DNA of 64,000 nucleotides, taken from positions 10,337 to 74,336 of the forward strand of contig JBAZWW010000006.1 of the NCBI GenBank assembly GCA_041660165.1, written 5' to 3'. Position numbers and translations under genes: made by a program. The notes below the pieces were generated by a model. It had not been told where the DNA came from and did not search any database. It was given only the letters and a program-made list of their open reading frames with translations. The DNA is from Patescibacteria group bacterium. Its GTDB lineage: Bacteria > Patescibacteriota > Patescibacteriia > UBA9934. The stretch's first letter is position 1, and every line of letters starts with the position of its first letter. This document shows positions 1 to 64,000 of this stretch, in pieces.

Positions 1-87
1 GGATAGATAAGACGGGAAAAACACTCTATACCCTCCAAACCGTGAACGGCGTCCCCACCCTTTACCGAAGGAAACTGGTGAAGTAAT

Positions 88-939
88 GTGGGAGTGAATA
101 TGACTGACATCACCATTGTCTTCGTAAATTTCCGCATGAAATCAGACATTCTTCGCGCAGCGAAGGCTGTTTTTGCGGATATTGCGGGCGGTCCGGTAAC
201 GGCCAGCGTGGTGGTTGTTGATAACTCAGATAATGTTGACGGGATCAAAGAGGCGCTAGCCTCTGAGGTTCCGGAAGCCCATTACCTTGATGCCGGCGGA
301 AACATCGGCTTCGGCAAGGGAAACACCTTGGGCTTCAAAGCCTTTCCGGCGAGATATTATTTCGCTTTGAATCGGGATACGGACATTGCTCCTGGCACAA
401 AGGTAATCGAGCGACTCGTCACCTTTATGGATGAGCATCCAACCGTTGGCATCTGCGGGCCCAAACTGCACTATCCGGACGGCCGTCTGCAGTACTCTTG
501 CTATCGATTTGACCTGCCATCGCTCCTCATAAAACCGCTCCGCCACATGGAGATTGATAAGCGTCTTCCCTTTTCAAAAAAATACGTGGACAGATTGCTC
601 ATGACGGACTTCAATCATGAAGAAACCCGGCCCGTTGATTGGGTGCTTGGCGCGGCGCTTGTAGCCCGAAGCGAAGCCGTCCAACAGGTTGGCTGGTTTG
701 ATGACCGCTATTTCATGTACCTTGAGGATGCCGACTGGTGCCATTCCATGTGGGAAAGTGGCTGGAAGGTTTACTATGTACATAACATAGCCATCATGCA
801 TGTGTATGAACGCCAGAGCGCGCAGGTGCCGGGGTTCTTCCGCGCGGTCCTCAAAAATAAACTGGCGAGAATTCACGGCGCAAGCTGGATCCGTTATCTT
901 TTGAAATGGTTTGGCAAACACCGTTCTTATGCCGAGTAA
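88..939 (+). CDS. Glycosyltransferase family 2
   Basis: 283-aa ORF with GT2 hallmarks (VVVDNSDN DXD-type motif, GICGPKL, YLEDADWC). First gene of the glycan locus. Confidence 0.8.
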   Translation: MGVNMTDITIVFVNFRMKSDILRAAKAVFADIAGGPVTASVVVVDNSDNVDGIKEALASEVPEAHYLDAGGNIGFGKGNTLGFKAFPARYYFALNRDTDIAPGTKVIERLVTFMDEHPTVGICGPKLHYPDGRLQYSCYRFDLPSLLIKPLRHMEIDKRLPFSKKYVDRLLMTDFNHEETRPVDWVLGAALVARSEAVQQVGWFDDRYFMYLEDADWCHSMWESGWKVYYVHNIAIMHVYERQSAQVPGFFRAVLKNKLARIHGASWIRYLLKWFGKHRSYAE

Positions 940-2023
940 AAAAGTGGCTGTCATTTACCTCTCTTTTCATTCGGAGCCTTATTTCCCCGATGTAGTTGAG
1001 GCTTTGAAACAACTTAACTACCCCAAAGAACTTGTCGAGTTTGTCATCGTTGATAATCCGCATCCCGTTCATGGCCTGTCTAAGAAATATGTTCAGGATC
1101 TCATCCTGCCAATCTCTGGCACGGAAATCCCTCACGTTACCTATCTCCCCCAGCCAGAGAATGGCGGATTCGGCATTGGCAATAACGCCGGCGTAGCTTG
1201 GGCGCTGGAGCACGGCTTTGACTACGTCTTTTTTCACAACAATGATGCTGCCTTGGGCGAGGATTGTATCCTAAAACTGGTTGAGGCCATGGAGGTAGAC
1301 GCCACGATTGGCATCGCTCAATCAATGGTTCTCCTCTTCAATAACAAAGAGCTCGTGAATACGTCCGGCAATGCTTTTCACTATCTTGGCTTTGGCTACT
1401 GCAATGACTACAAGAAAAATATTGCCGAGCTGAACCTCCCGCCCGTGTATGACGTTCCGTACGCCAGCGGAGCCGCGCTCATGGTGCGCTCAAACATGAT
1501 TCGCGAATACGGCGCGTGGGATGAAAACTTTTTCATGTACCATGAAGATTTGGAATGGTCCTTCCGGCTCAGAATTAACAAATACCGGGCGGTTTGCGTG
1601 CGCGACTCCATCTTCTATCACAAATACGAATTCTCAAAGTCCATTACGAAGTTTTACTGGATGGAGCGGAATCGCTTTGCCATTCTGCTCATGTTCTACA
1701 AATGGCCGACGCTTCTTCTTATTTTGCCGATCCTGATTCCGCTCGAACTCGGCCTCTGGTTCTCCGCCTGGAGAGGCGGATGGTTCAAGGAGCGGGTGAA
1801 AGTGCTCCAATATTGGATTAAACCAAGCACCTGGAACCTTTGGCTGGCCAAGCGCCAGAAGACACAGGCCATGCGTCAGATTCCCGACTCCGCTCTTCTG
1901 GCTAACGCCACAGGCGAGATTCTCTTCCAAGAAGCTGCCATGGAATCCCCGCTGGTCACTAAACTGGCCAACCCAGTCATGAACTTTTATTTCAAGATTC
2001 TCAAATTTATTGTGCGGTGGTGA
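911..2023 (+). CDS. Glycosyltransferase family 2 with C-terminal membrane segments
   Basis: 370-aa ORF (VIVDNPHP, FFMYHEDLEWSFRLR, hydrophobic C-terminal helices). Likely true start at MPSKK (~929), overlapping the upstream stop in ATGCCGAGTAA. Confidence 0.75.
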   Translation: MANTVLMPSKKVAVIYLSFHSEPYFPDVVEALKQLNYPKELVEFVIVDNPHPVHGLSKKYVQDLILPISGTEIPHVTYLPQPENGGFGIGNNAGVAWALEHGFDYVFFHNNDAALGEDCILKLVEAMEVDATIGIAQSMVLLFNNKELVNTSGNAFHYLGFGYCNDYKKNIAELNLPPVYDVPYASGAALMVRSNMIREYGAWDENFFMYHEDLEWSFRLRINKYRAVCVRDSIFYHKYEFSKSITKFYWMERNRFAILLMFYKWPTLLLILPILIPLELGLWFSAWRGGWFKERVKVLQYWIKPSTWNLWLAKRQKTQAMRQIPDSALLANATGEILFQEAAMESPLVTKLANPVMNFYFKILKFIVRW

Positions 2024-2078
2024 GCCTGAGGAGAGTCTTTAAAATAAAGGGAGTGGCCCTCTGGCGAGAGAGGGTCCC

Positions 2079-2102
2079 AGACCCTGACGTGAGGAAGGGT
2101 CT
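2079..2102. repeat. Family-1 hairpin element (stem AGACCCT / AGGGTCT, loop GACGTGAGGA)
   Basis: One of six copies of a short hairpin with a conserved 10-nt loop and variable stems (see findings). Confidence 0.6.
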
Positions 2103-2228
2103 AGAGGTGATGTAAACGGCTTCGCTGTGTTGAGTGCCCGCTGGTCTCCTCGACGAGAATAAATAACTGCGAGCCTGAGACATTAGGCGAATGGGAGGGA
2201 AAGAATCATCATCCGGGAACAAGACACT

Positions 2229-2254
2229 CTGGTGTACACTTAAGTGTACACCAG
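2229..2254. repeat. 26-bp perfect palindrome CTGGTGTACACTTAAGTGTACACCAG
   Basis: Read directly from the sequence; lies in the convergent intergenic region between the GT2 gene and the relE-like gene. Confidence 0.8.
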
Positions 2255-2403
2255 GAAAGAACGCCTTTTTTACATACTACCCCCGCCATATCCGCGTCTA
2301 TTCCCCCTTTGGCCTCCCCCTTTTAAAAGAATCAGAAAATTGCCTCAAGCTCTAAAAGCTTTCGAGCGGAACGGCGGGCGTTCTGCTTTTATCAACTTGA
2401 GAA

Positions 2404-2670
2404 CTAGCCTCGCTTGTACGCATCGTGGTCATCAATAGCCATTAGATAAGCACGGCGGGGATTCCCAATATAGCGGAAGATGATCCGTATCTTATAGTTC
2501 ACGGAAAACGCGTGACGATCATTCATACGCCCATGCAGTTTATGCACCTTTAGCGTCTTGTGATTTTCCGTATCGGCAAAGAGATCGATTTTCTCTAATC
2601 CTTCTTTCTGAAGAGTGACGGGCAACGAATGAAAAGCGCGCAGAAAACTTAGAGCATAGGAAACCTCCAT
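2404..2670 (-). CDS. Type II toxin, RelE/ParE family
   Basis: 88 aa; C-terminal pattern HKLHGRMNDRHAFSVNYKIRIIFRY...AYLMAIDDHDAY is typical of RelE/ParE. Sits immediately downstream of an RHH antitoxin gene. Confidence 0.65.
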   Translation of the reverse strand: MEVSYALSFLRAFHSLPVTLQKEGLEKIDLFADTENHKTLKVHKLHGRMNDRHAFSVNYKIRIIFRYIGNPRRAYLMAIDDHDAYKRG

Positions 2671-2675
2671 ACGGC

Positions 2676-2897
2676 TTACCGCATCCGCTTCAGAATCTCC
2701 CGGAGATCTCCCCGAACCTCCTTCCCTTCCTTCAATTCTTGTTCAGCAAGAAGAACCGACTCGACGAGTTTTTCTTCAGCATAGCGCGAAAGCGCTTGGC
2801 GCACTACCTCGGCCTTCGTTGAGGCAGAGCCATTTTTCACCATGCGATTCACAAATCGTTCAAGCTGGAGCGGGACGGGGATCGAAAGAGTAATCAT
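2676..2897 (-). CDS. Ribbon-helix-helix antitoxin (ParD/CopG-like)
   Basis: 73 aa; N-terminal RHH-like segment (ITLSIPVPLQLERFVNRMVKNG) followed by a helical tail; 5-nt gap to the toxin gene. Confidence 0.6.
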   Translation of the reverse strand: MITLSIPVPLQLERFVNRMVKNGSASTKAEVVRQALSRYAEEKLVESVLLAEQELKEGKEVRGDLREILKRMR

Positions 2898-2915
2898 ATG
2901 ATATGATCATATCAT
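2898..2915. promoter_or_regulatory. 18-bp perfect palindrome ATGATATGATCATATCAT abutting the antitoxin start codon (putative TA operator)
   Basis: Perfect inverted repeat seen in the sequence directly 5' of the antitoxin ATG, the classic position for an autoregulatory operator. Confidence 0.5.
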
Positions 2916-2946
2916 ATCTATCATTCAAAGGACAACGCGTCGGGGT

Positions 2947-4023
2947 CTAGAGCTCTACCCGCGCGTGATCACCTACTACAAGTTTATGCCCGTGCGGTAA
3001 GGATTCCTCGACCCTAGTAACAACGGCATTCTTTCCAATGAGACTGTCAACAATGCGCTTGTTCGCTCTGATGGCGGCGCCGTCAAAAACGATAGAGTGT
3101 TCAATTTCAGTGCCATCGACCACCACGGAATTGCCGATAGAAGTGTAAGGGCCGATGTAGGCGTCATTGATGACGCAACCCTCGCCGATCACGACAGGAC
3201 CTCGGATCAGTACTCGCGAACCAATCTTCGTGCCAGCGCCAATACTAACCTTGCCCTGAATAATCGCGCCGTCCGCAACTTCGCCCTGCATGACCACGCG
3301 CTCCATGGGCATCTCATTTAAGAACAGCGCATTGCCTTCAAGCAAATCTTCTGGGTTGCCCGTGTCCTTCCACCAACCAGTAATTTCCTCGTGCCCGACG
3401 TTATAATTGTTCTGCAAAAGCCAAGTGTGAATGTCCGAGATTTCATACTCGCCCCGGGCCGAAGGCTGGATGTGCTTGAACGCCTCAAAGAAGCTCTTGT
3501 CATACACGTAAATACCGGTCACGGCGTACTGGCTCTTCGGCTCAGCCGGCTTTTCTTCGACACGCACAATCTTGCCGTTCTCAAACACCGGCACGCCAAA
3601 ACGGTTCGGATTCTTTACCTTTGAAAGGGCGAGTAGACAGTTCAATTTCTCGGACTCAAATTTCTCGACAAATCGCCGAAGACTGCCGAGCACAATGTTA
3701 TCGCCCAAAAAGAAAATAAATGGTTCATCCCCAATAAATGCTCTTTGCGCATTGACCGCATGAGCAATGCCGAGCGGACCGCCTGGCTGTTCGAGGTACG
3801 AAAGCTTCGCCCCGTACTTTGATCCGTCACCAAAAGCACCCTGAATTTCTGTGTCGCCAATGTTGACGTTAATACCAATCTCGGTAATTCCAGCATCGAC
3901 CAGTTTCTCAATTGCATAGCCTAACATCGGCCGGTTGGCCAAGGGAATCAGATGCTTGTTCAAGGTCCACGTAATAGGACGCAAGCGCGTGGCGCGCCCT
4001 CCGGCGGTCAAAAGTGCTTTCAT
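2947..4023 (-). CDS. rfbA: Glucose-1-phosphate thymidylyltransferase-like sugar nucleotidyltransferase fused to a C-terminal hexapeptide-repeat (LbH) domain
   Basis: N-terminus MKALLTAGGRATRLRP..., GGPLGIAHAV; C-terminal ~120 aa of left-handed beta-helix repeats (IGxxVxIxxGAVI-type); 358 aa against ~290 for a plain RmlA. Confidence 0.8.
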   Translation of the reverse strand: MKALLTAGGRATRLRPITWTLNKHLIPLANRPMLGYAIEKLVDAGITEIGINVNIGDTEIQGAFGDGSKYGAKLSYLEQPGGPLGIAHAVNAQRAFIGDEPFIFFLGDNIVLGSLRRFVEKFESEKLNCLLALSKVKNPNRFGVPVFENGKIVRVEEKPAEPKSQYAVTGIYVYDKSFFEAFKHIQPSARGEYEISDIHTWLLQNNYNVGHEEITGWWKDTGNPEDLLEGNALFLNEMPMERVVMQGEVADGAIIQGKVSIGAGTKIGSRVLIRGPVVIGEGCVINDAYIGPYTSIGNSVVVDGTEIEHSIVFDGAAIRANKRIVDSLIGKNAVVTRVEESLPHGHKLVVGDHARVEL

Positions 4024-4877
4024 AATTGTTGCGCTTTAATACGAACTGCATATTTTTCCATGGTGTCTCGCAAGGCAATTGCGATGGGTCTCATTGAAAT
4101 TCCAAACTGCGCCAAACGTTCAGACGCCAGAAAATTATTCGAGCGCAGTTTAGTTGCCAGTCCTTGAGCTACAAGATCCTCGGCCGTGATCCACTCATTT
4201 GTATGCGAAGGATCAACCAGCTCAACATACAGCGCCATGAGATCACGGTGCTTCATAGTTCCAGGATTCGTCACGTGAAAAATGCCGGGCGCTTTCTGTT
4301 CAAGCAACTGGTGAAACACCTCGAGCATGTCATCAATCACGGTGACAGAATTCTCAACATCAATAATCTTTGGATAACGCGCCAGCTTGTCAATCAAATT
4401 TCTTGAACCGGGAATGTGATCAATCGGCATGCGCACACGGGCAATGCCCACATTCGGTAAAGTCGACAAAACCAAATCCGCCGCCAGCTTGGTGCGCGAG
4501 TACACTGGCTCCGGATTGCCATGATCATGTTCACGCCAGGCCTTGTCCGGATGCGGGGAGTCCCCGTAATAAATACAACCCGAACCCATATGCAAAAAAT
4601 AAACGCCCGCTTCCTGGCATGCCTCAGCCATAACAATCGGCAAAAGTGTGTTGCCATGGATGGTGGCCAGCCGGTTGTCCGTTACGTCGCACCAATCCAC
4701 ATTCGGCTTTCCAGTAACACCAACGGCATTCAAAACGGCGTCCGGCTGGTACCTGGCAATTTCTGCGAGTGCGTCCTCACGACTTGAAATCCTCTGATCG
4801 GATAGCACCGCCTCGTCTCCCCACGCGTTCTTGGCGCGCTGACCCAAATAGCCTTTGCCGAAAATGAGAATCTTCAT
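4020..4877 (-). CDS. rfbD: dTDP-4-dehydrorhamnose reductase
   Basis: 285 aa; RmlD-like (MKILIFGKGYLG Rossmann motif, YSRTK active-site region). 4-nt overlap with rfbA. Confidence 0.8.
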   Translation of the reverse strand: MKILIFGKGYLGQRAKNAWGDEAVLSDQRISSREDALAEIARYQPDAVLNAVGVTGKPNVDWCDVTDNRLATIHGNTLLPIVMAEACQEAGVYFLHMGSGCIYYGDSPHPDKAWREHDHGNPEPVYSRTKLAADLVLSTLPNVGIARVRMPIDHIPGSRNLIDKLARYPKIIDVENSVTVIDDMLEVFHQLLEQKAPGIFHVTNPGTMKHRDLMALYVELVDPSHTNEWITAEDLVAQGLATKLRSNNFLASERLAQFGISMRPIAIALRDTMEKYAVRIKAQQL

Positions 4878-5893
4878 AGCGAAATGTGATTATTGATGTC
4901 CTTCACGCGCTCAACTGCCCTAGCTGTCCAATCTTGATGCGCCAAAAACCACTCAACCGTCTCTTTCAAACCTTGTTCAAACATCTCGCTCCCGTACTTC
5001 GGCCTCCAGCCAAGCTCGCGCCGAATCTTTTCACTCGATAGCGAGTAACGGCGGTCATGGCCGGGGCGATCAGCTACATAAGCGAGCAAGGTCTCAGGCT
5101 TGCCGAGAATACCCAAAATCATTTTCGCGATATCTATGTTCGCTCGCTCATTGTCCGCGCCGATATTATAAACCCCGCCAAAGACCCCGCGTTCCAGCAC
5201 GGCCAAAATGGCCGAGCAATGATCCCCAACGTGCAGCCAATCACGCACATACTTGCCGTCGCCATAAAGCGGTAACGGTTGATCAGCAAGTGCCTTCGAA
5301 ATAAAAAATGGGATGATCTTTTCCGGGAAATGATACGGGCCGTAATTGTTCGCCGCGTGCGTGACCATCACTGGCGTGCCGTAGGTTTTGAAATACGCTC
5401 GGCACAGCAAATCTCCGCCAGCCTTGCTGGCCGAGTACGGAGAATTCGGCTCGAACGTGTCAGTCTCCACACTCGGAAAACCGGAGTCGAGCGGGTGCGC
5501 GCCAAAGACCTCGTCCGTAGAAATATGTACGAAAGCGGTTGTCTTATGTTTCTTCACGGCCTCGAGCAGAACCTGTACGCCGAGCACGTTCGTGCGCACA
5601 AAATCCGCCGCTCCCCCATGGATAGAACGATCAACGTGCGTTTCCGCGGCAAAGTTCACAATGGCATCCGGTTTAAAATCTTCAAAGACTTTATCGACGA
5701 GTCCAACACTCGTAATGTCCCCCTTCACAAATCTATACCGAGGATCCGACTCAATATCCTGTAAATTTTCCGAATTCCCCGCATACGTCAGCAGGTCATA
5801 ATTCAGCACCTGCACAAACCTCCGCTCATGCAAAACATGACGAACAAAGTTCGACCCAATAAACCCCGCGCCTCCTGTAACGAGCAATTTCAT
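4874..5893 (-). CDS. rfbB: dTDP-glucose 4,6-dehydratase
   Basis: 339 aa; TGGAGFIGSNFV, YSASKAGGDLL (YxxxK), a typical RmlB short-chain dehydrogenase. 4-nt overlap with rfbD. Confidence 0.85.
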   Translation of the reverse strand: MKLLVTGGAGFIGSNFVRHVLHERRFVQVLNYDLLTYAGNSENLQDIESDPRYRFVKGDITSVGLVDKVFEDFKPDAIVNFAAETHVDRSIHGGAADFVRTNVLGVQVLLEAVKKHKTTAFVHISTDEVFGAHPLDSGFPSVETDTFEPNSPYSASKAGGDLLCRAYFKTYGTPVMVTHAANNYGPYHFPEKIIPFFISKALADQPLPLYGDGKYVRDWLHVGDHCSAILAVLERGVFGGVYNIGADNERANIDIAKMILGILGKPETLLAYVADRPGHDRRYSLSSEKIRRELGWRPKYGSEMFEQGLKETVEWFLAHQDWTARAVERVKDINNHISL

Positions 5894-5953
5894 ATCACCC
5901 TATACCTTACTGGAAAACGCCCTTGCCGGTCAATCCTGAATACCTATCTAGGA

Positions 5954-6547
5954 TTAGCCTTGTTTCTGTTCCGCAATAATCTCAAGCGCCTTCTTTTTCG
6001 CAATAGTCCATGTAGCGAGCGACCAGCCATTCGTGATTCTTCCCTCAGCAATCATTTGGTCGATTTCTGCGGGGGTGAACCAAAAGAGCTCAAAATCTTC
6101 CGTTTCGTCTTTAGCTATCGAACATGGAGAGAGATCATAGGCCACAAAAACAGAAGCAACCTGATCAGTGAGCCCGGAACTTGCTTCAAAAAACCCGGCC
6201 CGGTCAACATGCTTTGCTGAGAACTGCGTCTCCTCTGCAAACTCAGCTGAGGCAGTTTCCTCCTCGGTCTTCCCTGATTGCTTGCCACCAGCGGGAAATT
6301 CTAATGATTCCTTATCAATCACCGGGCGGAACTGGTTCACCATGGCAATTTTACCCTCAGCATTCACTCCCACAATCATTGATCCGCCGGCATCATGCGC
6401 GTAGTAGTACTTCACTTCTTTGCCGGAAGAAAGAAGGTGCCTGCTCAGGCGATATTCCCAATAAGGATTTCGAGCGAGTAATTCATCGCTCACTTTTTCC
6501 CATTTCTTGAGAGGCATATTACAACTTACCCCGAATCTCTTCAGCAA
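5954..6547 (-). CDS. NUDIX hydrolase (ADP-ribose / nucleotide-sugar pyrophosphatase-like)
   Basis: 197 aa; degenerate Nudix box GGKQSGKTEEETASAEFAEETQF (GX5EX7..EExG-like). Confidence 0.55.
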   Translation of the reverse strand: MLKRFGVSCNMPLKKWEKVSDELLARNPYWEYRLSRHLLSSGKEVKYYYAHDAGGSMIVGVNAEGKIAMVNQFRPVIDKESLEFPAGGKQSGKTEEETASAEFAEETQFSAKHVDRAGFFEASSGLTDQVASVFVAYDLSPCSIAKDETEDFELFWFTPAEIDQMIAEGRITNGWSLATWTIAKKKALEIIAEQKQG

Positions 6548-7091
6548 CTTTTGCGAGCTCTTCTTGGCTTGGATGCGTCTTTACAAATTTGCGCTCGTCG
6601 CCGTTGTAGCGGGGCATGATATGGAGGTGCGTGTGGAGGACGTCTTGACCGGCGTCTAGGCCGTGGTTCATGCCAAGGTTATAGCCGGAGGCGCCGATGG
6701 CCTTAGTAATTTTTGGGGCGAGGTCATGAATGACGCGCATCAGTTCAACCGCATCCTCCATGGAACTGGCGGCCAGGTCTTGAGCGTGGGCCTTCGGGAT
6801 TAACAGCGTGTGGCCTTTGCTCACCGGGAAGATGTCCAGGAAGGCCAGGACTTTTTCATTCTCATAAATCTTGTGACATGGGATCTCGCCGGACACAATC
6901 TGACAGAAGAGACAGGACATAATTGGGGGCGGGGCCAGCCTTGACCAAAAAGCAAGGAAGCCAGTTAGAAGAATTAAGAGTGGAAAGGGGAAGACGTAGC
7001 TCACAAAGCCCGGGGCTCGCCACTCAATCAGTCCAAAGATGATGGTCGAGATGAACGAAACGAGGAACGCGAATTGGTAGTACTTTTGCAT
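6519..7091 (-). CDS. HIT-family hydrolase with an N-terminal ~57-aa two-helix membrane extension
   Basis: The C-terminal 133 aa form a canonical HIT domain (MSCLFCQIVSGEIPC..., HTHLHIMPR histidine triad). The N-terminal 57 aa are hydrophobic (two predicted TM helices). A soluble form could start at the internal Met (~6920). Confidence 0.7.
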   Translation of the reverse strand: MQKYYQFAFLVSFISTIIFGLIEWRAPGFVSYVFPFPLLILLTGFLAFWSRLAPPPIMSCLFCQIVSGEIPCHKIYENEKVLAFLDIFPVSKGHTLLIPKAHAQDLAASSMEDAVELMRVIHDLAPKITKAIGASGYNLGMNHGLDAGQDVLHTHLHIMPRYNGDERKFVKTHPSQEELAKVAEEIRGKL

Positions 7092-7095
7092 AAGA

Positions 7096-8574
7096 TCAAA
7101 TCAGCTGGAGGACAAAAGCCTTAAGCGCGGATAGGAACGAGTGGAAGGTCATAGCCGGCTTGCGGAACGTGATGTCAATGGAGTGAATGTCCACGTTCCC
7201 CGCGGTCTCTTTTACAAACGGCGCCGAAAGCACGAACTTGTATGCTCCGCGTTCTTTGGCGAGCGTACGCAAATCAAACTGCGCTGAAGCGTCGCGCCAC
7301 TGGCCGTTCCTTAACTGCGGAGGAAAGTACGCCACGAGCGCTTTATACTCGTCCGGCGCCGTCACAAAATTTGAAAAGCCCGCCGGTTCTGGCGACCAGA
7401 ATGAGGCATTCGCCAGGGCAAAGAATCCCTCGGCGGTTATTTTTTCGCTCCCCCCCGGTAAGACGAGCGGAGAAATAACTCGATGCACGGACGTACCCGT
7501 CATTTTCTTATGAACGGTCTCAAGCATGATCGGCGACCCGCCAAACATAGCCGAACCGAGCCCTTCGGATGCGAGAGGCTCAAGTGTTACTTTCTTGGCG
7601 TTGGTGTTGAGGGCGATTGCTCCTGTCTGTGGTGCCAGCGTGAGAGCATTTTTTGCCACAAGATATTTCGCCTTGGTCACAAATTCGTCGAACACAATGT
7701 CAGAGGTGGACGAAAGCGTAATGCGGTACACGCCAGCCGGAAGTCCCTCGGGAGCGATCGTCACCGATCTTTCTGCCGTACTCGCAGAATCACCGAGCGC
7801 GTCCCCGTCATCAGCAAACGGCGCTTCAGCCAGCATCTCGCCGTTTTGGGCGAATATTCGAACAGTCCCCTCATCAGAACCAACGGCCTGATTGAGGTCA
7901 TGGAATTTCACCTCAACTCGCAGGGCTTCTTTATTGCCAACGGCTGTGAACAGCTCTTGGGAACCCTTGAGCGGAAGGGCGTACGTGTTGTCCTTCTTGG
8001 TCATGGTTGCACCCGTTGGCATGGCCCAGGGAAGCGAAGCGCGGTAAACGGCGATATCTGTATCCTTAATAGCAGAAGGATCAGCACCGAGATATTCGTT
8101 GCGAAGAAAGACGTTCACATTCGGGCCGAGCTTCACCAAGGGACGGCCGGTCCAACCATGCGTTTCCAGGTGCTCCACGATCGTATTAGCAAACGGCCGG
8201 AAATCAAAGGCTTGCGCGAACAAATCCTTTAAGGCGCCAAGCTCAAGCACCGCACTGTCCCCCGTATGAAATGAGACCTGCACGTCTGCCGTTTGCCAGT
8301 TGCCTGGAGGAGCGAACACGGAAAAATACACCGGCTCGTCCACGAGCGACACAAACTTGCCGTCTTTCGAGTCCATGACCTGGCTCACTCTGTCATTCGG
8401 CAAAAGGCTTTGCACAAAGGGCGAGGAGTCACCGGCGGTGTAATGCACGATCTTATCGCCATTCATGCCGAGATAATTCCAGAGAAGACCGCCAAATAGA
8501 ATAACCGGCAATAGCACGATAAATATATATAAGAATCTTATATATTTTATTCGGAGAAGAAGCCGGTTCAACAT
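7096..8574 (-). CDS. Hypothetical membrane-anchored (signal-anchor) extracytoplasmic protein
   Basis: 492 aa; one N-terminal TM helix followed by a large non-repetitive domain; no recognisable motifs; lies inside the glycan locus. Confidence 0.4.
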   Translation of the reverse strand: MLNRLLLRIKYIRFLYIFIVLLPVILFGGLLWNYLGMNGDKIVHYTAGDSSPFVQSLLPNDRVSQVMDSKDGKFVSLVDEPVYFSVFAPPGNWQTADVQVSFHTGDSAVLELGALKDLFAQAFDFRPFANTIVEHLETHGWTGRPLVKLGPNVNVFLRNEYLGADPSAIKDTDIAVYRASLPWAMPTGATMTKKDNTYALPLKGSQELFTAVGNKEALRVEVKFHDLNQAVGSDEGTVRIFAQNGEMLAEAPFADDGDALGDSASTAERSVTIAPEGLPAGVYRITLSSTSDIVFDEFVTKAKYLVAKNALTLAPQTGAIALNTNAKKVTLEPLASEGLGSAMFGGSPIMLETVHKKMTGTSVHRVISPLVLPGGSEKITAEGFFALANASFWSPEPAGFSNFVTAPDEYKALVAYFPPQLRNGQWRDASAQFDLRTLAKERGAYKFVLSAPFVKETAGNVDIHSIDITFRKPAMTFHSFLSALKAFVLQLI

Positions 8575-8576
8575 AA

Positions 8577-10253
8577 TTATTTACTCTTCGTTATCCGATA
8601 AAGGCTTTCCTCGTCCATGGTTTGCACCAGCTCGAACCTCAGCTCATCGGCCTTGAATCTCTCATTGTTCAAGAAATCAAGGTCTGTCTGCGGGAAGGTA
8701 ATACCAAAGTAATACGTTGGAGCGTGAGCCACAAGGGCCGGCAGTGCAGAATATGTTTGGTCATCACGAAGCGGTGTGACAACTGCCCGCTTGGGAAATA
8801 GATATTTATCTGCACGATCAACCACGATAATCGAGTTCAGTTCTGTGTGCGAGAGAATCTGATAGCGTTTGCTGATGAATGAATTGAGCGCCGAGCGAGA
8901 TTCGATAAGGCCATCGTGGCCGTTCAAAACAAGATCTGTCGAGTTCACACAACCGGCGAGGACTAGGACTGCAAGCATCGCTCGCCAAGCCATTTTGTAC
9001 ATTTTGTACATTTCGTATCTGATCGAGATGTAACGCCATGCGGATATGAACAGGTACCCGGCGAATGGCATCGATAAGGCAAACATGGGCAGCCAATAGC
9101 GAACGTAGGAATTTCCTATGGAAATAATCTTCAGATCCGGGTTGTCATGAATATTCGCGCTTCCATAAAAAGCTACGAGCCAAGCGCTTACAAAAACCGT
9201 AATCGCGAACAGCACCTTCCAGGCCTTCTTTTTTTCAAATTTTCGGACAATGAGCAGAAGCGCGCCAAGGAGAGACGGGATGGTCATCCATGGGTACAAC
9301 ACAATGCCGTAGGACCAGAAGTTGCGGAGAATAGCGCGGGGGTGGAGGCCGAAGGGAAGTGAGAAGGTTAGAAAGGGTGAGAGAGGGTGAGAGAGGGTTG
9401 AATCCGAGGCGGTACTTGAAATCACGGTGGCTACAGGGGCGGAGACATGAACCGTGTACCCCGTGGTAAGCATGGAGCCGTATACCCAGGAGTTCATTCC
9501 TAAAATCACCACGCAAAGCGCGCCAAAGCCAAGGAGCGAGTAAAAAATATTGCGCCAGCCCAGTTCATTGCGATAGACAATGAGTAAGATTGCAAAAACC
9601 GGGATCACCCACGGCGCCTCGGCCGTCCGAATGAGAAGAGCTGTACCGATCATGGTGCCGGCCAAGAAAAACTCGATCCTGCGGAAATCCTTTGCCAGCA
9701 CTGATTTCAATCCCAGCGGGCGGGCCACGGCAAAATATAGACCAAAAATAACGAAGGCGAGAAAAGCAACATTGTGAAGCATCACTCGCCCGCTGAAATA
9801 AAGGAACGAGGGATGGATCATGAGGAACAGCGCGGACAGATCCGCCAGCGCTTCATCCTCAAAGAGTTTGTTAATGACTGATCGAAAGGCAAGGACAGCG
9901 AGCAGTGCGAGAAACGGAGTGACGAGAAGCGCGCCCGTGTCCCCCGCGAATCGGTACACAGCGCCGGCCAAGAGAGGCAGGCCAAGAAAACTTCCTGGCA
10001 ATAATCGCTCGCCAACGGCCACTATGCTTCGGGGGTGTAATACTTCGGTGTTCAGATTGCCACGCGTTCCCGAATCAGGCATGACCGGCGCGGACAGCTC
10101 CCCCGTATTTCCAAATGTTTGGGCAAAGTAGAAATTAGCGCTTTCGTCAGGAGAGAGGAAGACGCGTTCGGAAAAACTCGACAAAAAAAGCGTGGACACA
10201 AAAAACGCCACCAAAAGCGCACCGCGCAACAGATCCTTCAGCCACGTTTGCAT
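8577..10253 (-). CDS. Polytopic membrane protein, putative GT-C-fold glycosyltransferase (PMT/ArnT-like)
   Basis: 558 aa with >=10 predicted TM helices; DE-containing first loop (SPDESANFYFAQTF) reminiscent of GT39/GT83 enzymes; context among glycosyltransferases. Confidence 0.4.
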   Translation of the reverse strand: MQTWLKDLLRGALLVAFFVSTLFLSSFSERVFLSPDESANFYFAQTFGNTGELSAPVMPDSGTRGNLNTEVLHPRSIVAVGERLLPGSFLGLPLLAGAVYRFAGDTGALLVTPFLALLAVLAFRSVINKLFEDEALADLSALFLMIHPSFLYFSGRVMLHNVAFLAFVIFGLYFAVARPLGLKSVLAKDFRRIEFFLAGTMIGTALLIRTAEAPWVIPVFAILLIVYRNELGWRNIFYSLLGFGALCVVILGMNSWVYGSMLTTGYTVHVSAPVATVISSTASDSTLSHPLSPFLTFSLPFGLHPRAILRNFWSYGIVLYPWMTIPSLLGALLLIVRKFEKKKAWKVLFAITVFVSAWLVAFYGSANIHDNPDLKIISIGNSYVRYWLPMFALSMPFAGYLFISAWRYISIRYEMYKMYKMAWRAMLAVLVLAGCVNSTDLVLNGHDGLIESRSALNSFISKRYQILSHTELNSIIVVDRADKYLFPKRAVVTPLRDDQTYSALPALVAHAPTYYFGITFPQTDLDFLNNERFKADELRFELVQTMDEESLYRITKSK

Positions 10254-10270
10254 AGGAAATCCAGAGGAGC

Positions 10271-10858
10271 TTACAAGGAATACGTGATCACGGCAATAAG
10301 AGAGAAAACAAGCGCCACGGCCAATACCGCCTGGCCTAGGCTGATAAGAACGGGCAGGCTTAAAAGAATGCCAAAAAGAAGCAGGGTAATTGAAGAAACC
10401 TGGAGCACCATTTTTATCTTACCCCAAATGTTCGCCATCATAATCATGCCGGATCGCCGGGTACTTGCCCAAAGGACGGACGGAAGAATATCCAAAATAA
10501 TCGCGGTGAAGATTAAGACGGGATGAAAATATTTGAGCGCCACCACAAGCGCTACTCCGCCAATCAATAATTTATCCGCTACGGGATCAAAGAAAATACC
10601 CCATGCAGTAATCTGGTTCCGGACACGAGCAATTGATCCATCAAGCGCATCCGTAAAGGCGGCGAATAAAAAGACAGGAATGCCAATGGCATAATTTTCG
10701 CTGAACAGAAGCCAAAGTACAAACGGAATCAACAGCAACCGCAAAGCGGTCACGTGATTCGGCCGAACAAACTGCGGAACGAACGGCAGGATGACTGCCT
10801 TCATAACGCGGTCATGCGGATAGAGCTTTGGATGATTGTATTGCGAAGAACCGTCCAT
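10271..10858 (-). CDS. CDP-alcohol phosphatidyltransferase family protein
   Basis: 195 aa; motif DALDGSIARVRNQITAWGIFFDPVADKL matches D-G-x2-A-R...G-x3-D-x3-D. Confidence 0.8.
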   Translation of the reverse strand: MDGSSQYNHPKLYPHDRVMKAVILPFVPQFVRPNHVTALRLLLIPFVLWLLFSENYAIGIPVFLFAAFTDALDGSIARVRNQITAWGIFFDPVADKLLIGGVALVVALKYFHPVLIFTAIILDILPSVLWASTRRSGMIMMANIWGKIKMVLQVSSITLLLFGILLSLPVLISLGQAVLAVALVFSLIAVITYSL

Positions 10859-10877
10859 AGTGTAAGATCATTTTCAC

Positions 10878-12854
10878 ATGTTTAGCCGTCTTCTTCAAGT
10901 GATTATAGCAATAGGCGCCGGAATCGCCCTTTTTAGCGTGCTCTCAACGGGAATGTACTACGTCATGCCGGTGACGAGTGCAGGACTCGCCATCTGTGCA
11001 GTCGTAGCCGTCGGGCTCATCATCGTCATCCCGAGGAGCTCAAACCCACCCCCTTTAACCCGTCAAACAGGTTTCAGGATGACAACAGCGCTTCTTCTCT
11101 TCATCTCGCTCGTCTCCCTCACCTTCTGGTGGCACGCAGTTCTTACACATCCTATCGTCGAGTCCATTCGGTCGCCGTGGCTCGCAATTGATCCCTCAAA
11201 TCTCATCACGCTCTTTGTCCCGTTTGTAATCGGCGTGGTGCTCTTCAACAAATCGCGCACGGCGAGTTTTTTGATCTTCGTGCTTACCATATTTTCGGCG
11301 CTCTCACTGGTGGCTGTTGCGTATCCGCTTGGCTACGGGTTTGATCCATTTTTACACAGGGCAACAATTCAACACATAGCGGACTATGGAACCATCACAC
11401 CAAAACCGCTCTACTACATTGGCGAGTACATGATCGAGTTATTTGCGCTGAAGATTCTGCATCTGCCATTATTTTTGGTGGATGTGTATTTGGTGCCATT
11501 GCTTGCGTCCATCCTGATTCCAACGGCGGTGTTCGTTGGGATGGGGTCGGGATCCGAGACGGGGTCGATACATGGATCGACCCCTACGGCGATGCTCGTT
11601 CTCCTCTTTCTTCCCCTCTCTACGTTCATCCAAACCACTCCGCAGGCGTTGGCGTTTGTGTTCACGGCGGTGGTAATTTTTCTGACGGCGCCTGAATTAT
11701 TTCGCGGACCAAAAGACGGGCCAACGCATTGGTCGGCCCCTACGTCGCTTGCGCTTCCGGGGATTTTCGCACTCGCGGCGCTTGTTGCCCACCCGCTCGC
11801 TGGTCTCTCAGCGGTGTTTTACGTGGCCATGATTGCGGTTGCGTCATTGAAATTTACGCGGGGTGGCGGGGTTAAAACCCCCGCCTTGGCGGTTGGTGTT
11901 GTCGCGTGTGTCTCGGCGGTCGCCCTACCGATGGCGTTCATGGTGCAATCCATCAAAGCGCATCTCCCGCTTGGGTTCGCGTTACCAACCCTCGGAAAAA
12001 TTTCCTCGCTTCCATTGACGGCTTTTTTGGGAACGCATTTCAATGCCTGGGGCGATACGGCGTATCTGGTGATTGGCAATTTATTTTTGGTGACGGTCGG
12101 CCTGGGAATTTTCGGGGCGTGGCGAATGCGCGGAGCAATGGGGACGAGGCGAGCCTCGTCCGTACGGCAATTCATTCCATTGATCGCCGCCGGCATTGCC
12201 TTCGCGAATTTCCTGATCCTTGGTCTCTTCTTTGATTTTCCGTTCTTGATCGCTTACGAACGAGCGGATTTTGCGGGCAGGATGCTGACGCTAACGGCGT
12301 TGTTCCTGTTGCCGTATGTGCCGGATGCGTTGCGTCGTAGGGGAGGGTCTGAGACCCTCCCCTACGCCACGCAACGCACGTTCACAACGATCATCATCGG
12401 CATCGTTTTTGTGTCGAGCGTCTATGGCGCATATCCGCGGTATGACGCCTACGCCAGCTCGGCAGGATTCAATGTGACAAAGGCAGATGTTGAAGCCGTG
12501 CAAGCCATTGAGAAATATGCAGCCGGTCGCGACTACGTTGTGCTCGCAAACCAAGCTACCTCATCTTCGGCAATTTCAGAACTCGGCTTCAAAAAATATT
12601 ATCACGGGGATATGTTCTTCTACCCTATCCCCACCGGCGGTCCCCTCTATCAGCTTTTTCTTACAATGAGCAGTACGCCAAATAAAACGACAATTGAAAA
12701 AGCCCGCGAAATCACGGGCGCTCATCTGGTCTTCTTTGTCATGAGCGATTACTGGTGGGACGCGAATCGAGTGATCGAACAAACAAAACCGCTCGCAGAT
12801 GCTGTGTGGACTTTTGAAAATGGAAACGTAACGGTGATGGTGTTTGAAAAATAA
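10878..12854 (+). CDS. Large polytopic membrane protein with C-terminal soluble domain (possible GT-C-type transferase)
   Basis: 658 aa; ~12 N-terminal TM helices plus a ~190-aa C-terminal domain; no diagnostic motifs recognised. Confidence 0.35.
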   Translation: MFSRLLQVIIAIGAGIALFSVLSTGMYYVMPVTSAGLAICAVVAVGLIIVIPRSSNPPPLTRQTGFRMTTALLLFISLVSLTFWWHAVLTHPIVESIRSPWLAIDPSNLITLFVPFVIGVVLFNKSRTASFLIFVLTIFSALSLVAVAYPLGYGFDPFLHRATIQHIADYGTITPKPLYYIGEYMIELFALKILHLPLFLVDVYLVPLLASILIPTAVFVGMGSGSETGSIHGSTPTAMLVLLFLPLSTFIQTTPQALAFVFTAVVIFLTAPELFRGPKDGPTHWSAPTSLALPGIFALAALVAHPLAGLSAVFYVAMIAVASLKFTRGGGVKTPALAVGVVACVSAVALPMAFMVQSIKAHLPLGFALPTLGKISSLPLTAFLGTHFNAWGDTAYLVIGNLFLVTVGLGIFGAWRMRGAMGTRRASSVRQFIPLIAAGIAFANFLILGLFFDFPFLIAYERADFAGRMLTLTALFLLPYVPDALRRRGGSETLPYATQRTFTTIIIGIVFVSSVYGAYPRYDAYASSAGFNVTKADVEAVQAIEKYAAGRDYVVLANQATSSSAISELGFKKYYHGDMFFYPIPTGGPLYQLFLTMSSTPNKTTIEKAREITGAHLVFFVMSDYWWDANRVIEQTKPLADAVWTFENGNVTVMVFEK

Positions 12855-13018
12855 ACAGGAACTGTCTTATCGCGACTGAGTTGCGTTAGCAAAAGCTACA
12901 GTGTAGCGATAACATAAGACACCGGAGAGCAAACCAATAACCCACCTGTAGATCCTTCGTCTACACTCAGGATCTGGCTCACGGTATGGCCCTTCCCACT
13001 TTAAAAGTTCCCTACTGA

Positions 13019-14233
13019 TTACGTCCCACTGTGCTTGCGGATCGCCTCCTCACACGCCTTCACCAAACGCTCAGCATACTTTGGCAATGAGTAGTCGGCC
13101 ACAGTTTCTCTGATGATATTCCGATTATTCGCAAAGTCGTCTTTTCTAGCGTCGAGCAAAGAAAGTGCCCGGAGAAAATCTCCTTTGTCCCCCGGCGTGA
13201 ACAAATAGCCATTCTTGCCCTCTTCAACCAGCTCGCCCACTCCCCCGATTCTCGACGCAAGAATCGGCAGACCTGCTTGAAGTCCCTCATAGATTACTGT
13301 TGGCGAGTTTTCATAACACAGGCTTGGCACCACAAGCGCGTCAGCTACTCGCAACACATTAACCAGCTCTTCCGGGGGCATGTAACCCAGATAGGTGATC
13401 CGCTTGCTTGTGGCCGAGTGTTTCTCCGTCCACTTGCGAAGCGGGCCATCCCCCGCTATCAACAGGCTCATTTCACCCGGCAAAGATTCCACCGCTTCAA
13501 TCAAAAAAACTAAACCTTTATGCTGGCTCAGCTGGCCAACAAACAACAGCTTGATCGGCCCTTCCGGACGTCCGATTTTTGGCGTCACGTCATACGTTGG
13601 CGCCGGATTCGGAATGACTTCAATGTTTGTCCCGCGGAAAAAACCCGCTTCCCGATACATCTTTTCTAAATAGTGTGAAGGAGAAATCACCATGTCCGGG
13701 TTCTTAAACTTCAGCCGGCAAATGAGCTGATACAATTTATAAAATGGCTTGGCAAACCACGGCGTCTCTTCATGGCCGAACATGACCAGTCCGGAAGGAA
13801 CCACCAGTTGGAGATCATGGATGACGTGAATGTGCGGGACTCCGCGCGCGCGAATGGCCCTTGGGATAGAGAGACCGAGTCCTTTTAAATTGTGCGTGAT
13901 GACCACGTCCGGCTGTTCATTACCCAAAATGGTGCTCACCACATCTCTGCCATATCCGGAAAATCCATCAATCGCGTGCCAAAAAAAACGGACAAACCAG
14001 GGATACTTATAATCGTTTAGCGTGAAATAAATATTTTTGGCAAAGAATCTATAAATCCGCTCTGTGCTTGATCTGTCGAGTTTGATTTCTTTCCCCTCGC
14101 TCCGCGGTTGGCCCGTGATCACAAAAACATCATGGCCCTTGGCCAAGAGTTCTTCAACGGTGCGTACAATAACCGCCTCTGCGCCACCTCTGGCAAACGG
14201 CGGATACAGGTTTGTGATGATGCCTATCTTCAT
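13019..14233 (-). CDS. Glycosyltransferase family 4
   Basis: 404 aa; GT4 C-terminal signature EGLQAGLPILASRIGGVGELVEEGKNGYLF. Confidence 0.8.
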   Translation of the reverse strand: MKIGIITNLYPPFARGGAEAVIVRTVEELLAKGHDVFVITGQPRSEGKEIKLDRSSTERIYRFFAKNIYFTLNDYKYPWFVRFFWHAIDGFSGYGRDVVSTILGNEQPDVVITHNLKGLGLSIPRAIRARGVPHIHVIHDLQLVVPSGLVMFGHEETPWFAKPFYKLYQLICRLKFKNPDMVISPSHYLEKMYREAGFFRGTNIEVIPNPAPTYDVTPKIGRPEGPIKLLFVGQLSQHKGLVFLIEAVESLPGEMSLLIAGDGPLRKWTEKHSATSKRITYLGYMPPEELVNVLRVADALVVPSLCYENSPTVIYEGLQAGLPILASRIGGVGELVEEGKNGYLFTPGDKGDFLRALSLLDARKDDFANNRNIIRETVADYSLPKYAERLVKACEEAIRKHSGT

Positions 14234-14243
14234 AATCCGGTTC

Positions 14244-14267
14244 CCATCCCGACGTGAGGAGGGATAG
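14244..14267. repeat. Family-1 hairpin element (CCATCCC-GACGTGAGGA-GGGATAG), 11 nt upstream of the GT4 start on the minus strand
   Basis: Identical 25-mer also present at 45131-45155. Confidence 0.6.
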
Positions 14268-14285
14268 AATTGGATGCATCCTTGC

Positions 14286-14310
14286 TACCCCTCCTATCGT
14301 CGGGGTGGGA
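14286..14310. repeat. Family-1 hairpin element, inverted copy (ACCCC-TCCTATCGTC-GGGGT)
   Basis: Second copy in opposite orientation ~20 nt from the first; the stem covaries (ACCCC/GGGGT). Confidence 0.55.
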
Positions 14311-14313
14311 GCA

Positions 14314-15396
14314 TTAGCGCTCTCCTTGTAGAATTCCGTTATACGCCTGCAGTAATGAGCGCGCAAGAGCGCTGTTGTCATATCTTTCCATGACGCGGGC
14401 GCGGGCAGCTGCGCCCATAATCACAGCGTCTTCTGGATGCTCTACAAATCGGCATATTTGGAGCGCCAAATCTGCGGGATCGCCAGCTTTTGCTACATAT
14501 CCTGTTCGCTTGGCGTCAACCAGTGTTCTGACACCTGGGAGGTCGCTGACAATTGACGGCAAACCGGAAGCCGCGGCCTCCAGCGTAACCAACCCGAAGG
14601 CCTCTCCCCGATTTATCGCTGGCAGCACATGAACATCTGCGGAGCGATAGGCACCCGGCAATTCCTCAGCCGAGATCCCGCCAAGGAAATGCACGCGCTC
14701 GTTTATCATGAGCTCGACGGCCAGCTTTTCATAGAACGGTTTAAGATCGCCACTGCCAACAATCGTCAGATGCACACTTGTCGGGACCATCAAGAGTGCT
14801 CGAAGCAACACGTCAACACCCTTAAAATCATGCGCCTTATCAAGCCCGCCGACAAAAATAATGTTCAACGCCTCCCGCGGAATGCCGAGCGTCTCTCGCA
14901 GTGCACTATTTTGTCCCGGAGAGAATCGGGTAGCGTCTACGCCGAAGGGCATCTGTATAAGACGCTTGTGTTTTATGTTTGCTTCTTGTGCGTATTCTGA
15001 CGAGCTCACGAATACGCATTTTGCAACTGCAAAGATAATCGGTTCAATCACCGCTCGGTGGATAGAGAAAATAACATTTCGCCAATCACTCGAGACCGCC
15101 TTCATATGATACGTAAGGACGAGCGGGGTGCGCCAGATGACTGAGGCAATGGCCGAAAAAATATCCATGCCATAACACGGATAGTGGACATGAATGATGT
15201 CGAAACCTTTCAACGCTCGAACGAGCCCCGGCATAACAGCGGCGTTGCCATAGGCGAAAAGTGGCCGAGCGGTACTCGGCGCAAACACTCTAACCTCATG
15301 GCCGATGGCCTTGAGTGCATTGGCCTGGGCCTCAGCCACAGCGCCAATCCCGCCCTTATACGGAGGAAAAACGGGAGTAACGATGGCGATTTTCAT
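14314..15396 (-). CDS. Glycosyltransferase family 4
   Basis: 360 aa; MKIAIVTPVFPPYKGGIG..., EAFGLVTLEAAASGLPSIVSD. Confidence 0.8.
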   Translation of the reverse strand: MKIAIVTPVFPPYKGGIGAVAEAQANALKAIGHEVRVFAPSTARPLFAYGNAAVMPGLVRALKGFDIIHVHYPCYGMDIFSAIASVIWRTPLVLTYHMKAVSSDWRNVIFSIHRAVIEPIIFAVAKCVFVSSSEYAQEANIKHKRLIQMPFGVDATRFSPGQNSALRETLGIPREALNIIFVGGLDKAHDFKGVDVLLRALLMVPTSVHLTIVGSGDLKPFYEKLAVELMINERVHFLGGISAEELPGAYRSADVHVLPAINRGEAFGLVTLEAAASGLPSIVSDLPGVRTLVDAKRTGYVAKAGDPADLALQICRFVEHPEDAVIMGAAARARVMERYDNSALARSLLQAYNGILQGER

Positions 15397-15412
15397 AAAA
15401 TCTTCTTATCTC

Positions 15413-15482
15413 CACCCTGAACGACAGTGAAGGGTCCGACCCTCACCAGTGAAAGTCGGATCCTTCGCATAGCTCAGGATGG
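15413..15482. repeat. Family-2 ~70-nt imperfect palindromic intergenic element
   Basis: CCACCCTGAAC...GAAGGGTCCGAC-CCTCACCAGTGAAA-GTCGGATCCTTC...GCTCAGGATGG; related copies at 31248-31319 and 32175-32247. Confidence 0.65.
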
Positions 15483-15495
15483 TAACCATTCAGAG

Positions 15496-15840
15496 TTAAC
15501 CCCCTTTTTCAACATTCTGAATAGCAATCGCCCGCACAAGATCCGTCATCTCCGCAGACAGCTTTTGCTGTTTCAACATGAGCCGGTAGACAACATAGGT
15601 GAGAATGACGATGGCCGAGTACACAATCACGTCAGCGCCACGGCCAACACCAACGGCGTTAGCAACGATGCTCGTGATATTCGGAACCGCAACCACGATG
15701 ATGACCACCGTCCACAGAATGGAAAAAGCAATGACCCAATATTTTGAAGCTTCTTTTTTCTGATACTGCTTCCACGTTTTCAAGATGGCAAAAAGGGCAA
15801 AGGCGATGAGGGCAATTTGAAAAATCATATTAGCCAACAA
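15496..15840 (-). CDS. DUF2304-like small membrane protein (companion of GT2 genes)
   Basis: 114 aa, 3-4 TM helices; 11-nt overlap with the adjacent GT2 gene. Confidence 0.5.
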   Translation of the reverse strand: MLANMIFQIALIAFALFAILKTWKQYQKKEASKYWVIAFSILWTVVIIVVAVPNITSIVANAVGVGRGADVIVYSAIVILTYVVYRLMLKQQKLSAEMTDLVRAIAIQNVEKGG

Positions 15841-16507
15841 ATTTCTTTTTCAAAATATCAATCGCCGTGGCCACCGCCTTAAAGGTGGACTGTCCTTTAC
15901 CGAGTGTTTCTGCCGAGTACCAAATGGTAACGGGACGCTCGACATACCTTAAGCGCTTGGCCACAATGAGATCAAGAATTTCCGAAGCGTGCGCCATTCT
16001 GTCGAGCGTAATCCTAATCAACTTTGCACCACTGGCCGAAAAAGCTCGAAAACCATTATGCGTGTCCGTCACTCGAATACCCGAAAGAAGAACAGTAAAC
16101 AACACGCCAAGCCGAATCATCATCTGCCGAACGGCCGGCATGTTTTCTGCCGAGCGCCCAAGAAAACGGGAGCCAAGCACCGCCTCAGCCTCGCCCTTTT
16201 CTATCGGCTCTAGCATCATGGGAATTTCACTGCCGAGCATCTGGCCATCTGCGTCAAAATGAACAATCGCCTCAGCACCGAGTACCTGTAAAGCATAATC
16301 CATGCCTGTCTGGAGCGCCGCCCCCTGCCCGCGGTTAATAATATGAGTCAGCACATGCGCGCCCGCCTCCTTGGCCCGCTGACCGCTCTGATCACGGCTC
16401 CCGTCATCAACCACCACCACGGCCGACACATACGGCAAAGCATCGCGAACACTCGCGGAAATTCTGACTTCTTCATTATAACAAGCGATGACGGCAACAG
16501 CTCTCAT
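15830..16507 (-). CDS. Glycosyltransferase family 2, dolichyl/polyprenyl-phosphate sugar synthase-like
   Basis: 225 aa; AVIACYNEE, VVVDDGSRD, DADGQ (DPM1-like GT2). Confidence 0.8.
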   Translation of the reverse strand: MRAVAVIACYNEEVRISASVRDALPYVSAVVVVDDGSRDQSGQRAKEAGAHVLTHIINRGQGAALQTGMDYALQVLGAEAIVHFDADGQMLGSEIPMMLEPIEKGEAEAVLGSRFLGRSAENMPAVRQMMIRLGVLFTVLLSGIRVTDTHNGFRAFSASGAKLIRITLDRMAHASEILDLIVAKRLRYVERPVTIWYSAETLGKGQSTFKAVATAIDILKKKFVG

Positions 16508-16519
16508 ACTCGCCCTCTT

Positions 16520-17536
16520 TTACCCTCCATTCCCTCCATTTGTCAAAAGCAATTTGTTGGCGCGAACGTAGTCAATCGTTTTCTTCAAACCGTCCTCAAG
16601 CCTGACCAGCGGAATCCAGCCCAGCTGTTCCCTGGCTTTATCAAGAGCGGGCAAACCCAGGTTCACCATGTGCGGAGGAAGATTTTCATACTCAATATCT
16701 ACTTTAGATTCCGCAAGCTCCATGATCATCTTTGCCACATCAGAAATCTTCATCTCCACATCACTGCCAAGGTTCACGGGACCAATGGTTTTTCCGGCGC
16801 GCAAAAGACGAATCATCCCATCCACAATATCCGTTGCGTACGACAGAGAGGTAGTCGAATTTTCATCCCCCATAATAACCACCGGCTTGCCATCAAGAAC
16901 GTTCAACACGAAATCGGGAATCTGATGGCCCTGAAATAACGGCATCCTTGGTCCATACGTTCGGAAAATTCGGGCGATCTTTGCATCAATCCCGTGGACG
17001 TCTGCATACGTCTGGAACATGGTCTCCGCAAATTTCTTTCCTTCGTTGAAGCAAGCCCGAGGGTTCAAGTGATCCATAACCCCAAGCTCAGCCTCATGAA
17101 TGCCGGTTCCAGTCTTTGCCTCATGGTTTCCGTAGACAGTAGCTGACGACGCCAACAAAATTTTCGCCTTATATTTAACAGCTATCTCCAGCGCGTTCCT
17201 GGTTCCCACTGAATTCGTGAGAAGCGCAGACATGCGGAATTTTTCAAAACCTTTAACCGCCGTAGGGAGCGCCAAGTGATAAATCTCTTGCACGCCAAGG
17301 AACTTCACCTTAAAAGGTTCGAGTTCCGGATATGCTTCAAGGTCAAACGGCTGGCTAATGTCGAGCTTGAGAAATTGAAAATCGGGATTACGCAACAACG
17401 GCTCCACGTTGCGAACATGACCGGTTGAAAAATTATCAATTGCAATCACGTGGTTACCCTCCTTCAATAATGCGTCGCAGAGGAATGAACCAAGAAATCC
17501 CGCTCCGCCCGTCACGAGTACATTTTTTTTGTCCAT
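16520..17536 (-). CDS. UDP-glucuronate decarboxylase (UDP-xylose synthase)-like NAD-dependent epimerase/dehydratase
   Basis: 338 aa; VLVTGGAGFLGS, PRACFNEGKKFAETM and ARIFRTYGPRM closely resemble UXS enzymes. Confidence 0.75.
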   Translation of the reverse strand: MDKKNVLVTGGAGFLGSFLCDALLKEGNHVIAIDNFSTGHVRNVEPLLRNPDFQFLKLDISQPFDLEAYPELEPFKVKFLGVQEIYHLALPTAVKGFEKFRMSALLTNSVGTRNALEIAVKYKAKILLASSATVYGNHEAKTGTGIHEAELGVMDHLNPRACFNEGKKFAETMFQTYADVHGIDAKIARIFRTYGPRMPLFQGHQIPDFVLNVLDGKPVVIMGDENSTTSLSYATDIVDGMIRLLRAGKTIGPVNLGSDVEMKISDVAKMIMELAESKVDIEYENLPPHMVNLGLPALDKAREQLGWIPLVRLEDGLKKTIDYVRANKLLLTNGGNGG

Positions 17537-17546
17537 AAAATGTGTA

Positions 17547-19658
17547 TTACCAAGCAGAAAGTTCTGTTCCTTTTAAACCTACAAGATTCGTGCCAATGAT
17601 TCCTTCAAGCTTGCCGTGCGGGCCAAAGACTCGAACATTTCCCGACCCGCCAGCGGGCGCAACCACAATGTCATTCTGGCCATCCACGTCAATATCCGTA
17701 ACAGAGACTACGGCGCCGGTAGTCACGGTTTGCGAAGCGGCAATAAAATCTCCCCACAGCGAGCCAATCTTGTTAAAGGCGCGGATATGCTCTGATCCGC
17801 CGTTGCCCGGAGAGACCACAATCTCATCGCGAGAGTCTCCATCAAGGTCGCCAGCAGAAAGCGAGATGCCCGCGGTCATGTTTTGCGCATAGGCCAGGAA
17901 GGCCACAATGGCTTTGCCGTCATTATCATACACGGAAACGCGCGGTTCACCCGAACGGGGCGCCACCACAAACTCGGATTCAAAATCCTCATCAACATCC
18001 GCCAGGATGGCGGTCAATGGAATACCCGCCGAATACCCGCTTGCGGTAAAGCGAAATTTCTCAATTCCGTCGAGTCCGTACACTATTACGTCATCACTCA
18101 CGCCTGCACCAACTGAGGTCAGAATGTCCAGACTTTTGTCGCCATCCCAGTCGCCAAGCGCCACGCTCACGCCCGCGCGGGAGTCCGGATCATACGCCAT
18201 GAAGGACCTGATGAGCGCGCCCGAAGCTGTGAAGACGCGCACATTTGGCCCTCCGCCCGCGCCCGCGCCGGCCACAATTTCCGGAATTCCATCGCCATCA
18301 AGATCACCCACGGCAACATGAACACCGCCCAAGAAGGCGGGCGCATAAGCCATAAACTCCGCATACGGGGTTCCGTTGGCCTTATACACTCTGATGAGCG
18401 GAGGCTCTCCCTTCTTGGCGCCGAGAGCTATGAACGAGTAGGCCGAACGCGTGAGAAAATCGTCCGTGTTCGTGATGGGCTTCGCCGTTGGGACGGGCGT
18501 AGGTGCCGAAGCGATTGGCGGAGCGCCGTGCGAGAGGCCCCCGGCAACCGTGAGCGACTTGGCCACGTTCAATCGGCCAACGCCAAGCGCGCCACTACCG
18601 GAAACCGTTTGATAGATGGGATCGACTGAGAGTTTGATGGCGCTCCTTACTTCATTCGGCGTTAAGTCGGGGTAGACCGAAAGAATGAGCGCCACGGCTC
18701 CGGCCACCATCGGACTCGCTGCCGACGTGCCATCCCACAGCGATTGCGCATCAGAGAGACCAATGGAACCGTCGCTCAAACCAAGACCCTGGATGCCCGT
18801 TCCCGGGGCGCTCAAGTCCGCACAGTTACTGCCAAAATTTGTAAACTCCGTCTCCGTGTCATTCTCATCCGTGGCCGTCACGCCAATCACCCAGTCTTCA
18901 ATGTCGCTCCTGTAGCAGGCGGGATAGACCGGGGCAATATTCACGTCCCGGCCATCATTTCCAAGAGCGGCTACAATCACCACGCCGGCGTTATGCGCAT
19001 TTTCCACGGCGTTCTTCAGTGCCGGTCCGGATTCATCGCCCACAAAACTCAAATTGATTACCTTGGCCCCGTTTTTAACTGCGTAGTTAATGGCTGCTGT
19101 GGCTTCCCCCTCTCCCCCAGCGCCTGCTTCATCCAAAATACGCAAGGGCATTATTTTGGCATGCCAATCAATGCCCGCATAACCAATGGCGTTGTTTGTT
19201 TGCGCCCCAATGATGCCGGCAATGAGCGTGCCATGGGACAAAGCCGCGTCTGAAGCATTCGGCGCCAGTCCCCCACCAGTAGGCGTAGGGTCATTATCAT
19301 CATCAACAAAATCCCAACCGTTCACATCATCAATATAACCGTTGCCGTCATCATCAGCTCCGTTCCCCGGTATTTCTTTCGAGTTCTTCCACAAATTGCC
19401 GACAAGGTCAGGATGATCAAGATCAACCCCGGTATCGAGTACCGCCACAATCACGCCCGCACCTTCTGAGGTGTCCCAGGCGCTTGGCGCTTGAATCTTA
19501 TCTAAATACCATTGATCAGAAAAAAACGGATCATTCGGCGTCCTGGCAAAAACCGGCAAAGCTGTTGAAAGAAAAACCGTTCCCACGGCTATCACCGCGG
19601 AAAACTTCCGGAGAGAGGGCATATGGGGGAAGTATACCTGAAATAGGTTATAACCCAC
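17547..19658 (-). CDS. Secreted subtilisin-like serine protease (S8) with C-terminal FG-GAP/VCBS repeats
   Basis: 703 aa; signal peptide; Asp (VLDTGVDLDHPDL), His (HGTLIAGIIGA), Ser (GTSAASPMVAGAVALI) triad motifs; four DGDG-containing FG-GAP-like repeats (VGDLDGDGIPEIV, LGDWDGDKSLDIL, AGDLDGDSRDEIVV, TDIDVDGQNDIVV). Confidence 0.85.
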   Translation of the reverse strand: MGYNLFQVYFPHMPSLRKFSAVIAVGTVFLSTALPVFARTPNDPFFSDQWYLDKIQAPSAWDTSEGAGVIVAVLDTGVDLDHPDLVGNLWKNSKEIPGNGADDDGNGYIDDVNGWDFVDDDNDPTPTGGGLAPNASDAALSHGTLIAGIIGAQTNNAIGYAGIDWHAKIMPLRILDEAGAGGEGEATAAINYAVKNGAKVINLSFVGDESGPALKNAVENAHNAGVVIVAALGNDGRDVNIAPVYPACYRSDIEDWVIGVTATDENDTETEFTNFGSNCADLSAPGTGIQGLGLSDGSIGLSDAQSLWDGTSAASPMVAGAVALILSVYPDLTPNEVRSAIKLSVDPIYQTVSGSGALGVGRLNVAKSLTVAGGLSHGAPPIASAPTPVPTAKPITNTDDFLTRSAYSFIALGAKKGEPPLIRVYKANGTPYAEFMAYAPAFLGGVHVAVGDLDGDGIPEIVAGAGAGGGPNVRVFTASGALIRSFMAYDPDSRAGVSVALGDWDGDKSLDILTSVGAGVSDDVIVYGLDGIEKFRFTASGYSAGIPLTAILADVDEDFESEFVVAPRSGEPRVSVYDNDGKAIVAFLAYAQNMTAGISLSAGDLDGDSRDEIVVSPGNGGSEHIRAFNKIGSLWGDFIAASQTVTTGAVVSVTDIDVDGQNDIVVAPAGGSGNVRVFGPHGKLEGIIGTNLVGLKGTELSAW

Positions 19659-19664
19659 TCTCTC

Positions 19665-20387
19665 TTACTTACACGTCCCTTCTATTGTCTGAAGCTCCTC
19701 TCCAATAGACGTATTCTTAGGCGAAAGTGATTGCGCTACTTTGAAGTGCTCAATGGCTGACTGACAGTCGCCATGTACGTTATACCAACGGCCGAGCATG
19801 ACCATGTTCCAAGAGGTCTGGCCTTTGGTGGACAGAGCGAGCTCAAGCACGGCCTTGATCTTATCTTGCTCGCCGGCAAAATGCGCTTCAAGGATGTTCA
19901 CCTCATCAATGTAAAACTTTTCCGGGCCCTTCCCTGCACTCACGTCCAGCGCCTTCTCGTAGGATGCTCGAGCGTTCTTAAAATCGCCCATGGCTTCAAG
20001 AACTGATCCCAAGTTATTCCAAGCGCCGTAGTTAATCGGGTTAGCCTTCAGCTCGGCGTCTAGAGCTTCTTTTGACACAGCCAGCCAACCCAAAGAGTAG
20101 GCGTTGGAGCTGATGGATGCGTAAAGGTTCAGATCAACCTCCTTGCCAGCAAGTTTGGCCGCGTTTACGGATGCTTGGTCAGTCTTGATCTGGTTTTCAA
20201 GGTAGGCGCGAGTAGCGTCATCTATCTGCACGTCAAGGCGCGTGGTCAGTCCCCGGTACTTGGCCGAGGGGCCAAATTGGAGCCAACCTCCGTACAGAAT
20301 TGCCACCAAGCACACAAGTACCAAAACACCACCAATCATCTTTTCTCTAGAGAAAGCCATATGGGGGAAAGTATAGAAAAAGTCCAT
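19665..20387 (-). CDS. Membrane-anchored tetratricopeptide-repeat protein
   Basis: 240 aa; N-terminal TM helix; TPR-like helices (AWNNLGSVLEAMGDFKNARASYEKAL). Confidence 0.6.
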   Translation of the reverse strand: MDFFYTFPHMAFSREKMIGGVLVLVCLVAILYGGWLQFGPSAKYRGLTTRLDVQIDDATRAYLENQIKTDQASVNAAKLAGKEVDLNLYASISSNAYSLGWLAVSKEALDAELKANPINYGAWNNLGSVLEAMGDFKNARASYEKALDVSAGKGPEKFYIDEVNILEAHFAGEQDKIKAVLELALSTKGQTSWNMVMLGRWYNVHGDCQSAIEHFKVAQSLSPKNTSIGEELQTIEGTCK

Positions 20388-20473
20388 AAAATAAGCAATA
20401 CCGCCAACCTGCTTGCGCTATGTCCTCCAAATCGTTGGAGGGGCAAACAAGGGGCGGTATTTCGTGCCAGACG

Positions 20474-23122
20474 TCAGAACGACGCCCGGCTAAACCAAAG
20501 GTGTGTCAGACTGCCAGAACCTGTCCAGCGTCCGGTGCAGATGATCAGATCAAGCGCCGTCTGCGCCGACCCCGTCGTAAACCCACCCACCACGCGCACC
20601 TCGCTGTTGGCAGACGGAGCCTCTTGCTCATTCCACAGCGTGCTGGAGGGAGTCCAGCTGGCTCCGTTGTACACCTGTACGAAGTTTCCTACAGCGGAAC
20701 TCGCATTACGGACCACGAAGCTGAATCCGTACTTGGTGCTCGGTAGAACCACCAGGCTCTTGAGCGAGACGCACTCCGTGGCGCCGAAACCTGGAGAAGC
20801 CGGCACAAGCACCCCGAGCGCGTTTACGGAGAGGCCGGTCAAACCGCCCGCCACCGTACCCGCATAGGGAGCAACCGTGAGCGCGGTGGATGTGTACCCG
20901 GAAGCCGAGTAATGCACGACCCAGTTACCCCTGGTTCCACCCGGGAAGTAGGACGACTCTGCCCCGAACTGGCTCTCAATGAGGTTTGGTCCAGTGTAGG
21001 TCACTGGACCAGCATCGGAGGTTGCACCCCCGTACGCCAAACCATCATCCATCGCCTTGCCGTTGCAATCGTCATCCCACACACTCGCTGGCCGCTCAGC
21101 CACGCCGGGGTTCACCGCCGCCAGACTGTCGTTACAGTCGCCGGCCACCGCCACGTATCCCGCTGGTTGTGAACAGGCGGTGACGTTCTTGGTTGCGTCC
21201 CCATACGTATCGGTATCAAGGTCTGCGTAGTACGCAGTAGCACCGACGCCATCGTCAATCAGCACATTGCAGTTGTCATCCTTCCCGTTGCACGTCTCTA
21301 CGGCCCCGGGGTGAATGAGATTCGTGGTGTCATCGCAGTCAGAACTATTGGTCGAGTATCCCGTTGGCACGGAGCACGCGTCCTTTGTCCCGAGCGGGGT
21401 ACCGTACGTGTCATTGTCGTTGTCCACGTAGTACGTGATCTTCACGCCTTCGTCAGTTCCACCTGCGCAGTTGTCGTCTTTCCCGTTACAAACTTCCGTC
21501 TGCCCGGGATACACGAACTTGTCGCTGTCAAGGCAATCCGTAGGATCAAGCACATACCCCGCGGGAGGCGAACACTGGACGGCTGACTTGGTGATGTCAC
21601 CGTAGCCGTCCTTGTCACTGTCCGCATAGTACGTATTACTGCCAATGGCCCCGTTGTCCACGGCGCCATCACAGTTATCATCCTTCCCGTTGCAGACTTC
21701 CGTGCCCGTGGGACTCACGCTCACATTGGCGTCATCGCAGTCCGTGGAAGTGGACACATACCCGGCTGGCGCCAGGCACGCTTTGGTCGAGGTAGAACCC
21801 CCGTACCCATCTTTGTCCGCATCCTGGTACCACGTTTTCGCATCTACCGCACCAATGTCAGTCGTGCCATCGCAGTTGTCGTCCTTGCCGTTGCAAGTTT
21901 CAACCGCGCCCGGAAACACGAGTTTGTCCGTATCATTGCAGTCGCTCTCATTGGCCACGTACCCAGCCGGCGGAGTGCAGGCTTCCGTAGAAGTCCCGCC
22001 CCCGAACCCGTCCGTATCTGCGTCCTTGTAGAACGTCAGCAACACGCCTTCGTCAATGACGCTGTTACAATCGTCATCCCGATCGTTGCAGACCTCGCTG
22101 GCACCAGGGTTCACCGTGGCCCGCGCGTCGTCGCAATCCCCGCTCTGAAGCACGTAGCCCGCAGGCGCGGAACATGCCTCCTTGGCCGGGCCAGATCCGT
22201 AACCGTCCTGATCCGCGTCTTGGTAATAGGCGGTCAAGACGCCATTATCGATTCCACCGACGCAGTCATTGTCCGTCCCGTCGCACACCTCTGTGGCGCC
22301 GGGATTCACTGCAAAGTTGGAATCATCGCATTCCTGGCAAGCAAAGTAGCCATCGCCGTCATTGTCCGTAGCCCCGTACGAGCCATCGCAATTCAGATCT
22401 ACGAAGTCCGTACAGGTCTCAACCGCACCGGGATGAACAGTGTAATCACCGTCATCGCAGTCCTCGTTGTTCGTTGCATAACCGTCCGGCAACTTACAGG
22501 CCATGACCGTCCTGTCGGCCCGTCCGTAGCCGTCTTTGTCCGAGTCCTTGTAGAACTCGTCCTGGCCGGCCACGCCCGTGTCCGCGTCATCCGTCAGCTC
22601 ATCACAGTCGTCGTCAAACCCGTTACAGGTTTCAACGGCGTCCGGATGAATGGCTGAATTGTCATCATTGCAGTCAACGTCGGCGCTGTAACCGTCCTCG
22701 TCTGCATCGATGATTTCGATCTCGCCATCTTTCCCGTCACAGTCCTCGTCAATCCCGTTTCCGGGAACCTCGACCGCGTCAGGATTGATATCCGGGTCCG
22801 CGTCATCGCAATCGCTCGCGTTCTGCACGAGTCCGGCCATGACGAGCGCGTCGCAACCCTCAAAATACGATGCGCTGTCGCCGAAACCATCGCCGTCTAC
22901 GTCCGAATACCAGAGCAAGCGCGGAACCGCTTCGTCTGGCTGTCCGTCACAATCCTCATCCACCCCGTTGCACGGAATCTCTTCCGCGCCCGGGTTGATG
23001 TCCGCGTTGTCGTCATTGCAATCCTCATAGCTCCAGAAGCCGTCGCCGTCCGCGTCCACCAGCGGGTGGCGCCCAACACAGCCGGCAAGCAACAGAAGAA
23101 CTGAACACGTAAAAGAACGCAT
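20474..23122 (-). CDS. Secreted/lipoprotein-like protein with ~10 tandem MopE-type putative metal-binding repeats
   Basis: 882 aa; signal peptide with LLLLAGC; ~70-aa repeat YxDxDxDGYG...AC..P.GYV....DC.D......PG..E.CNG.DDNCDG..D.G, iterated; non-repetitive ~280-aa C-terminal domain. Confidence 0.75.
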   Translation of the reverse strand: MRSFTCSVLLLLAGCVGRHPLVDADGDGFWSYEDCNDDNADINPGAEEIPCNGVDEDCDGQPDEAVPRLLWYSDVDGDGFGDSASYFEGCDALVMAGLVQNASDCDDADPDINPDAVEVPGNGIDEDCDGKDGEIEIIDADEDGYSADVDCNDDNSAIHPDAVETCNGFDDDCDELTDDADTGVAGQDEFYKDSDKDGYGRADRTVMACKLPDGYATNNEDCDDGDYTVHPGAVETCTDFVDLNCDGSYGATDNDGDGYFACQECDDSNFAVNPGATEVCDGTDNDCVGGIDNGVLTAYYQDADQDGYGSGPAKEACSAPAGYVLQSGDCDDARATVNPGASEVCNDRDDDCNSVIDEGVLLTFYKDADTDGFGGGTSTEACTPPAGYVANESDCNDTDKLVFPGAVETCNGKDDNCDGTTDIGAVDAKTWYQDADKDGYGGSTSTKACLAPAGYVSTSTDCDDANVSVSPTGTEVCNGKDDNCDGAVDNGAIGSNTYYADSDKDGYGDITKSAVQCSPPAGYVLDPTDCLDSDKFVYPGQTEVCNGKDDNCAGGTDEGVKITYYVDNDNDTYGTPLGTKDACSVPTGYSTNSSDCDDTTNLIHPGAVETCNGKDDNCNVLIDDGVGATAYYADLDTDTYGDATKNVTACSQPAGYVAVAGDCNDSLAAVNPGVAERPASVWDDDCNGKAMDDGLAYGGATSDAGPVTYTGPNLIESQFGAESSYFPGGTRGNWVVHYSASGYTSTALTVAPYAGTVAGGLTGLSVNALGVLVPASPGFGATECVSLKSLVVLPSTKYGFSFVVRNASSAVGNFVQVYNGASWTPSSTLWNEQEAPSANSEVRVVGGFTTGSAQTALDLIICTGRWTGSGSLTHLWFSRASF

Positions 23123-23404
23123 TGAAGCACCCCTAAAAAGGCCCCCTAAAATTAGCCCAAAAACGGGGCTTCGTCAATAAATACCGGTCCAATCTCCGAG
23201 CTGAGGATGAAGAGGAGAGAGAGGAACGAATGAGAAAATTCTTTAAAGAATTGATTCCATCCTCTCTCTCCTCTCCATCCTCAGTCGACGGCGCTTAGTT
23301 ACAAAACCAAACTCCCTCACACCTTTCGGCATGAGGGAGCTGGTAGACCCGTCGAACGGGTCTAGGGCTGAGAACCTTTCGGCTGTCAGGCAGGCAAGCG
23401 AGTC

Positions 23405-26400
23405 TTAGAAGACCAGCGTACCGCCGTTGACCGTCAAGTTATCAACCAAGTAGGAACCCCAGAAATCATCAACGCTACCAGTAACGCCCGTTACGCCGTC
23501 ATCCTTCCAGACCAATGAGCTTGGCATGCGGAGGATAGCGTCGTTAACGCTTACGTTGGCTGCGATGGCGTGCAACGTGTTCAGGTAACCGCGGACAACC
23601 GAGATGGTGTCAGTGGCGACCAAGGTCACGAGCATAGCTTCGTCACCAGAGGAGAACAAGCTATTGTCATCTACGTCGAGAACCAGGATATCACCCACTG
23701 TGTACGAGGCTCCAAGACCACCGTCTACGTCAAAGCTTGTGGCTGTAGCTGCAAGTGATGCAGTAGCCATACCGGCGTCGTTGACTACGAGGTACGTGGA
23801 GTTAATCGGATCAGTTGGGAGATCTACGCGGATGGAGTCATCCGAGCTTGAGCTTGCGCCAGTTGTATCAATGTACAAGGCGAAGGTCTGAGAAACGCCC
23901 TTTGGCACGATTTCAACCGATGGGAGAGTGATACGAGCAAAGCCCACTGAAGCTTCAGTCGTGTCACAAACTGCACCGGACGCCTTCATGAGGGTCCAAT
24001 CAGCATCAGCCGTATCCAACGTGGTGGAAGTTCCATCCGTGGTCAGGTTGTAGAGATCGAAGTCAGACGTGCGCATTTCGCCAAGGTCCTGATCCGTGTC
24101 ACAAGCGTTCCAAGAGGCAGTTGCGATTGGCGCGTTGTCCGTGGTGCTGAGCTTGAAGATAAGCTCCTGGAGCACAACGTCTTCGTTTGCGGAAGCAGCT
24201 ACGTTGAAGCGCAAAACCTCTGAACGGCCCACCACTGCGCTACCCGATGGGGATGAAGCGCTGAGCGTGATGGTTGGCTTTGTTTCCTTCACCACGAAGG
24301 TGGCTACACCGTCCGTGGAGAATGGATCATTACCAACTGCAGCCTGGTCATCATCATCAAGCGTAGCACCTGAGCCAGCGCCGACGATCTTATAGTTGTC
24401 GTCATTCGTGGTGTCAACGAAGAGACCCATGCGGATCCTTTCATTTGACGTGGCAGAGCCACCGGAATCACGGTCAGTTCCCGGAACGTTCACGTATACC
24501 TTTACATCCTTAGGAGTACCGGTTGGGACGTACATGAGCAGGCTTGAGAACTTAGCCTCATTGCCTGACATGCCCGTAGTAGCCGTACCCGTTGTGCCGT
24601 CAGCCTTAGGATAGGTGATGGTCACAAGTGAGATGTTGTTAGCGTAGGTGCTCTCGTTGGTGTTCGTCGTTACGCCGACGCCGTTTGTGTCATCTTCGGC
24701 CTGCTCTTCAGAGAAGGTCAAAGTCTGCACGTTAAAGGCTTCGTTCGTAGCGGTGAAGCGGTACGTAGCTACCTGGTTGTTGTTGCTTCCGTCAAGCACA
24801 AAGTCAGCGCTTGGCGTATCTGCGCCTACAGCCACTGCCAATGTACCAGAGTCAGCAAGCGTTACGAAGCGAGTAGCCGCAGTAGCCGTTGCACCCGCGG
24901 TGAGATCACCGTTCAGGTCGCTACCCGTTACCGTAAACGTATCGCCGGAAGAATCTTCCGCAACCACATCAGTGGAAGCATCCTCAATGTCAAACGCGAA
25001 GTACGCGCTTCCGGAAGTAGAAGTGTTGGCAAAGTTACACTTCGCGGTCAACTGCTTCACGGAGCCGTGTGCAAGCGTCCAACGGATGGTGTCAAACCTG
25101 ACGGTCTGTCCGTTCGTGCTTGGAGCCTCAGGGCCGGCCAAGAGCGTGGTGCCGTCATAGAGTGAGCAAGATTCAACGTAGTCGTTGATATCTGATGCCG
25201 TTTCTCCACCAGAGGTCATGGAGGCGTTTGCCGCGTCATCACCGTATGCGTTCAAGGTGAAGTCCGTGACCGTCACGTCAGAAGCATCGCCAGCCGTAGC
25301 CGTGAAGCCAATGACAGAAACGTTCTGCGTACCGTCAACCGTGGTCACGCTGGAAGGCGTGCTGGCCAAGGCAAAGGCCAAGGTAGCGGCACGGGCAACC
25401 TGGTTGTAACCAGTCATGTCTGATCCCGGAACGATATCTGAAGTGGCCAAGGCATCACCGTTGGAATCTTCCGTGGTCAAGCCACTGATGTCGAAGATGG
25501 CGGCAACTGCCGTAGCGGAAGCGATACCGTTGTCAATATCCGCAGTGACAGCCAAATTGATGGTTTCACCTGCGTTTGCTGACCAATCATCAGTGAAGTC
25601 AATGGTCTGGCGGGCATCATTTGTGCCATCAGCGCCACAAACCAACGTTACGCAGTCAAGCTCCATCGGACCCATGACCACAGCTCCGGTGTCGGAGTTA
25701 ATGATCTTGATGTCCTTAAGGTTTCCTTCTGCGCCCGTGTTGATAAGACCTGCGGTGTCATCTGAAGAATCATCACCGGTATCGGTAGCATCACCATCAG
25801 CGTCGTCATCGGCGCCAACAATAATGTCCATATCCTTAATAGTGACGAACTGGGAAGCTGTCATGGAAAACTTCAGGAGAACCTGATCCTGGGAATCCGT
25901 CTGGATGTCTCCAGCAGACGGGCCATTGAAAGCAAACGTCAGTTTGCCTCCCTTAACCGTGCTCCAGGAGCACTTGCCAGAAGCGGACGTACAGGTTGTA
26001 CCGTCATAGGTACCGGAGGTACCCGTGTCAACGGAGAGTCCAAAGCCGAAGTCACCGCCAATGGCGATCACGTCAACATCATTGTCAATGAAGACATGGA
26101 CTTCATCATTTGCCTGACCGCCAACGTCTGCAGTAACGGAGAAGATGTTATTTCCACCTTCTGCGATTGCAAACGGATGAGCGGAGAGATCAAACAATAC
26201 TGCATCACCAGACGTGTTCACGCCCTGTGCCACGAGGACGGTGCCGTCCCAAAGGCGGTAATCAGCGTGATCAGCTGCATTATCAATCTTGAGCGTGACG
26301 CTCGTGACGGATGCAGACTCAGAACCGTTAGCAGCTATCTTGAATTCACCAATCTTGGCGTCCTGCTGGCCAATCGTCGGGCTGGAAATGGTTCCAGTCT

Positions 26401-27610
26401 TTGTGATGAGCAACGTGCCTGCATCAGAACCGGTGAAGGTAAAGATGTTGCCCGTGATTGGGAAGGAACCGGAAACCGCGCCTCCTGACACAACGTCAGC
26501 AGCGGCGGTGATCTTGAAACCAATGGTATCAGCGGCTACCTGGGAGGTGGAAGTGGTGATGCGCACCGTGTAGGTGTGCGTTGCACCGGCCGCGATAGCC
26601 TTGTTCAAGTTGTTGAAGGAAACCTGGCGAGTGGAAGAGTTCACCGTGCGGGACTCCGTCAAACGCGTGCTGCCCTCATAGAGGTACGTGTTGCTGATGT
26701 TGTTGGTGGAACCAGCTCCAATCATGGAGAGGGTTACGCCATTGAACGTAGCAGCTTCCGTACCTGCCTTCACCGTGAAGCGGAAAGCCTCAACAGCGTT
26801 GGCGCCACCCGGGAGGGAAGCACCGGCGGGCATGGAGGAAGCAGCGGAGACCGTGAGGCCACCCGTTGTTACACCAGAACCCGATTCTGTCTGAGCGCCA
26901 TCAACCACGGAGAGTTCCTTGATTGTGAGGTCAGTACCTGCGGTAAGAGCGGCGTCATCAACTCCGGATCCATCCATGACGAACATGGTGTTAAATCCGT
27001 TAGCTGAGAAACCAGCCGTGGAAACCAAGCGCTTTGCACCATCCCACGCGAGATAGGTGTTGCCGGCCTTGGAGTACAACATACCGTTATACGCCGTGGA
27101 GGTCATGAGTGACGTACCAACGGTGTAATCCGTGAAGAACACATCTGGGACGTCAGTGATACGCTGATTCCAGTCGGAACCTGCGTAACCAACTGCTACG
27201 GCCTCAGATTCAATCCAATGCATCATACCGTTGCGAGCAACGGCGTATACCTTTGGATCTGAAGTCACCTTTACCCAATACGTACCCGGGCGCATTTCTA
27301 CGTTACCACCAAGGGTGATATCGGAGATCGTGCTGTCAGAAACCGTCATGACATGGCTGAAATCCGGAGCTCCGGAGGCAGTCATGTACCAAGACTTATA
27401 GGTGCTCACGTTTGGAAACGTGTAGCGCATACCATCGTAACCGTAGTAGTAGACCGTTGAGAGCGAAGCGCTCCTAATCAGGTCTCCAGCGGAGGCTGCT
27501 TGTGTCGTACCAGGGTTCACGAGAACGCCAGCACCGATAGAGAAAGCGATCGTGGCCGCAGCTACTGCTGCGGAAAGCGCGCGCTTACCCGTGTCTAGAA
27601 CATGTTGCAT
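23405..27610 (-). CDS. Giant secreted cell-surface protein (1401 aa; T/S/G/A/D-rich, Ig-like/beta-rich repeats)
   Basis: Signal peptide MQHVLDTGKRALSAAVAAATIAFSIGAGVLVNPGTTQAASA; long low-complexity beta-strand-rich sequence. Confidence 0.7.
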   Translation of the reverse strand: MQHVLDTGKRALSAAVAAATIAFSIGAGVLVNPGTTQAASAGDLIRSASLSTVYYYGYDGMRYTFPNVSTYKSWYMTASGAPDFSHVMTVSDSTISDITLGGNVEMRPGTYWVKVTSDPKVYAVARNGMMHWIESEAVAVGYAGSDWNQRITDVPDVFFTDYTVGTSLMTSTAYNGMLYSKAGNTYLAWDGAKRLVSTAGFSANGFNTMFVMDGSGVDDAALTAGTDLTIKELSVVDGAQTESGSGVTTGGLTVSAASSMPAGASLPGGANAVEAFRFTVKAGTEAATFNGVTLSMIGAGSTNNISNTYLYEGSTRLTESRTVNSSTRQVSFNNLNKAIAAGATHTYTVRITTSTSQVAADTIGFKITAAADVVSGGAVSGSFPITGNIFTFTGSDAGTLLITKTGTISSPTIGQQDAKIGEFKIAANGSESASVTSVTLKIDNAADHADYRLWDGTVLVAQGVNTSGDAVLFDLSAHPFAIAEGGNNIFSVTADVGGQANDEVHVFIDNDVDVIAIGGDFGFGLSVDTGTSGTYDGTTCTSASGKCSWSTVKGGKLTFAFNGPSAGDIQTDSQDQVLLKFSMTASQFVTIKDMDIIVGADDDADGDATDTGDDSSDDTAGLINTGAEGNLKDIKIINSDTGAVVMGPMELDCVTLVCGADGTNDARQTIDFTDDWSANAGETINLAVTADIDNGIASATAVAAIFDISGLTTEDSNGDALATSDIVPGSDMTGYNQVARAATLAFALASTPSSVTTVDGTQNVSVIGFTATAGDASDVTVTDFTLNAYGDDAANASMTSGGETASDINDYVESCSLYDGTTLLAGPEAPSTNGQTVRFDTIRWTLAHGSVKQLTAKCNFANTSTSGSAYFAFDIEDASTDVVAEDSSGDTFTVTGSDLNGDLTAGATATAATRFVTLADSGTLAVAVGADTPSADFVLDGSNNNQVATYRFTATNEAFNVQTLTFSEEQAEDDTNGVGVTTNTNESTYANNISLVTITYPKADGTTGTATTGMSGNEAKFSSLLMYVPTGTPKDVKVYVNVPGTDRDSGGSATSNERIRMGLFVDTTNDDNYKIVGAGSGATLDDDDQAAVGNDPFSTDGVATFVVKETKPTITLSASSPSGSAVVGRSEVLRFNVAASANEDVVLQELIFKLSTTDNAPIATASWNACDTDQDLGEMRTSDFDLYNLTTDGTSTTLDTADADWTLMKASGAVCDTTEASVGFARITLPSVEIVPKGVSQTFALYIDTTGASSSSDDSIRVDLPTDPINSTYLVVNDAGMATASLAATATSFDVDGGLGASYTVGDILVLDVDDNSLFSSGDEAMLVTLVATDTISVVRGYLNTLHAIAANVSVNDAILRMPSSLVWKDDGVTGVTGSVDDFWGSYLVDNLTVNGGTLVF

Positions 27611-27803
27611 AAATTTACCTAATCCTTTTTATCCCCGTAAAGGGGTAAAGAATAGAGGCAATCACCAGACCATGCGGTCTCGACCTTTGAAAGTGTTACC
27701 CGGGACGCGATAACGCGATCCCTTTCCGAGAGACGTCTGTGGGACATCTCCCGTGAAGGAAGTGGGTTATGAGGTGGGTTATTGAGTAGGTTATGGAGTG
27801 GGT

Positions 27804-27829
27804 TAGACCCTGACGCTAGGAAGGGTCTA
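27804..27829. repeat. Family-1 hairpin element (TAGACCCT-GACGCTAGGA-AGGGTCTA) containing the anti-sigma gene stop codon in its loop
   Basis: 8-bp stem; loop variant GACGCTAGGA; followed by GAGGTG as at 2103. Confidence 0.6.
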
Positions 27830-28961
27830 GAGGTGGTGCTATTGGAACTTCTTTTTTGACGGCTTCCTCAGTTGCTTTCGCGGCGGCTGCGGTGGCGGCA
27901 TCTTTAGCGGCCTGGACGTCATCAAGCGTGGTTGTAATCATGAACTCTATGTCGGCAAGTTTTCCTTCAAGGGCTAAGAGCTCGCTGTCCACTCCTTGTA
28001 ATGTGTCAAAGGCTGATCTGTATCCTCCGGCTGCAAAGCCGTTCATGGCTTCCGGAATTTGCAGGCGGGTTTGTTTAATGATGAGGGTCATGTGCCGGAG
28101 ATCATCCGCCGTTGGCACTCCACCAATGCCTTTGAAGACCACGTTGCCACTGATGGTGTCGGTAATTGTGGCGATTCTATGCTCGTCAAATGTTTGTCTT
28201 GCCTCAATTGCGCCAAGTTCTTTCTTAAACATTTCTTTCAATTCTTGGCCTGAGCGCTGGGTGGCTGAAGCTTCATGGACGTCTACCGCAACGGTAGTGG
28301 CGGCTTCCTGTGTATCTTTTGCGGCCTGTTTGGCTACCAGCGCTTCCTGCCCCGCCTCTGGCTGTTCACTAGCGGCCGCGTTCTGATCAATCACGGTCTT
28401 CATGGCATCAATTTTGTTCTGCACATCTGTAACAACCGCAAGGGCTTGGCCAGATTCAACCGTGCCCTTCAAACTCTTGAGATCGGCTGAAGCCTGAGAA
28501 AGTTCAGTAGCGTATTCATGCATTGCAGTCTTGGCCAATTCGAGGTGGGCGACGCGAGCGTCGCCCGTACTACGCAGTTGCGTTGCTTCGTCCAATCGGC
28601 GCTCAGCGAATTCCGTGTGGAGGACTGCCCTTCTATCAAGTGAGGCAAGTCTTAGCTGGGCTTGTTCAGTGATTCGCTTCACCGAGTAGAGCGTATCGCC
28701 AGGAAGGCTGTTTGAGGCCGCGCTCACGGTAGAAAGACTGCCGGAGAAAAGGACAAGGGCGGAGACACCAATGGTGACGGGCTTTGAGATGAAAGAACCA
28801 AGATACCAAGAGACATATGAAGGAGCGGTCTTCTGAACTGGAGCATCAACAGAAATACGGGCCATGAGGCGGGACTTCATTGCCTCATGCGCAGAAAACG
28901 AAAGCGCCCCGGCCTTGGGGTCATTTTTCAAACTGCTTAATTTAGCGAAGAGGTTTGACAC
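27816..28961 (-). CDS. Putative anti-sigma factor (single-pass membrane, DUF5667-like extracytoplasmic helical domain)
   Basis: 381 aa; cytoplasmic N-terminus, one TM (VTIGVSALVLFSGSLSTVSAA), helical/coiled-coil C-terminal domain; 25-nt overlap with the upstream ECF sigma gene. Confidence 0.55.
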   Translation of the reverse strand: MSNLFAKLSSLKNDPKAGALSFSAHEAMKSRLMARISVDAPVQKTAPSYVSWYLGSFISKPVTIGVSALVLFSGSLSTVSAASNSLPGDTLYSVKRITEQAQLRLASLDRRAVLHTEFAERRLDEATQLRSTGDARVAHLELAKTAMHEYATELSQASADLKSLKGTVESGQALAVVTDVQNKIDAMKTVIDQNAAASEQPEAGQEALVAKQAAKDTQEAATTVAVDVHEASATQRSGQELKEMFKKELGAIEARQTFDEHRIATITDTISGNVVFKGIGGVPTADDLRHMTLIIKQTRLQIPEAMNGFAAGGYRSAFDTLQGVDSELLALEGKLADIEFMITTTLDDVQAAKDAATAAAAKATEEAVKKEVPIAPPLDPS

Positions 28962-29485
28962 AGGTCTTGTAGGGCTTTTTTTGCTCGGTGAAGTAAGACG
29001 CGGACACTATTAGGAGTTCTGTCGAGTATGCCGGCCATCTCACCCACGCTCATCTCATTTAAGTAACGGAGGACGAGTACTTCTCTAAACTCGTCTTTCA
29101 AGGACTTGAGCTTGTCGAGCAAATCGTCACTCTCAAGCTTGCTAGCTACGTTGTCTTCGAGCGCTTCTTTCGAGGGGACCCGTTCAAGGACTTCCTCAGA
29201 CACTTGATCCACGGGCGAGTTTCGACGATAGAAATCGGCGACAAGGTTTCGAGCTATGCGAAAGAACAGGGCGCCAGCGTTATCAACACTGCTTGAAGTC
29301 ATGTACTCCCAGCTTCTCAAAAATACCTCGCTTGTCAGCTCATCTGCATCTTCTGCGCGCGGGACCTTGAACACAAGGAACCGGCGGACGCGATCAGCGT
29401 GCATGTCATAGAGCTGGCCATACGCGTCTGTGTCTTTAAAACGATAGACGCGGAAGGCAAGAAATTTTTGGCGGTACGCTGACAT
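28937..29485 (-). CDS. RNA polymerase sigma-70 ECF-subfamily sigma factor
   Basis: Region 2 (YGQLYDMHADRVRRFLVFKVPRAEDADELTSEVFLRSW) and region 4 (LRYLNEMSVGEMAGILDRTPNSVRVLLHRAKKAL). Start reassigned to Met28 (~29485) because the longer ORF would run into its own promoter. Confidence 0.8.
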   Translation of the reverse strand: MSAYRQKFLAFRVYRFKDTDAYGQLYDMHADRVRRFLVFKVPRAEDADELTSEVFLRSWEYMTSSSVDNAGALFFRIARNLVADFYRRNSPVDQVSEEVLERVPSKEALEDNVASKLESDDLLDKLKSLKDEFREVLVLRYLNEMSVGEMAGILDRTPNSVRVLLHRAKKALQDLCQTSSLN

Positions 29486-29537
29486 GTATATAGTCGTTTG
29501 GAAAGAGAAAACATTACAGCCGGAGTAATAAGGGGCT

Positions 29538-29566
29538 AATGTAACAAGCGAATCGTGCATGGTCAA
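29538..29566 (-). promoter_or_regulatory. Sigma-70-like promoter TTGACC-17-TACATT for the ECF sigma operon
   Basis: Read on the minus strand; ~50 nt upstream of the reassigned start. Confidence 0.4.
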
Positions 29567-29586
29567 CGGTTCTGCTCATTACACGC

Positions 29587-29615
29587 TTGACCACTCCCCC
29601 AGCATTGTCTACACT
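29587..29615 (+). promoter_or_regulatory. Sigma-70-like promoter TTGACC-17-TACACT for the HTH gene
   Basis: Divergent from the ECF promoter; a GCATGGTCAA decamer occurs twice (29556-29565, 29618-29627). Confidence 0.4.
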
Positions 29616-29658
29616 GGCATGGTCAAAGAAAAAGTTTGTCCACACTAGTGTAACGCTT

Positions 29659-29934
29659 ATGCAAACCCCTATCCGCCTCTCAGTCTCAGAAGCTGCTAAA
29701 CTTTTTGGCGTAAGTGCCAGAACTGTTCGGCGAGCGATCACAGACGGGGCTGTAACCTATATAGTCGTTCAAGGGCGGTATAAAATTACATTCGACTCCC
29801 TTTTGAAGTGGAGCCAGGAAACCACCACAGTCAAAAACAAGATGAACAAAACCGGCCTTGGCCAATACGTAGACCGCTGGAAGATCAAGAACAGGCTGTA
29901 CTCGCCCAATCCGAAGGCGCTGGAAAATGAGTAA
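29659..29934 (+). CDS. Helix-turn-helix DNA-binding protein, excisionase/MerR-like (HTH_17)
   Basis: LSVSEAAKLFGVSARTVRRAITDGAV...; ~91 aa from the internal Met. Confidence 0.6.
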   Translation: MQTPIRLSVSEAAKLFGVSARTVRRAITDGAVTYIVVQGRYKITFDSLLKWSQETTTVKNKMNKTGLGQYVDRWKIKNRLYSPNPKALENE

Positions 29935-29935
29935 T

Positions 29936-29968
29936 ACAAAAACCGCCACTTCAGGCGGTTTTTGTATT
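29936..29968. terminator. Bidirectional intrinsic terminator AAAAACCGCC-ACTTCA-GGCGGTTTTT
   Basis: 10-bp GC-rich stem flanked by an A-tract and a T-tract, between convergent genes. Confidence 0.8.
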
Positions 29969-31136
29969 ACTCAACCGCCAGTGCGGGCTTGAGGTGCGAG
30001 GTCTTGTCCTCGTAAACCTTCACCGTCTTTTGCGCGATGCCGTCCCAGTTGAAAGTGTCTTCTACGTAGGTGCGGGCCACGTGGCCTATGGCGGCGGCTT
30101 TCATAGGTTCAGCCGTGAGCTCAATCATTTTGTTCTTAAGATCGTCGATGTTGCCGACCTTGAATGGCAAGCCGTTGTCACCTATGGCTTCCATGTTCTC
30201 AGGAATGTCTGAGGCAATAACGGCCTTGCCATAACTCATAGCTTCAAGAAGCGCAATGGACATGCCCTCGCTCGTGGACGGATTCACAATAAAGCGAGCG
30301 CCCATAAAAAGAGATTCAAGCGTGTCCCCGCGCTGGTAGCCGGTGAAGACCACAGATTCATCGCCAGTAGACATGCCCTTCAGTTCGCGCACATAGTCAT
30401 CTGTAAAGGCGGAGTCGCCAACAATCGCGAGTTTAAGCGAGTGAAAAAGCTTTGGCTGTTCAGCGCGCGCTTTCTGCCAAGCGGAAATGAGCGTGTGCTG
30501 ACCCTTGTGACGGACAAGACGAGCAACAACAGCAATATAGCCAAAAGGTTCAAGGCCAAAAGGCTTGAGCAAAATAGGGTCAGCAGAACAACGGCGCGGA
30601 GTGATACCGTTTGGAATAAACGTGGCCTGCACGCCGTATTCTGCAAGTACGTAATCTCGAAGTACTTTAGAGACCGTAATTGTTTCGTGCGGAAACGTCA
30701 CCGCGGCCCGCTCGCCCATACGCAAGACCCAACGCGCAAAGCGGTTCCACTTTTCATGGAAGCGATCAATAGCATGGAAGGTCACAATCACTCTGGCACC
30801 CGGAGCAAGAATTCTTGGAATAAACGAAAGCAAGGCCTGGCCTACGCTGTGAAAATGGTACACATCTGGACGCACGAAAAGCACGGCGTGCATAGTGGCC
30901 AAAAACGTATGCGAAATTGCATCAAAATATTTTGTCTTAATGGACGGCAAGCGAATAATGCGAATGCCGTTATAGGCCTTCGTTCCACGGGGCGTGTACC
31001 AGTTTCTGGCATACGCAATGACCGTGTGGCCAGAGCGCACCAGGCGAGTACTCAATTCAGTGACGTGGGTTTCCACCCCGCCAAAGATACTCGGCACACC
31101 TTTTTGTCCAATCATGACAATTTTCATAACCGCCAA
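29967..31136 (-). CDS. Glycosyltransferase family 4
   Basis: 389 aa; STSEGMSIALLEAMSYGKAVIASDIPENMEAIGDNG. Confidence 0.8.
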   Translation of the reverse strand: MAVMKIVMIGQKGVPSIFGGVETHVTELSTRLVRSGHTVIAYARNWYTPRGTKAYNGIRIIRLPSIKTKYFDAISHTFLATMHAVLFVRPDVYHFHSVGQALLSFIPRILAPGARVIVTFHAIDRFHEKWNRFARWVLRMGERAAVTFPHETITVSKVLRDYVLAEYGVQATFIPNGITPRRCSADPILLKPFGLEPFGYIAVVARLVRHKGQHTLISAWQKARAEQPKLFHSLKLAIVGDSAFTDDYVRELKGMSTGDESVVFTGYQRGDTLESLFMGARFIVNPSTSEGMSIALLEAMSYGKAVIASDIPENMEAIGDNGLPFKVGNIDDLKNKMIELTAEPMKAAAIGHVARTYVEDTFNWDGIAQKTVKVYEDKTSHLKPALAVE

Positions 31137-31247
31137 TCTTAGCAGAAAAATGGGCTTTTGTCAAGCCAAAAACCACATTTCTTCGCTATTGTCAGCGGCA
31201 AGTATACCCTGATTCAAATGCTTGAAATTCCCATATCCCTCTCTTCT

Positions 31248-31319
31248 CCATCCTGAGCGAGAGCGAAGGATCCGCCCCTCACACGTGAAAGTCGGACCCT
31301 TCGCATAGCTCAGGGTGGG
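31248..31319. repeat. Family-2 ~72-nt palindromic intergenic element
   Basis: CCATCCTGAGCGAGAGCGAAGGATCCG-CCCCTCACACGTGAAAGT-CGGACCCTTCGCATAGCTCAGGGTGGG. Confidence 0.65.
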
Positions 31320-31332
31320 AATAATACTCAAG

Positions 31333-32166
31333 CTATTTGGGTTCAAGGACAATCACCCTCTTCGCGCCGTGTTCAGGATCCCCGCTGTTCCAATCGCCAA
31401 TGGCGTTCATGAAGACGGAAGTGTTGTAGGAATAATTCTCGCCGTGCCTGGTGCCGGGGTCATTCGTAATGAAGGTGTCTTTCGTGTACCCGCGGATGAC
31501 AAGCATGTGATAGAGCGGGCCCTCGCCAGTGAAAAACGGGTTGCCCAGCTTCCGGCCGGCAGCGGGAGCAACGATGGGATCGCCTTTTTTGATCAAGGCT
31601 TTAAGCTCGTCAACTGTCGGATTATCGATCACCCTGGCCGTAAACTTATCCGAATATTTTTCGAGTGTGGCCACCGTCTCGGCCGACGTCATACTCAAAC
31701 CATAGCCGAGTGAATTCTCGATGTCCGTCATCTTGGCGTATTCATCTTCTGCAAACTGCGGGTCAAGCGTTTCAGCTTTTGTGCCTTGGTAATACTCGAC
31801 GGCCATTAACAGCGAGGCCTCTTCACATGTTTCTTCATGGTAGGCGTCCCATTTCATAAAGGGAGCCTGCGAAGAGAACGGGACGGAGAGATTGAATTCG
31901 ACGGCTGAGGGAGGAGGAACCACCGGTGGAGCTGTTGGAATTATCGAGGGGACCAATGCCGGAGGCAAGGCTACCCCTCCTGGCGTCGGGGTGGGAGTGG
32001 TTGAGTTATCGCTAGAAACAACCTCGTCGTGCGTAACCGAAGGGACAGTGGCGGTGGGAACGGTGGGACGCGAAAAGTACGCCTGGATTCTTAATCCGCC
32101 GGCCACCACAAGAACAATGAGAAGCGGAATAAATGCCTTCCAAGAAATCGGTGTTCGCGTTTGCAT
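31333..32166 (-). CDS. Membrane-anchored peptidase C39-like (YvpB-like) domain protein
   Basis: 277 aa; N-terminal TM, Pro/Thr-rich linker, then SQAPFMKWDAYHEETCEEASLLMAVEYY (Gln/Cys of the C39_2 fold) and a later His (HMLVIRGY). Confidence 0.5.
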   Translation of the reverse strand: MQTRTPISWKAFIPLLIVLVVAGGLRIQAYFSRPTVPTATVPSVTHDEVVSSDNSTTPTPTPGGVALPPALVPSIIPTAPPVVPPPSAVEFNLSVPFSSQAPFMKWDAYHEETCEEASLLMAVEYYQGTKAETLDPQFAEDEYAKMTDIENSLGYGLSMTSAETVATLEKYSDKFTARVIDNPTVDELKALIKKGDPIVAPAAGRKLGNPFFTGEGPLYHMLVIRGYTKDTFITNDPGTRHGENYSYNTSVFMNAIGDWNSGDPEHGAKRVIVLEPK

Positions 32167-32174
32167 ATAAGTTT

Positions 32175-32247
32175 CCCATCCCGAGCCATGCGAGGGATCC
32201 GACTCTCACATGTGAGGGGCGGATCCTTCGCTCTCGCTCAGGATGGG
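32175..32247. repeat. Family-2 ~73-nt palindromic element, inverted relative to the 31248 copy
   Basis: The reverse complement is ~90% identical to the 31248-31319 element; lies 8 nt upstream of the C39-like gene start. Confidence 0.65.
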
Positions 32248-32256
32248 AACCGTCAA

Positions 32257-33642
32257 TTATCTAAGATGTTTCTCGGCCCATTCTTTCAAAACGAGCGTGG
32301 CCCGCACGTCATCTTCGTTGTACTCGATAATATCTTTGAGCGAGGCCTCATCAGCCTGTGTCAACCACTTCTCAAACCATAGCACGGAATTCAAACCAGA
32401 GGCATCTTCATGGCGCCAGCGGAAACCAAGAAACTGAGCAATATCCTTGAGGCTGTAAAACGACAGCGGGAAAACCACGGCCTCGCGCAGACGCACAAGC
32501 AAATCTACGCCCTGCTCTTCGAGCATGGAAATGACTTCAATCGGCGTGTCATATTTCTCGCCCAGCTCTTTGAAAGTCGCTTGTTCGCTCCAGCCGTAGT
32601 GATACATGGGCACGCCGGGATACTTTTTCATGAAATCAACAAACTCTTCCCAGGCTCGGCGTTCATCCTTCGGATCTTTCGCCAGGAAGGAGTGATACAC
32701 ATCAATGCCATGACCCTTCTCAAGCACTCCAAAAAGATAATGCACGTTGCGCAAGGGATCGCTTTCTACATCGACAATAAGAATGAGTTCTGACTCCGGC
32801 AGATCAATTGCGCCAACGCGAAGATACCGGTTTTCAGCGAGTGCTCGCGCCTGGAGATGCAGGAAGTCGAGACGATCCCTCGTCACGCCGGTAACTCGAG
32901 CCGCCACGAGATCAACGTTCACGCGAGCGAGCTCGGACACCGTTTTGAAACCGGCAGATTCAAGCTCCTTCACTTCGCTTCGCCAGATGCGGTTCAACCT
33001 GGAGAGCGAGTCGCACTCGATTGATTCATTTTTGCAGACAGAAAACCAAGGCGACTGTTTGCAATCGCTCGTCAAAAAATGGGGCTCTTCGCTTCCGTCG
33101 AGGATCCGCTCAATCGCATCGAGGGTCAACCGGTATTTCACAAGCGTGTCCTCGAGCAAGTATGACTCTATCTCCCCCGTGGCCCGCATCACGTACCCCT
33201 GCACTGGTTTTGTCCCCTGGAGCAGGCCGAGCAATTCCGCGTAAAAACAACCCTGCATTCTGAACTCGTCCTTCAAGTGTCTTGAGCGCTTGATGTCGCA
33301 CGCTACATAGTAATAGTTGCCGAGCTTGGACTTCCCTTCTACGCGCTCTAACAGGTCAGGACGAGCCACAAATCGGCCGTGCACAAGAGCCCCCGAGTAG
33401 ATGCTCGGCGTTCCCTTTTTCATTTCAGCGAGGGTTTGCTCAAAAGCGAGTTCAATATCGTCGGCCGAAATTTCCACAACATTGCGAGTCTTCAAAAGCT
33501 CGCGCTCTACAACTGGCAAAAGACCGTCCTGCTGGAGACGGTCTTTCAAATCGTTCTCTCTGCCCTCCCCCTTGGCGTCATGCGCAATCCAAGATGGGCA
33601 TTTGAGATACTGGTAGAAATGTCTTTCGCTGATGGTTTTCAT
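32257..33642 (-). CDS. TM0106-family predicted nuclease (RecB-like PD-(D/E)xK domain plus RNase-H-like/DnaQ-like domain)
   Basis: 461 aa; YYVACDIKRS (D/E-x-K), ILIVDVESDP and YNEDDV exonuclease-like motifs. Confidence 0.5.
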   Translation of the reverse strand: MKTISERHFYQYLKCPSWIAHDAKGEGRENDLKDRLQQDGLLPVVERELLKTRNVVEISADDIELAFEQTLAEMKKGTPSIYSGALVHGRFVARPDLLERVEGKSKLGNYYYVACDIKRSRHLKDEFRMQGCFYAELLGLLQGTKPVQGYVMRATGEIESYLLEDTLVKYRLTLDAIERILDGSEEPHFLTSDCKQSPWFSVCKNESIECDSLSRLNRIWRSEVKELESAGFKTVSELARVNVDLVAARVTGVTRDRLDFLHLQARALAENRYLRVGAIDLPESELILIVDVESDPLRNVHYLFGVLEKGHGIDVYHSFLAKDPKDERRAWEEFVDFMKKYPGVPMYHYGWSEQATFKELGEKYDTPIEVISMLEEQGVDLLVRLREAVVFPLSFYSLKDIAQFLGFRWRHEDASGLNSVLWFEKWLTQADEASLKDIIEYNEDDVRATLVLKEWAEKHLR

Positions 33643-34319
33643 TTTGCATCTTCAACCGTCACTTTCACCATCTTCTGTTCTGCACGCGGACGGTCACTGC
33701 CGTCAACGGGAGTTTCTGCGATGGCATCCACGAACTCCATGCCCGAAATCACTTTGCCAAAAATGGTGTAGAGATGATCCAACGGTACGTCTTTATGCAT
33801 GATGAAGAACTGACTGCCATTGGTATTCGAACCGGCATTAGCCATAGCGAGTGTTCCGCGCGTATACGTTCTGGCGTCCTTCAGCTCGTCAGCGAACTGG
33901 TAGCCAGGACCGCCGGATCCCGTTCCTGTTGGATCTCCGCCCTGGATCATAAAATCTTTGATCACTCGATGAAAAATCAGGCCATCGTAATAGCCCTGCT
34001 TAGCCAGCGAGATAAAGTTGGACACGGCCAGCGGAGCGGTGTCCGGATAAAGTTCGAGCACGACGTCGCCCTTTGCGGTAGTGATGCGAACTTGCTTCTT
34101 CTCAATTTCGCTTGCCGGCAACTTACCAACTGACGAATATGCCTTCATAGGTTCGGTTGTTTTTTGAGACAAAGAATCCGACGCTGGTTTTACCACAACA
34201 TCGGAAATTCCGGTAGGTTCGTCTTTCGAGGTCGTCAAATCAGTCGTAGAACTCTGGACACAACCGGCGCCCAGCGTCATGACAAGAAAGGCAACAGAAA
34301 CAAGAGGCGCGAATCGCAT
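33639..34319 (-). CDS. Secreted peptidyl-prolyl cis-trans isomerase, cyclophilin type
   Basis: 226 aa; signal/lipoprotein N-terminus (LGAGC); FHRVIKDFMIQGGDPTGTGSGGPGYQF. Confidence 0.85.
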   Translation of the reverse strand: MRFAPLVSVAFLVMTLGAGCVQSSTTDLTTSKDEPTGISDVVVKPASDSLSQKTTEPMKAYSSVGKLPASEIEKKQVRITTAKGDVVLELYPDTAPLAVSNFISLAKQGYYDGLIFHRVIKDFMIQGGDPTGTGSGGPGYQFADELKDARTYTRGTLAMANAGSNTNGSQFFIMHKDVPLDHLYTIFGKVISGMEFVDAIAETPVDGSDRPRAEQKMVKVTVEDAK

Positions 34320-34330
34320 ATTGTGGAAAA

Positions 34331-34585
34331 TTATCTGGAAGAAAGCATGGTCTGAAGCTGAGCAACCTTGGCCTGCTGGAGGTTCAGAGCGTAGACCGTA
34401 GTAAAGAGCACAGCGGAGAGCGAGAAGACCAGAACGAGCATGAGCGCAGTCAGATCATGAGAGCCGATCGGCAACATGTTACAGCTAGAACACGTACCGC
34501 CGGCATGTGATTTTGCGGACACGGACACGGTTTTTGTTTTCATAGATGCGCGCGGTTTTTTGATTGATGTAATAGGTGTAGACAT
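34331..34585 (-). CDS. Small tail-anchored membrane protein (hypothetical)
   Basis: ~84 aa from the Met preceded by AAGGAGG; single C-terminal TM (LTALMLVLVFSLSAVLFTTVYAL). Confidence 0.4.
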   Translation of the reverse strand: MSTPITSIKKPRASMKTKTVSVSAKSHAGGTCSSCNMLPIGSHDLTALMLVLVFSLSAVLFTTVYALNLQQAKVAQLQTMLSSR

Positions 34586-34694
34586 AGCCTCCTTGTTATT
34601 AAACGGGGACAAAGAAAATTTCGTCCCTGAAGAATGTTGATTACCGCGAAAGTATATCATAGCTCTTAGCGCTCATTATACACGCCCTCTGCTC

Positions 34695-34718
34695 CCACCC
34701 CGACGTGAGGAGGGGTAG
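34695..34718. repeat. Family-1 hairpin element (ACCCC-GACGTGAGGA-GGGGT)
   Basis: ~110 nt upstream of the small membrane protein start; followed by a perfect TATAAT. Confidence 0.55.
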
Positions 34719-34741
34719 TATTTCTAGGGCTCGAGGTTTGT

Positions 34742-35572
34742 TTAGGCGATACTCTTTTTTGTTGGCTGTTTCAAAAAGTTTTGCTTTGACACAATCGGCC
34801 GGCCAAGTTTTTTCTCAAGTTGTTTTCTTGCACCGCCGGCAATTGTGCCACCGGCTCTGGCGTCGGCTTTGAGTTTCTTTACGCCTTTCGAATTCTCGTT
34901 GCGATGGATCTCCGTAGTCGAACGCTCACCGAGCATGTTAAAGATGAGCTCGAAATCATCCATATGATCGCGCAGATTCTCGCGTTTCAAGCCCTTGAGC
35001 TTTTTGTACTCAGTTGGCGTAACCCCAAAAGTGGCTTTAGAGATTTCTGCCGTCAAAATCTCATAATCGCCACTTTCTTTGGCCCCGCGATTTTTCCATT
35101 CGTCCGTAAGCTCTTCGCGGATGACGATTCCGCGCATGCGCTTCTCAATCCAGTCTTCGTTGTATCCCTTCAGCTTGTAGAGTATGCGGGTACGCTTTGT
35201 TGCGAGTTCGGGATTCTCGATCTCCTGCACACGCTCAAATCCAACCTTGGCAAGCCAACGCTTGAAGGGTTCTGCTTTAGGAGAAGGAACAGATTGAATT
35301 ATGCGAAACATGCCCTCAATATCAGCACAATCCGTCTCTCGCATCTTCCCGTCCGGAGCTTCCAATTTCAACTGGTGACATTTTGTCACCACTTCACTTC
35401 CCTCTTCTCGTAGCCGTTGAGATAACTTATTCCAATATTTTCTCGCCACATAATCATCCTCCTGGTCAATGAGCGCCCGAATAACATCCACCACCGAAAA
35501 CCACCACTCACCATTGACAAGTGCCTTGCGTATCTCCTTACCCTTGAACAATGCAATGTGGTTGTTCGTCAT
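34742..35572 (-). CDS. DinD-like DNA-damage-inducible protein (N-terminal Bro-N domain)
   Basis: 276 aa; Bro-N signature LFKGKEIRKALVNGEWWFSVVDVIRAL; C-terminal half parallels E. coli DinD (GLKRENLRDHMDDFELIFNMLGERSTTEI...). Confidence 0.65.
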   Translation of the reverse strand: MTNNHIALFKGKEIRKALVNGEWWFSVVDVIRALIDQEDDYVARKYWNKLSQRLREEGSEVVTKCHQLKLEAPDGKMRETDCADIEGMFRIIQSVPSPKAEPFKRWLAKVGFERVQEIENPELATKRTRILYKLKGYNEDWIEKRMRGIVIREELTDEWKNRGAKESGDYEILTAEISKATFGVTPTEYKKLKGLKRENLRDHMDDFELIFNMLGERSTTEIHRNENSKGVKKLKADARAGGTIAGGARKQLEKKLGRPIVSKQNFLKQPTKKSIA

Positions 35573-35581
35573 ATGTTCGTA

Positions 35582-35806
35582 TCATACCACATCTGAAACA
35601 CTTCCCTGCCAGCCCCAATCTTTAATAACTTTCGCCAGCTCCTCCTTCAAATCCGCTTTGCCAAGTTTGCACTCCTGAAACGGCCCGCTAAAAAATGGCT
35701 TCATCTTGTCCCATATAATGCCGTAGGCTTCCTGGATACGAGCCGAGAATTTCGGCGAGAGAAGCGTCATGCCGTCGGCGTCAAAGAGAATAGCCTTGTA
35801 GGTCAT
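35582..35806 (-). pseudogene. HAD-superfamily hydrolase N-terminal fragment (74 aa; motif I only)
   Basis: AILFDADGMTLL is HAD motif I (DxDG[TV]); the ORF stops before cap/motifs II-IV; wedged between the Fic and DinD-like genes with 3-nt and 9-nt gaps. Confidence 0.4.
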
Positions 35807-35809
35807 AAA

Positions 35810-36427
35810 CTATGATTTTGGTTTTCGACTCAGCCCGGCGTAAACAATCCTCTCCATCGGTAAATACTGCTTGGACATGCCTTTAATACACGCATGGATA
35901 TATTCATCTTGAGTTTTCTTGGCCCAGTCAATCGGATAGTATCCACTGTTTACTACCAAGAGATCAAGGAACAGACGAATCGTTCGGCCATTTCCTTCCC
36001 GGAAAGGATGAATCGCATTCAGCTCGCTATGTAAGAACGCAACCTTCTTTGCCATCTGCCTCTTAGTATCACTGTCCTTCGGGGTGTTGAGCTTAAAACT
36101 AGCCTCAAACTCTTTCAGTGAGGTTGGCAAATGAGCCAAAGCGGCAAACTGCATTCCATTCTTAGCAATGTCCACCGTTCTCACCTTTCCTGCCCAAGTA
36201 TAGAGCGGGGAAAGAAAATACTGATGAATCTCAAAAAGTGTCTTGGGGCCAAATCTCATTCTACCCTGAGCAAGCAAATCAAAAAAATACTCGTATGCAT
36301 CAGAAAAAAGATGTGTTTCGGCATCATCAAGCGCTGCTTGAGTATGAATTCCGAGTTTATTTTTCAAAACTTTACCATCCATCCCAGATGCTTCACCGCC
36401 TACACTATAGCGAGAATGCTCTGCCAT
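35810..36427 (-). CDS. Fic/Doc-family protein (putative AMP/phospho-transferase)
   Basis: 205 aa; canonical Fic motif HPFREGNGRTIRLFLDLL. Confidence 0.8.
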   Translation of the reverse strand: MAEHSRYSVGGEASGMDGKVLKNKLGIHTQAALDDAETHLFSDAYEYFFDLLAQGRMRFGPKTLFEIHQYFLSPLYTWAGKVRTVDIAKNGMQFAALAHLPTSLKEFEASFKLNTPKDSDTKRQMAKKVAFLHSELNAIHPFREGNGRTIRLFLDLLVVNSGYYPIDWAKKTQDEYIHACIKGMSKQYLPMERIVYAGLSRKPKS

Positions 36428-36616
36428 AGCGTTTTAATACCTTAATAATTGAGGCGTTATTCCTCGCTCTGGCCACGCTCTGCCCCTCCATTTTTGAAGA
36501 TTGAGCCACGGCCTTCTTTATAGCAATTTTGGAAATTGAGACGCCTTTGGTCATACAAAAACCATCTTTATATTATCTATATTCTATCATTAGCTACTTA
36601 TAATATCAATCTACCC

Positions 36617-37162
36617 TTAGCGTTTCAAATATTCCTCCCGGCTCATCACCTTTCTCAGGTCAGTAAATTTGTCGAGACAGACGATTCCCTGCAGATGATC
36701 ATACTCATGCTGAATACATTTTGCGAGTAAGCCGTCCGCGGAAACGGTGAACGGTTTTCCGTCAGCATCGTATGCTTGAATGGTAATTTTTGACGGTCGT
36801 TTCACGGGACCGAATAATTGGCCATGCGCTAAACTTCCGCAACCTTCGTACAGGAGAGTTTTGGTTTTCGATAAAGCAATGATCCGCGGATTTATGTAGA
36901 CGCAAAGTACTGAAGCTTCTTTGACTGCTTTTCGCGTAGCGGTCTTTCGTATTTCCGTCACAAAAATCTGCAACTCACTCCCAATCTGCGGGCCGGCCAT
37001 GCCGATCAATCCGTGATGGCGCATGTGGGCAATGAGGGACGCAATGACTGATCGAGTTTCTGGCGAGGAAATATCTGTCACTCGACGAGCCTTCTGTCGG
37101 ATAATCGAGTTCCCCACTTGAATGATGGGTTTCATTTTGAGGCTCATAGAATGTTGCATCAT
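36617..37162 (-). CDS. def: Peptide deformylase
   Basis: 181 aa; GLIGMAGPQIG (motif 1), EGCGSL (motif 2), QHEYDHLQG (motif 3). Confidence 0.85.
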   Translation of the reverse strand: MMQHSMSLKMKPIIQVGNSIIRQKARRVTDISSPETRSVIASLIAHMRHHGLIGMAGPQIGSELQIFVTEIRKTATRKAVKEASVLCVYINPRIIALSKTKTLLYEGCGSLAHGQLFGPVKRPSKITIQAYDADGKPFTVSADGLLAKCIQHEYDHLQGIVCLDKFTDLRKVMSREEYLKR

Positions 37163-37278
37163 CTAAAGCTACACGGTAGCGATAGCGGAACTACCGTCTT
37201 CACAATAGATACATAAGACTCTTATGTATTTTTATTTCGCCCTCATTTTCCCCCTTCCTTTAGAAGATTCAGGATGAC

Positions 37279-38316
37279 CTATTCCTCCCACGGCACTCCC
37301 CCACGGCCGAACATTCCATACGTCGCAGACGCGGCATATAACGGCCGACGGAGATTGAAACGCTCGACAATAGCTTCGGCGCGGAAATCAAAACGGTCTT
37401 TGACGAGATCCGAGAGATCCGTGCCGTCGCCACCGAGGGCCGAAAGCAAAACGGGATCGGCAATGCCAACGGCGTAGACGGCGTGAACAAGAACATTATT
37501 AGCGAGACCTTCTTTCACAAGTTCGCGCGCCACGTAGCGCGCCATGTACGTGCCGGCACGCGCGGGCTTCTGCGGGTCTTTGCCGGCCAGGGCCATACCG
37601 CCGTGCGGGAGCAAACCGCCGTACGCATCGGCGAGAATTTTTCGACCGCTAACTCCGGCGTTCAACGAAAAACCGCCGGCAGTAAACGGCCCGCCGGGGT
37701 TAATGAATAATTTTGCGCCTTCAACATCGCCAAGGATTGGTTTGACGGCATGCTCGAGCAAAAGATTTTGCACTTGCGAAAGCTCCATGTCTGCGCGGTG
37801 AGCGGCAATGACGGTCACGTGCTCGATTTTCTTTCCCGACATAGCCAACTGAATTTTGCCATCGGGCTTGAGCCAGGCAAAGTTCGGATCGCTACGCCGT
37901 AGATCGTCGATCCTTCGCGCGAGCGCGTGCGCGAAGACAACCGCGGGCGGAAGCATCTCACGCGTTTCGCGCGTAGCGTAACCATAAATGATCGCCGTGC
38001 CGTGCGCGCCCGCCACCCTGGGCATCATGGGCTTCAAGTTGTGCGTTGAGCTGGGTTTTTCAAGGTTTACAAAAAATTCAACTGGCTCGTTATAGCCCAC
38101 GTCTTCATAGGCTTTGCGGGCAATCTCAGCCACGTCAAAGTCGGCCTTGGACTCGGCCACTCCCCCAAGCATGACCATCCCGTTAGAACCAAGGGCCTGA
38201 ATGTCCATCCGGCTGACCGGATCCCGGCGCAAATACTCGTCCACCACGGATTCAACAATAATGTCGCAAATTTTGTCAGGATGACCAGCGAGCGGTGCCT
38301 CAACAGCCTTGAACAT
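37279..38316 (-). CDS. metK: S-adenosylmethionine synthetase
   Basis: MFKAVEAPLAGHPDKICD...GGGAFSGKD-like core and C-terminal FGRGGVPWEE. The 484-aa track ORF has a ~139-aa spurious N-terminal extension; true start at MFKAV (~38316). Confidence 0.85.
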   Translation of the reverse strand: MFKAVEAPLAGHPDKICDIIVESVVDEYLRRDPVSRMDIQALGSNGMVMLGGVAESKADFDVAEIARKAYEDVGYNEPVEFFVNLEKPSSTHNLKPMMPRVAGAHGTAIIYGYATRETREMLPPAVVFAHALARRIDDLRRSDPNFAWLKPDGKIQLAMSGKKIEHVTVIAAHRADMELSQVQNLLLEHAVKPILGDVEGAKLFINPGGPFTAGGFSLNAGVSGRKILADAYGGLLPHGGMALAGKDPQKPARAGTYMARYVARELVKEGLANNVLVHAVYAVGIADPVLLSALGGDGTDLSDLVKDRFDFRAEAIVERFNLRRPLYAASATYGMFGRGGVPWEE

Positions 38317-38377
38317 AGATAGGGAGAGTTTAGAGCAGGCCGTCCATTGACGCAATGCCCTCTTTTCCTTAGGATCT

Positions 38378-39367
38378 TTGTCTCGTTCCTTCCCACAGGA
38401 GTTTCCCATGGTCCCCAAGCGAGCAGACCCTGCGCGCCTGGCCAGGCCGCGCGCGAAAACCAAGACCCAACAGAACCGCGAGCTCTTTGAAGAGTTGGCT
38501 AAAGCCGACAAAGCCACGGCGGTCAGGCTACGGAATGAAATAGCTACTTTCAATCTGCCGCTCGTGACCACCCTGGCGAAGCAACAGCTTTGGCGCGCCG
38601 AGATGTCCAATATGACCCTGGAAGATCTCATCCAGGAGGGCTGTTTTGGCCTCATGACAGCCATAGACAAATTCGACCTCAGCCGGAACAAAGCGTTTAG
38701 CACCCACGCGGGCTGGTGGATCAGGCAGGTCATTTGCCGAAAGCTCGACGAAAATAGCGGTCAGCATGGCGGACGCATGCCCACCACCAAAGCCCAATTG
38801 ATCGCCACGGTTAGGCGAGAGAAAACAAAGTTGGAACAGCAACTTGGCCGAATGCCCACGGAACAGGAGATCGTTAATCGCTTCGTGGATCCCGCTGATG
38901 CGGGCCAAAGGCGGTACAACACCGCGCAAAAGAACGTTCGCGGAGCACTCCGCCTGGCGGAACAACGCATCTTTGCTCTAGACATGGCAAATGATGAGGG
39001 CGAATTCCCTGGCCACAGCCTGATCCCGAGCGAGATAATATCGCCCGAAACGATTGCTACCGCCAGATCGGAACTAGCTGAACTCAATGATCTGCTGGCC
39101 ACCATAAAAAGCCTCCTGGAAACACATGGCCACCGTGACGCGGATATCATGCGTCTCCGTCTAGGGATGGACGACGAAGAGATCCCTCCCCTTGAGTCCC
39201 TGGGAGAAAAATACGGCGTGAGTCGCGAAAGAATCCGGCAAGTGGAGCTGAAGGTCAATCGGCACATTAACCGCGTCATTCGCCCAAGAACAAGCTCATC
39301 GGCCGCTGAGCTGGTGCGTCGCCGTAGAAAAATCCTTGACCTTCTCAAGGGCAGTTACGTCTTTTAG
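38378..39367 (+). CDS. RNA polymerase sigma factor, sigma-70 family (compact RpoD/group-3-like)
   Basis: 329 aa; region 2 (QEGCFGLMTAIDKFDLSRNKAFSTHAGWWIRQ), regions 3 and 4 (LESLGEKYGVSRERIRQVELKVNRHINRV). Confidence 0.75.
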   Translation: MSRSFPQEFPMVPKRADPARLARPRAKTKTQQNRELFEELAKADKATAVRLRNEIATFNLPLVTTLAKQQLWRAEMSNMTLEDLIQEGCFGLMTAIDKFDLSRNKAFSTHAGWWIRQVICRKLDENSGQHGGRMPTTKAQLIATVRREKTKLEQQLGRMPTEQEIVNRFVDPADAGQRRYNTAQKNVRGALRLAEQRIFALDMANDEGEFPGHSLIPSEIISPETIATARSELAELNDLLATIKSLLETHGHRDADIMRLRLGMDDEEIPPLESLGEKYGVSRERIRQVELKVNRHINRVIRPRTSSSAAELVRRRRKILDLLKGSYVF

Positions 39368-39429
39368 CGCCCCGCCTCTCACCGGTCGATACCGGAACGG
39401 AGAGATGCCCGGGGCGTTTGTTGTTTTAT
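39366..39429. repeat. 64-bp direct repeat copy 1 (embedded intrinsic terminator: long GC hairpin + TTTGTTGTTTT)
   Basis: AGCGCCCCGCCTCTCACCGGTCGATACCGGAACGGAGAGATGCCCGGGGCGTTTGTTGTTTTAT; identical copy at 40468-40531. Confidence 0.85.
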
Positions 39430-39503
39430 TGACTTTTTCTCTTATTTTTGTTATTATTTTTGGTTACTCGTTCTGTAAAAAACCCTTTTGTTCGGAGGAT
39501 GCT

Positions 39504-40445
39504 GTGAACAATAAATCCACGCTCAACGCCTGGCGGAACCCTACGGCCGTGCAGATGATCGCGGAAACCTGCCCGCACGACCAGGGAGACCTGATCAGCC
39601 TGCGGCAGCTCATCATGCTCGCCGTGGAAATCGAAGAGTGGTCGCGTTTTGAACGCCTGCTTTTCGCCGTTGCTGACCTGGCCGTGAAGCGCGCCGGCAG
39701 CAACGACTGGCGCGCAAAAAGCGTCCTCGACATGGGCACGGCATGGGGCATCGCAAAAACGAATGACGGATTCGCGCTGAAGCTCTCAGATGAGATCAGC
39801 CTGAAACTCATGCCCGAAATCATGCCCAAGGAATACCGGGACTCCCCAGCCCTGCGGGCCATCCTGCAGTTCCCGAACGGGAAGGCCGGCAAAAAGTTCA
39901 AAGACGCCGTGACCGAGCGCAAGAAACTGAACCGCTCCGTGTTCGGCAACGTCATCATGGGAGGCGTTCAGTTCTCTCCTGAACTCTACGTTCAAGGTAC
40001 AGATGAATACGACATGATCTTCAGCCGGGAAGGCAGGGAACGGCTCGGCGGGCGCGCAACCGTAGTCAACCAGAACGTCTGGAATCGCGGTTCGTCAATC
40101 TTCATGATCGAACCGCTCCCCGGCGAAGCGCCAATCGTCTTCTACACGAACGGAAACGCCACCGGCCTGCTCGGCCTTCCCGAACCAAGCGAAGGAGTGA
40201 AACTCGTGCACTCCGACACGAGCGTGTTCGCCTCCGTGGGCCCGTTCTCGCTCGCCCTGCAGATCGATGACCGGCCTCAGCGATTCGCGCATCAGCGTCG
40301 GCGCGACCTGATCGCAGTCTTCGAGGACATGACGTTGCCCGTCGTTCCTACACGGCATGAGGACGAACTCGCAGGACTCGAAATGAGCTACGAGGATCTT
40401 CAGCCGAATCCGGATATTCGGGAACCGTCCGAAGACGAATACTAG
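39504..40445 (+). CDS. Hypothetical protein (no recognisable domain; acidic C-terminus), bracketed by the duplicated terminator
   Basis: GTG start 7 nt after a GGAGG RBS (the ATG of the longer track ORF lies inside the terminator); ~313 aa. Confidence 0.5.
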   Translation: MNNKSTLNAWRNPTAVQMIAETCPHDQGDLISLRQLIMLAVEIEEWSRFERLLFAVADLAVKRAGSNDWRAKSVLDMGTAWGIAKTNDGFALKLSDEISLKLMPEIMPKEYRDSPALRAILQFPNGKAGKKFKDAVTERKKLNRSVFGNVIMGGVQFSPELYVQGTDEYDMIFSREGRERLGGRATVVNQNVWNRGSSIFMIEPLPGEAPIVFYTNGNATGLLGLPEPSEGVKLVHSDTSVFASVGPFSLALQIDDRPQRFAHQRRRDLIAVFEDMTLPVVPTRHEDELAGLEMSYEDLQPNPDIREPSEDEY

Positions 40446-40467
40446 CGCGAAAAAATACACGCGCCTG

Positions 40468-40531
40468 AGCGCCCCGCCTCTCACCGGTCGATACCGGAAC
40501 GGAGAGATGCCCGGGGCGTTTGTTGTTTTAT
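40468..40531. repeat. 64-bp direct repeat copy 2 (terminator), shared convergently with hicA
   Basis: Identical to 39366-39429; ends at the hicA stop codon. Confidence 0.85.
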
Positions 40532-40758
40532 AACAGCTTTATAAACTCCTCACGGCTCAAACCTGCTTGGACCATAATTGATGCAACCACATCTCCGGGT
40601 AAATCAAACTTTGTATGAAAAGGAATCGTTACTCGAAGGGCGGATTTTGAAGAATGGCGAAGTTGGACATGGCTTCCCTTCTGATGATGGATGACGAACC
40701 CGGCGCGGAGCAGGGCTTGCAATACTTTTTTCGGCTTCAAGGACGGCAGCTTGCTCAT
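40528..40758 (-). CDS. hicA: HicA-family mRNA interferase toxin
   Basis: From the internal Met: MSKLPSLKPKKVLQALLRAGFVIHHQKGSHVQLRH... (YcfA/HicA fold with the GSH motif). The N-terminal 47 aa of the track ORF are probably not translated. Confidence 0.7.
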   Translation of the reverse strand: MSKLPSLKPKKVLQALLRAGFVIHHQKGSHVQLRHSSKSALRVTIPFHTKFDLPGDVVASIMVQAGLSREEFIKLL

Positions 40759-40762
40759 ATCA

Positions 40763-41011
40763 CTAGACTGCAACAAGCATCTCTTCATGAATGAACGAGC
40801 GAGACGGGTGGAGCGTTTGCTTATCTTTACGTAAACCCTCAAGATGGCACGCAATCGCCTCATGAGCCATGTCACGAGCCTCTTCAAACGTTCGACCAAA
40901 AGTCACTACTCCTGGCAACGAGGGAGCCGTTACCTGATAACCCCCGCGCACTTTTTCATAAAGCACGGTCACCGCAAATTCTTCTGTGGTTGTAACCGGT
41001 TTAGACTTCAT
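40763..41011 (-). CDS. hicB: HicB-family antitoxin (UPF0150)
   Basis: 82 aa; YQVTAPSLPGVVTFGRTFEEARDMAHEAIACHLEGL matches the HicB RNase-H-like fold; 4-nt gap to hicA. Confidence 0.7.
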   Translation of the reverse strand: MKSKPVTTTEEFAVTVLYEKVRGGYQVTAPSLPGVVTFGRTFEEARDMAHEAIACHLEGLRKDKQTLHPSRSFIHEEMLVAV

Positions 41012-41048
41012 ATATTCAAAGAATAGCGGATGGAAGCAGGAGCGTCAA

Positions 41049-41078
41049 TTTGACCGTTCTCTGTTTCTCGTGTATACT
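41049..41078 (+). promoter_or_regulatory. Sigma-70-like promoter TTGACC-18-TATACT upstream of the DEAD-box helicase gene
   Basis: Followed by a ~100-nt structured 5' UTR. Confidence 0.45.
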
Positions 41079-41178
41079 CCTCTCTTAGATATTTGTGCCA
41101 TTTCAGGCACCTCGAACTCCGTTTTTTTGCAGATTTTGCAGCTAAAACATAGGGGTCCGGGTATCATCTAATACCCCT

Positions 41179-42693
41179 ATGGTTAACGCCTCAGAGGCCC
41201 AAAGCGTCAGCTTTGATGACCTCCCATTGGCGCCCCAGATCAAAGAGATCTTGGCCGCCCTCAAGTTTGTTACGGCTACTCCTATTCAAGCAAAAGCAAT
41301 TCCCGTGGCCATGGCCGGCACGGACGTTATTGGCATTGCGCAAACCGGCACGGGCAAAACGCTTGCGTTTGGCGTGCCAATGATTGAACGCCTGGCGCGC
41401 CACAAGGGTCGAGGCCTCGTAATCCTGCCAACGCGCGAGCTTGCCCTCCAAGTTGAGGAAGAGCTCCACAAAATTGGCGGAAAAATTGGCATGAAGACGG
41501 TTGTCCTGATCGGCGGTGCCAACATGGGCAAGCAGATTCGTGATCTAAAAGCCAAGCCCCACGTCATCGTGGCTACTCCCGGTCGTTTGATTGACCACAT
41601 GGAGCAGAAGACCGTCAGACTCGACGAAGTAAAAATTCTTGTCCTCGACGAAGCTGACCGCATGCTGGACATGGGTTTCGCTCCCCAGCTTAATAAAATT
41701 TTGATGACGGTGCCGAAGGAACGCCAGACGCTCCTTTTCTCTGCCACTATGCCCCAGGACATTGTGTCCATTGCCACCAAACACATGAAGACGCCGGTCC
41801 GCGTGGAAGTGGCCCAACAGGGTACGGCCGCTGAACGTGTTACGCAGGAACTCATCATGACGGAAAAAGTAAACAAGCTGTCATTGCTCGCGGCCCTTCT
41901 TAAGGAGTACGCCGGCACAGTCCTTGTCTTCTCCCGTACCAAACACGGTGCTACCAAAATTTGCACGGCCGTAAAAAAGATGGGCCACACAGCTGCCGAG
42001 TTGCACGCTAACCGCTCACTCAGTCAGCGCCGTGAGGCATTAGACGGTTTCAAGATTGGCAAATACCGCGTCTTGATTGCTACGGACATCGCCGCTCGCG
42101 GAATCGATGTTAAGGGAATCGAACTGGTTATCAACTACGATCTCCCTGATGCTTCAGAAGATTACGTCCACCGCATTGGCCGTACCGGCCGTGCTGGTAA
42201 GGAAGGTAAGGCAATTTCTTTTGCTACACCTGACCAGATGCAGGATATTCGTTCGATCGAGCGCCTCATCCGCATGAAGCTCCCGGTGTCCCGCCGTACA
42301 AACTTGCCGCGCGTGGATTTCCCCGCCTCTACGTACGCTCCATCAGCACCTACGTCATCCCGCCCACCGTACCGGAAATTCGGTTCGTCTCAGGGAGGAG
42401 AGCGTTCAGCTCCGCGTTCACGCCCGTTTGGTGCCAAGCGGTTTGCACCCGACCAAGGCGGGGTTTCAAGCCCCGCATTCGTACAGGGCAAAACAACCCC
42501 AACCGTGGCGCAATCAACCGCCCCGCGTACTGAAGGCTCCCGCCCGCCGTTCAAACGCGACGGCTTCAAAAAGTCCGGCCCAGGAGGCAAAAAGCCCCGC
42601 GGTTTCCGCAAGTATGAACCCGCCGCCCGCTTTGATGAAGACTCTGACAAGGGTCCCTCAACCGGCCAGTACTCGTTCAAGACAACGATCTAA
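41179..42693 (+). CDS. DEAD-box ATP-dependent RNA helicase with RG/P-rich C-terminal tail
   Basis: Q-motif, AQTGTGKT, PTRELA, DEAD (VLDEADRMLDMGF), SAT, HRIGRTGRAG; ~130-aa basic Arg/Gly/Pro-rich C-terminus. Confidence 0.9.
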   Translation: MVNASEAQSVSFDDLPLAPQIKEILAALKFVTATPIQAKAIPVAMAGTDVIGIAQTGTGKTLAFGVPMIERLARHKGRGLVILPTRELALQVEEELHKIGGKIGMKTVVLIGGANMGKQIRDLKAKPHVIVATPGRLIDHMEQKTVRLDEVKILVLDEADRMLDMGFAPQLNKILMTVPKERQTLLFSATMPQDIVSIATKHMKTPVRVEVAQQGTAAERVTQELIMTEKVNKLSLLAALLKEYAGTVLVFSRTKHGATKICTAVKKMGHTAAELHANRSLSQRREALDGFKIGKYRVLIATDIAARGIDVKGIELVINYDLPDASEDYVHRIGRTGRAGKEGKAISFATPDQMQDIRSIERLIRMKLPVSRRTNLPRVDFPASTYAPSAPTSSRPPYRKFGSSQGGERSAPRSRPFGAKRFAPDQGGVSSPAFVQGKTTPTVAQSTAPRTEGSRPPFKRDGFKKSGPGGKKPRGFRKYEPAARFDEDSDKGPSTGQYSFKTTI

Positions 42694-42733
42694 ATAACCG
42701 AAAACCACTCGCCATAAACGAGTGGTTTTCTCT

Positions 42734-42901
42734 TTATCCCCACCTCGATAACGAATCGCTTAAAACCATGTTGCAATAGAAGGGTCAGAAATAGCAAACT
42801 CCCCATTTAGTTGGCGGAGTTTTTGTTTGTTTTATTCGATAAAAGGAGGCCTATGTAGAAAACTATCCGTGAGCTATACTTTATTCAGTAATACCTTTCG
42901 T
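42734..42901. repeat. ~165-bp direct repeat copy 1 (promoter/leader region of a small-protein gene)
   Basis: ~90% identical to 43723-43889 (TTATCCCCACCTCG...ACCATGTTGCAATAGAAGGGTCAGAAATA...TTTTGTTTGTTTTATTCG.TAAAAGGAGGCCTATGTA...). Confidence 0.8.
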
Positions 42902-43108
42902 ATGGATAAACAGGAATTTACACAGATACTCACCCAGGCTCTCTCCGACCAATCTCGCGATCTGCGCGAGTACACTGATCAGCGCGTCTCTGCTTCGGAA
43001 AGACGAATCCTTGATGGCGTGGGCGAAATGTTCGATGGCCTGAGTCCGCAGTTCAACAATCACGAGCGCCGAATTCTAAAACTTGAGAAACTCGTCCACG
43101 CCACATAA
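42902..43108 (+). CDS. Small conserved hypothetical protein, paralog 1 (68 aa)
   Basis: C-terminal 38 aa nearly identical to the paralog at 43890-44153 (DQSRDLREYTD...GVGEMFDGLSPQFNNHERRILKLEKLVHA). Confidence 0.6.
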   Translation: MDKQEFTQILTQALSDQSRDLREYTDQRVSASERRILDGVGEMFDGLSPQFNNHERRILKLEKLVHAT

Positions 43109-43119
43109 TGCCCCACAAA

Positions 43120-43150
43120 AATCCCGCCGTGAGGCGGGGTTTTGTTATTT
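43120..43150. terminator. Bidirectional intrinsic terminator (CCCGCCGTGAGGCGGGG + TTTTGTTATTT)
   Basis: Between the convergent small gene and lipoprotein gene. Confidence 0.7.
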
Positions 43151-43675
43151 CGCCTTGAACGAAGCGAAGATTTGATCAATGTCCTTCATCTGCTCCACAT
43201 ACTTGTCCTGCCGACCGTCATAAATGTAGGACCAAGGACCGGTTTTCGCCACGACGCCTCCGTAGAAAGCGCTCGTCGCATTACTGCCGAGGAGTTTCTC
43301 TGTTGGGTACTTGGCCATCTTTGACTGGTCTTTCAAGTCGATCGACATGATGGCAAACAAGTACAACAAGTCCTCGCCCTTTGGTTCGTAATAAAATGCG
43401 CGGGATTTTCCAGGCACGTCATAGGCCAAAAATTCTTCCTTTGGCCCATAGCCGTCAAAGTCCTCAAAGTTCTTAATCCCCATCCAACGTTCCGGAAATG
43501 AAAACGAATAGCGAGGATCCTCCGTAAACTCGAAGGTCAAAACCTTGCTCGGTGGTGTCTCAATGACAACGTCAGGAACAGTGTAGTTCGAAGCCGGCGC
43601 TGGAATGGTCGAGGACTGAGCGCACCCGACGCCGAGGAGCATGAGAAGCGCGATCGACAAAAGTGATTTTTGCAT
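43145..43675 (-). CDS. Putative lipoprotein / secreted protein
   Basis: From the internal Met: MQKSLLSIALLMLLGVGCAQSS (signal peptide with Cys). The longer track ORF runs into the repeat. Confidence 0.55.
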   Translation of the reverse strand: MQKSLLSIALLMLLGVGCAQSSTIPAPASNYTVPDVVIETPPSKVLTFEFTEDPRYSFSFPERWMGIKNFEDFDGYGPKEEFLAYDVPGKSRAFYYEPKGEDLLYLFAIMSIDLKDQSKMAKYPTEKLLGSNATSAFYGGVVAKTGPWSYIYDGRQDKYVEQMKDIDQIFASFKAK

Positions 43676-43722
43676 ATGGGGAGATGGTAGCACAAAAATA
43701 GCCAGCGGACGGAGAAGTAAAC

Positions 43723-43889
43723 TTATCCCCACCTCGCCCAGCAAACACCTTAAACCATGTTGCAATAGAAGGGTCAGAAATATCAAACTCCCCATTTACT
43801 TGGCGGGGTTTTTGTTTGTTTTATTCGGTAAAAGGAGGCCTATGTAAGAAATCGTCAGTGCGTTATACTTTATTCAATAAGCATCTCAT
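43723..43889. repeat. ~165-bp direct repeat copy 2
   Basis: See copy 1. Confidence 0.8.
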
Positions 43890-44153
43890 ATGAATGAACA
43901 GATAATTCAGAAATTACTAACCCAGGCGCTTACGACCAATAACAAGGTCCTTCTTGGCCAAGTCAAGGAATATACCAATCAGGCCTTGGCCGATCAATCC
44001 CGAGATCTCCGAGAATATACCGATATGGAACTTAAAAGAACAAGGCAAGAAATCCTCGAAGGCGTAGGCGAAATGTTTGATGGCCTGAGCCCGCAGTTCA
44101 ATAACCACGAACGGAGAATTCTCAAACTAGAAAAACTTGTTCATGCATCGTAA
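43890..44153 (+). CDS. Small conserved hypothetical protein, paralog 2 (87 aa)
   Basis: Same family as 42902-43108 with a 20-aa insertion; followed by the terminator CTCCGCTCCACATGGGCGGAG + TTTTAG. Confidence 0.6.
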   Translation: MNEQIIQKLLTQALTTNNKVLLGQVKEYTNQALADQSRDLREYTDMELKRTRQEILEGVGEMFDGLSPQFNNHERRILKLEKLVHAS

Positions 44154-44210
44154 CAACCTAGCAAAACTCCGCTCCACATGGGCGGAGTTTTAGTTATCCC
44201 CATGACATTC

Positions 44211-44265
44211 TTGCGTTCGGTTTCCGTTCGGTTATGATAAGGGTAGACAAGAACAGATCGCGAAC
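44211..44265 (+). promoter_or_regulatory. lexA promoter (TTGCGT-16-TATGAT) overlapped by two direct-repeat boxes, GTTC-N7-GTTC (44215-44229) and GAAC-N7-GAAC (44251-44265): candidate LexA operators
   Basis: Motifs read from the sequence. GTTC-N7-GTTC is the alphaproteobacterial-type LexA box (established knowledge); its relevance here is inferred. Confidence 0.4.
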
Positions 44266-44292
44266 AAGTGATCTGAGATAATTTACACATAT

Positions 44293-44913
44293 ATGGCTCC
44301 TCTGCCGCCACTCACTAAGAGACAGCGAGACGTGCTCGACTGTATAGAAGCCTTTGTGAGAAAGAACAGCTACACGCCGTCGTACCGAGAGATCGCCGAG
44401 AAGCTGGGTCTCTCTTCACCGGCCACTGTTCATCAGCACATTAAGGCGCTGTGTGAGAAGGGCATCATCAATACGGGCGAGCACGGGATCGCGCGCTCGA
44501 TCGAAGTCGTCGAGACAGAACTCGTCTCCCCGCTCGCCATCATGCTCCCGCTTTCAGGATTGATTACCGCGGGCGAACCGATCGAAGCGATCGAAGACAG
44601 GGAGACGATCGCCGTGCCAACAGACTTCGTGCTTGACCCAATGAATTCGTACGTGCTCAAAGTGAAAGGACGATCAATGATTGAGGACGGGATTTTTGAC
44701 GGAGACTTCGTCGTCATCGAAAGAAATCCTTCGCCGAAAAATGGAGACATTGTCGTGGCCTTACTCGACAATGCATACGCAACGCTCAAACGTTTCTACC
44801 GAGAGAAAGACCATATCCGTTTACAACCCGCCAACAGCTCAATGAAACCTTTCATTATCAAAGGGGACATCAATATCCAGGGAATAGTAAGAGCAGTGTT
44901 AAGAAAGTTCTAA
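44293..44913 (+). CDS. lexA: LexA repressor (S24 peptidase)
   Basis: 206 aa; N-terminal winged HTH (YREIAEKLGLSSPATVHQHIKAL); C-terminal S24 domain with Ser (VKGRSM) and Lys (TLKRF). Confidence 0.9.
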   Translation: MAPLPPLTKRQRDVLDCIEAFVRKNSYTPSYREIAEKLGLSSPATVHQHIKALCEKGIINTGEHGIARSIEVVETELVSPLAIMLPLSGLITAGEPIEAIEDRETIAVPTDFVLDPMNSYVLKVKGRSMIEDGIFDGDFVVIERNPSPKNGDIVVALLDNAYATLKRFYREKDHIRLQPANSSMKPFIIKGDINIQGIVRAVLRKF

Positions 44914-45130
44914 AAAACTCATATGTCAATCCTCGCCTTACGCCGCTACCAAGTGGCGCCGGATTATTGCATCTCAGTTGTGACCGTGAGGGATAAGAAA
45001 CAGCGAGTTTCAAAACTCAGAATTCACCGCCGAAGAATAAGACAAACGTTTCGAACGATCCTCGCGCAGGTTTCGCTGCCCCGATACGTCACGTTCAAGC
45101 ATAAGCTCCGATAATTCATAGCAACCAATA

Positions 45131-45154
45131 CTATCCCTCCTCACGTCGGGATGG
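45131..45154. repeat. Family-1 hairpin element (CTATCCC-TCCTCACGTC-GGGATGG), 12 nt upstream of the orfX start codon
   Basis: Reverse complement identical to 14243-14267. Confidence 0.6.
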
Positions 45155-45411
45155 GAATAAATCCTATGCACGAATACGTGAATGATCCGATTGATGTGTC
45201 CGTGGATTTTGCGGGACGGAAGGTACGGCCCAATAAGGTTCGCTGGGGGCAACGGGATTACTTGATCAATAAGATCAATTTAGTTCACGGCGCCAGAGAG
45301 GGAGCCAAGCGAATCTTTTACTTCTCGGTCTCGGACGCCGCGAACTTTATGAAATTACGGCTTGATACGGAAACGCTTGAGTGGAGGCTGGTCGAGGTTT
45401 ATTCGTCCTGA
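45151..45411 (+). CDS. Hypothetical 86-aa protein, translationally coupled to dinB (orfX)
   Basis: Stop TGA overlaps/abuts the dinB start (TGATATG); no domain recognised. Confidence 0.45.
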   Translation: MGINPMHEYVNDPIDVSVDFAGRKVRPNKVRWGQRDYLINKINLVHGAREGAKRIFYFSVSDAANFMKLRLDTETLEWRLVEVYSS

Positions 45412-45412
45412 T

Positions 45413-46708
45413 ATGCCCATCATCCTGCACATCGACTTCAACTCATTCTTTGCGTCAGTCGAACAGCAGGCGAATCCCTTTCTTAGAGGAAAAGCAATCG
45501 CTGTAGCGGGTAAGGGCCGAGAGACCATCGACCCCCTCCCGGCCTCCCCCTTGGAAAGGTGGAGGGGCCATACTGAACGAGTCGACATCGGCAAACTTCA
45601 GTTTGCTAGATCTGTAGTCACTACTGCCTCACGCGAGGCGAAGAAGCGCGGGGTAAAAACCGCCATGGCCACGTGGGAAGCCAGGAAACTGGTACCCGAT
45701 TTACTCATCATCCCCGGAGATCCGCACAAATACAGCGAAATCACCGCCCGGATGATGGCCATTCTTCGCAGATACGGTGACGCGGTAGAACAGTTCAGTG
45801 CGGATGAAGCCTTTGCGGACATCACCTGCGCCTCAGGCGGAGATTATTTTGGCGCAGCTCTTTTAGCCGAACGCATTCGCGCGGATGTGCGCGCAGAATG
45901 CGGAGAGTGGTGCACCGCCTCACTCGGAGTCGCGCCAAACCGCCTTGTAGCAAAACTGGCAAGCGAATCTCAGAAGCCGGACGGACTGACGATTGTCCCG
46001 CCGGATGACGTGCTTTCTTTTATTGACTCTCGACCGCTCGCTGATTTCTGCGGTATCGGCCCGCGCATCGAACAGAGGCTCGCGTCTCTTGGCGCAACCT
46101 CAACAAAAACTCTGCGAGAACTTCCCCGCGAAAGACTGCTCGTAGCCTTCAAAAAGAGTTACGGTGACTGGCTGTACTTCGCGGCTCGCGGTATGAGCGA
46201 CGACAGAGTGGTTGACGAAACCGAGGATCCCAAATCTGTCGGTCACTCGTACACCTTTCCGCAAAGTCTAGAAACCGAAAATGACGTTCGCCGTCACCTC
46301 CTTGGTCTGGCCGATCGCGTCTCTTGGCGGATGCGAAAACAGGGACTCGCCGGAACGCACATCAGCGTCTATGTCCGCTATGACGACATGGACAGTGTGG
46401 GGCTCGGCAAAAAATATAAAGAGCCAATGTTTGATGGCTTAACGATTACAAAAACGGCGCTCGCCCTTCTTCTCCCTCGGCTATCCCTCCCACGAGGGAT
46501 CCGTCTCCTTGGCGTCTCAGTATCCGGCCTCGTGAAACTTCCTGGAGCGAATCCGCTTTTGCGAGCTGAGGCAAGAAACCAAAGCGCGCTCCGGTCGCTC
46601 GACAAAATCTCCGAGAGATATGGCAACGGGACATGGCAACGCTTGAGTACGCTTGGCGTCATCTTTAAGGAGCGGACAAGCGGATGGCATTATGACCATG
46701 AAGTTTAA
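45413..46708 (+). CDS. dinB: DNA polymerase IV (Y-family)
   Basis: MPIILHIDFNSFFASVEQ (DxD motif), SADEAFADIT, thumb/little-finger region; ~25-aa insertion after AVAGKG relative to canonical DinB. Confidence 0.85.
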   Translation: MPIILHIDFNSFFASVEQQANPFLRGKAIAVAGKGRETIDPLPASPLERWRGHTERVDIGKLQFARSVVTTASREAKKRGVKTAMATWEARKLVPDLLIIPGDPHKYSEITARMMAILRRYGDAVEQFSADEAFADITCASGGDYFGAALLAERIRADVRAECGEWCTASLGVAPNRLVAKLASESQKPDGLTIVPPDDVLSFIDSRPLADFCGIGPRIEQRLASLGATSTKTLRELPRERLLVAFKKSYGDWLYFAARGMSDDRVVDETEDPKSVGHSYTFPQSLETENDVRRHLLGLADRVSWRMRKQGLAGTHISVYVRYDDMDSVGLGKKYKEPMFDGLTITKTALALLLPRLSLPRGIRLLGVSVSGLVKLPGANPLLRAEARNQSALRSLDKISERYGNGTWQRLSTLGVIFKERTSGWHYDHEV

Positions 46709-47970
46709 CCGCCCACTTCTTCTTCAATCTCAAGCAGTCTATTATATTTTGCCAACCGTTCAGATCGCGACGGCGCGCCCGTCTTGATGTACTCGGCATT
46801 CACGGCAACCGCAAGATCAGCAATGGTTGTATCAGTTGTTTCTCCCGAACGGTGCGAGATGACAATTTTGTAGCCGTTTTTTTGCGAGTACTGAATAGTG
46901 TCCATGGTCTCAGATAGCGTGCCAATTTGATTGGGTTTGACGAGAACCGCATTAGCAATCCCCTCGCTAACCCCGCGCTTCACGCGCTCAATGTTCGTTA
47001 CGAACAGATCGTCCCCGATAAGCAACAACTGGTCGTTAAGCCGTTTGGTCATCTTCTTCCACTCATCCCACGAATCCTCAGACAAACCATCCTCGATGGA
47101 TAGCATTGGGTACTTTTCAAGCCACTCTTCATACAGCGCGATCATTTGATCGGCGGTAAGTTTTCGGCGATCGGTATTCAAAATGTACAGGCCGGTGCGC
47201 TCGTCAAAAAACTCGCTGGCCGCTACGTCAATACCAAAATGAATCTGCTTGCCCGGTTTGTAGCCGGCCGACTTAACCGCTTTGAGCAAATACTCGAGCG
47301 CCTGCTCGGTCTTGCCAACATCCGGCGCGTATCCGCCCTCGTTGCCGACATCTGTATCGAGCCCATCCTTCTTCAAGACATCGCCGAGCGCGTGGAAAAT
47401 CTCACTCCCTGCCTGTAACTGTTTCGAGTACTTCTTAATGCCGTCGGGAATGATGATGAACTCCTGCATGTCGAGGTTAGTATCCGCATGACGCCCGCCG
47501 TTAAAAACGTTCATGAGCGGGATCGGCAACTTATAGGTTCTGTGCTTAATGCTGTAAACATCGCGCAAGTACACATACAGCGGAAGCTTCGCTCGGCGAG
47601 CACCCGCGTGCGCACAGGCCATGGAGACGCCAAGGATAGCGTTCGCACCCAGCTTACGTTTGTTATCCGTGCCGTCGAGAACGCGCATCGCATCATCGAT
47701 ACCTTTCAAATCGAAAACATCCATCCCCCGCAACGCTTTGTTGATCGGCCCGTTCACATTCGCCACCGCTTTCAATACGCCCAGCCCGCGATAGCGCTTC
47801 TTATCGCCATCGCGTAATTCTAGCGCCTCATGCACGCCAGTCGACGCGCCCGAAGGAACGGAAGCGTTCCCTCTGGTGCCATCTCGAAGCGTCACCGTGA
47901 CGTGAACGGTGGGGTTGCCTCTTGAATCGAGGATCTCATGCGCATGAATGTTATCTAGGCGATCTAGCAC
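46705..47970 (-). CDS. eno: Enolase
   Basis: 421 aa; HAHEILDSRGNPTV..., SHRSGETTDTTIADLAV. Confidence 0.95.
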   Translation of the reverse strand: MLDRLDNIHAHEILDSRGNPTVHVTVTLRDGTRGNASVPSGASTGVHEALELRDGDKKRYRGLGVLKAVANVNGPINKALRGMDVFDLKGIDDAMRVLDGTDNKRKLGANAILGVSMACAHAGARRAKLPLYVYLRDVYSIKHRTYKLPIPLMNVFNGGRHADTNLDMQEFIIIPDGIKKYSKQLQAGSEIFHALGDVLKKDGLDTDVGNEGGYAPDVGKTEQALEYLLKAVKSAGYKPGKQIHFGIDVAASEFFDERTGLYILNTDRRKLTADQMIALYEEWLEKYPMLSIEDGLSEDSWDEWKKMTKRLNDQLLLIGDDLFVTNIERVKRGVSEGIANAVLVKPNQIGTLSETMDTIQYSQKNGYKIVISHRSGETTDTTIADLAVAVNAEYIKTGAPSRSERLAKYNRLLEIEEEVGG

Positions 47971-47975
47971 AGTAA

Positions 47976-48761
47976 TTATTGAATGGCGAACTCGATAGTT
48001 ACGGTCTTGGAAACTTCCGTCTGGCCTGGCTGTAAAGAAGGAACCATACCGTTGCCGGCACCTCCCAACATATCCTTAGAAGAAAAATACGGAAGTGGCG
48101 AAGAGTTGTCGTATTCCGAATAGGAAATAACATGGCCGAGCTTGGCGTGCATAGCAGTGGCAATAGCCGTCCCCTGTTCGTAGGCTTTGGCGATAGCATT
48201 CTGTCTGGCTTCCGCTTCAACCGCCGCTGGATCATCCACCGTGTATTGCAAACCGTTAATATTCGTAGCGCCAAGAGAGAGCGCCTTATTCAAAATGGCT
48301 CCTGCATCTGCCGTCTTCCTAACCTTCACCGTGATTGTTTCATTAGCCTCATAGCCAACTACTTTGGCCGGCGAGGAGTTGTAATCATAAGAAGGGTTCA
48401 CGCTGTAGTTGCTAGTCTGAATATCCTTTGCGTCAACGCCCATGGCCTTGACCGCCTCAACGATCAAGTTCGTCTTTACGGCATTGTCACTGCCGGCTTT
48501 CTCAGCAGTTGAGGCAGTATTGGTAACGCCAAGATCTGCTGTCACTACATTCGGCGTAGCGCTGGCCTTATCTGTGGCCGAAACTGAAATCATCGGCGCT
48601 TGGCGATCCGCAATACCAACATGGTTCAGCTCAAGCATTTGCTTCTTGATGAGCACTCCCGCATAGACAATTCCGTACACCAGCGCAATGGCAAGCAACA
48701 GCGCAAACAATTTATTTTCCTGCCACTGTGGCCAAAACCCGCCCGAGGATTCTTTTGCCAT
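47976..48761 (-). CDS. SIMPL-domain (DUF541) periplasmic protein
   Basis: From MAKESSGG: signal anchor, then a SIMPL-like domain (NLIVEAVKAMGVDAKDIQTSNYSVNP...ARQNAIAKAYEQG). Confidence 0.55.
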   Translation of the reverse strand: MAKESSGGFWPQWQENKLFALLLAIALVYGIVYAGVLIKKQMLELNHVGIADRQAPMISVSATDKASATPNVVTADLGVTNTASTAEKAGSDNAVKTNLIVEAVKAMGVDAKDIQTSNYSVNPSYDYNSSPAKVVGYEANETITVKVRKTADAGAILNKALSLGATNINGLQYTVDDPAAVEAEARQNAIAKAYEQGTAIATAMHAKLGHVISYSEYDNSSPLPYFSSKDMLGGAGNGMVPSLQPGQTEVSKTVTIEFAIQ

Positions 48762-48861
48762 AAGAAAAAAATAATGAAGATTTGATAAAAGTATAACATG
48801 CAAAGATCCTCCGGCATCCGCGCGAGCGAATCCGGAGGATTGAAAATTGAACGAGGACTAA

Positions 48862-49449
48862 CTACCGGCGGAAAACCACCGTGCCGAACCGAGAACTCGC
48901 AACGCGAACGCTACCCCCAACGCTACACAACTTCGGCACGCCGTACCATATGCCGAGGTCCGCACAATGGCGACGAACAACTGAACCGGGGAGAGTCATG
49001 TAATGCTCGTTCTCCACTACCACGTTCTTGTCCTTGTGATGAATGTAGATGGCGAGTCCAACCTCGGCGGTCCCGGCGTAAAGCCCACGCTTAATAGCTT
49101 CAGCACGGCATTCGTTCGGTCTCTTCATGTGATTCACACGACCGTCAAGCGCGCAGATCCAATGAGGGTATGCCGGGGTAACGTCACGCAGGCTGTACGG
49201 CGCCAGTTTGGCCGTACCAAGGCCTCTGACCTGAGCCAACGACAAAGATCTCATGAGCCCCGGTCGCGGATCCACCAGCGCGAGCAATGGGAATTCGCCA
49301 TCATGCGCCATTCCCGGAGGCACCAAAGGAATGGACGCCAGGTAGACGTCGATTGACGCAATGCGGAGCGCGTCCGCAAACCCGAGGCGAAAATTGCGCT
49401 CCATCTGCTCTTCTCGAACTTCAGCCAAGCTGGCCATAAAACACCTCAC
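48862..49449 (-). CDS. Hypothetical protein (possible dUTPase/dCTP-deaminase-like beta-barrel; weak)
   Basis: 195 aa; SIDVYL... and GLAIYIHHKDKNVVVENEHYMTLPG are faintly reminiscent of the Dcd/Dut fold; candidate promoter TTGACG-17-TAGTAT upstream (minus strand, 49480-49508). Confidence 0.3.
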   Translation of the reverse strand: MRCFMASLAEVREEQMERNFRLGFADALRIASIDVYLASIPLVPPGMAHDGEFPLLALVDPRPGLMRSLSLAQVRGLGTAKLAPYSLRDVTPAYPHWICALDGRVNHMKRPNECRAEAIKRGLYAGTAEVGLAIYIHHKDKNVVVENEHYMTLPGSVVRRHCADLGIWYGVPKLCSVGGSVRVASSRFGTVVFRR

Positions 49450-49533
49450 GCAAATGGGTTTTAGAAAGAAACTAGCCGGATACTAGCCAAAAACGGAGGC
49501 TTCGTCAACCTCAAGTGTCCTTCCCTAAATAAA

Positions 49534-49585
49534 CTCGACAAGTAAGAAAAATGTGGTATGATGCAAATATCACCACGAAAAAGAC
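49534..49585. terminator. Hairpin + T-tract terminator downstream of the NYN gene (bidirectional-looking)
   Basis: AAAAAGACCCTTATACGG-TTCCGT-CCGTATCGGGGGCTTTTTCTTTTT. Confidence 0.5.
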
Positions 49586-49587
49586 CC

Positions 49588-50112
49588 TTATACGGTTCCG
49601 TCCGTATCGGGGGCTTTTTCTTTTTGGATATGAGATTGAACGGAGGTCAAATACGTAATAGGAGCGCCGGTTCGCTTTAACAAAATTGAGCATTTCCGCT
49701 CGTTCGCCGGAGACAAAACCGCTCGTAAAGCCAGACGAGCCTTCAAGAATGAAACGAGGCTCGCATAATCGCCGTCGCTCGTAACTAGGACTATTTGCTC
49801 ACATGTCTTTTGAAAATGGTCGGCCATAGCCCGCACTACAAGATCAGCATCACAATTTCCCTTTGGCTTTCCGGCGCTGTCATACACTACCTCTTTGTAG
49901 ACCAATAAAAATCCAGCCTTCTGCAAATCTTCATAAAGTTTCTTGTACTTGGGGATCAAACCGATAAATAAGTAGGCCTCAGATACGCCATATTTTTCTC
50001 TCAACCATACTCGGAATCTTTCATAATCCAAAATCCATCCCTGGGCATGGATGCCCTTATGGAGATTTGCTCCGTCAACGTACGCAAAAGTTTTCTTGCT
50101 CGATTGATGCAT
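49588..50112 (-). CDS. NYN-domain (LabA-like PIN-fold) protein
   Basis: 174 aa; FAYVDGANL, NCDADLVV, LVTSDGDYASL acidic motifs of NYN/LabA. Confidence 0.7.
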   Translation of the reverse strand: MHQSSKKTFAYVDGANLHKGIHAQGWILDYERFRVWLREKYGVSEAYLFIGLIPKYKKLYEDLQKAGFLLVYKEVVYDSAGKPKGNCDADLVVRAMADHFQKTCEQIVLVTSDGDYASLVSFLKARLALRAVLSPANERKCSILLKRTGAPITYLTSVQSHIQKEKAPDTDGTV

Positions 50113-50118
50113 AAAAGG

Positions 50119-51246
50119 CTAAACACGTAGCGCCTCAAGTCCTGGCAATTTCTCACCGGAAAGGAAGGCGAGCATAGCGCCTCCGCCAGTAGAAACATGA
50201 GTAAAGCCACCGAGCAATTTTGCAGACTCAAGGAACTCGATTGAGTCTCCCCCGCCAACAATCGAGTGATCTAGTTTGCGCTTGAGAATTGCTCGGCCAA
50301 TAGCTTTAGTGCCGGCCCTGCCTTTTGCTTCTTCAATGATTCCCATGGGGCCGTTCCACAAAACGGATCTGGCGCGCTCGATCTCCGCTGTAAAAAGAGC
50401 AATCGAGTTCAGGCCAATGTCTGAGGCCCGGCCCTTGCTGTCAATGACAAGATCTTCGGGAAGTACGAGCTTATCCATAAAATCGCGCAGAACTCTTTCA
50501 GCACCCCGCACATCTTCTTTGTCGATAGTCTTCTTAACGCTCGCGGGAACAGGCCGATTAAGCGCAAGCAAGAATGGGAGCGAGATGGCCCCGCCGAGCA
50601 AGATACGATCAGTCTTCCCGCCGAGATGCTGAAGAATCGGGATTTTCGTTTTTAGCTTTGCTCCGCCCATGATGAGCAGAAATGGATGGGTTGGCGGTTC
50701 GTCGAGTTCTCGAATCTCGCGTTCAACGAGCTCGCCGGCAAAGCTTGGTAAGTATTTTGTGATACCGGCAACCGAAGCATGAGCTCGATGACAGACGCCA
50801 AAGGCATTGTTCACATACACGTCCGCCAGGTGCGCGAGGGATTTTGCAAACGCCGGATCATTCGCCTCCTCACCCGGATCAAAGCGCAAATTTTCGATCA
50901 TCAAAATCTCACCCGCGTCTGCGCCCAGAATTTCGCGCTCAATTGAGGCACCGATGAGACCGTCAAGTACTCTGATAGGCCGGCCGAGCTTTTGCGCAAG
51001 CAACTTTGCGACGGGTTTTACCGAAAACTTCGGATCAACCTTCCCGCCGGGGTCGCCCAAATGCGTAGCGAGAATAATGCGCGCGCCATGTGCTCGCAGT
51101 TTCACAATCTCAGGGATAGTTTGCGAAAGCCGTCCCCTGGAACCGTCAAAAGCTCGACCATTTTTCAAAGGTACGTTGCCATCAATACGCAAAAAGACTC
51201 TGGTGCCGAGATGCAGATCTTTGCTTGTCCACGTTTTCAATTTCAT
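50119..51246 (-). CDS. pgk: Phosphoglycerate kinase
   Basis: MKLKTWTSKDLHLGTRVFLRIDGNVP..., hinge and ATP-binding motifs. Confidence 0.95.
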   Translation of the reverse strand: MKLKTWTSKDLHLGTRVFLRIDGNVPLKNGRAFDGSRGRLSQTIPEIVKLRAHGARIILATHLGDPGGKVDPKFSVKPVAKLLAQKLGRPIRVLDGLIGASIEREILGADAGEILMIENLRFDPGEEANDPAFAKSLAHLADVYVNNAFGVCHRAHASVAGITKYLPSFAGELVEREIRELDEPPTHPFLLIMGGAKLKTKIPILQHLGGKTDRILLGGAISLPFLLALNRPVPASVKKTIDKEDVRGAERVLRDFMDKLVLPEDLVIDSKGRASDIGLNSIALFTAEIERARSVLWNGPMGIIEEAKGRAGTKAIGRAILKRKLDHSIVGGGDSIEFLESAKLLGGFTHVSTGGGAMLAFLSGEKLPGLEALRV

Positions 51247-51251
51247 ACAAA

Positions 51252-52517
51252 TCACGCATCATTCTTATCGTAGATAATAACGCCCCTCAGCCACTTCTTA
51301 AGCGCCATTGGCCACGGCAAAATGTGAAAGAAATACCGAAAGTCAACAAAACGACGCAAATAAAAAGCGAGCGGACCGGAAAAAGTAATGCCCCTAATAT
51401 TTCCTACGCCAAATTTTCCGCTAAGCGCAATCAGCACGTCCCAACGCTTGCGGAACGGAAACGGCTTCAAAGGCAATCCCTTGAGATCCCGCAAAATATT
51501 TACAGCGATCCATCGCCCCTGTCCTATGGCCGATTGGGCAGTCATAGGTTCAAGCGTGTTCGTCAAAGGGTTGCAAAACGCAATGCAATCGCCGGCCGCA
51601 TAAACGTGATCTGCATCCTTCACCGCAAAAGTCGGCTCAACAAGTATTCGGCCCTTCTCATCATGAGGAAAAACCATGTCTCTGGATACTTTCCCCGGCG
51701 TAACCCCCCCGGCCCAAACGCAAAGGTCGCACGGAAGGTCTGCAATCGACCCATCTTTCTCTTTCAAAACGAGCATCTTCGGCCTGGCCTCCATAACAGA
51801 AAAACCAGACAACACATGGACACCAATTTTCTTTAATCGCTTCACAGCAATTCGCGACATCGCTTTTGGAAAAACGGATAAGGGCGCCAATCGGTCAACA
51901 AGCGAAACACGAACCGTTCCCCGAATAAGCTGCTCCATTCTCTCTAACCGAGTCACGGCTCCCATGATCTCCCCGGCCAATTCAACGCCCGTTGGCCCTC
52001 CCCCCACAATAACAATGTTCCGCCGGTCATGCTTCATAGCGCCCTTCATGATCTCAGATGCCCGACGTTCAATCGCTATGGCGTCAGACGCGGACTTAAG
52101 CGGAAAACAATGCTCCGGAAATCCGGGAATTCCAAAATAGTTTACTTCAGAGCCAAGCGCTACCACCAGCGTGTCATAGGCAATAGTCAAACCATCTTCT
52201 AAGAAAACAATCTTCCGTGCGGGATCAACGCTTTTCACGCTCTCATGGCGGAAATGCACCTGCTGATATCCGGGAATTCCATGGAATGGAACGCTCGCAG
52301 AAACAAAAAGCGCATCATGATCTTTTTTTTGTCCTTGGGCATCGAGTATGCCCGAAGCAACCTCATACAGCCACGGCGTATACGCGTGCGCCGGCGAGCG
52401 GTCGATAATTGTTACCTCGCACGTCTTGCCGACTACCCCAGCCTGCACCAGCCTCCTGGCCGTCATCAAACCCGCAAACCCTCCGCCAAGAATGACAATT
52501 TTCGGGAGCGCGGACAT
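51252..52517 (-). CDS. ndh: Type II NADH dehydrogenase (NDH-2) / FAD-dependent pyridine nucleotide-disulfide oxidoreductase
   Basis: 421 aa; two Rossmann GxGxxG motifs (ILGGGFAGL, IVGGGPTGVE); C-terminal membrane-anchoring helices. Confidence 0.8.
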   Translation of the reverse strand: MSALPKIVILGGGFAGLMTARRLVQAGVVGKTCEVTIIDRSPAHAYTPWLYEVASGILDAQGQKKDHDALFVSASVPFHGIPGYQQVHFRHESVKSVDPARKIVFLEDGLTIAYDTLVVALGSEVNYFGIPGFPEHCFPLKSASDAIAIERRASEIMKGAMKHDRRNIVIVGGGPTGVELAGEIMGAVTRLERMEQLIRGTVRVSLVDRLAPLSVFPKAMSRIAVKRLKKIGVHVLSGFSVMEARPKMLVLKEKDGSIADLPCDLCVWAGGVTPGKVSRDMVFPHDEKGRILVEPTFAVKDADHVYAAGDCIAFCNPLTNTLEPMTAQSAIGQGRWIAVNILRDLKGLPLKPFPFRKRWDVLIALSGKFGVGNIRGITFSGPLAFYLRRFVDFRYFFHILPWPMALKKWLRGVIIYDKNDA

Positions 52518-52520
52518 AGG

Positions 52521-53012
52521 TTATGAAAACAATGTTCGGACAATCATGCCCGGATGTGAAATGTTGCGCAGTATCAAACCGTTAAGTCCGGCAGCGTGGC
52601 CTAGTCCGCCTGATAAACCCATAAGCGCCAGGCTCATCATCATGAGTTCTGGCCAGAAAATTGTTTTCACCGTGACCAAAGGCAAAAGCACTGTGTCAAT
52701 AACTGCCAATATTATGAATATCAGGATGCTCGCTGGCTTAGTGAATAGGCCGAGCACGAAACAGACCGCCACGACCAACAAAGGAAGCACTAACCAAGAA
52801 ATAGTTGAGGCGTGAGGAACTGCCAGAGATCTCACTATATCAAGTGGCAAAATCCCGTTAGCCATAGGCGTATGACCATGGGCCCAAGCGATCTCAAGTG
52901 AGAATTTCGCTAGAGTAGCCCCAAAGGCAACACGCAAGAGTACTAATGCTGGACCAAAAAATTTTTCGTTTGTACCGGCCGAAATTCTACCAAACATTGT
53001 TTGCACGCGCAT
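52521..53012 (-). CDS. DoxX-family membrane protein
   Basis: 163 aa, four TM helices, LLRVAFG motif. Confidence 0.5.
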   Translation of the reverse strand: MRVQTMFGRISAGTNEKFFGPALVLLRVAFGATLAKFSLEIAWAHGHTPMANGILPLDIVRSLAVPHASTISWLVLPLLVVAVCFVLGLFTKPASILIFIILAVIDTVLLPLVTVKTIFWPELMMMSLALMGLSGGLGHAAGLNGLILRNISHPGMIVRTLFS

Positions 53013-53013
53013 A

Positions 53014-54051
53014 TTAAAGATTCCGCGCTCCGGCCATCAAAACAACCTCGACTAATCTGTTCGAGTACCCCCACTCATTGTCATACCACGCCACAACCTT
53101 AACAAGATTACCTGCCACCACGTTCGTCAGCTCAGCATCAACGATAGCTGATCGTGTATCGCCGATATAGTCACTCGACACGAGCGGTTCAAAACTGACG
53201 CCAAGAATCCCTTTGAAGCGCGGGGTCTCACTTGCTTTGACGAGTGCCTCATTCACTTCGTCAATGGTGACGTCTCGCTTCAGCACAAAGGTCATGTCAG
53301 ACAGCGACACCGTTGGCAACGGAACACGAATCGAGAGACCATCGAACTTCTCTTTGAGCGAAGGAATGGTTTCGGTTACGGCGATGGCGGCTCCCGTTGA
53401 GGTTGGCACGAGGTTCTCTGCGGCGGCCCTCCCCTCACGCACGTCCTTCCTTGGCGAATCTACAAGAGCTTGCGAGGCAGTGTAGCCGTGAACCGTGGTC
53501 ATGATCGCTTTTTCTATGCCGAACGCTTCCTCAATGACTGCAGTCACGGGCGCCACGCAATTGGTGGTGCAAGAGGCATTGTTAATGACCGCGTGACGAT
53601 CCGTTTTTATCCCCTCGCAGTTCACTCCGCGAACATACGTAGGCACGTCTCCGCCCTTAGCTGGGGCCGACATCACGACACCCTTAGCACCAGCCTTAAT
53701 GTGGGCCTCGGCTTTTTCTTGCGTGGTAAACAAACCCGTTGACTCGATGACAATATCAATCCCCATCTTCTTCCACGGCAACATGGCCGGATCTTTTTCG
53801 GCAAGCAACTCGACCTTCTTCCCGTCAATCATGAGCGAGTTCCCCTCAGCCACAACTGGCACCTTCCATTTCCCATAGTTCGTATCATGTGTCAGCAAAT
53901 AGGCGAGTGTTTTCGCATCAGTTAAATCGTTGATCGCTACCACCTCAAACCCCGGCTGTCCCCAACCAACCTTAAGCGCACTCCGACCGATTCTTCCAAA
54001 TCCGTTAATCGCAATTTTTGGCATAGAAAAAAAGAATGCTGTTGCTTGCAT
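53014..54051 (-). CDS. gap: Glyceraldehyde-3-phosphate dehydrogenase, type I
   Basis: 345 aa; INGFGRIGR, ASCTTNCVAPV. Confidence 0.95.
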   Translation of the reverse strand: MQATAFFFSMPKIAINGFGRIGRSALKVGWGQPGFEVVAINDLTDAKTLAYLLTHDTNYGKWKVPVVAEGNSLMIDGKKVELLAEKDPAMLPWKKMGIDIVIESTGLFTTQEKAEAHIKAGAKGVVMSAPAKGGDVPTYVRGVNCEGIKTDRHAVINNASCTTNCVAPVTAVIEEAFGIEKAIMTTVHGYTASQALVDSPRKDVREGRAAAENLVPTSTGAAIAVTETIPSLKEKFDGLSIRVPLPTVSLSDMTFVLKRDVTIDEVNEALVKASETPRFKGILGVSFEPLVSSDYIGDTRSAIVDAELTNVVAGNLVKVVAWYDNEWGYSNRLVEVVLMAGARNL

Positions 54052-54098
54052 TTTATCACACTATATGAGAATATTCTCTGTTCGAAAAGGAGTGCTTC

Positions 54099-54527
54099 AT
54101 GAAACGTCTTCTCTGCCTTTGTTTTGGAAACACGTGCCGGAGCCCGCTCATGCAGGTAGTATTCCAGCGCGAGCTTGGCGAGGGCTGGATCGTGGAATCG
54201 GCCGGGCTCATTGAAAAAAGGGTGCTCGCTAAGCACGCCACGGACGAATCAATCCTCGTGGCCGCGGAACGCGGTCTGGACGTCAGCAATCATCGTCCCC
54301 GGTCAATCCGCGGGCTGACTGAGGCATACGACTTCGATCGCTACCTCGTCACGGATCAGGACATCTGCCACGGGCTAGTCACAGTCGGGATCCAACGGCA
54401 CAGAATCATGATCCTGAACGGATCAATCGGGATTCCCAGTCCGTGGCATCGATCGATAGAAGATTACCGCTTGTACATGGATCGGCTTGAAGCCACCGCG
54501 AAGGAACTCGCCGTGCGCCTCGCGTGA
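54099..54527 (+). CDS. Low-molecular-weight protein-tyrosine phosphatase / arsenate-reductase-fold protein
   Basis: 142 aa; P-loop CLCFGNTCRS (CX5R). Confidence 0.8.
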   Translation: MKRLLCLCFGNTCRSPLMQVVFQRELGEGWIVESAGLIEKRVLAKHATDESILVAAERGLDVSNHRPRSIRGLTEAYDFDRYLVTDQDICHGLVTVGIQRHRIMILNGSIGIPSPWHRSIEDYRLYMDRLEATAKELAVRLA

Positions 54528-54587
54528 TCCAGAAATACATCGCGTCGGAAGAGGGAGCCCCTAAGCTCCCTCTTATGTATTACAAAA

Positions 54588-54618
54588 GCGGACCCTTCTG
54601 GATCCGCGTTTTGTTGTT
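54588..54618. terminator. Bidirectional intrinsic terminator (GCGGACCCTTCTGGATCCGC flanked by A- and T-tracts)
   Basis: Between the convergent LMW-PTP and tsf genes; a second 10-bp-stem hairpin lies just upstream at 54547-54576. Confidence 0.7.
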
Positions 54619-55210
54619 AGGCCCCAAGTTGCATGCGAACGAACCGTCCAATTTTGAGACTCTCGCCAATAGAGAGCACCTTGCTATCTATGAGCTGAGT
54701 GATGGTCATTGAGTCATCTTTGACGAAGGCCTGATCCATGAGACAAATTTCCGAGAAATACTTGGCCAGCTTGCCCTCAATGATCTTGGCCGTCACTTCT
54801 GCCGGCTTGCCTTCGGCTGCCAACTGCTCTTGATAGATTGCTTTCTCCCTATCAACCACCTCCTGCGGGACTTCGTCCTTGGTGCGGTACATTGGCGCCG
54901 CGGCCGCAATATGCATAGCCAGGTCCTGACAGAGGTCTTGGAACTGTGAGGTGCGGGCCACAAAGTCCGTCTCGCACATCACCTCTACCATCACTGAGAG
55001 CTTGCCTGTGCCATGCGTGTAGCAATGCACTCGGCCCTCAGCAGTTACTCTGTCAGATTTCTTAGCCGCCTTCATGGCGCCGGACTTTCGCAAAATATCA
55101 ATCGCCTTCTCCATGTCTCCGTCAGCCTCCGTGAGCGCTTTCTTGGCATCCATCATGCCCGCGCCCGTCATGTCACGCAGTTTAGCTACGTCACCTGCGG
55201 TAATTGTCAT
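54617..55210 (-). CDS. tsf: Elongation factor Ts
   Basis: MTITAGDVAKLRDMTGAGMMDAKKAL...; start reassigned to the Met preceded by AAGGAGG (7-nt spacer). Confidence 0.95.
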   Translation of the reverse strand: MTITAGDVAKLRDMTGAGMMDAKKALTEADGDMEKAIDILRKSGAMKAAKKSDRVTAEGRVHCYTHGTGKLSVMVEVMCETDFVARTSQFQDLCQDLAMHIAAAAPMYRTKDEVPQEVVDREKAIYQEQLAAEGKPAEVTAKIIEGKLAKYFSEICLMDQAFVKDDSMTITQLIDSKVLSIGESLKIGRFVRMQLGA

Positions 55211-55226
55211 AGTGTGCCTCCTTTTT

Positions 55227-56063
55227 TTAAGCCTTAGTGGCCTCACGAGCCTTGGCCGCGAGTTCTTCCTTCACTTTCTCATCCATGTCTTCAACCAGGT
55301 TCTGCGCTTTCTCAGAAACCTTCATATCCTCTTCCGCGGACTGTTGGACCGGAAGAGAAGCGGCGCGCATAGTGAGCGCTTTTTCCCCTCCTTCCTTGAC
55401 TGCCTCTGAAACAAGTTTCGTAATCATCTCGATGCTGGCGGATGCGTCATCGTTACCTGGAATGATATGCGCAATTCCGGTCGGGTTCACGTTGCTATCA
55501 ACAAGGGCCACAATTGGGATGTGAACGCTGGTCGCTTCACGAACCACGGTCTTCTCAGCACGGGCGTCAAGAATGAAGACGGCGTCAGGCAGACGGGTCA
55601 TGATAGAAATACCGCCGATCTTTTCGTCGAGTTCGGCAATTTCACGATCAAACTGCAACTGTTCCAGCTTTGTGTACTTACGCAACTCACCCTTCTCGCG
55701 CTTATCTTTAAGGTCGAGATAGTGACGGATCAAGCGCTGAATCTGTGGGAAGTTCGTCAAAGTTCCACCGAGCCAACGGACGTTCACGTACGGCATACCG
55801 CACTCTGAGGCGTACTTGGCCACAATTTCTTGCGCCTGGCGCTTGGTACCAACAAAAAGAATATTTCCGCCCTTCGCCACCACGTTCGTCACAAACGACA
55901 ACGTCTTCTCAAGCTCAATCTGCGTCTTCTCAACGTTGATGACGTGAACGCCCTGACGCTCGCCAAAAATGAACTGCTTCATCTTAGGGTGCCACTTTGA
56001 GGACTGGTGTCCAAAGTGCACGCCTGCCTTTAACATTTCAACCACGCTTGGAATCTTAACCAT
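55227..56063 (-). CDS. rpsB: 30S ribosomal protein S2 (with acidic C-terminal extension)
   Basis: 278 aa; HFGHQSSKWHPKM...; ~40-aa E/D/K-rich tail. Confidence 0.95.
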   Translation of the reverse strand: MVKIPSVVEMLKAGVHFGHQSSKWHPKMKQFIFGERQGVHVINVEKTQIELEKTLSFVTNVVAKGGNILFVGTKRQAQEIVAKYASECGMPYVNVRWLGGTLTNFPQIQRLIRHYLDLKDKREKGELRKYTKLEQLQFDREIAELDEKIGGISIMTRLPDAVFILDARAEKTVVREATSVHIPIVALVDSNVNPTGIAHIIPGNDDASASIEMITKLVSEAVKEGGEKALTMRAASLPVQQSAEEDMKVSEKAQNLVEDMDEKVKEELAAKAREATKA

Positions 56064-56228
56064 AGGTACTTTTCCTTTTTAACCTCGATCCCCGGTGGTG
56101 CGCCCGCAATGCGGGAAGGTGCAGCCACGATTTTGGTGGGAATCTGTGAGATAACATGTATTAAATGCCCCGAATGGGACGGCGGAAGAGTACGCCCGCC
56201 CTGCTGTACCGTCAAGTTTTCGCTCGGG
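56064..56228 (-). promoter_or_regulatory. rpsB-tsf promoter and ~130-nt structured leader (candidate S2 autoregulatory element)
   Basis: TTGACG-17-TACTCT on the minus strand; GC hairpins (CCCGCATTGCGGG) in the leader. The S2 leader feedback mechanism is known from other bacteria. Confidence 0.3.
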
Positions 56229-57236
56229 TTAGCGGATAAACATGGCATCACCGAACGAGAAAAAACGATAACCATTTTCCTTCGCCTCTTCGTAGGCATG
56301 CAAAATATGCTCCCGCGTAGAGAAGGCTGAGACTAAAACGAGCAACGTCGATTTCGGCAAATGGAAATTTGTGATCAAGCCGTCTATCACTTTGAACTCA
56401 AAACCCGGAGTAATGAAGATGTTTATTTCTCCTTCATATCCGGAAAGCATGCCTTGGGTCGCCACAATCCCTTCAAGCACTCGCGTCGTGGTCGTACCGA
56501 CTGCAATCACTCGGCGTCCCTCGCGCTTGGCAGTGTTGAGGCGTTCGGCGGTCTTGCTCGAAAGACTGACCCACTCTGAGTGCATCTCGTGTTCTTCGAG
56601 CGTCTCGGTCTTGACCGGACGAAACGTACCGATGCCGACGTGAAGGATGACGTGCTCGATCTGAACGCTCTTCGCTTTTATCTTTTCGAGGAGTTCCTCG
56701 GTGAAATGAAAACCCGCGGTAGGGGCCGCCACCGAGCCGACCTGCTTTGCGTAAACGGTTTGATACTGAGAGGGATCTTTTATAGAAGAAGAAACGTAGG
56801 GAGGCGTGGGGATCTGACCATGTTCATCACAAAAAGCGTGCATCTCGGGGGCGGTCATGTTGGTTCTGAGAGTGACGATTCCTAATTGCAACATTGTAGC
56901 GATAAGGAAATCATGACCGTACAAAGAGATAGTGTCCCCCGGCTTGAACTTTCGACCGGGCTTGATTAAGGCCTCGACCTCCCCATCTTTTATTCTCAAA
57001 ATGAAGACTTCAACTCCCTCCTTTAAAAGACGGGCCTTAAAGACTTTTGAGGTATTAAAAACGAGCACGTCCCCGGCCACTAGCTCGTCCAAAATGGCGT
57101 CAAAGCGGGTATGGCGGATCTCCCCCGTTATTCTATCGAGAATCATCAATTTACTGTGATCCCGAGGCTCAACCGAAGATTGGGCAATAAAATGCTCCGG
57201 AAGATCATAGGAGAAGAGGCCGATGGGCGTGGACAT
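56229..57236 (-). CDS. queA: S-adenosylmethionine:tRNA ribosyltransferase-isomerase
   Basis: 335 aa; LFSYDLPEHFIAQ..., VGTTTTRVLE. Confidence 0.9.
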   Translation of the reverse strand: MSTPIGLFSYDLPEHFIAQSSVEPRDHSKLMILDRITGEIRHTRFDAILDELVAGDVLVFNTSKVFKARLLKEGVEVFILRIKDGEVEALIKPGRKFKPGDTISLYGHDFLIATMLQLGIVTLRTNMTAPEMHAFCDEHGQIPTPPYVSSSIKDPSQYQTVYAKQVGSVAAPTAGFHFTEELLEKIKAKSVQIEHVILHVGIGTFRPVKTETLEEHEMHSEWVSLSSKTAERLNTAKREGRRVIAVGTTTTRVLEGIVATQGMLSGYEGEINIFITPGFEFKVIDGLITNFHLPKSTLLVLVSAFSTREHILHAYEEAKENGYRFFSFGDAMFIR

Positions 57237-57286
57237 AGTTGACAGAAGATAGCCTATTTTGTACTATTTCGGCAATCATTTCCCCT

Positions 57287-57601
57287 ATGAAAGCCGATAT
57301 CCACCCAAAGTATTTCCCAAACGCCGTCATCGCTTGCGCCTGCGGTGCTCAATATAAGACCGGTTCCACCCAGGAACGGATTGAGATTGAACTTTGCGCC
57401 GCCTGCCACCCATTCTTCACGGGCAAGCAAAAGATCATTGACTCCGCGCGCCGGGTGGAAAAGTTCGGCACCCGCACGGAAGCCAAATCCGTCACAGTCA
57501 AAAACGCTGCGGATAAGGCGGCAGACCGAGTTGTTCGCGCCAAGGCAAAGGAAGCGAAGCGCGCTGCCCGGGACACGAGCATCAAATCTACACGCGTTTA
57601 G
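57287..57601 (+). CDS. rpmE: 50S ribosomal protein L31 with Lys/Ala-rich C-terminal extension
   Basis: MKADIHPKY...CACGAQYK...CAACHPFFTGKQK (zinc ribbon); ~35 extra C-terminal residues. Confidence 0.9.
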   Translation: MKADIHPKYFPNAVIACACGAQYKTGSTQERIEIELCAACHPFFTGKQKIIDSARRVEKFGTRTEAKSVTVKNAADKAADRVVRAKAKEAKRAARDTSIKSTRV

Positions 57602-57664
57602 CTACGGAAAACACAACGCTTCGCCAACAGGTGAAGCGTTTTGTTATTCTATGAGCAACACCCT

Positions 57665-58753
57665 ATGGAATTCGCAAACATCATCAAAGAAAAACGTGCG
57701 GAATACGCCCGCCTAGAACAGGCCCTCATGAGTCCTGAAATTTTGGGCGATCGAAAAAAACTCAAGGAGACAAACCAGGCGTATCAAGGAATGCGCAAAA
57801 CCATTGAGGCCTCGGATGCATATGAACACGTGGTGAGCGATCTGAAATCTGCTCGCGCAACTCTGCAGGATCCGGATCCTGATATGCGCGCCCTAGCGCA
57901 AGCAGAAATTGACGAACTTGAACCAAAGCTCCCCGCGCTTGAAAAAACGCTTGAACTTGCCCTCGTTCCCAAAGATCCCATGGACGATAATGACGCGATC
58001 GTGGAAATTCGCGCCGGAGCAGGGGGTGATGAAGCCGCCCTCTTTGCATCTGAGCTATTCCGCATGTACGTACGCTATGCTGAACGTCATAACTGGAAGG
58101 CCTCGGTTATTTCCCAAAGTCAAAACGACCTGGGCGGATTTAAAGAAGTCATCCTTGAAATAAAAGGGCCGGGCGCTTACGGCACCATGAAACTTGAAAG
58201 CGGTGTCCACCGAGTACAGCGAGTGCCAGAGACTGAAAAGGCCGGGCGTATCCATACCTCGACCGTCACTGTTGCTGTTTTGCCGAAACTTGAAGAAGAG
58301 GATTTCGCCTTAAACCCCAAGGACGTTACGGTTGAAGCAACCACGAGCCAAGGCGCAGGAGGGCAGTCAGTCAACACCACCTACTCGGCCTGCAGACTTG
58401 TGCACATCCCAACGGGCACCATGGTGACCTGTCAGGACGAACGCTCCTTCAGCCAAAACAAAGAACGCGCCATGTCCGTACTCCGGGCTCGCGTCTACGC
58501 ACTTGAACAGGAAAAGAAACGCGCCGCGCTTGAAGCCGAGCGCCGGGGTCAGATTGGCACAGGCGACCGGTCCGAAAAAATCCGCACATATAACTTCCCG
58601 CAAGACCGCGTTACCGATCACCGCCTAAAACAGTCCTGGCATAATTTGCCCGGCATCATGGACGGCGATATTGCAGAAATCCTAGAAGCCTTGCGCCTGG
58701 CCAGCCGTGATGAGAAATTCGGAGCGATCTCTGAAAGTGAAGATGAAGAGTGA
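57665..58753 (+). CDS. prfA: Peptide chain release factor 1
   Basis: GGQ motif ([13 protein letters not shown]); the tripeptide anticodon region reads PET ([16 protein letters not shown]) in place of the canonical PxT (PAT/PVT). Confidence 0.9.
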
Positions 58754-58761
58754 TTCTGAAC

Positions 58762-58853
58762 GGGCGGGAGCATATGTTATTTCTAAAATTTGAGTCGGCT
58801 TCGCGCTGGAAGGGCCCTCCTAAAAATTTTATAAACAACATATGCTCCCGCCC
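58762..58853. repeat. 17-bp perfect inverted repeat (GGGCGGGAGCATATGTT ... AACATATGCTCCCGCCC) with 58-nt spacer between prfA and prmC
   Basis: Read directly; predicts a long-stem hairpin in the prfA-prmC intergenic region. Confidence 0.8.
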
Positions 58854-58966
58854 TTAAAAACCCTGATCTGACGATATTCGAAGCACTTAATTCCGGGGCC
58901 GAGCAGCTCAAAGCTACTCTGCACGAAAAACACCAGGCCCCGGGCAATCCCAAGCTGGATGCTCAG

Positions 58967-59764
58967 GTGCTTTTGTCGCACCTCATCAAGAAGCCATCAA
59001 GCTATTTGTTCGCACATGGCGAAGAAGTTCTCTCGTCGGAAATCGAACATTCATACCTCGAACTCATCGCCAGGCGAACTCTTCATGAACCCGTAGCCTA
59101 CATTACGGGTGAGAAAGAATTCTTCGGCCGAGCATTCCAAGTGAACCAAGCAACCCTGATCCCTCGTCCCGAAACCGAGCTCCTAGTCGAACGTGCTCTC
59201 GATGGCGCGGGCTTTGCACCCGTGTTCGCGGACATTGGCACAGGAAGCGGAGCGATCGCCGTGACACTCGCAGCTCAATCCGGTGGGTTTGTCTTCGCAA
59301 CGGACGTCTCGAAAGACGCACTCGATGTTGCAAAAACCAACGCCGCCATACATGACGTCAGCGACCGCATCTTTTTCCTGGAAGGCGATCTCCTCCTCCC
59401 CTTTTTACAAGATCTTCAGGCCTGGATGAAGCGCGCTGAACTCAAGGCGCTGACCATTGTTGCGAACCTCCCCTATATCTCCAGACGCCAGTACGAAAAT
59501 CTGGACCCCGACGTCAAAAATTTTGAACCACAATCCGCACTGCTCGCCGGAATAGACGGACTCGACCTGTACGACCGCCTGCTCCAACAACTAAAAAACG
59601 CCCGGGGATTATTCCCCGCGCGCCTCAAGCTCCTCATGGAAATTGACCCGGCCCAATCATTTTCGGCCGTGCGCTTAGTCCTTCACTATTTCCCGCGGGC
59701 CACGACTACAACAATAAACGACCTATCAGGCAAAGCCAGAATTATTGAAGCGTTTATTCCGTAA
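58967..59764 (+). CDS. prmC: Release-factor glutamine N5-methyltransferase
   Basis: IGTGSGAIAVTLA (SAM binding), NLPY (NPPY variant). The homologous N-terminal helix (TIFEALNSGAEQLKATLHEKHQAPGNPKLDAQVLL) is encoded in-frame upstream from ~58868 but has no ATG/GTG/TTG start. Confidence 0.8.
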   Translation: MLLSHLIKKPSSYLFAHGEEVLSSEIEHSYLELIARRTLHEPVAYITGEKEFFGRAFQVNQATLIPRPETELLVERALDGAGFAPVFADIGTGSGAIAVTLAAQSGGFVFATDVSKDALDVAKTNAAIHDVSDRIFFLEGDLLLPFLQDLQAWMKRAELKALTIVANLPYISRRQYENLDPDVKNFEPQSALLAGIDGLDLYDRLLQQLKNARGLFPARLKLLMEIDPAQSFSAVRLVLHYFPRATTTTINDLSGKARIIEAFIP

Positions 59765-60746
59765 CTGCCGTGATGTCCGGTACGACCTCAATCCACGTCT
59801 TGCCGGCGTTCATCACGATCTCCTTTCCTGCTTGGTCGAAAAACTTTAAACGATCCGTGCGCGTGGGCTTTTTCCACGTTCCAACAATCTTCGTCCCGTT
59901 CTCATAAACAATGGCGTCGCCCTGGCCAACGGTGCGGATGTGACGCCGACCGGTTGCATCAACCACCGTAATGTCAGAAGCGATCACGGCAACGTTGTTC
60001 GCTTCGATGGTTGAACCGGAGCTAGTTTTTACATCTGACCAGCCGCTCATTCTGATATACAGATTCTTATCCGTTGCGTATTCCCAAATAACGTCATACA
60101 CACTGCCACTGGCCCAATTAATCTTGGGCGACAATCTTTCACCAGACGGTACGCCATCCTTGAACTGCCAAGGATCAATTATCTTTACAGTTTTGCCAAC
60201 TTCTTTGACCGCATCATCAAGCAAGGCACCCGAGGTGTAGACATTGTGCGGAGCAAAACGGTTAACCTCATCCCGCCAGAAATACTCGCTCTGAAAAAAT
60301 TGGTTCAAATCTTTGGTCGTGCCGTTTGCCTTGATGAGATCAAGGGCCTCAGGGCTGCCACCGACATGAGCATAAATCGCTCCGAGTTCGTCAGCCCAAT
60401 CCAGGTAATACGGCCGAGCAGAACGAACGGGACCGATCTTTTTTACGTCAGTCCCCTGCTCAAAGAAAGAGATGAAACGCGGAATGTTTCCTTCAACGGG
60501 CGCTTCAATCACTAGAAAAGCCTGATCAAGCCCAGACAACGGCCAGGCTTCATACGAGTTTTCAACCATGACGGCAAATACCTGAGGTAACTCAACTAAC
60601 GGCGCCGCAAGCTTGGCGCCTGTCAGCGGATTGCGATTCTCTACGGTGCTCGGTATCTGCTGGTCAATGACCGCCAACGAATTATTCTGTGCGTTGAATG
60701 ATCGGTGAAGAAAAAAAGCGGACGCGACCAGCGTGAGAAACGCCAC
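59754..60746 (-). CDS. DUF3048-domain (YerB-like) secreted/membrane-anchored protein
   Basis: 330 aa; N-terminal anchor; NPLTG, conserved RP/GLDQA-type segments of DUF3048 N- and C-domains. Confidence 0.6.
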   Translation of the reverse strand: MAFLTLVASAFFLHRSFNAQNNSLAVIDQQIPSTVENRNPLTGAKLAAPLVELPQVFAVMVENSYEAWPLSGLDQAFLVIEAPVEGNIPRFISFFEQGTDVKKIGPVRSARPYYLDWADELGAIYAHVGGSPEALDLIKANGTTKDLNQFFQSEYFWRDEVNRFAPHNVYTSGALLDDAVKEVGKTVKIIDPWQFKDGVPSGERLSPKINWASGSVYDVIWEYATDKNLYIRMSGWSDVKTSSGSTIEANNVAVIASDITVVDATGRRHIRTVGQGDAIVYENGTKIVGTWKKPTRTDRLKFFDQAGKEIVMNAGKTWIEVVPDITAVTE

Positions 60747-60887
60747 GGCACCAAGTCCGCCAAGTACCTTAGGCCATGATGCCTTTTTAGCAAAACCGAC
60801 AAACGCTCCACGGAGTTCGGGGAGCGTTTGCTTGAATCTTCCTTGAATGTATTTAATGCGGGGCGTGATAGGAGACTAGTATACCTC

Positions 60888-61607
60888 TTACTTTTTCTCC
60901 TTTTTCTCTGGCTTTTTGTCAGCCTTCTCTGTCTTGTCTCCGGCGGAAGCAGTTTCGCCCTCAGCACCCGGCTCTTCCTTCTTCTCTGTTAATACCTCAA
61001 CCTTTGAAACGTCTGCGTCAACAGCTACATCAAGTTCAGCCATTTCAGCTTCAGAACGAGGCGGTTGAACGGAAGCGACCAGCATATCCAAACCGGTCTT
61101 CAGTTCAATACCCTCTGGGACAACAACGTCCTTCACACGGAGCACCTGTTCAAAATCTGAAAGGGATGAGATATCGATAGTGATTTCGTGAACAAGCGCG
61201 TCCGGAAGCGACATCACATCTAACTCTTCCATAGCCTGCACAAGAATTCCGCCAAGAGTCTTCACGGCAAAACTCTCGCCGATAAGCTTCAACGGAATCT
61301 TGGCTTCAATCTTTCGCTTCGGGTCAACCCGGCGGAAGTCCACATGCGTGAAAAAGTCCGTCAACGGATCGCGCTGAATTTCCGCAATGAGCACAATGTG
61401 CGTCTTGCCATCTACAGCGAGTTCCACCACCGTTGATTCTCCGGACTGGGCGTAGACCTTGCCAAAAGCATTCCGATCAACTGTCAGGTTGATTGGTTCC
61501 GTTTCAAAACCGTACATCACCGCAGGGACTTTTCCCTCTGCGCGCAAAATGTTCGTTTTACCTCCCTTCTCTTGCCGGGTTACGGCTTCCATGCGTGCGT
61601 GCGTCAT
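60888..61607 (-). CDS. rplY: 50S ribosomal protein L25 / general stress protein Ctc
   Basis: MEAVTRQEKGGKTNILRAEGKVPAVMYG...; acidic/lysine-rich C-terminal tail; the upstream part of the track ORF would overlap rodA. Confidence 0.85.
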   Translation of the reverse strand: MTHARMEAVTRQEKGGKTNILRAEGKVPAVMYGFETEPINLTVDRNAFGKVYAQSGESTVVELAVDGKTHIVLIAEIQRDPLTDFFTHVDFRRVDPKRKIEAKIPLKLIGESFAVKTLGGILVQAMEELDVMSLPDALVHEITIDISSLSDFEQVLRVKDVVVPEGIELKTGLDMLVASVQPPRSEAEMAELDVAVDADVSKVEVLTEKKEEPGAEGETASAGDKTEKADKKPEKKEKK

Positions 61608-61641
61608 AATGCGCGGTATTTTACTGAAGTTGGCGGTAATG

Positions 61642-62709
61642 TCAAGTTCGAGCAGCCACACTCTCCACCGTACCTAAAAGAGCCAAAGAAAGAAGGAGTG
61701 AAGTTCCTCCATAGCTCACCAAAGGAAGCGGGATGCCTGTAGCCGGCATAACGGCCAAATTAGCCCCAATGTGGATAACGATCTGCATAAAAAAGAGAGC
61801 AAAAATACCGATCACGAGCGAAGAGGCAAAGTAATCCCGGCTTTGATAGGCAAGCTTAAGCATCCTTGATAGCAAAAGTGCATAACCGGTAAAAATGAGG
61901 AGGATGCCCAAAAATCCAAGTTCCTCGGCAATAACGGCAAAAATAAAGTCCGACTGGCTTTCCGGCAGAAAACGAAGCTGGCTCTGACTGCCACCGCCTA
62001 AACCTCGACCAATAAAACCGCCGGCTCCAATAGCCACCTCCGCCTGCAAGACGTTATAGCCGGACACGAGCGGATCTGAGGCTGGGTACAAAAAGTTTCG
62101 AATACGATCCTTTTGATAATCCTGAAAGAGCCCAAACCAACCAATCAGAAAGCCAAGGGCAACGATGGCTGCCAGAACGGCGGCGTGCCGGAGTTCAAGC
62201 CCCGCAAAGAAAGCCGTAATCGCCCAAATGCCAAGAAGCAGGATGGCACTGCCGAAATCTGGTTGAAGAAGAACAAGGAAAAGCGGAACCGCCAGACGGA
62301 TGCCGCTTCCTAAAAACTCCCGCGAACCAAACGGGCGCCGAGCATCATCTGCAAAATAGCGGGCAAGTTCCAAAATGAGGCCAAGCTTCATGACCTCAAC
62401 AGGCTGAAAAGCGAATCCACCGATGATATACCAACCAGTGGTTCCGTTTAGCGTAGAGCCAAAAAGAAAGAGGCCCAAAAGCAGAATGATTCCTCCAAAA
62501 TACGCTATCCGAGCATATGACCTGAAGAGCTGAAAGTTTGCCCGAGCAGCAAAAACACCAAGAGCAAGTCCGATGCCAAGAGCAACGAGCTGTTTTTCAA
62601 CGAACGCAAAATGCCCCCCGCGGGATAGTTCAACGGAGGCAATGGCTGCCAAGCCAAGGGAAAACAACAAAAAGGCTGCTAAGATGAGAATCCAGTCGTA
62701 CCGGCGCAT
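61642..62709 (-). CDS. SEDS-family peptidoglycan polymerase (RodA/FtsW)
   Basis: 355 aa; ~10 TM helices; QPVEVMKLGLIL, conserved C-terminal PLPLVSYGGTSLL. Confidence 0.85.
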   Translation of the reverse strand: MRRYDWILILAAFLLFSLGLAAIASVELSRGGHFAFVEKQLVALGIGLALGVFAARANFQLFRSYARIAYFGGIILLLGLFLFGSTLNGTTGWYIIGGFAFQPVEVMKLGLILELARYFADDARRPFGSREFLGSGIRLAVPLFLVLLQPDFGSAILLLGIWAITAFFAGLELRHAAVLAAIVALGFLIGWFGLFQDYQKDRIRNFLYPASDPLVSGYNVLQAEVAIGAGGFIGRGLGGGSQSQLRFLPESQSDFIFAVIAEELGFLGILLIFTGYALLLSRMLKLAYQSRDYFASSLVIGIFALFFMQIVIHIGANLAVMPATGIPLPLVSYGGTSLLLSLALLGTVESVAART

Positions 62710-62724
62710 ACAGGATCTATCCTG

Positions 62725-63618
62725 CTACGACTGAGGCTTCATGTAAACAGCGGGGTCAAACAAGTTCAGCACAGGAACAACACGGACAGTGGCACCCGTA
62801 GGAATGGTTTGGAACCAACGCACGCTGACCGGGCGGGATTCATCAGACAAAAATTGAGACAACGTGACTTCTGAAACGGAAACGGCAGACCCTCCCCGCT
62901 CAAGAAGAATGAGAAACCTTGGATCCCAATAGCTATACGCCGTCTTATTCGCCACCGTAAAATTTGTCTCCCCCAAAGCGCCATGATCAAGCGCGATACT
63001 TGAGGTAGAAACCGCGGAGATAGGGAACGCGTCATGTTCCGCCAGCCATCTAGTGATTTCCGGCACCGCGTGGCGGTCAACCCGATGCCAAGCAAGATTT
63101 TCAATCACAAGACGGGCATTGCGCGGGACAGCGTCATTCTTTATGCCAAGCTGGGCGAGCGGACGAGATTCTGAAGGATTCAAAAATCCCGGCATCTTTT
63201 CCGTTCCCCCTCCGTCAAAACTAAATGAGTAGGAAAATGTAACGTACCAGTTTGCATTTGGATTGCTGGCATCGGCCAAAAAGTCATATGCCCCCGGAGC
63301 ACCCGTCAGCGTCTTTGCGGAACCAAGCGTGAGCGATGCCGGAGCTTGGGCAAGCGATAACGAGTGTGTTGTGACAGCATTCCGCACAAGTCCAGCCGTG
63401 CTTCTCACGTCCACAAAATTTCCGGACACAATATACAAAGGAGCGCCAATGACAAAAACGACCAGGAGGGCGATATCAATCACCGCCCAAAGTCCAAAAG
63501 CCACCCGCTCCACCTTTGGAACATTCTCCAAAATAGCCACGTCTCGGCGATACTGGCTTTCAATTGCTTGATACTCTTGCTCAAGCGGGGTTTTGACAAT
63601 CTTTTTTTTCTCCTCCAT
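62725..63618 (-). CDS. Hypothetical bitopic membrane protein (cytoplasmic N-terminus, one TM, extracytoplasmic domain)
   Basis: 297 aa; immediately upstream of the SEDS gene. Confidence 0.4.
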
Positions 63619-63706
63619 AAACTCATTGCTCAGGCCATTTTACCACATCTTCTCCTTGTTCGGTCTTAACGGTCATGGTAATGTATTGCCGATATCCCAT
63701 ATCCCT

Positions 63707-64000
63707 ATGCCCCCAAAACCCGACGCAAAATCATCGTCTTACAGCGCGAAAAACATTACCGTCCTTGAAGGACTTGATCCGGTGCGCAAGCGCCCGGGCA
63801 TGTACATTGGCTCAACCGGCCCAGAAGGACTTCATCATCTTATCTGGGAAGTTGTTGACAACTGTTTTGATGAAGCCATGGCCGGCCACGCCACCATGAT
63901 CACGGTTCACGTCCAGGCAGATAACTGGATGAGCGTTGAAGATGATGGCCGAGGAATCCCTGTGGACATTCACCCGGAGCAGAAAATCTCGGCCCTTGAG
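63707..64000 (+). CDS. gyrB: DNA gyrase subunit B (N-terminal fragment; continues beyond the window)
   Basis: ...[51 protein letters not shown]...[11 protein letters not shown]; frame not listed in the ORF track because it runs off the end. Confidence 0.85.

Follow-up and report, generated by a model that had tools for sequence, protein, structure and literature searches.

MITEs and other small palindromic elements of bacteria include the Correia elements of Neisseria, pneumococcal RUP, enterobacterial ERIC and the RPE of Rickettsia. The REP and BIME sequences of gamma-proteobacteria are imperfect palindromes of 20–40 nt, which occur in hundreds of copies and are linked to RAYT transposases. 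Here we compare these elements with a palindrome that separates prfA from prmC in an uncultured Patescibacterium.

Like MITE-type elements, which measure about 70–150 nt, the junction element is short and non-coding, has long terminal inverted repeats and is predicted to fold into a single hairpin in the transcript. Moreover, it is intergenic and would be co-transcribed with the flanking genes, and sister hairpins of the same clade are demonstrably dispersed. Unlike these elements, it yielded no second copy, and neither a clear target-site duplication nor a parent IS was found. With REP and BIME sequences it shares an intergenic, transcribed position and the ability to form a hairpin; REPs often lie between operon genes and can stabilise the upstream mRNA. 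In contrast to REPs, the junction element is 92 nt long and single-copy in 78 kb.

The window studied is a stretch of 64,000 nt from a Patescibacteria group bacterium of the UBA9934 lineage (assembly GCA_041660165.1, contig JBAZWW010000006.1, positions 10,337 to 74,336 of the forward strand), and all positions below refer to it. Our copy searches covered 78.4 kb of the source contig, i.e., the window plus a further 14.4 kb. The explanation that we consider probable, with moderate confidence, is that a MITE- or REP-like hairpin inserted into an ancestrally tight prfA–prmC junction and that, separately, a CTG stands at the conserved start of prmC, from which full-length PrmC would be produced. 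This combination, in which a hairpin insert of selfish appearance meets a rare start codon, is real but fairly ordinary.

The hairpin between prfA and prmC

The prfA gene (57665..58753, forward strand) encodes RF1 of 362 aa with the domains PF03462 (PCRF) and PF00472 (RF-1), and stops with TGA at 58751–58753. The beginning of the prfA–prmC transcription unit is marked by an intrinsic terminator 3' of rpmE (57615..57640, forward strand), where an 11-bp stem is followed by a T-run. In the relatives, the rpmE–prfA spacers are stable at 43–75 nt and contain equivalent conserved terminators.

The prfA–prmC spacer of the window is 114 nt long and holds the 92-nt hairpin element (58762..58853, not assigned to a strand). 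The original prediction, made from the DNA letters, had reported a 17-bp perfect inverted repeat with a 58-nt spacer in this junction. Its coordinates were confirmed: GGGCGGGAGCATATGTT at 58762–58778 and its exact reverse complement at 58837–58853 enclose 58 nt. The repeat is in fact longer, as the arms extend to 30 nt with 93% complementarity (58762–58791 and 58824–58853). The outer stem is G+C-rich and the inner stem A/T-rich, while the 32-nt centre (58792–58823) forms a small stem of its own. The RNA has a minimum free energy of −48.4 kcal/mol (z = −5.1), and none of 200 shuffled sequences folded equally well. Of 60 first-order Markov nulls generated for the window, none contained a perfect 17-nt inverted repeat within 120 nt. 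The hairpin structure is far beyond chance. In having terminal inverted repeats around a short (<300 nt) non-coding sequence, it agrees with MITE-type elements.

The prfA–prmC junction was 100% identical in contigs of the data sets ERZ27249449, SRR18595301 and SRR6484324. Since the same sequence was recovered in three separate data sets, a sequencing or assembly error, which had been foreseen as a possible refutation of the original prediction, is excluded. The three contigs are clonal with the window and hence add no evolutionary depth.

A hairpin with a G+C-rich stem base between two genes resembles an intrinsic terminator or attenuator, and a regulatory attenuator had indeed been proposed for this junction. 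However, the stem of 17–30 bp exceeds the stems of about 11–13 bp in the intrinsic terminators of the locus, such as that of rpmE, and is not followed by a U-tract on either strand (the tail is TTAAAAACCC on the forward strand and GTTCAGAATC on the reverse strand). The terminator scan did not call the 92-nt hairpin, and Rfam 15 contained no family matching the element at its gathering threshold; the matches obtained were to generic hairpin (plant miRNA-precursor) models only, at 15–24 bits versus thresholds of 55–119. Because the hairpin lacks a U-tract and was not called by the scan, we rejected the terminator or attenuator reading.

Insertion and dispersed hairpin families

The junctions of relatives were taken from metagenome contigs encoding matching proteins, with gene coordinates only for P0003. 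GTDB relatives ranked by locus similarity were of no use for the junction, as the best match was just 48% identical. Tight spacers between prfA and prmC were found in L005 (1 nt), L092 (3 nt), P0003 (8 nt) and L099 (21 nt). Spacers were wider in L098 (52 nt), L093 (62 nt, to ATG), L090 (83 nt) and L097 (99 nt), and widest in the window (114 nt) and L004 (138 nt). Each of the three PrmC subclades has a member with a tight junction of 1–21 nt, so the spacer of the window is an insertion. The empty site is seen in L005 as TAA-a-GTG and in L092 as TAA-cgc-ATG; PrmC identity is 82% for L005 and 64% for L092, so that the exact insertion point is not reconstructable base by base. The suggestion that a palindromic element was inserted into this normally tight junction is thus supported by the tight members of the three subclades. 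We propose that the palindrome at 58762–58853 entered a junction that was ancestrally tight and translationally coupled. The left flank of the insert, TTCTGAAC (58754..58761, forward strand), could represent one half of a target duplication of 8 bp that has degenerated, as 5 of its 8 positions match TTAAAAAC on the right (58854–58861).

Long hairpins occupy this junction in 4 of the 10 lineages, namely the window, L004, L090 and L097. Their sequences are mutually unrelated, which implies at least four independent events. The L097 junction hairpin is homologous to a long intergenic hairpin with 31-nt arms elsewhere in the window (23201..23284, not assigned to a strand). A three-row alignment with both strands of the window copy gave a mean column identity of 80%, and takes in the centre AATTCTTTAAAGAAT and the flank TCGACGG. 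The L090 junction hairpin has a 25-nt arm in common with three copies of a dispersed hairpin family of this genome, identified by sequence comparison and characterised by the arm CATCCTGAGCGAGAGCGAAGGATC. One copy lies at 31239..31312 and a second, inverted, at 32177..32250 on the other side of the gene at 31333..32166 (neither assigned to a strand). The third copy lies beyond the window, at 18912–18989 of L102, and the copies are roughly 80 nt long. Judging from these alignments, the junction hairpins of L090 and L097 belong to dispersed families that are present elsewhere in this genome. The junction element of the window would be of the same general type, i.e., a non-coding, hairpin-forming, MITE- or REP-like element dispersed in this Patescibacteria clade, and such hairpins would have landed between prfA and prmC independently in several lineages.

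Further copies of the junction element itself were absent from all data searched. No second copy of the 92-nt element was present in the 78.4 kb of source contig (allowing up to 3 mismatches in the window), and the 17-mer at up to 3–4 mismatches gave one chance-level site, inside queA, in the window and the extra contig sequence. Nor did a blastn comparison with the window and with every locus retrieved reveal a second copy of the hairpin, and none was present in the GTDB species genomes, IMG/VR or plasmids; the plasmid and viral collections contained nothing similar in sequence. A scan of JGI metagenomes with both arms matched only tRNA-Sec genes and an unrelated palindrome. Within the searchable data, the 17-mer is therefore not a common dispersed repeat, an outcome that would have counted against the original prediction. 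By the same token, the multiple dispersed copies typical of MITEs were not seen for this element within the 78.4 kb and the public scans. Because GTDB and JGI do not include the source organism, the absence of further copies there is weak evidence. Our literature search on such elements in CPR/Patescibacteria, or on the repeat motif, returned nothing relevant.

An alternative explanation is that the palindrome arose locally, through template switching or a strand-slippage duplication of the spacer, and was never mobile. Its single-copy state wherever searchable and the lack of a clear target duplication are in line with a local origin, and the near-perfect arms suggest that this origin would be young. 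Yet, dispersed hairpin families insert at the same junction in relatives, and the tight-junction relatives have no 30-nt sequence that could have served as the source of an arm. In addition, genomes of this group are typically roughly 1 Mb, so that the part searched for copies is only about 8% of such a genome. We therefore regard a local origin as unlikely.

The matches to tRNA-Sec genes might indicate that a tRNA-Sec gene has decayed into the element, or that the element is a tRNA-like structure. Three tRNA-SeC genes were matched, with an 8-bp acceptor stem (GGGAGCAT/ATGCTCCC) plus G-CC identical to the arms, and the interior match GTCGGCTTCGCG agreed at 11 of 12 positions, a level reached in 2–8 of 2000 shuffles. 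However, the interior match was not significant against the third tRNA, and in a collection of such size chance alone would yield about one match to a 22-nt pattern. Furthermore, pairing of the arms runs on through the discriminator-CC positions, which does not happen in a tRNA. ARAGORN found no tRNA in the window, and when 131 nt were compared with Rfam, neither tRNA nor tRNA-Sec was matched even at E ≤ 10. Striking as the identity of the acceptor stem is, in view of the lacking cloverleaf, the marginal interior match and the chance-level number of matches, the resemblance looks coincidental, and we rejected this highly improbable origin.

The start codon of prmC

The gene downstream of the hairpin (58868..59764, forward strand; 298 codons when read from CTG) was assigned from profiles, alignment and PDB matches. 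The methyltransferase domains are present, and NLPY, at the position of the catalytic motif, does not vary within the clade. In the PDB, the HemK entries 1sg9, 1nv8 and 2b3t matched best. With these domains, this motif and prfA directly upstream, the gene is identified by its sequence as the release-factor glutamine N5-methyltransferase PrmC/HemK.

Following TAA at 58832–58834, the reading frame of prmC stays open from 58835 onwards. As the original prediction had noted, and a frame scan confirmed, this frame contains no ATG, GTG or TTG before GTG at 58967..58969 (forward strand), the first canonical start, which gene callers chose to give a protein of 265 aa. The only near-cognate codons at the PrmC N-terminus are CTG at 58868..58870 and, two codons further, ATA at 58874..58876 (both forward strand). 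PrmC homologues begin with M- or V-TIFEAL, or within a few codons of that alignment column, and the window has CTG at this position. Among the three closest lineages the codon in this column is CTG in the window, ATG in L004 and GTG in L005, a difference of a single base. From CTG 58868, the predicted N-terminal peptide is (f)MTIFEALNSGAEQLK.

Two further lines of evidence bear on the codons upstream of GTG 58967. Codons 2–33 have a dN/dS of 0.10 (7 synonymous and 3 non-synonymous changes), compared to 0.06 in the rest of prmC, and contain neither an indel nor a stop across the compared lineages. These codons are under purifying selection. Moreover, PrmC_N (PF17827) is matched over profile positions 2–71 with 62 bits from CTG, but only over positions 24–71 with 47 bits from GTG 58967, so that a start at GTG would drop 23 of the 71 profile positions. 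Hence a near-cognate codon occupies the homologous start, and no canonical start retains the conserved N-terminus that is encoded upstream of GTG 58967, much as had been anticipated. Taken together, the start column of the homologues, the dN/dS values and a PrmC_N domain that is complete only from CTG point to PrmC being made from CTG 58868. This is the most likely site of initiation, with ATA 58874 as the alternative. The start codon would be a separate matter from the insertion. The earlier idea that the element destroyed an in-frame ATG has to be abandoned, because the conserved start is found 15 nt 3' of the element, with a single base that differs from the relatives.

The proposed prmC start resembles the rare near-cognate starts of other genes, such as the AUU of E. 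coli infC and that of pcnB, in that a near-cognate codon stands at the start of the homologues while the downstream coding sequence is intact. It differs in its host, an uncultured Patescibacterium that makes little use of SD motifs. We know of no infC-like autoregulatory logic for prmC. A core SD motif precedes 10 of 55 genes versus a background of 12%, and none is found before CTG 58868. In E. coli, initiation at CUG, AUA, AUC and AUU reaches 1–2% of that at AUG (10.1101/063800). Full-length PrmC would thus be produced by weak initiation with fMet-tRNA at CUG 58868, and possibly at AUA 58874. Such a low output is maybe tolerable, since the enzyme acts catalytically on RF1.

Alternatively, the start of prmC might have been lost, leaving a young pseudogene or a truncated protein of 265 aa from GTG 58967. 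The start-codon mutation could be recent, in which case the N-terminal codons would not yet have had time to decay. The lack of ATG, GTG and TTG between 58835 and 58967, the missing SD motif before CTG, the weakness of CUG as initiator in E. coli and the choice of GTG 58967 by gene callers would all fit this possibility. However, it is at odds with the low dN/dS of codons 2–33 and the absence of indels and stops there, as well as with the loss of PrmC_N positions from a GTG start. The remaining gene is intact with invariant motifs, the same allele occurs in three data sets, and genes without an SD motif are the norm in this genome. A lost start is accordingly rather improbable. If initiation does occur at CTG, the gene callers shortened PrmC by 33 residues (265 instead of 298 aa) because CTG was not considered. 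In uncultured lineages at large, the mutation of a start to a near-cognate codon probably leads to the same truncation error.

A different way to obtain a full N-terminus would be recoding. In translational bypassing, exemplified by phage T4 gene 60, a hairpin-bearing gap lies between in-frame parts, and the prmC locus would have the same layout if ATG 58743 were the start. Removing 58762–58853 (92 nt, i.e., 3n+2) by bypass or excision would bring ATG 58743 into frame, giving MKSDSE joined to LKNPDLTIFEAL. Another variant would start at ATG 58842, whose frame is open to a TGA overlapping CTG, with a −1 shift on the A5 run at 58856–58860. Yet, any deletion of 3n+2 yields the same frame, which is a 1-in-3 chance. 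ATG 58743 arises from Asp-Glu codons only, and neither L004 nor L005 has it. ATG 58842 is buried in the 17-bp perfect stem. Unlike gene 60, the locus has no matched take-off and landing codons. Furthermore, most PrmC homologues start 3' of the gap, at M/V-TIFEAL; the N-terminal extensions that do occur are unlike those predicted, and the predicted extension was seen in none. Fusion of ATG 58743 to prmC was rejected in view of the missing conservation of this ATG and of homologue starts that lie 3' of the element; recoding as a whole is hardly credible.

An alternative genetic code with UGA as sense codon was likewise considered. The prfA genes of relatives finish at the same ...EDEE* position, where they have TAA or TAG as the stop, and such a code was rejected on this ground. 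The long and intact table-11 ORFs in the window also disfavour it.

Possible effects of the hairpin on the gene pair

As an insert within one transcription unit, the hairpin would necessarily be co-transcribed. Its very stable RNA stem would separate the two cistrons and end the direct stop–start coupling. Most likely, the junction hairpin is selfish or neutral DNA.

Possibly, however, selection maintains the hairpin as a cis-acting RNA element, serving as a stabiliser, as an RNase III processing site or as an uncoupler that lowers PrmC relative to RF1. Any stable hairpin would then suffice, which would account for different sequences at the same place. The fold is very stable, and the hairpin frequency at this junction offers some encouragement. 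Excluding the window, 3 of 9 lineages have a junction hairpin, compared to about 9% of the junctions in the window (about 5 long hairpins among roughly 55), for which we roughly estimate P at about 0.04. This mild excess at prfA–prmC could point to selection here rather than to neutral insertion. In each case, moreover, the base of the hairpin lies 0–15 nt from the prfA stop and the prmC start. Against this, any insert into a spacer of 1–8 nt is automatically flanked by stop and start. Furthermore, each subclade has hairpin-free members with junctions of 1–21 nt, the junction hairpins of L090 and L097 clearly represent copies of dispersed repeats, and the element has no U-tract, was not called as a terminator and matched no Rfam family. 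We therefore consider a selected function doubtful.

A more far-reaching and quite unlikely version is that the prfA–prmC junction is a selected landing place, where a stem of any sequence sets the RF1:PrmC ratio by breaking the stop–start coupling, and that in this strain a hairpin-gated, non-AUG reinitiation controls release-factor modification. The CUG would then be reached only by ribosomes or subunits that cross the base of the folded hairpin or, alternatively, by reinitiation after a 9-codon ORF that lies in the 3' arm and ends in a UGA overlapping with the CUG.

The junction provides a clean natural series, in which tight junctions and four unrelated hairpin inserts occur at the same spot. 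This series shows that the streamlined genomes of Patescibacteria carry several small hairpin-repeat families able to split coupled gene pairs. If the hairpin or the CUG start does tune PrmC relative to RF1, the locus would add a small new case in which the termination machinery is controlled.

The short ORF in the 3' arm of the hairpin (58842..58871, forward strand) reads ATG CTC CCG CCC TTA AAA ACC CTG ATC TGA. Its stop overlaps the CTG start of prmC (cTGA), an arrangement without comparative support. The overlap is probably a by-product of the conserved xTG-ACN start, and a curiosity only.

Hairpin at the prfA-prmC junction

The sequence between prfA (RF1; 57665 to 58753, stop codon TGA) and prmC, encoding the release-factor glutamine N5-methyltransferase, reads as described in the original prediction. 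Two 17-nt arms, GGGCGGGAGCATATGTT (58762-58778) and its perfect reverse complement (58837-58853), are separated by a 58-nt gap, and the prmC frame, open from 58835, contains no ATG, GTG or TTG before GTG 58967. Beyond this first-reported length, pairing of the arms continues to 30 nt (58762-58791 and 58824-58853; 93% complementary), so that the entire 92-nt stretch is one hairpin. Its base is rich in G+C and its inner stem in A/T, and the small centre is itself structured. The RNA fold of the 141-nt region 58740-58880, which includes the hairpin, reached -48.4 kcal/mol (z = -5.1 against dinucleotide shuffles), and none of 60 Markov-1 versions of the window contained a perfect inverted repeat of 17 nt within 120 nt. 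Errors of sequencing or assembly are excluded, because the junction is 100% identical, over 2.3-12.3 kb, in contigs of three separate data sets (ERZ27249449, SRR18595301 and SRR6484324); these contigs represent the window's strain and add no evolutionary depth.

We compared this junction with those of nine relatives from metagenome contigs. The prfA-prmC spacer was 1 nt in L005 (TAA-a-GTG), 3 nt in L092, 8 nt in P0003 (from coordinates only), 21 nt in L099, 52 nt in L098 (with a small 9-bp hairpin), 62 nt in L093, 83 nt in L090, 99 nt in L097, 114 nt in the window and 138 nt in L004, with a long hairpin in each of the last four. The PrmC identity matrix resolved three subclades, each including a member with a tight junction plus one or two in which it is expanded. 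By this distribution, the tight junction is ancestral and the expansions are lineage-specific, which supports the original proposal of an inserted palindromic element. The four long hairpins are mutually unrelated in sequence, with folding energies of -47 (window), -78 (L004), -50 (L097) and -28 kcal/mol (L090). By contrast, the rpmE-prfA spacer varies little in length (43-75 nt), and every lineage has an ordinary terminator of ~11-13 bp there, followed by a U-run.

The larger hairpin of L004, a sister lineage with 91% identical PrmC, spans ~130 nt (590-719); its arms consist of tandem CAGGTGT heptamers and its loop holds two small G+C hairpins. The L093 spacer (1056-1117) lacks a hairpin and carries GTAGTT-type short tandem repeats. 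Its length is counted up to an ATG that precedes the conserved start column by one codon; in L093 this column is CTC, the prmC start having moved upstream to give ATG CTC ACC (M-L-TIFEAL).

Nothing indicates a dedicated function of the window hairpin. The stem is not followed by a U-tract on either strand, the terminator scan made no call, and Rfam returned only generic hairpin models far below threshold; the earlier suggestion of a regulatory attenuator thus finds no support. Moreover, every subclade has hairpin-free members. A functional hairpin at this junction is improbable, yet we retain it as a minor alternative because long hairpins are mildly in excess here, occurring in 3 of the 9 other lineages versus about 9% of window junctions (rough binomial P about 0.04). 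The consequences of the hairpin are likely passive: with 114 nt between the prfA stop and the prmC start, direct termination-reinitiation coupling would be lost, and so stable a stem may shield the mRNA upstream.

Dispersed hairpin repeats and the origin of the element

Two of the relatives' junction hairpins belong to dispersed repeat families. That of L090 (2424-2500) shares a 25-nt arm, CATCCTGAGCGAsAGCGAAGGAyC, with two window hairpins of ~80 nt that are about 90% alike (31239-31312 and 32177-32250). Members of this family measure ~75-80 nt, and the source contig carries a third copy shortly beyond the window (L102, 18912-18989), giving three copies in 78 kb of this genome. The two window copies flank, in inverted orientation, a gene (31333..32166) with a secreted-looking product of 277 aa. 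The L097 hairpin (950-1040) is homologous to the intergenic window hairpin 23201-23284, with a mean column identity of 80% in a three-row alignment that included the window copy on both strands. This second family has 31-nt purine-rich/pyrimidine-rich arms (GAGGATG.AGAGGAGA...), the centre AATTCTTTAAAGAAT and the common flank TCGACGG. The clade thus harbours several families of small mobile repeats that are non-coding and form hairpins, and these have repeatedly entered the prfA-prmC junction.

The window copy of the second family lies between two adjacent, very large surface-protein genes on the minus strand (20474-23122 and 23405-27610; 882 and 1401 aa), the former with repeated Cys/Asp-rich units (C.D.D..I.PGA.E.CNG.D.DCDG). 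A further hairpin at 29917-29984, with 31-nt arms and a 6-nt loop (AAAAACCGCC...GGCGGTTTTT), overlaps the first 18 nt of a minus-strand ORF (29967..31136) and looks like a long bidirectional terminator.

Because its general anatomy is that of these dispersed repeats, we read the 92-nt element as another putative insertion of this type. No second copy was found in the window, the fetched loci or another 14.4 kb of the source contig, nor in IMG/VR, plasmids, GTDB genomes or JGI metagenomes. Neither of the last two collections contains the source organism, so that the count of copies within its genome covers 78 kb only. The lack of a second copy would also fit a locally generated palindrome, as would the flanks TTCTGAAC and TTAAAAAC, which agree at only 5 of 8 positions and are weak as a target duplication; we consider such an origin unlikely. 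The inserted element resembles MITEs and other small palindromic insertions (Correia, RUP, ERIC) in structure and in the empty sites of relatives, but differs in that multiple copies have so far not been found. We therefore call it MITE-like without assigning it to any family.

The scan of JGI metagenomes with both arms matched three tRNA-Sec genes (L006 2878-2972, L007 1005-1099 and L009 1050-1144) and an unrelated palindrome. The acceptor stem and discriminator-CC of the tRNA genes (GGGAGCAT...ATGCTCCCGCC) are identical to the hairpin arms, and the interior matches at 11 of 12 positions, a marginal similarity. Neither ARAGORN nor Rfam found a tRNA at the junction hairpin, and about one chance match to a 22-nt pattern is expected in the scanned collection. 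Hence, the resemblance is probably coincidence, though the joint match is unusual, and we rejected a tRNA-Sec relationship. A sequence resembling the 25-nt arm, TGTCATCCTGGAGCACAGCGAAGGATC, adjoins the tRNA-Sec genes of L006 and L009, which are unrelated contigs. The palindrome, on an unrelated A/T-rich contig (L008, 139-208 plus flanks, roughly 100-250), is long and near-perfect, continues far past the 70 nt that matched and shares only the core GGGAGCATATG with the window hairpin.

Start codon of prmC

A search with the extended translation returned thousands of PrmC homologues. The closest were unnamed metagenome proteins (identities of 91%, 82% and about 60-64%). Matches with a named source, at 45-53% identity, came from Patescibacteria/Uhrbacteria; the window's own PrmC was not among the top matches. 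Nearly all aligned homologues begin with M-TIFEAL, and some with V-TIFEAL, corresponding to a GTG start. CTG 58868 occupies the exact column of this M/V start. Among the three closest lineages, the codon in this column is CTG (window), ATG (L004) or GTG (L005), and ACN ATA TTC GAA comes next in all three. Over the 32 codons from CTG to GTG 58967, comparison with L004 shows 7 synonymous and 3 non-synonymous differences, with no indels or stops (dN/dS 0.10, versus 0.06 for the remaining gene). From the CTG, the protein matches Pfam PrmC_N at profile positions 2-71 (62 bits), versus only 24-71 (47 bits) from GTG 58967; the remaining protein is intact, as is its catalytic-motif position (NLPY in this clade).

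CTG is a rare yet recognised bacterial initiation codon. Given the homology to the start column and the selection on the N-terminal codons, full-length PrmC is most likely made from CUG 58868, with AUA 58874 as a fallback, in line with the non-canonical initiation originally proposed. No Shine-Dalgarno motif precedes CTG 58868. Such motifs are scarce in this genome: they are also absent from rpmE, prfA, gap and queA, and only 10 of 55 crude gene starts in the window have a core motif (GGAG, GAGG or AGGA at -20..-4), versus a 12% background. CCCT directly precedes the ATG of rpmE and prfA, and CCCTGAT the prmC CTG. In E. coli, CUG initiation reaches 1-2% of AUG (10.1101/063800).

The original claim of a start codon destroyed by the element finds no support. 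Deleting exactly the 92-nt element brings ATG 58743, inside the end of prfA, in frame with prmC, but any 3n+2 deletion would do so; this ATG simply arises from Asp-Glu codons and is missing from L004 and L005. Most homologues begin at M/V-TIFEAL, downstream of the element, without such an extension, and we dropped this reading. A 9-codon ORF in the 3' arm (from ATG 58842, its TGA overlapping the CTG) and a possible -1 slip on an A5 run are curiosities with no comparative support. In the public gene calls of all source contigs, PrmC comprises 265 aa from GTG 58967 and its PrmC_N domain is cut; the annotation thus shortens the protein by 33 residues.
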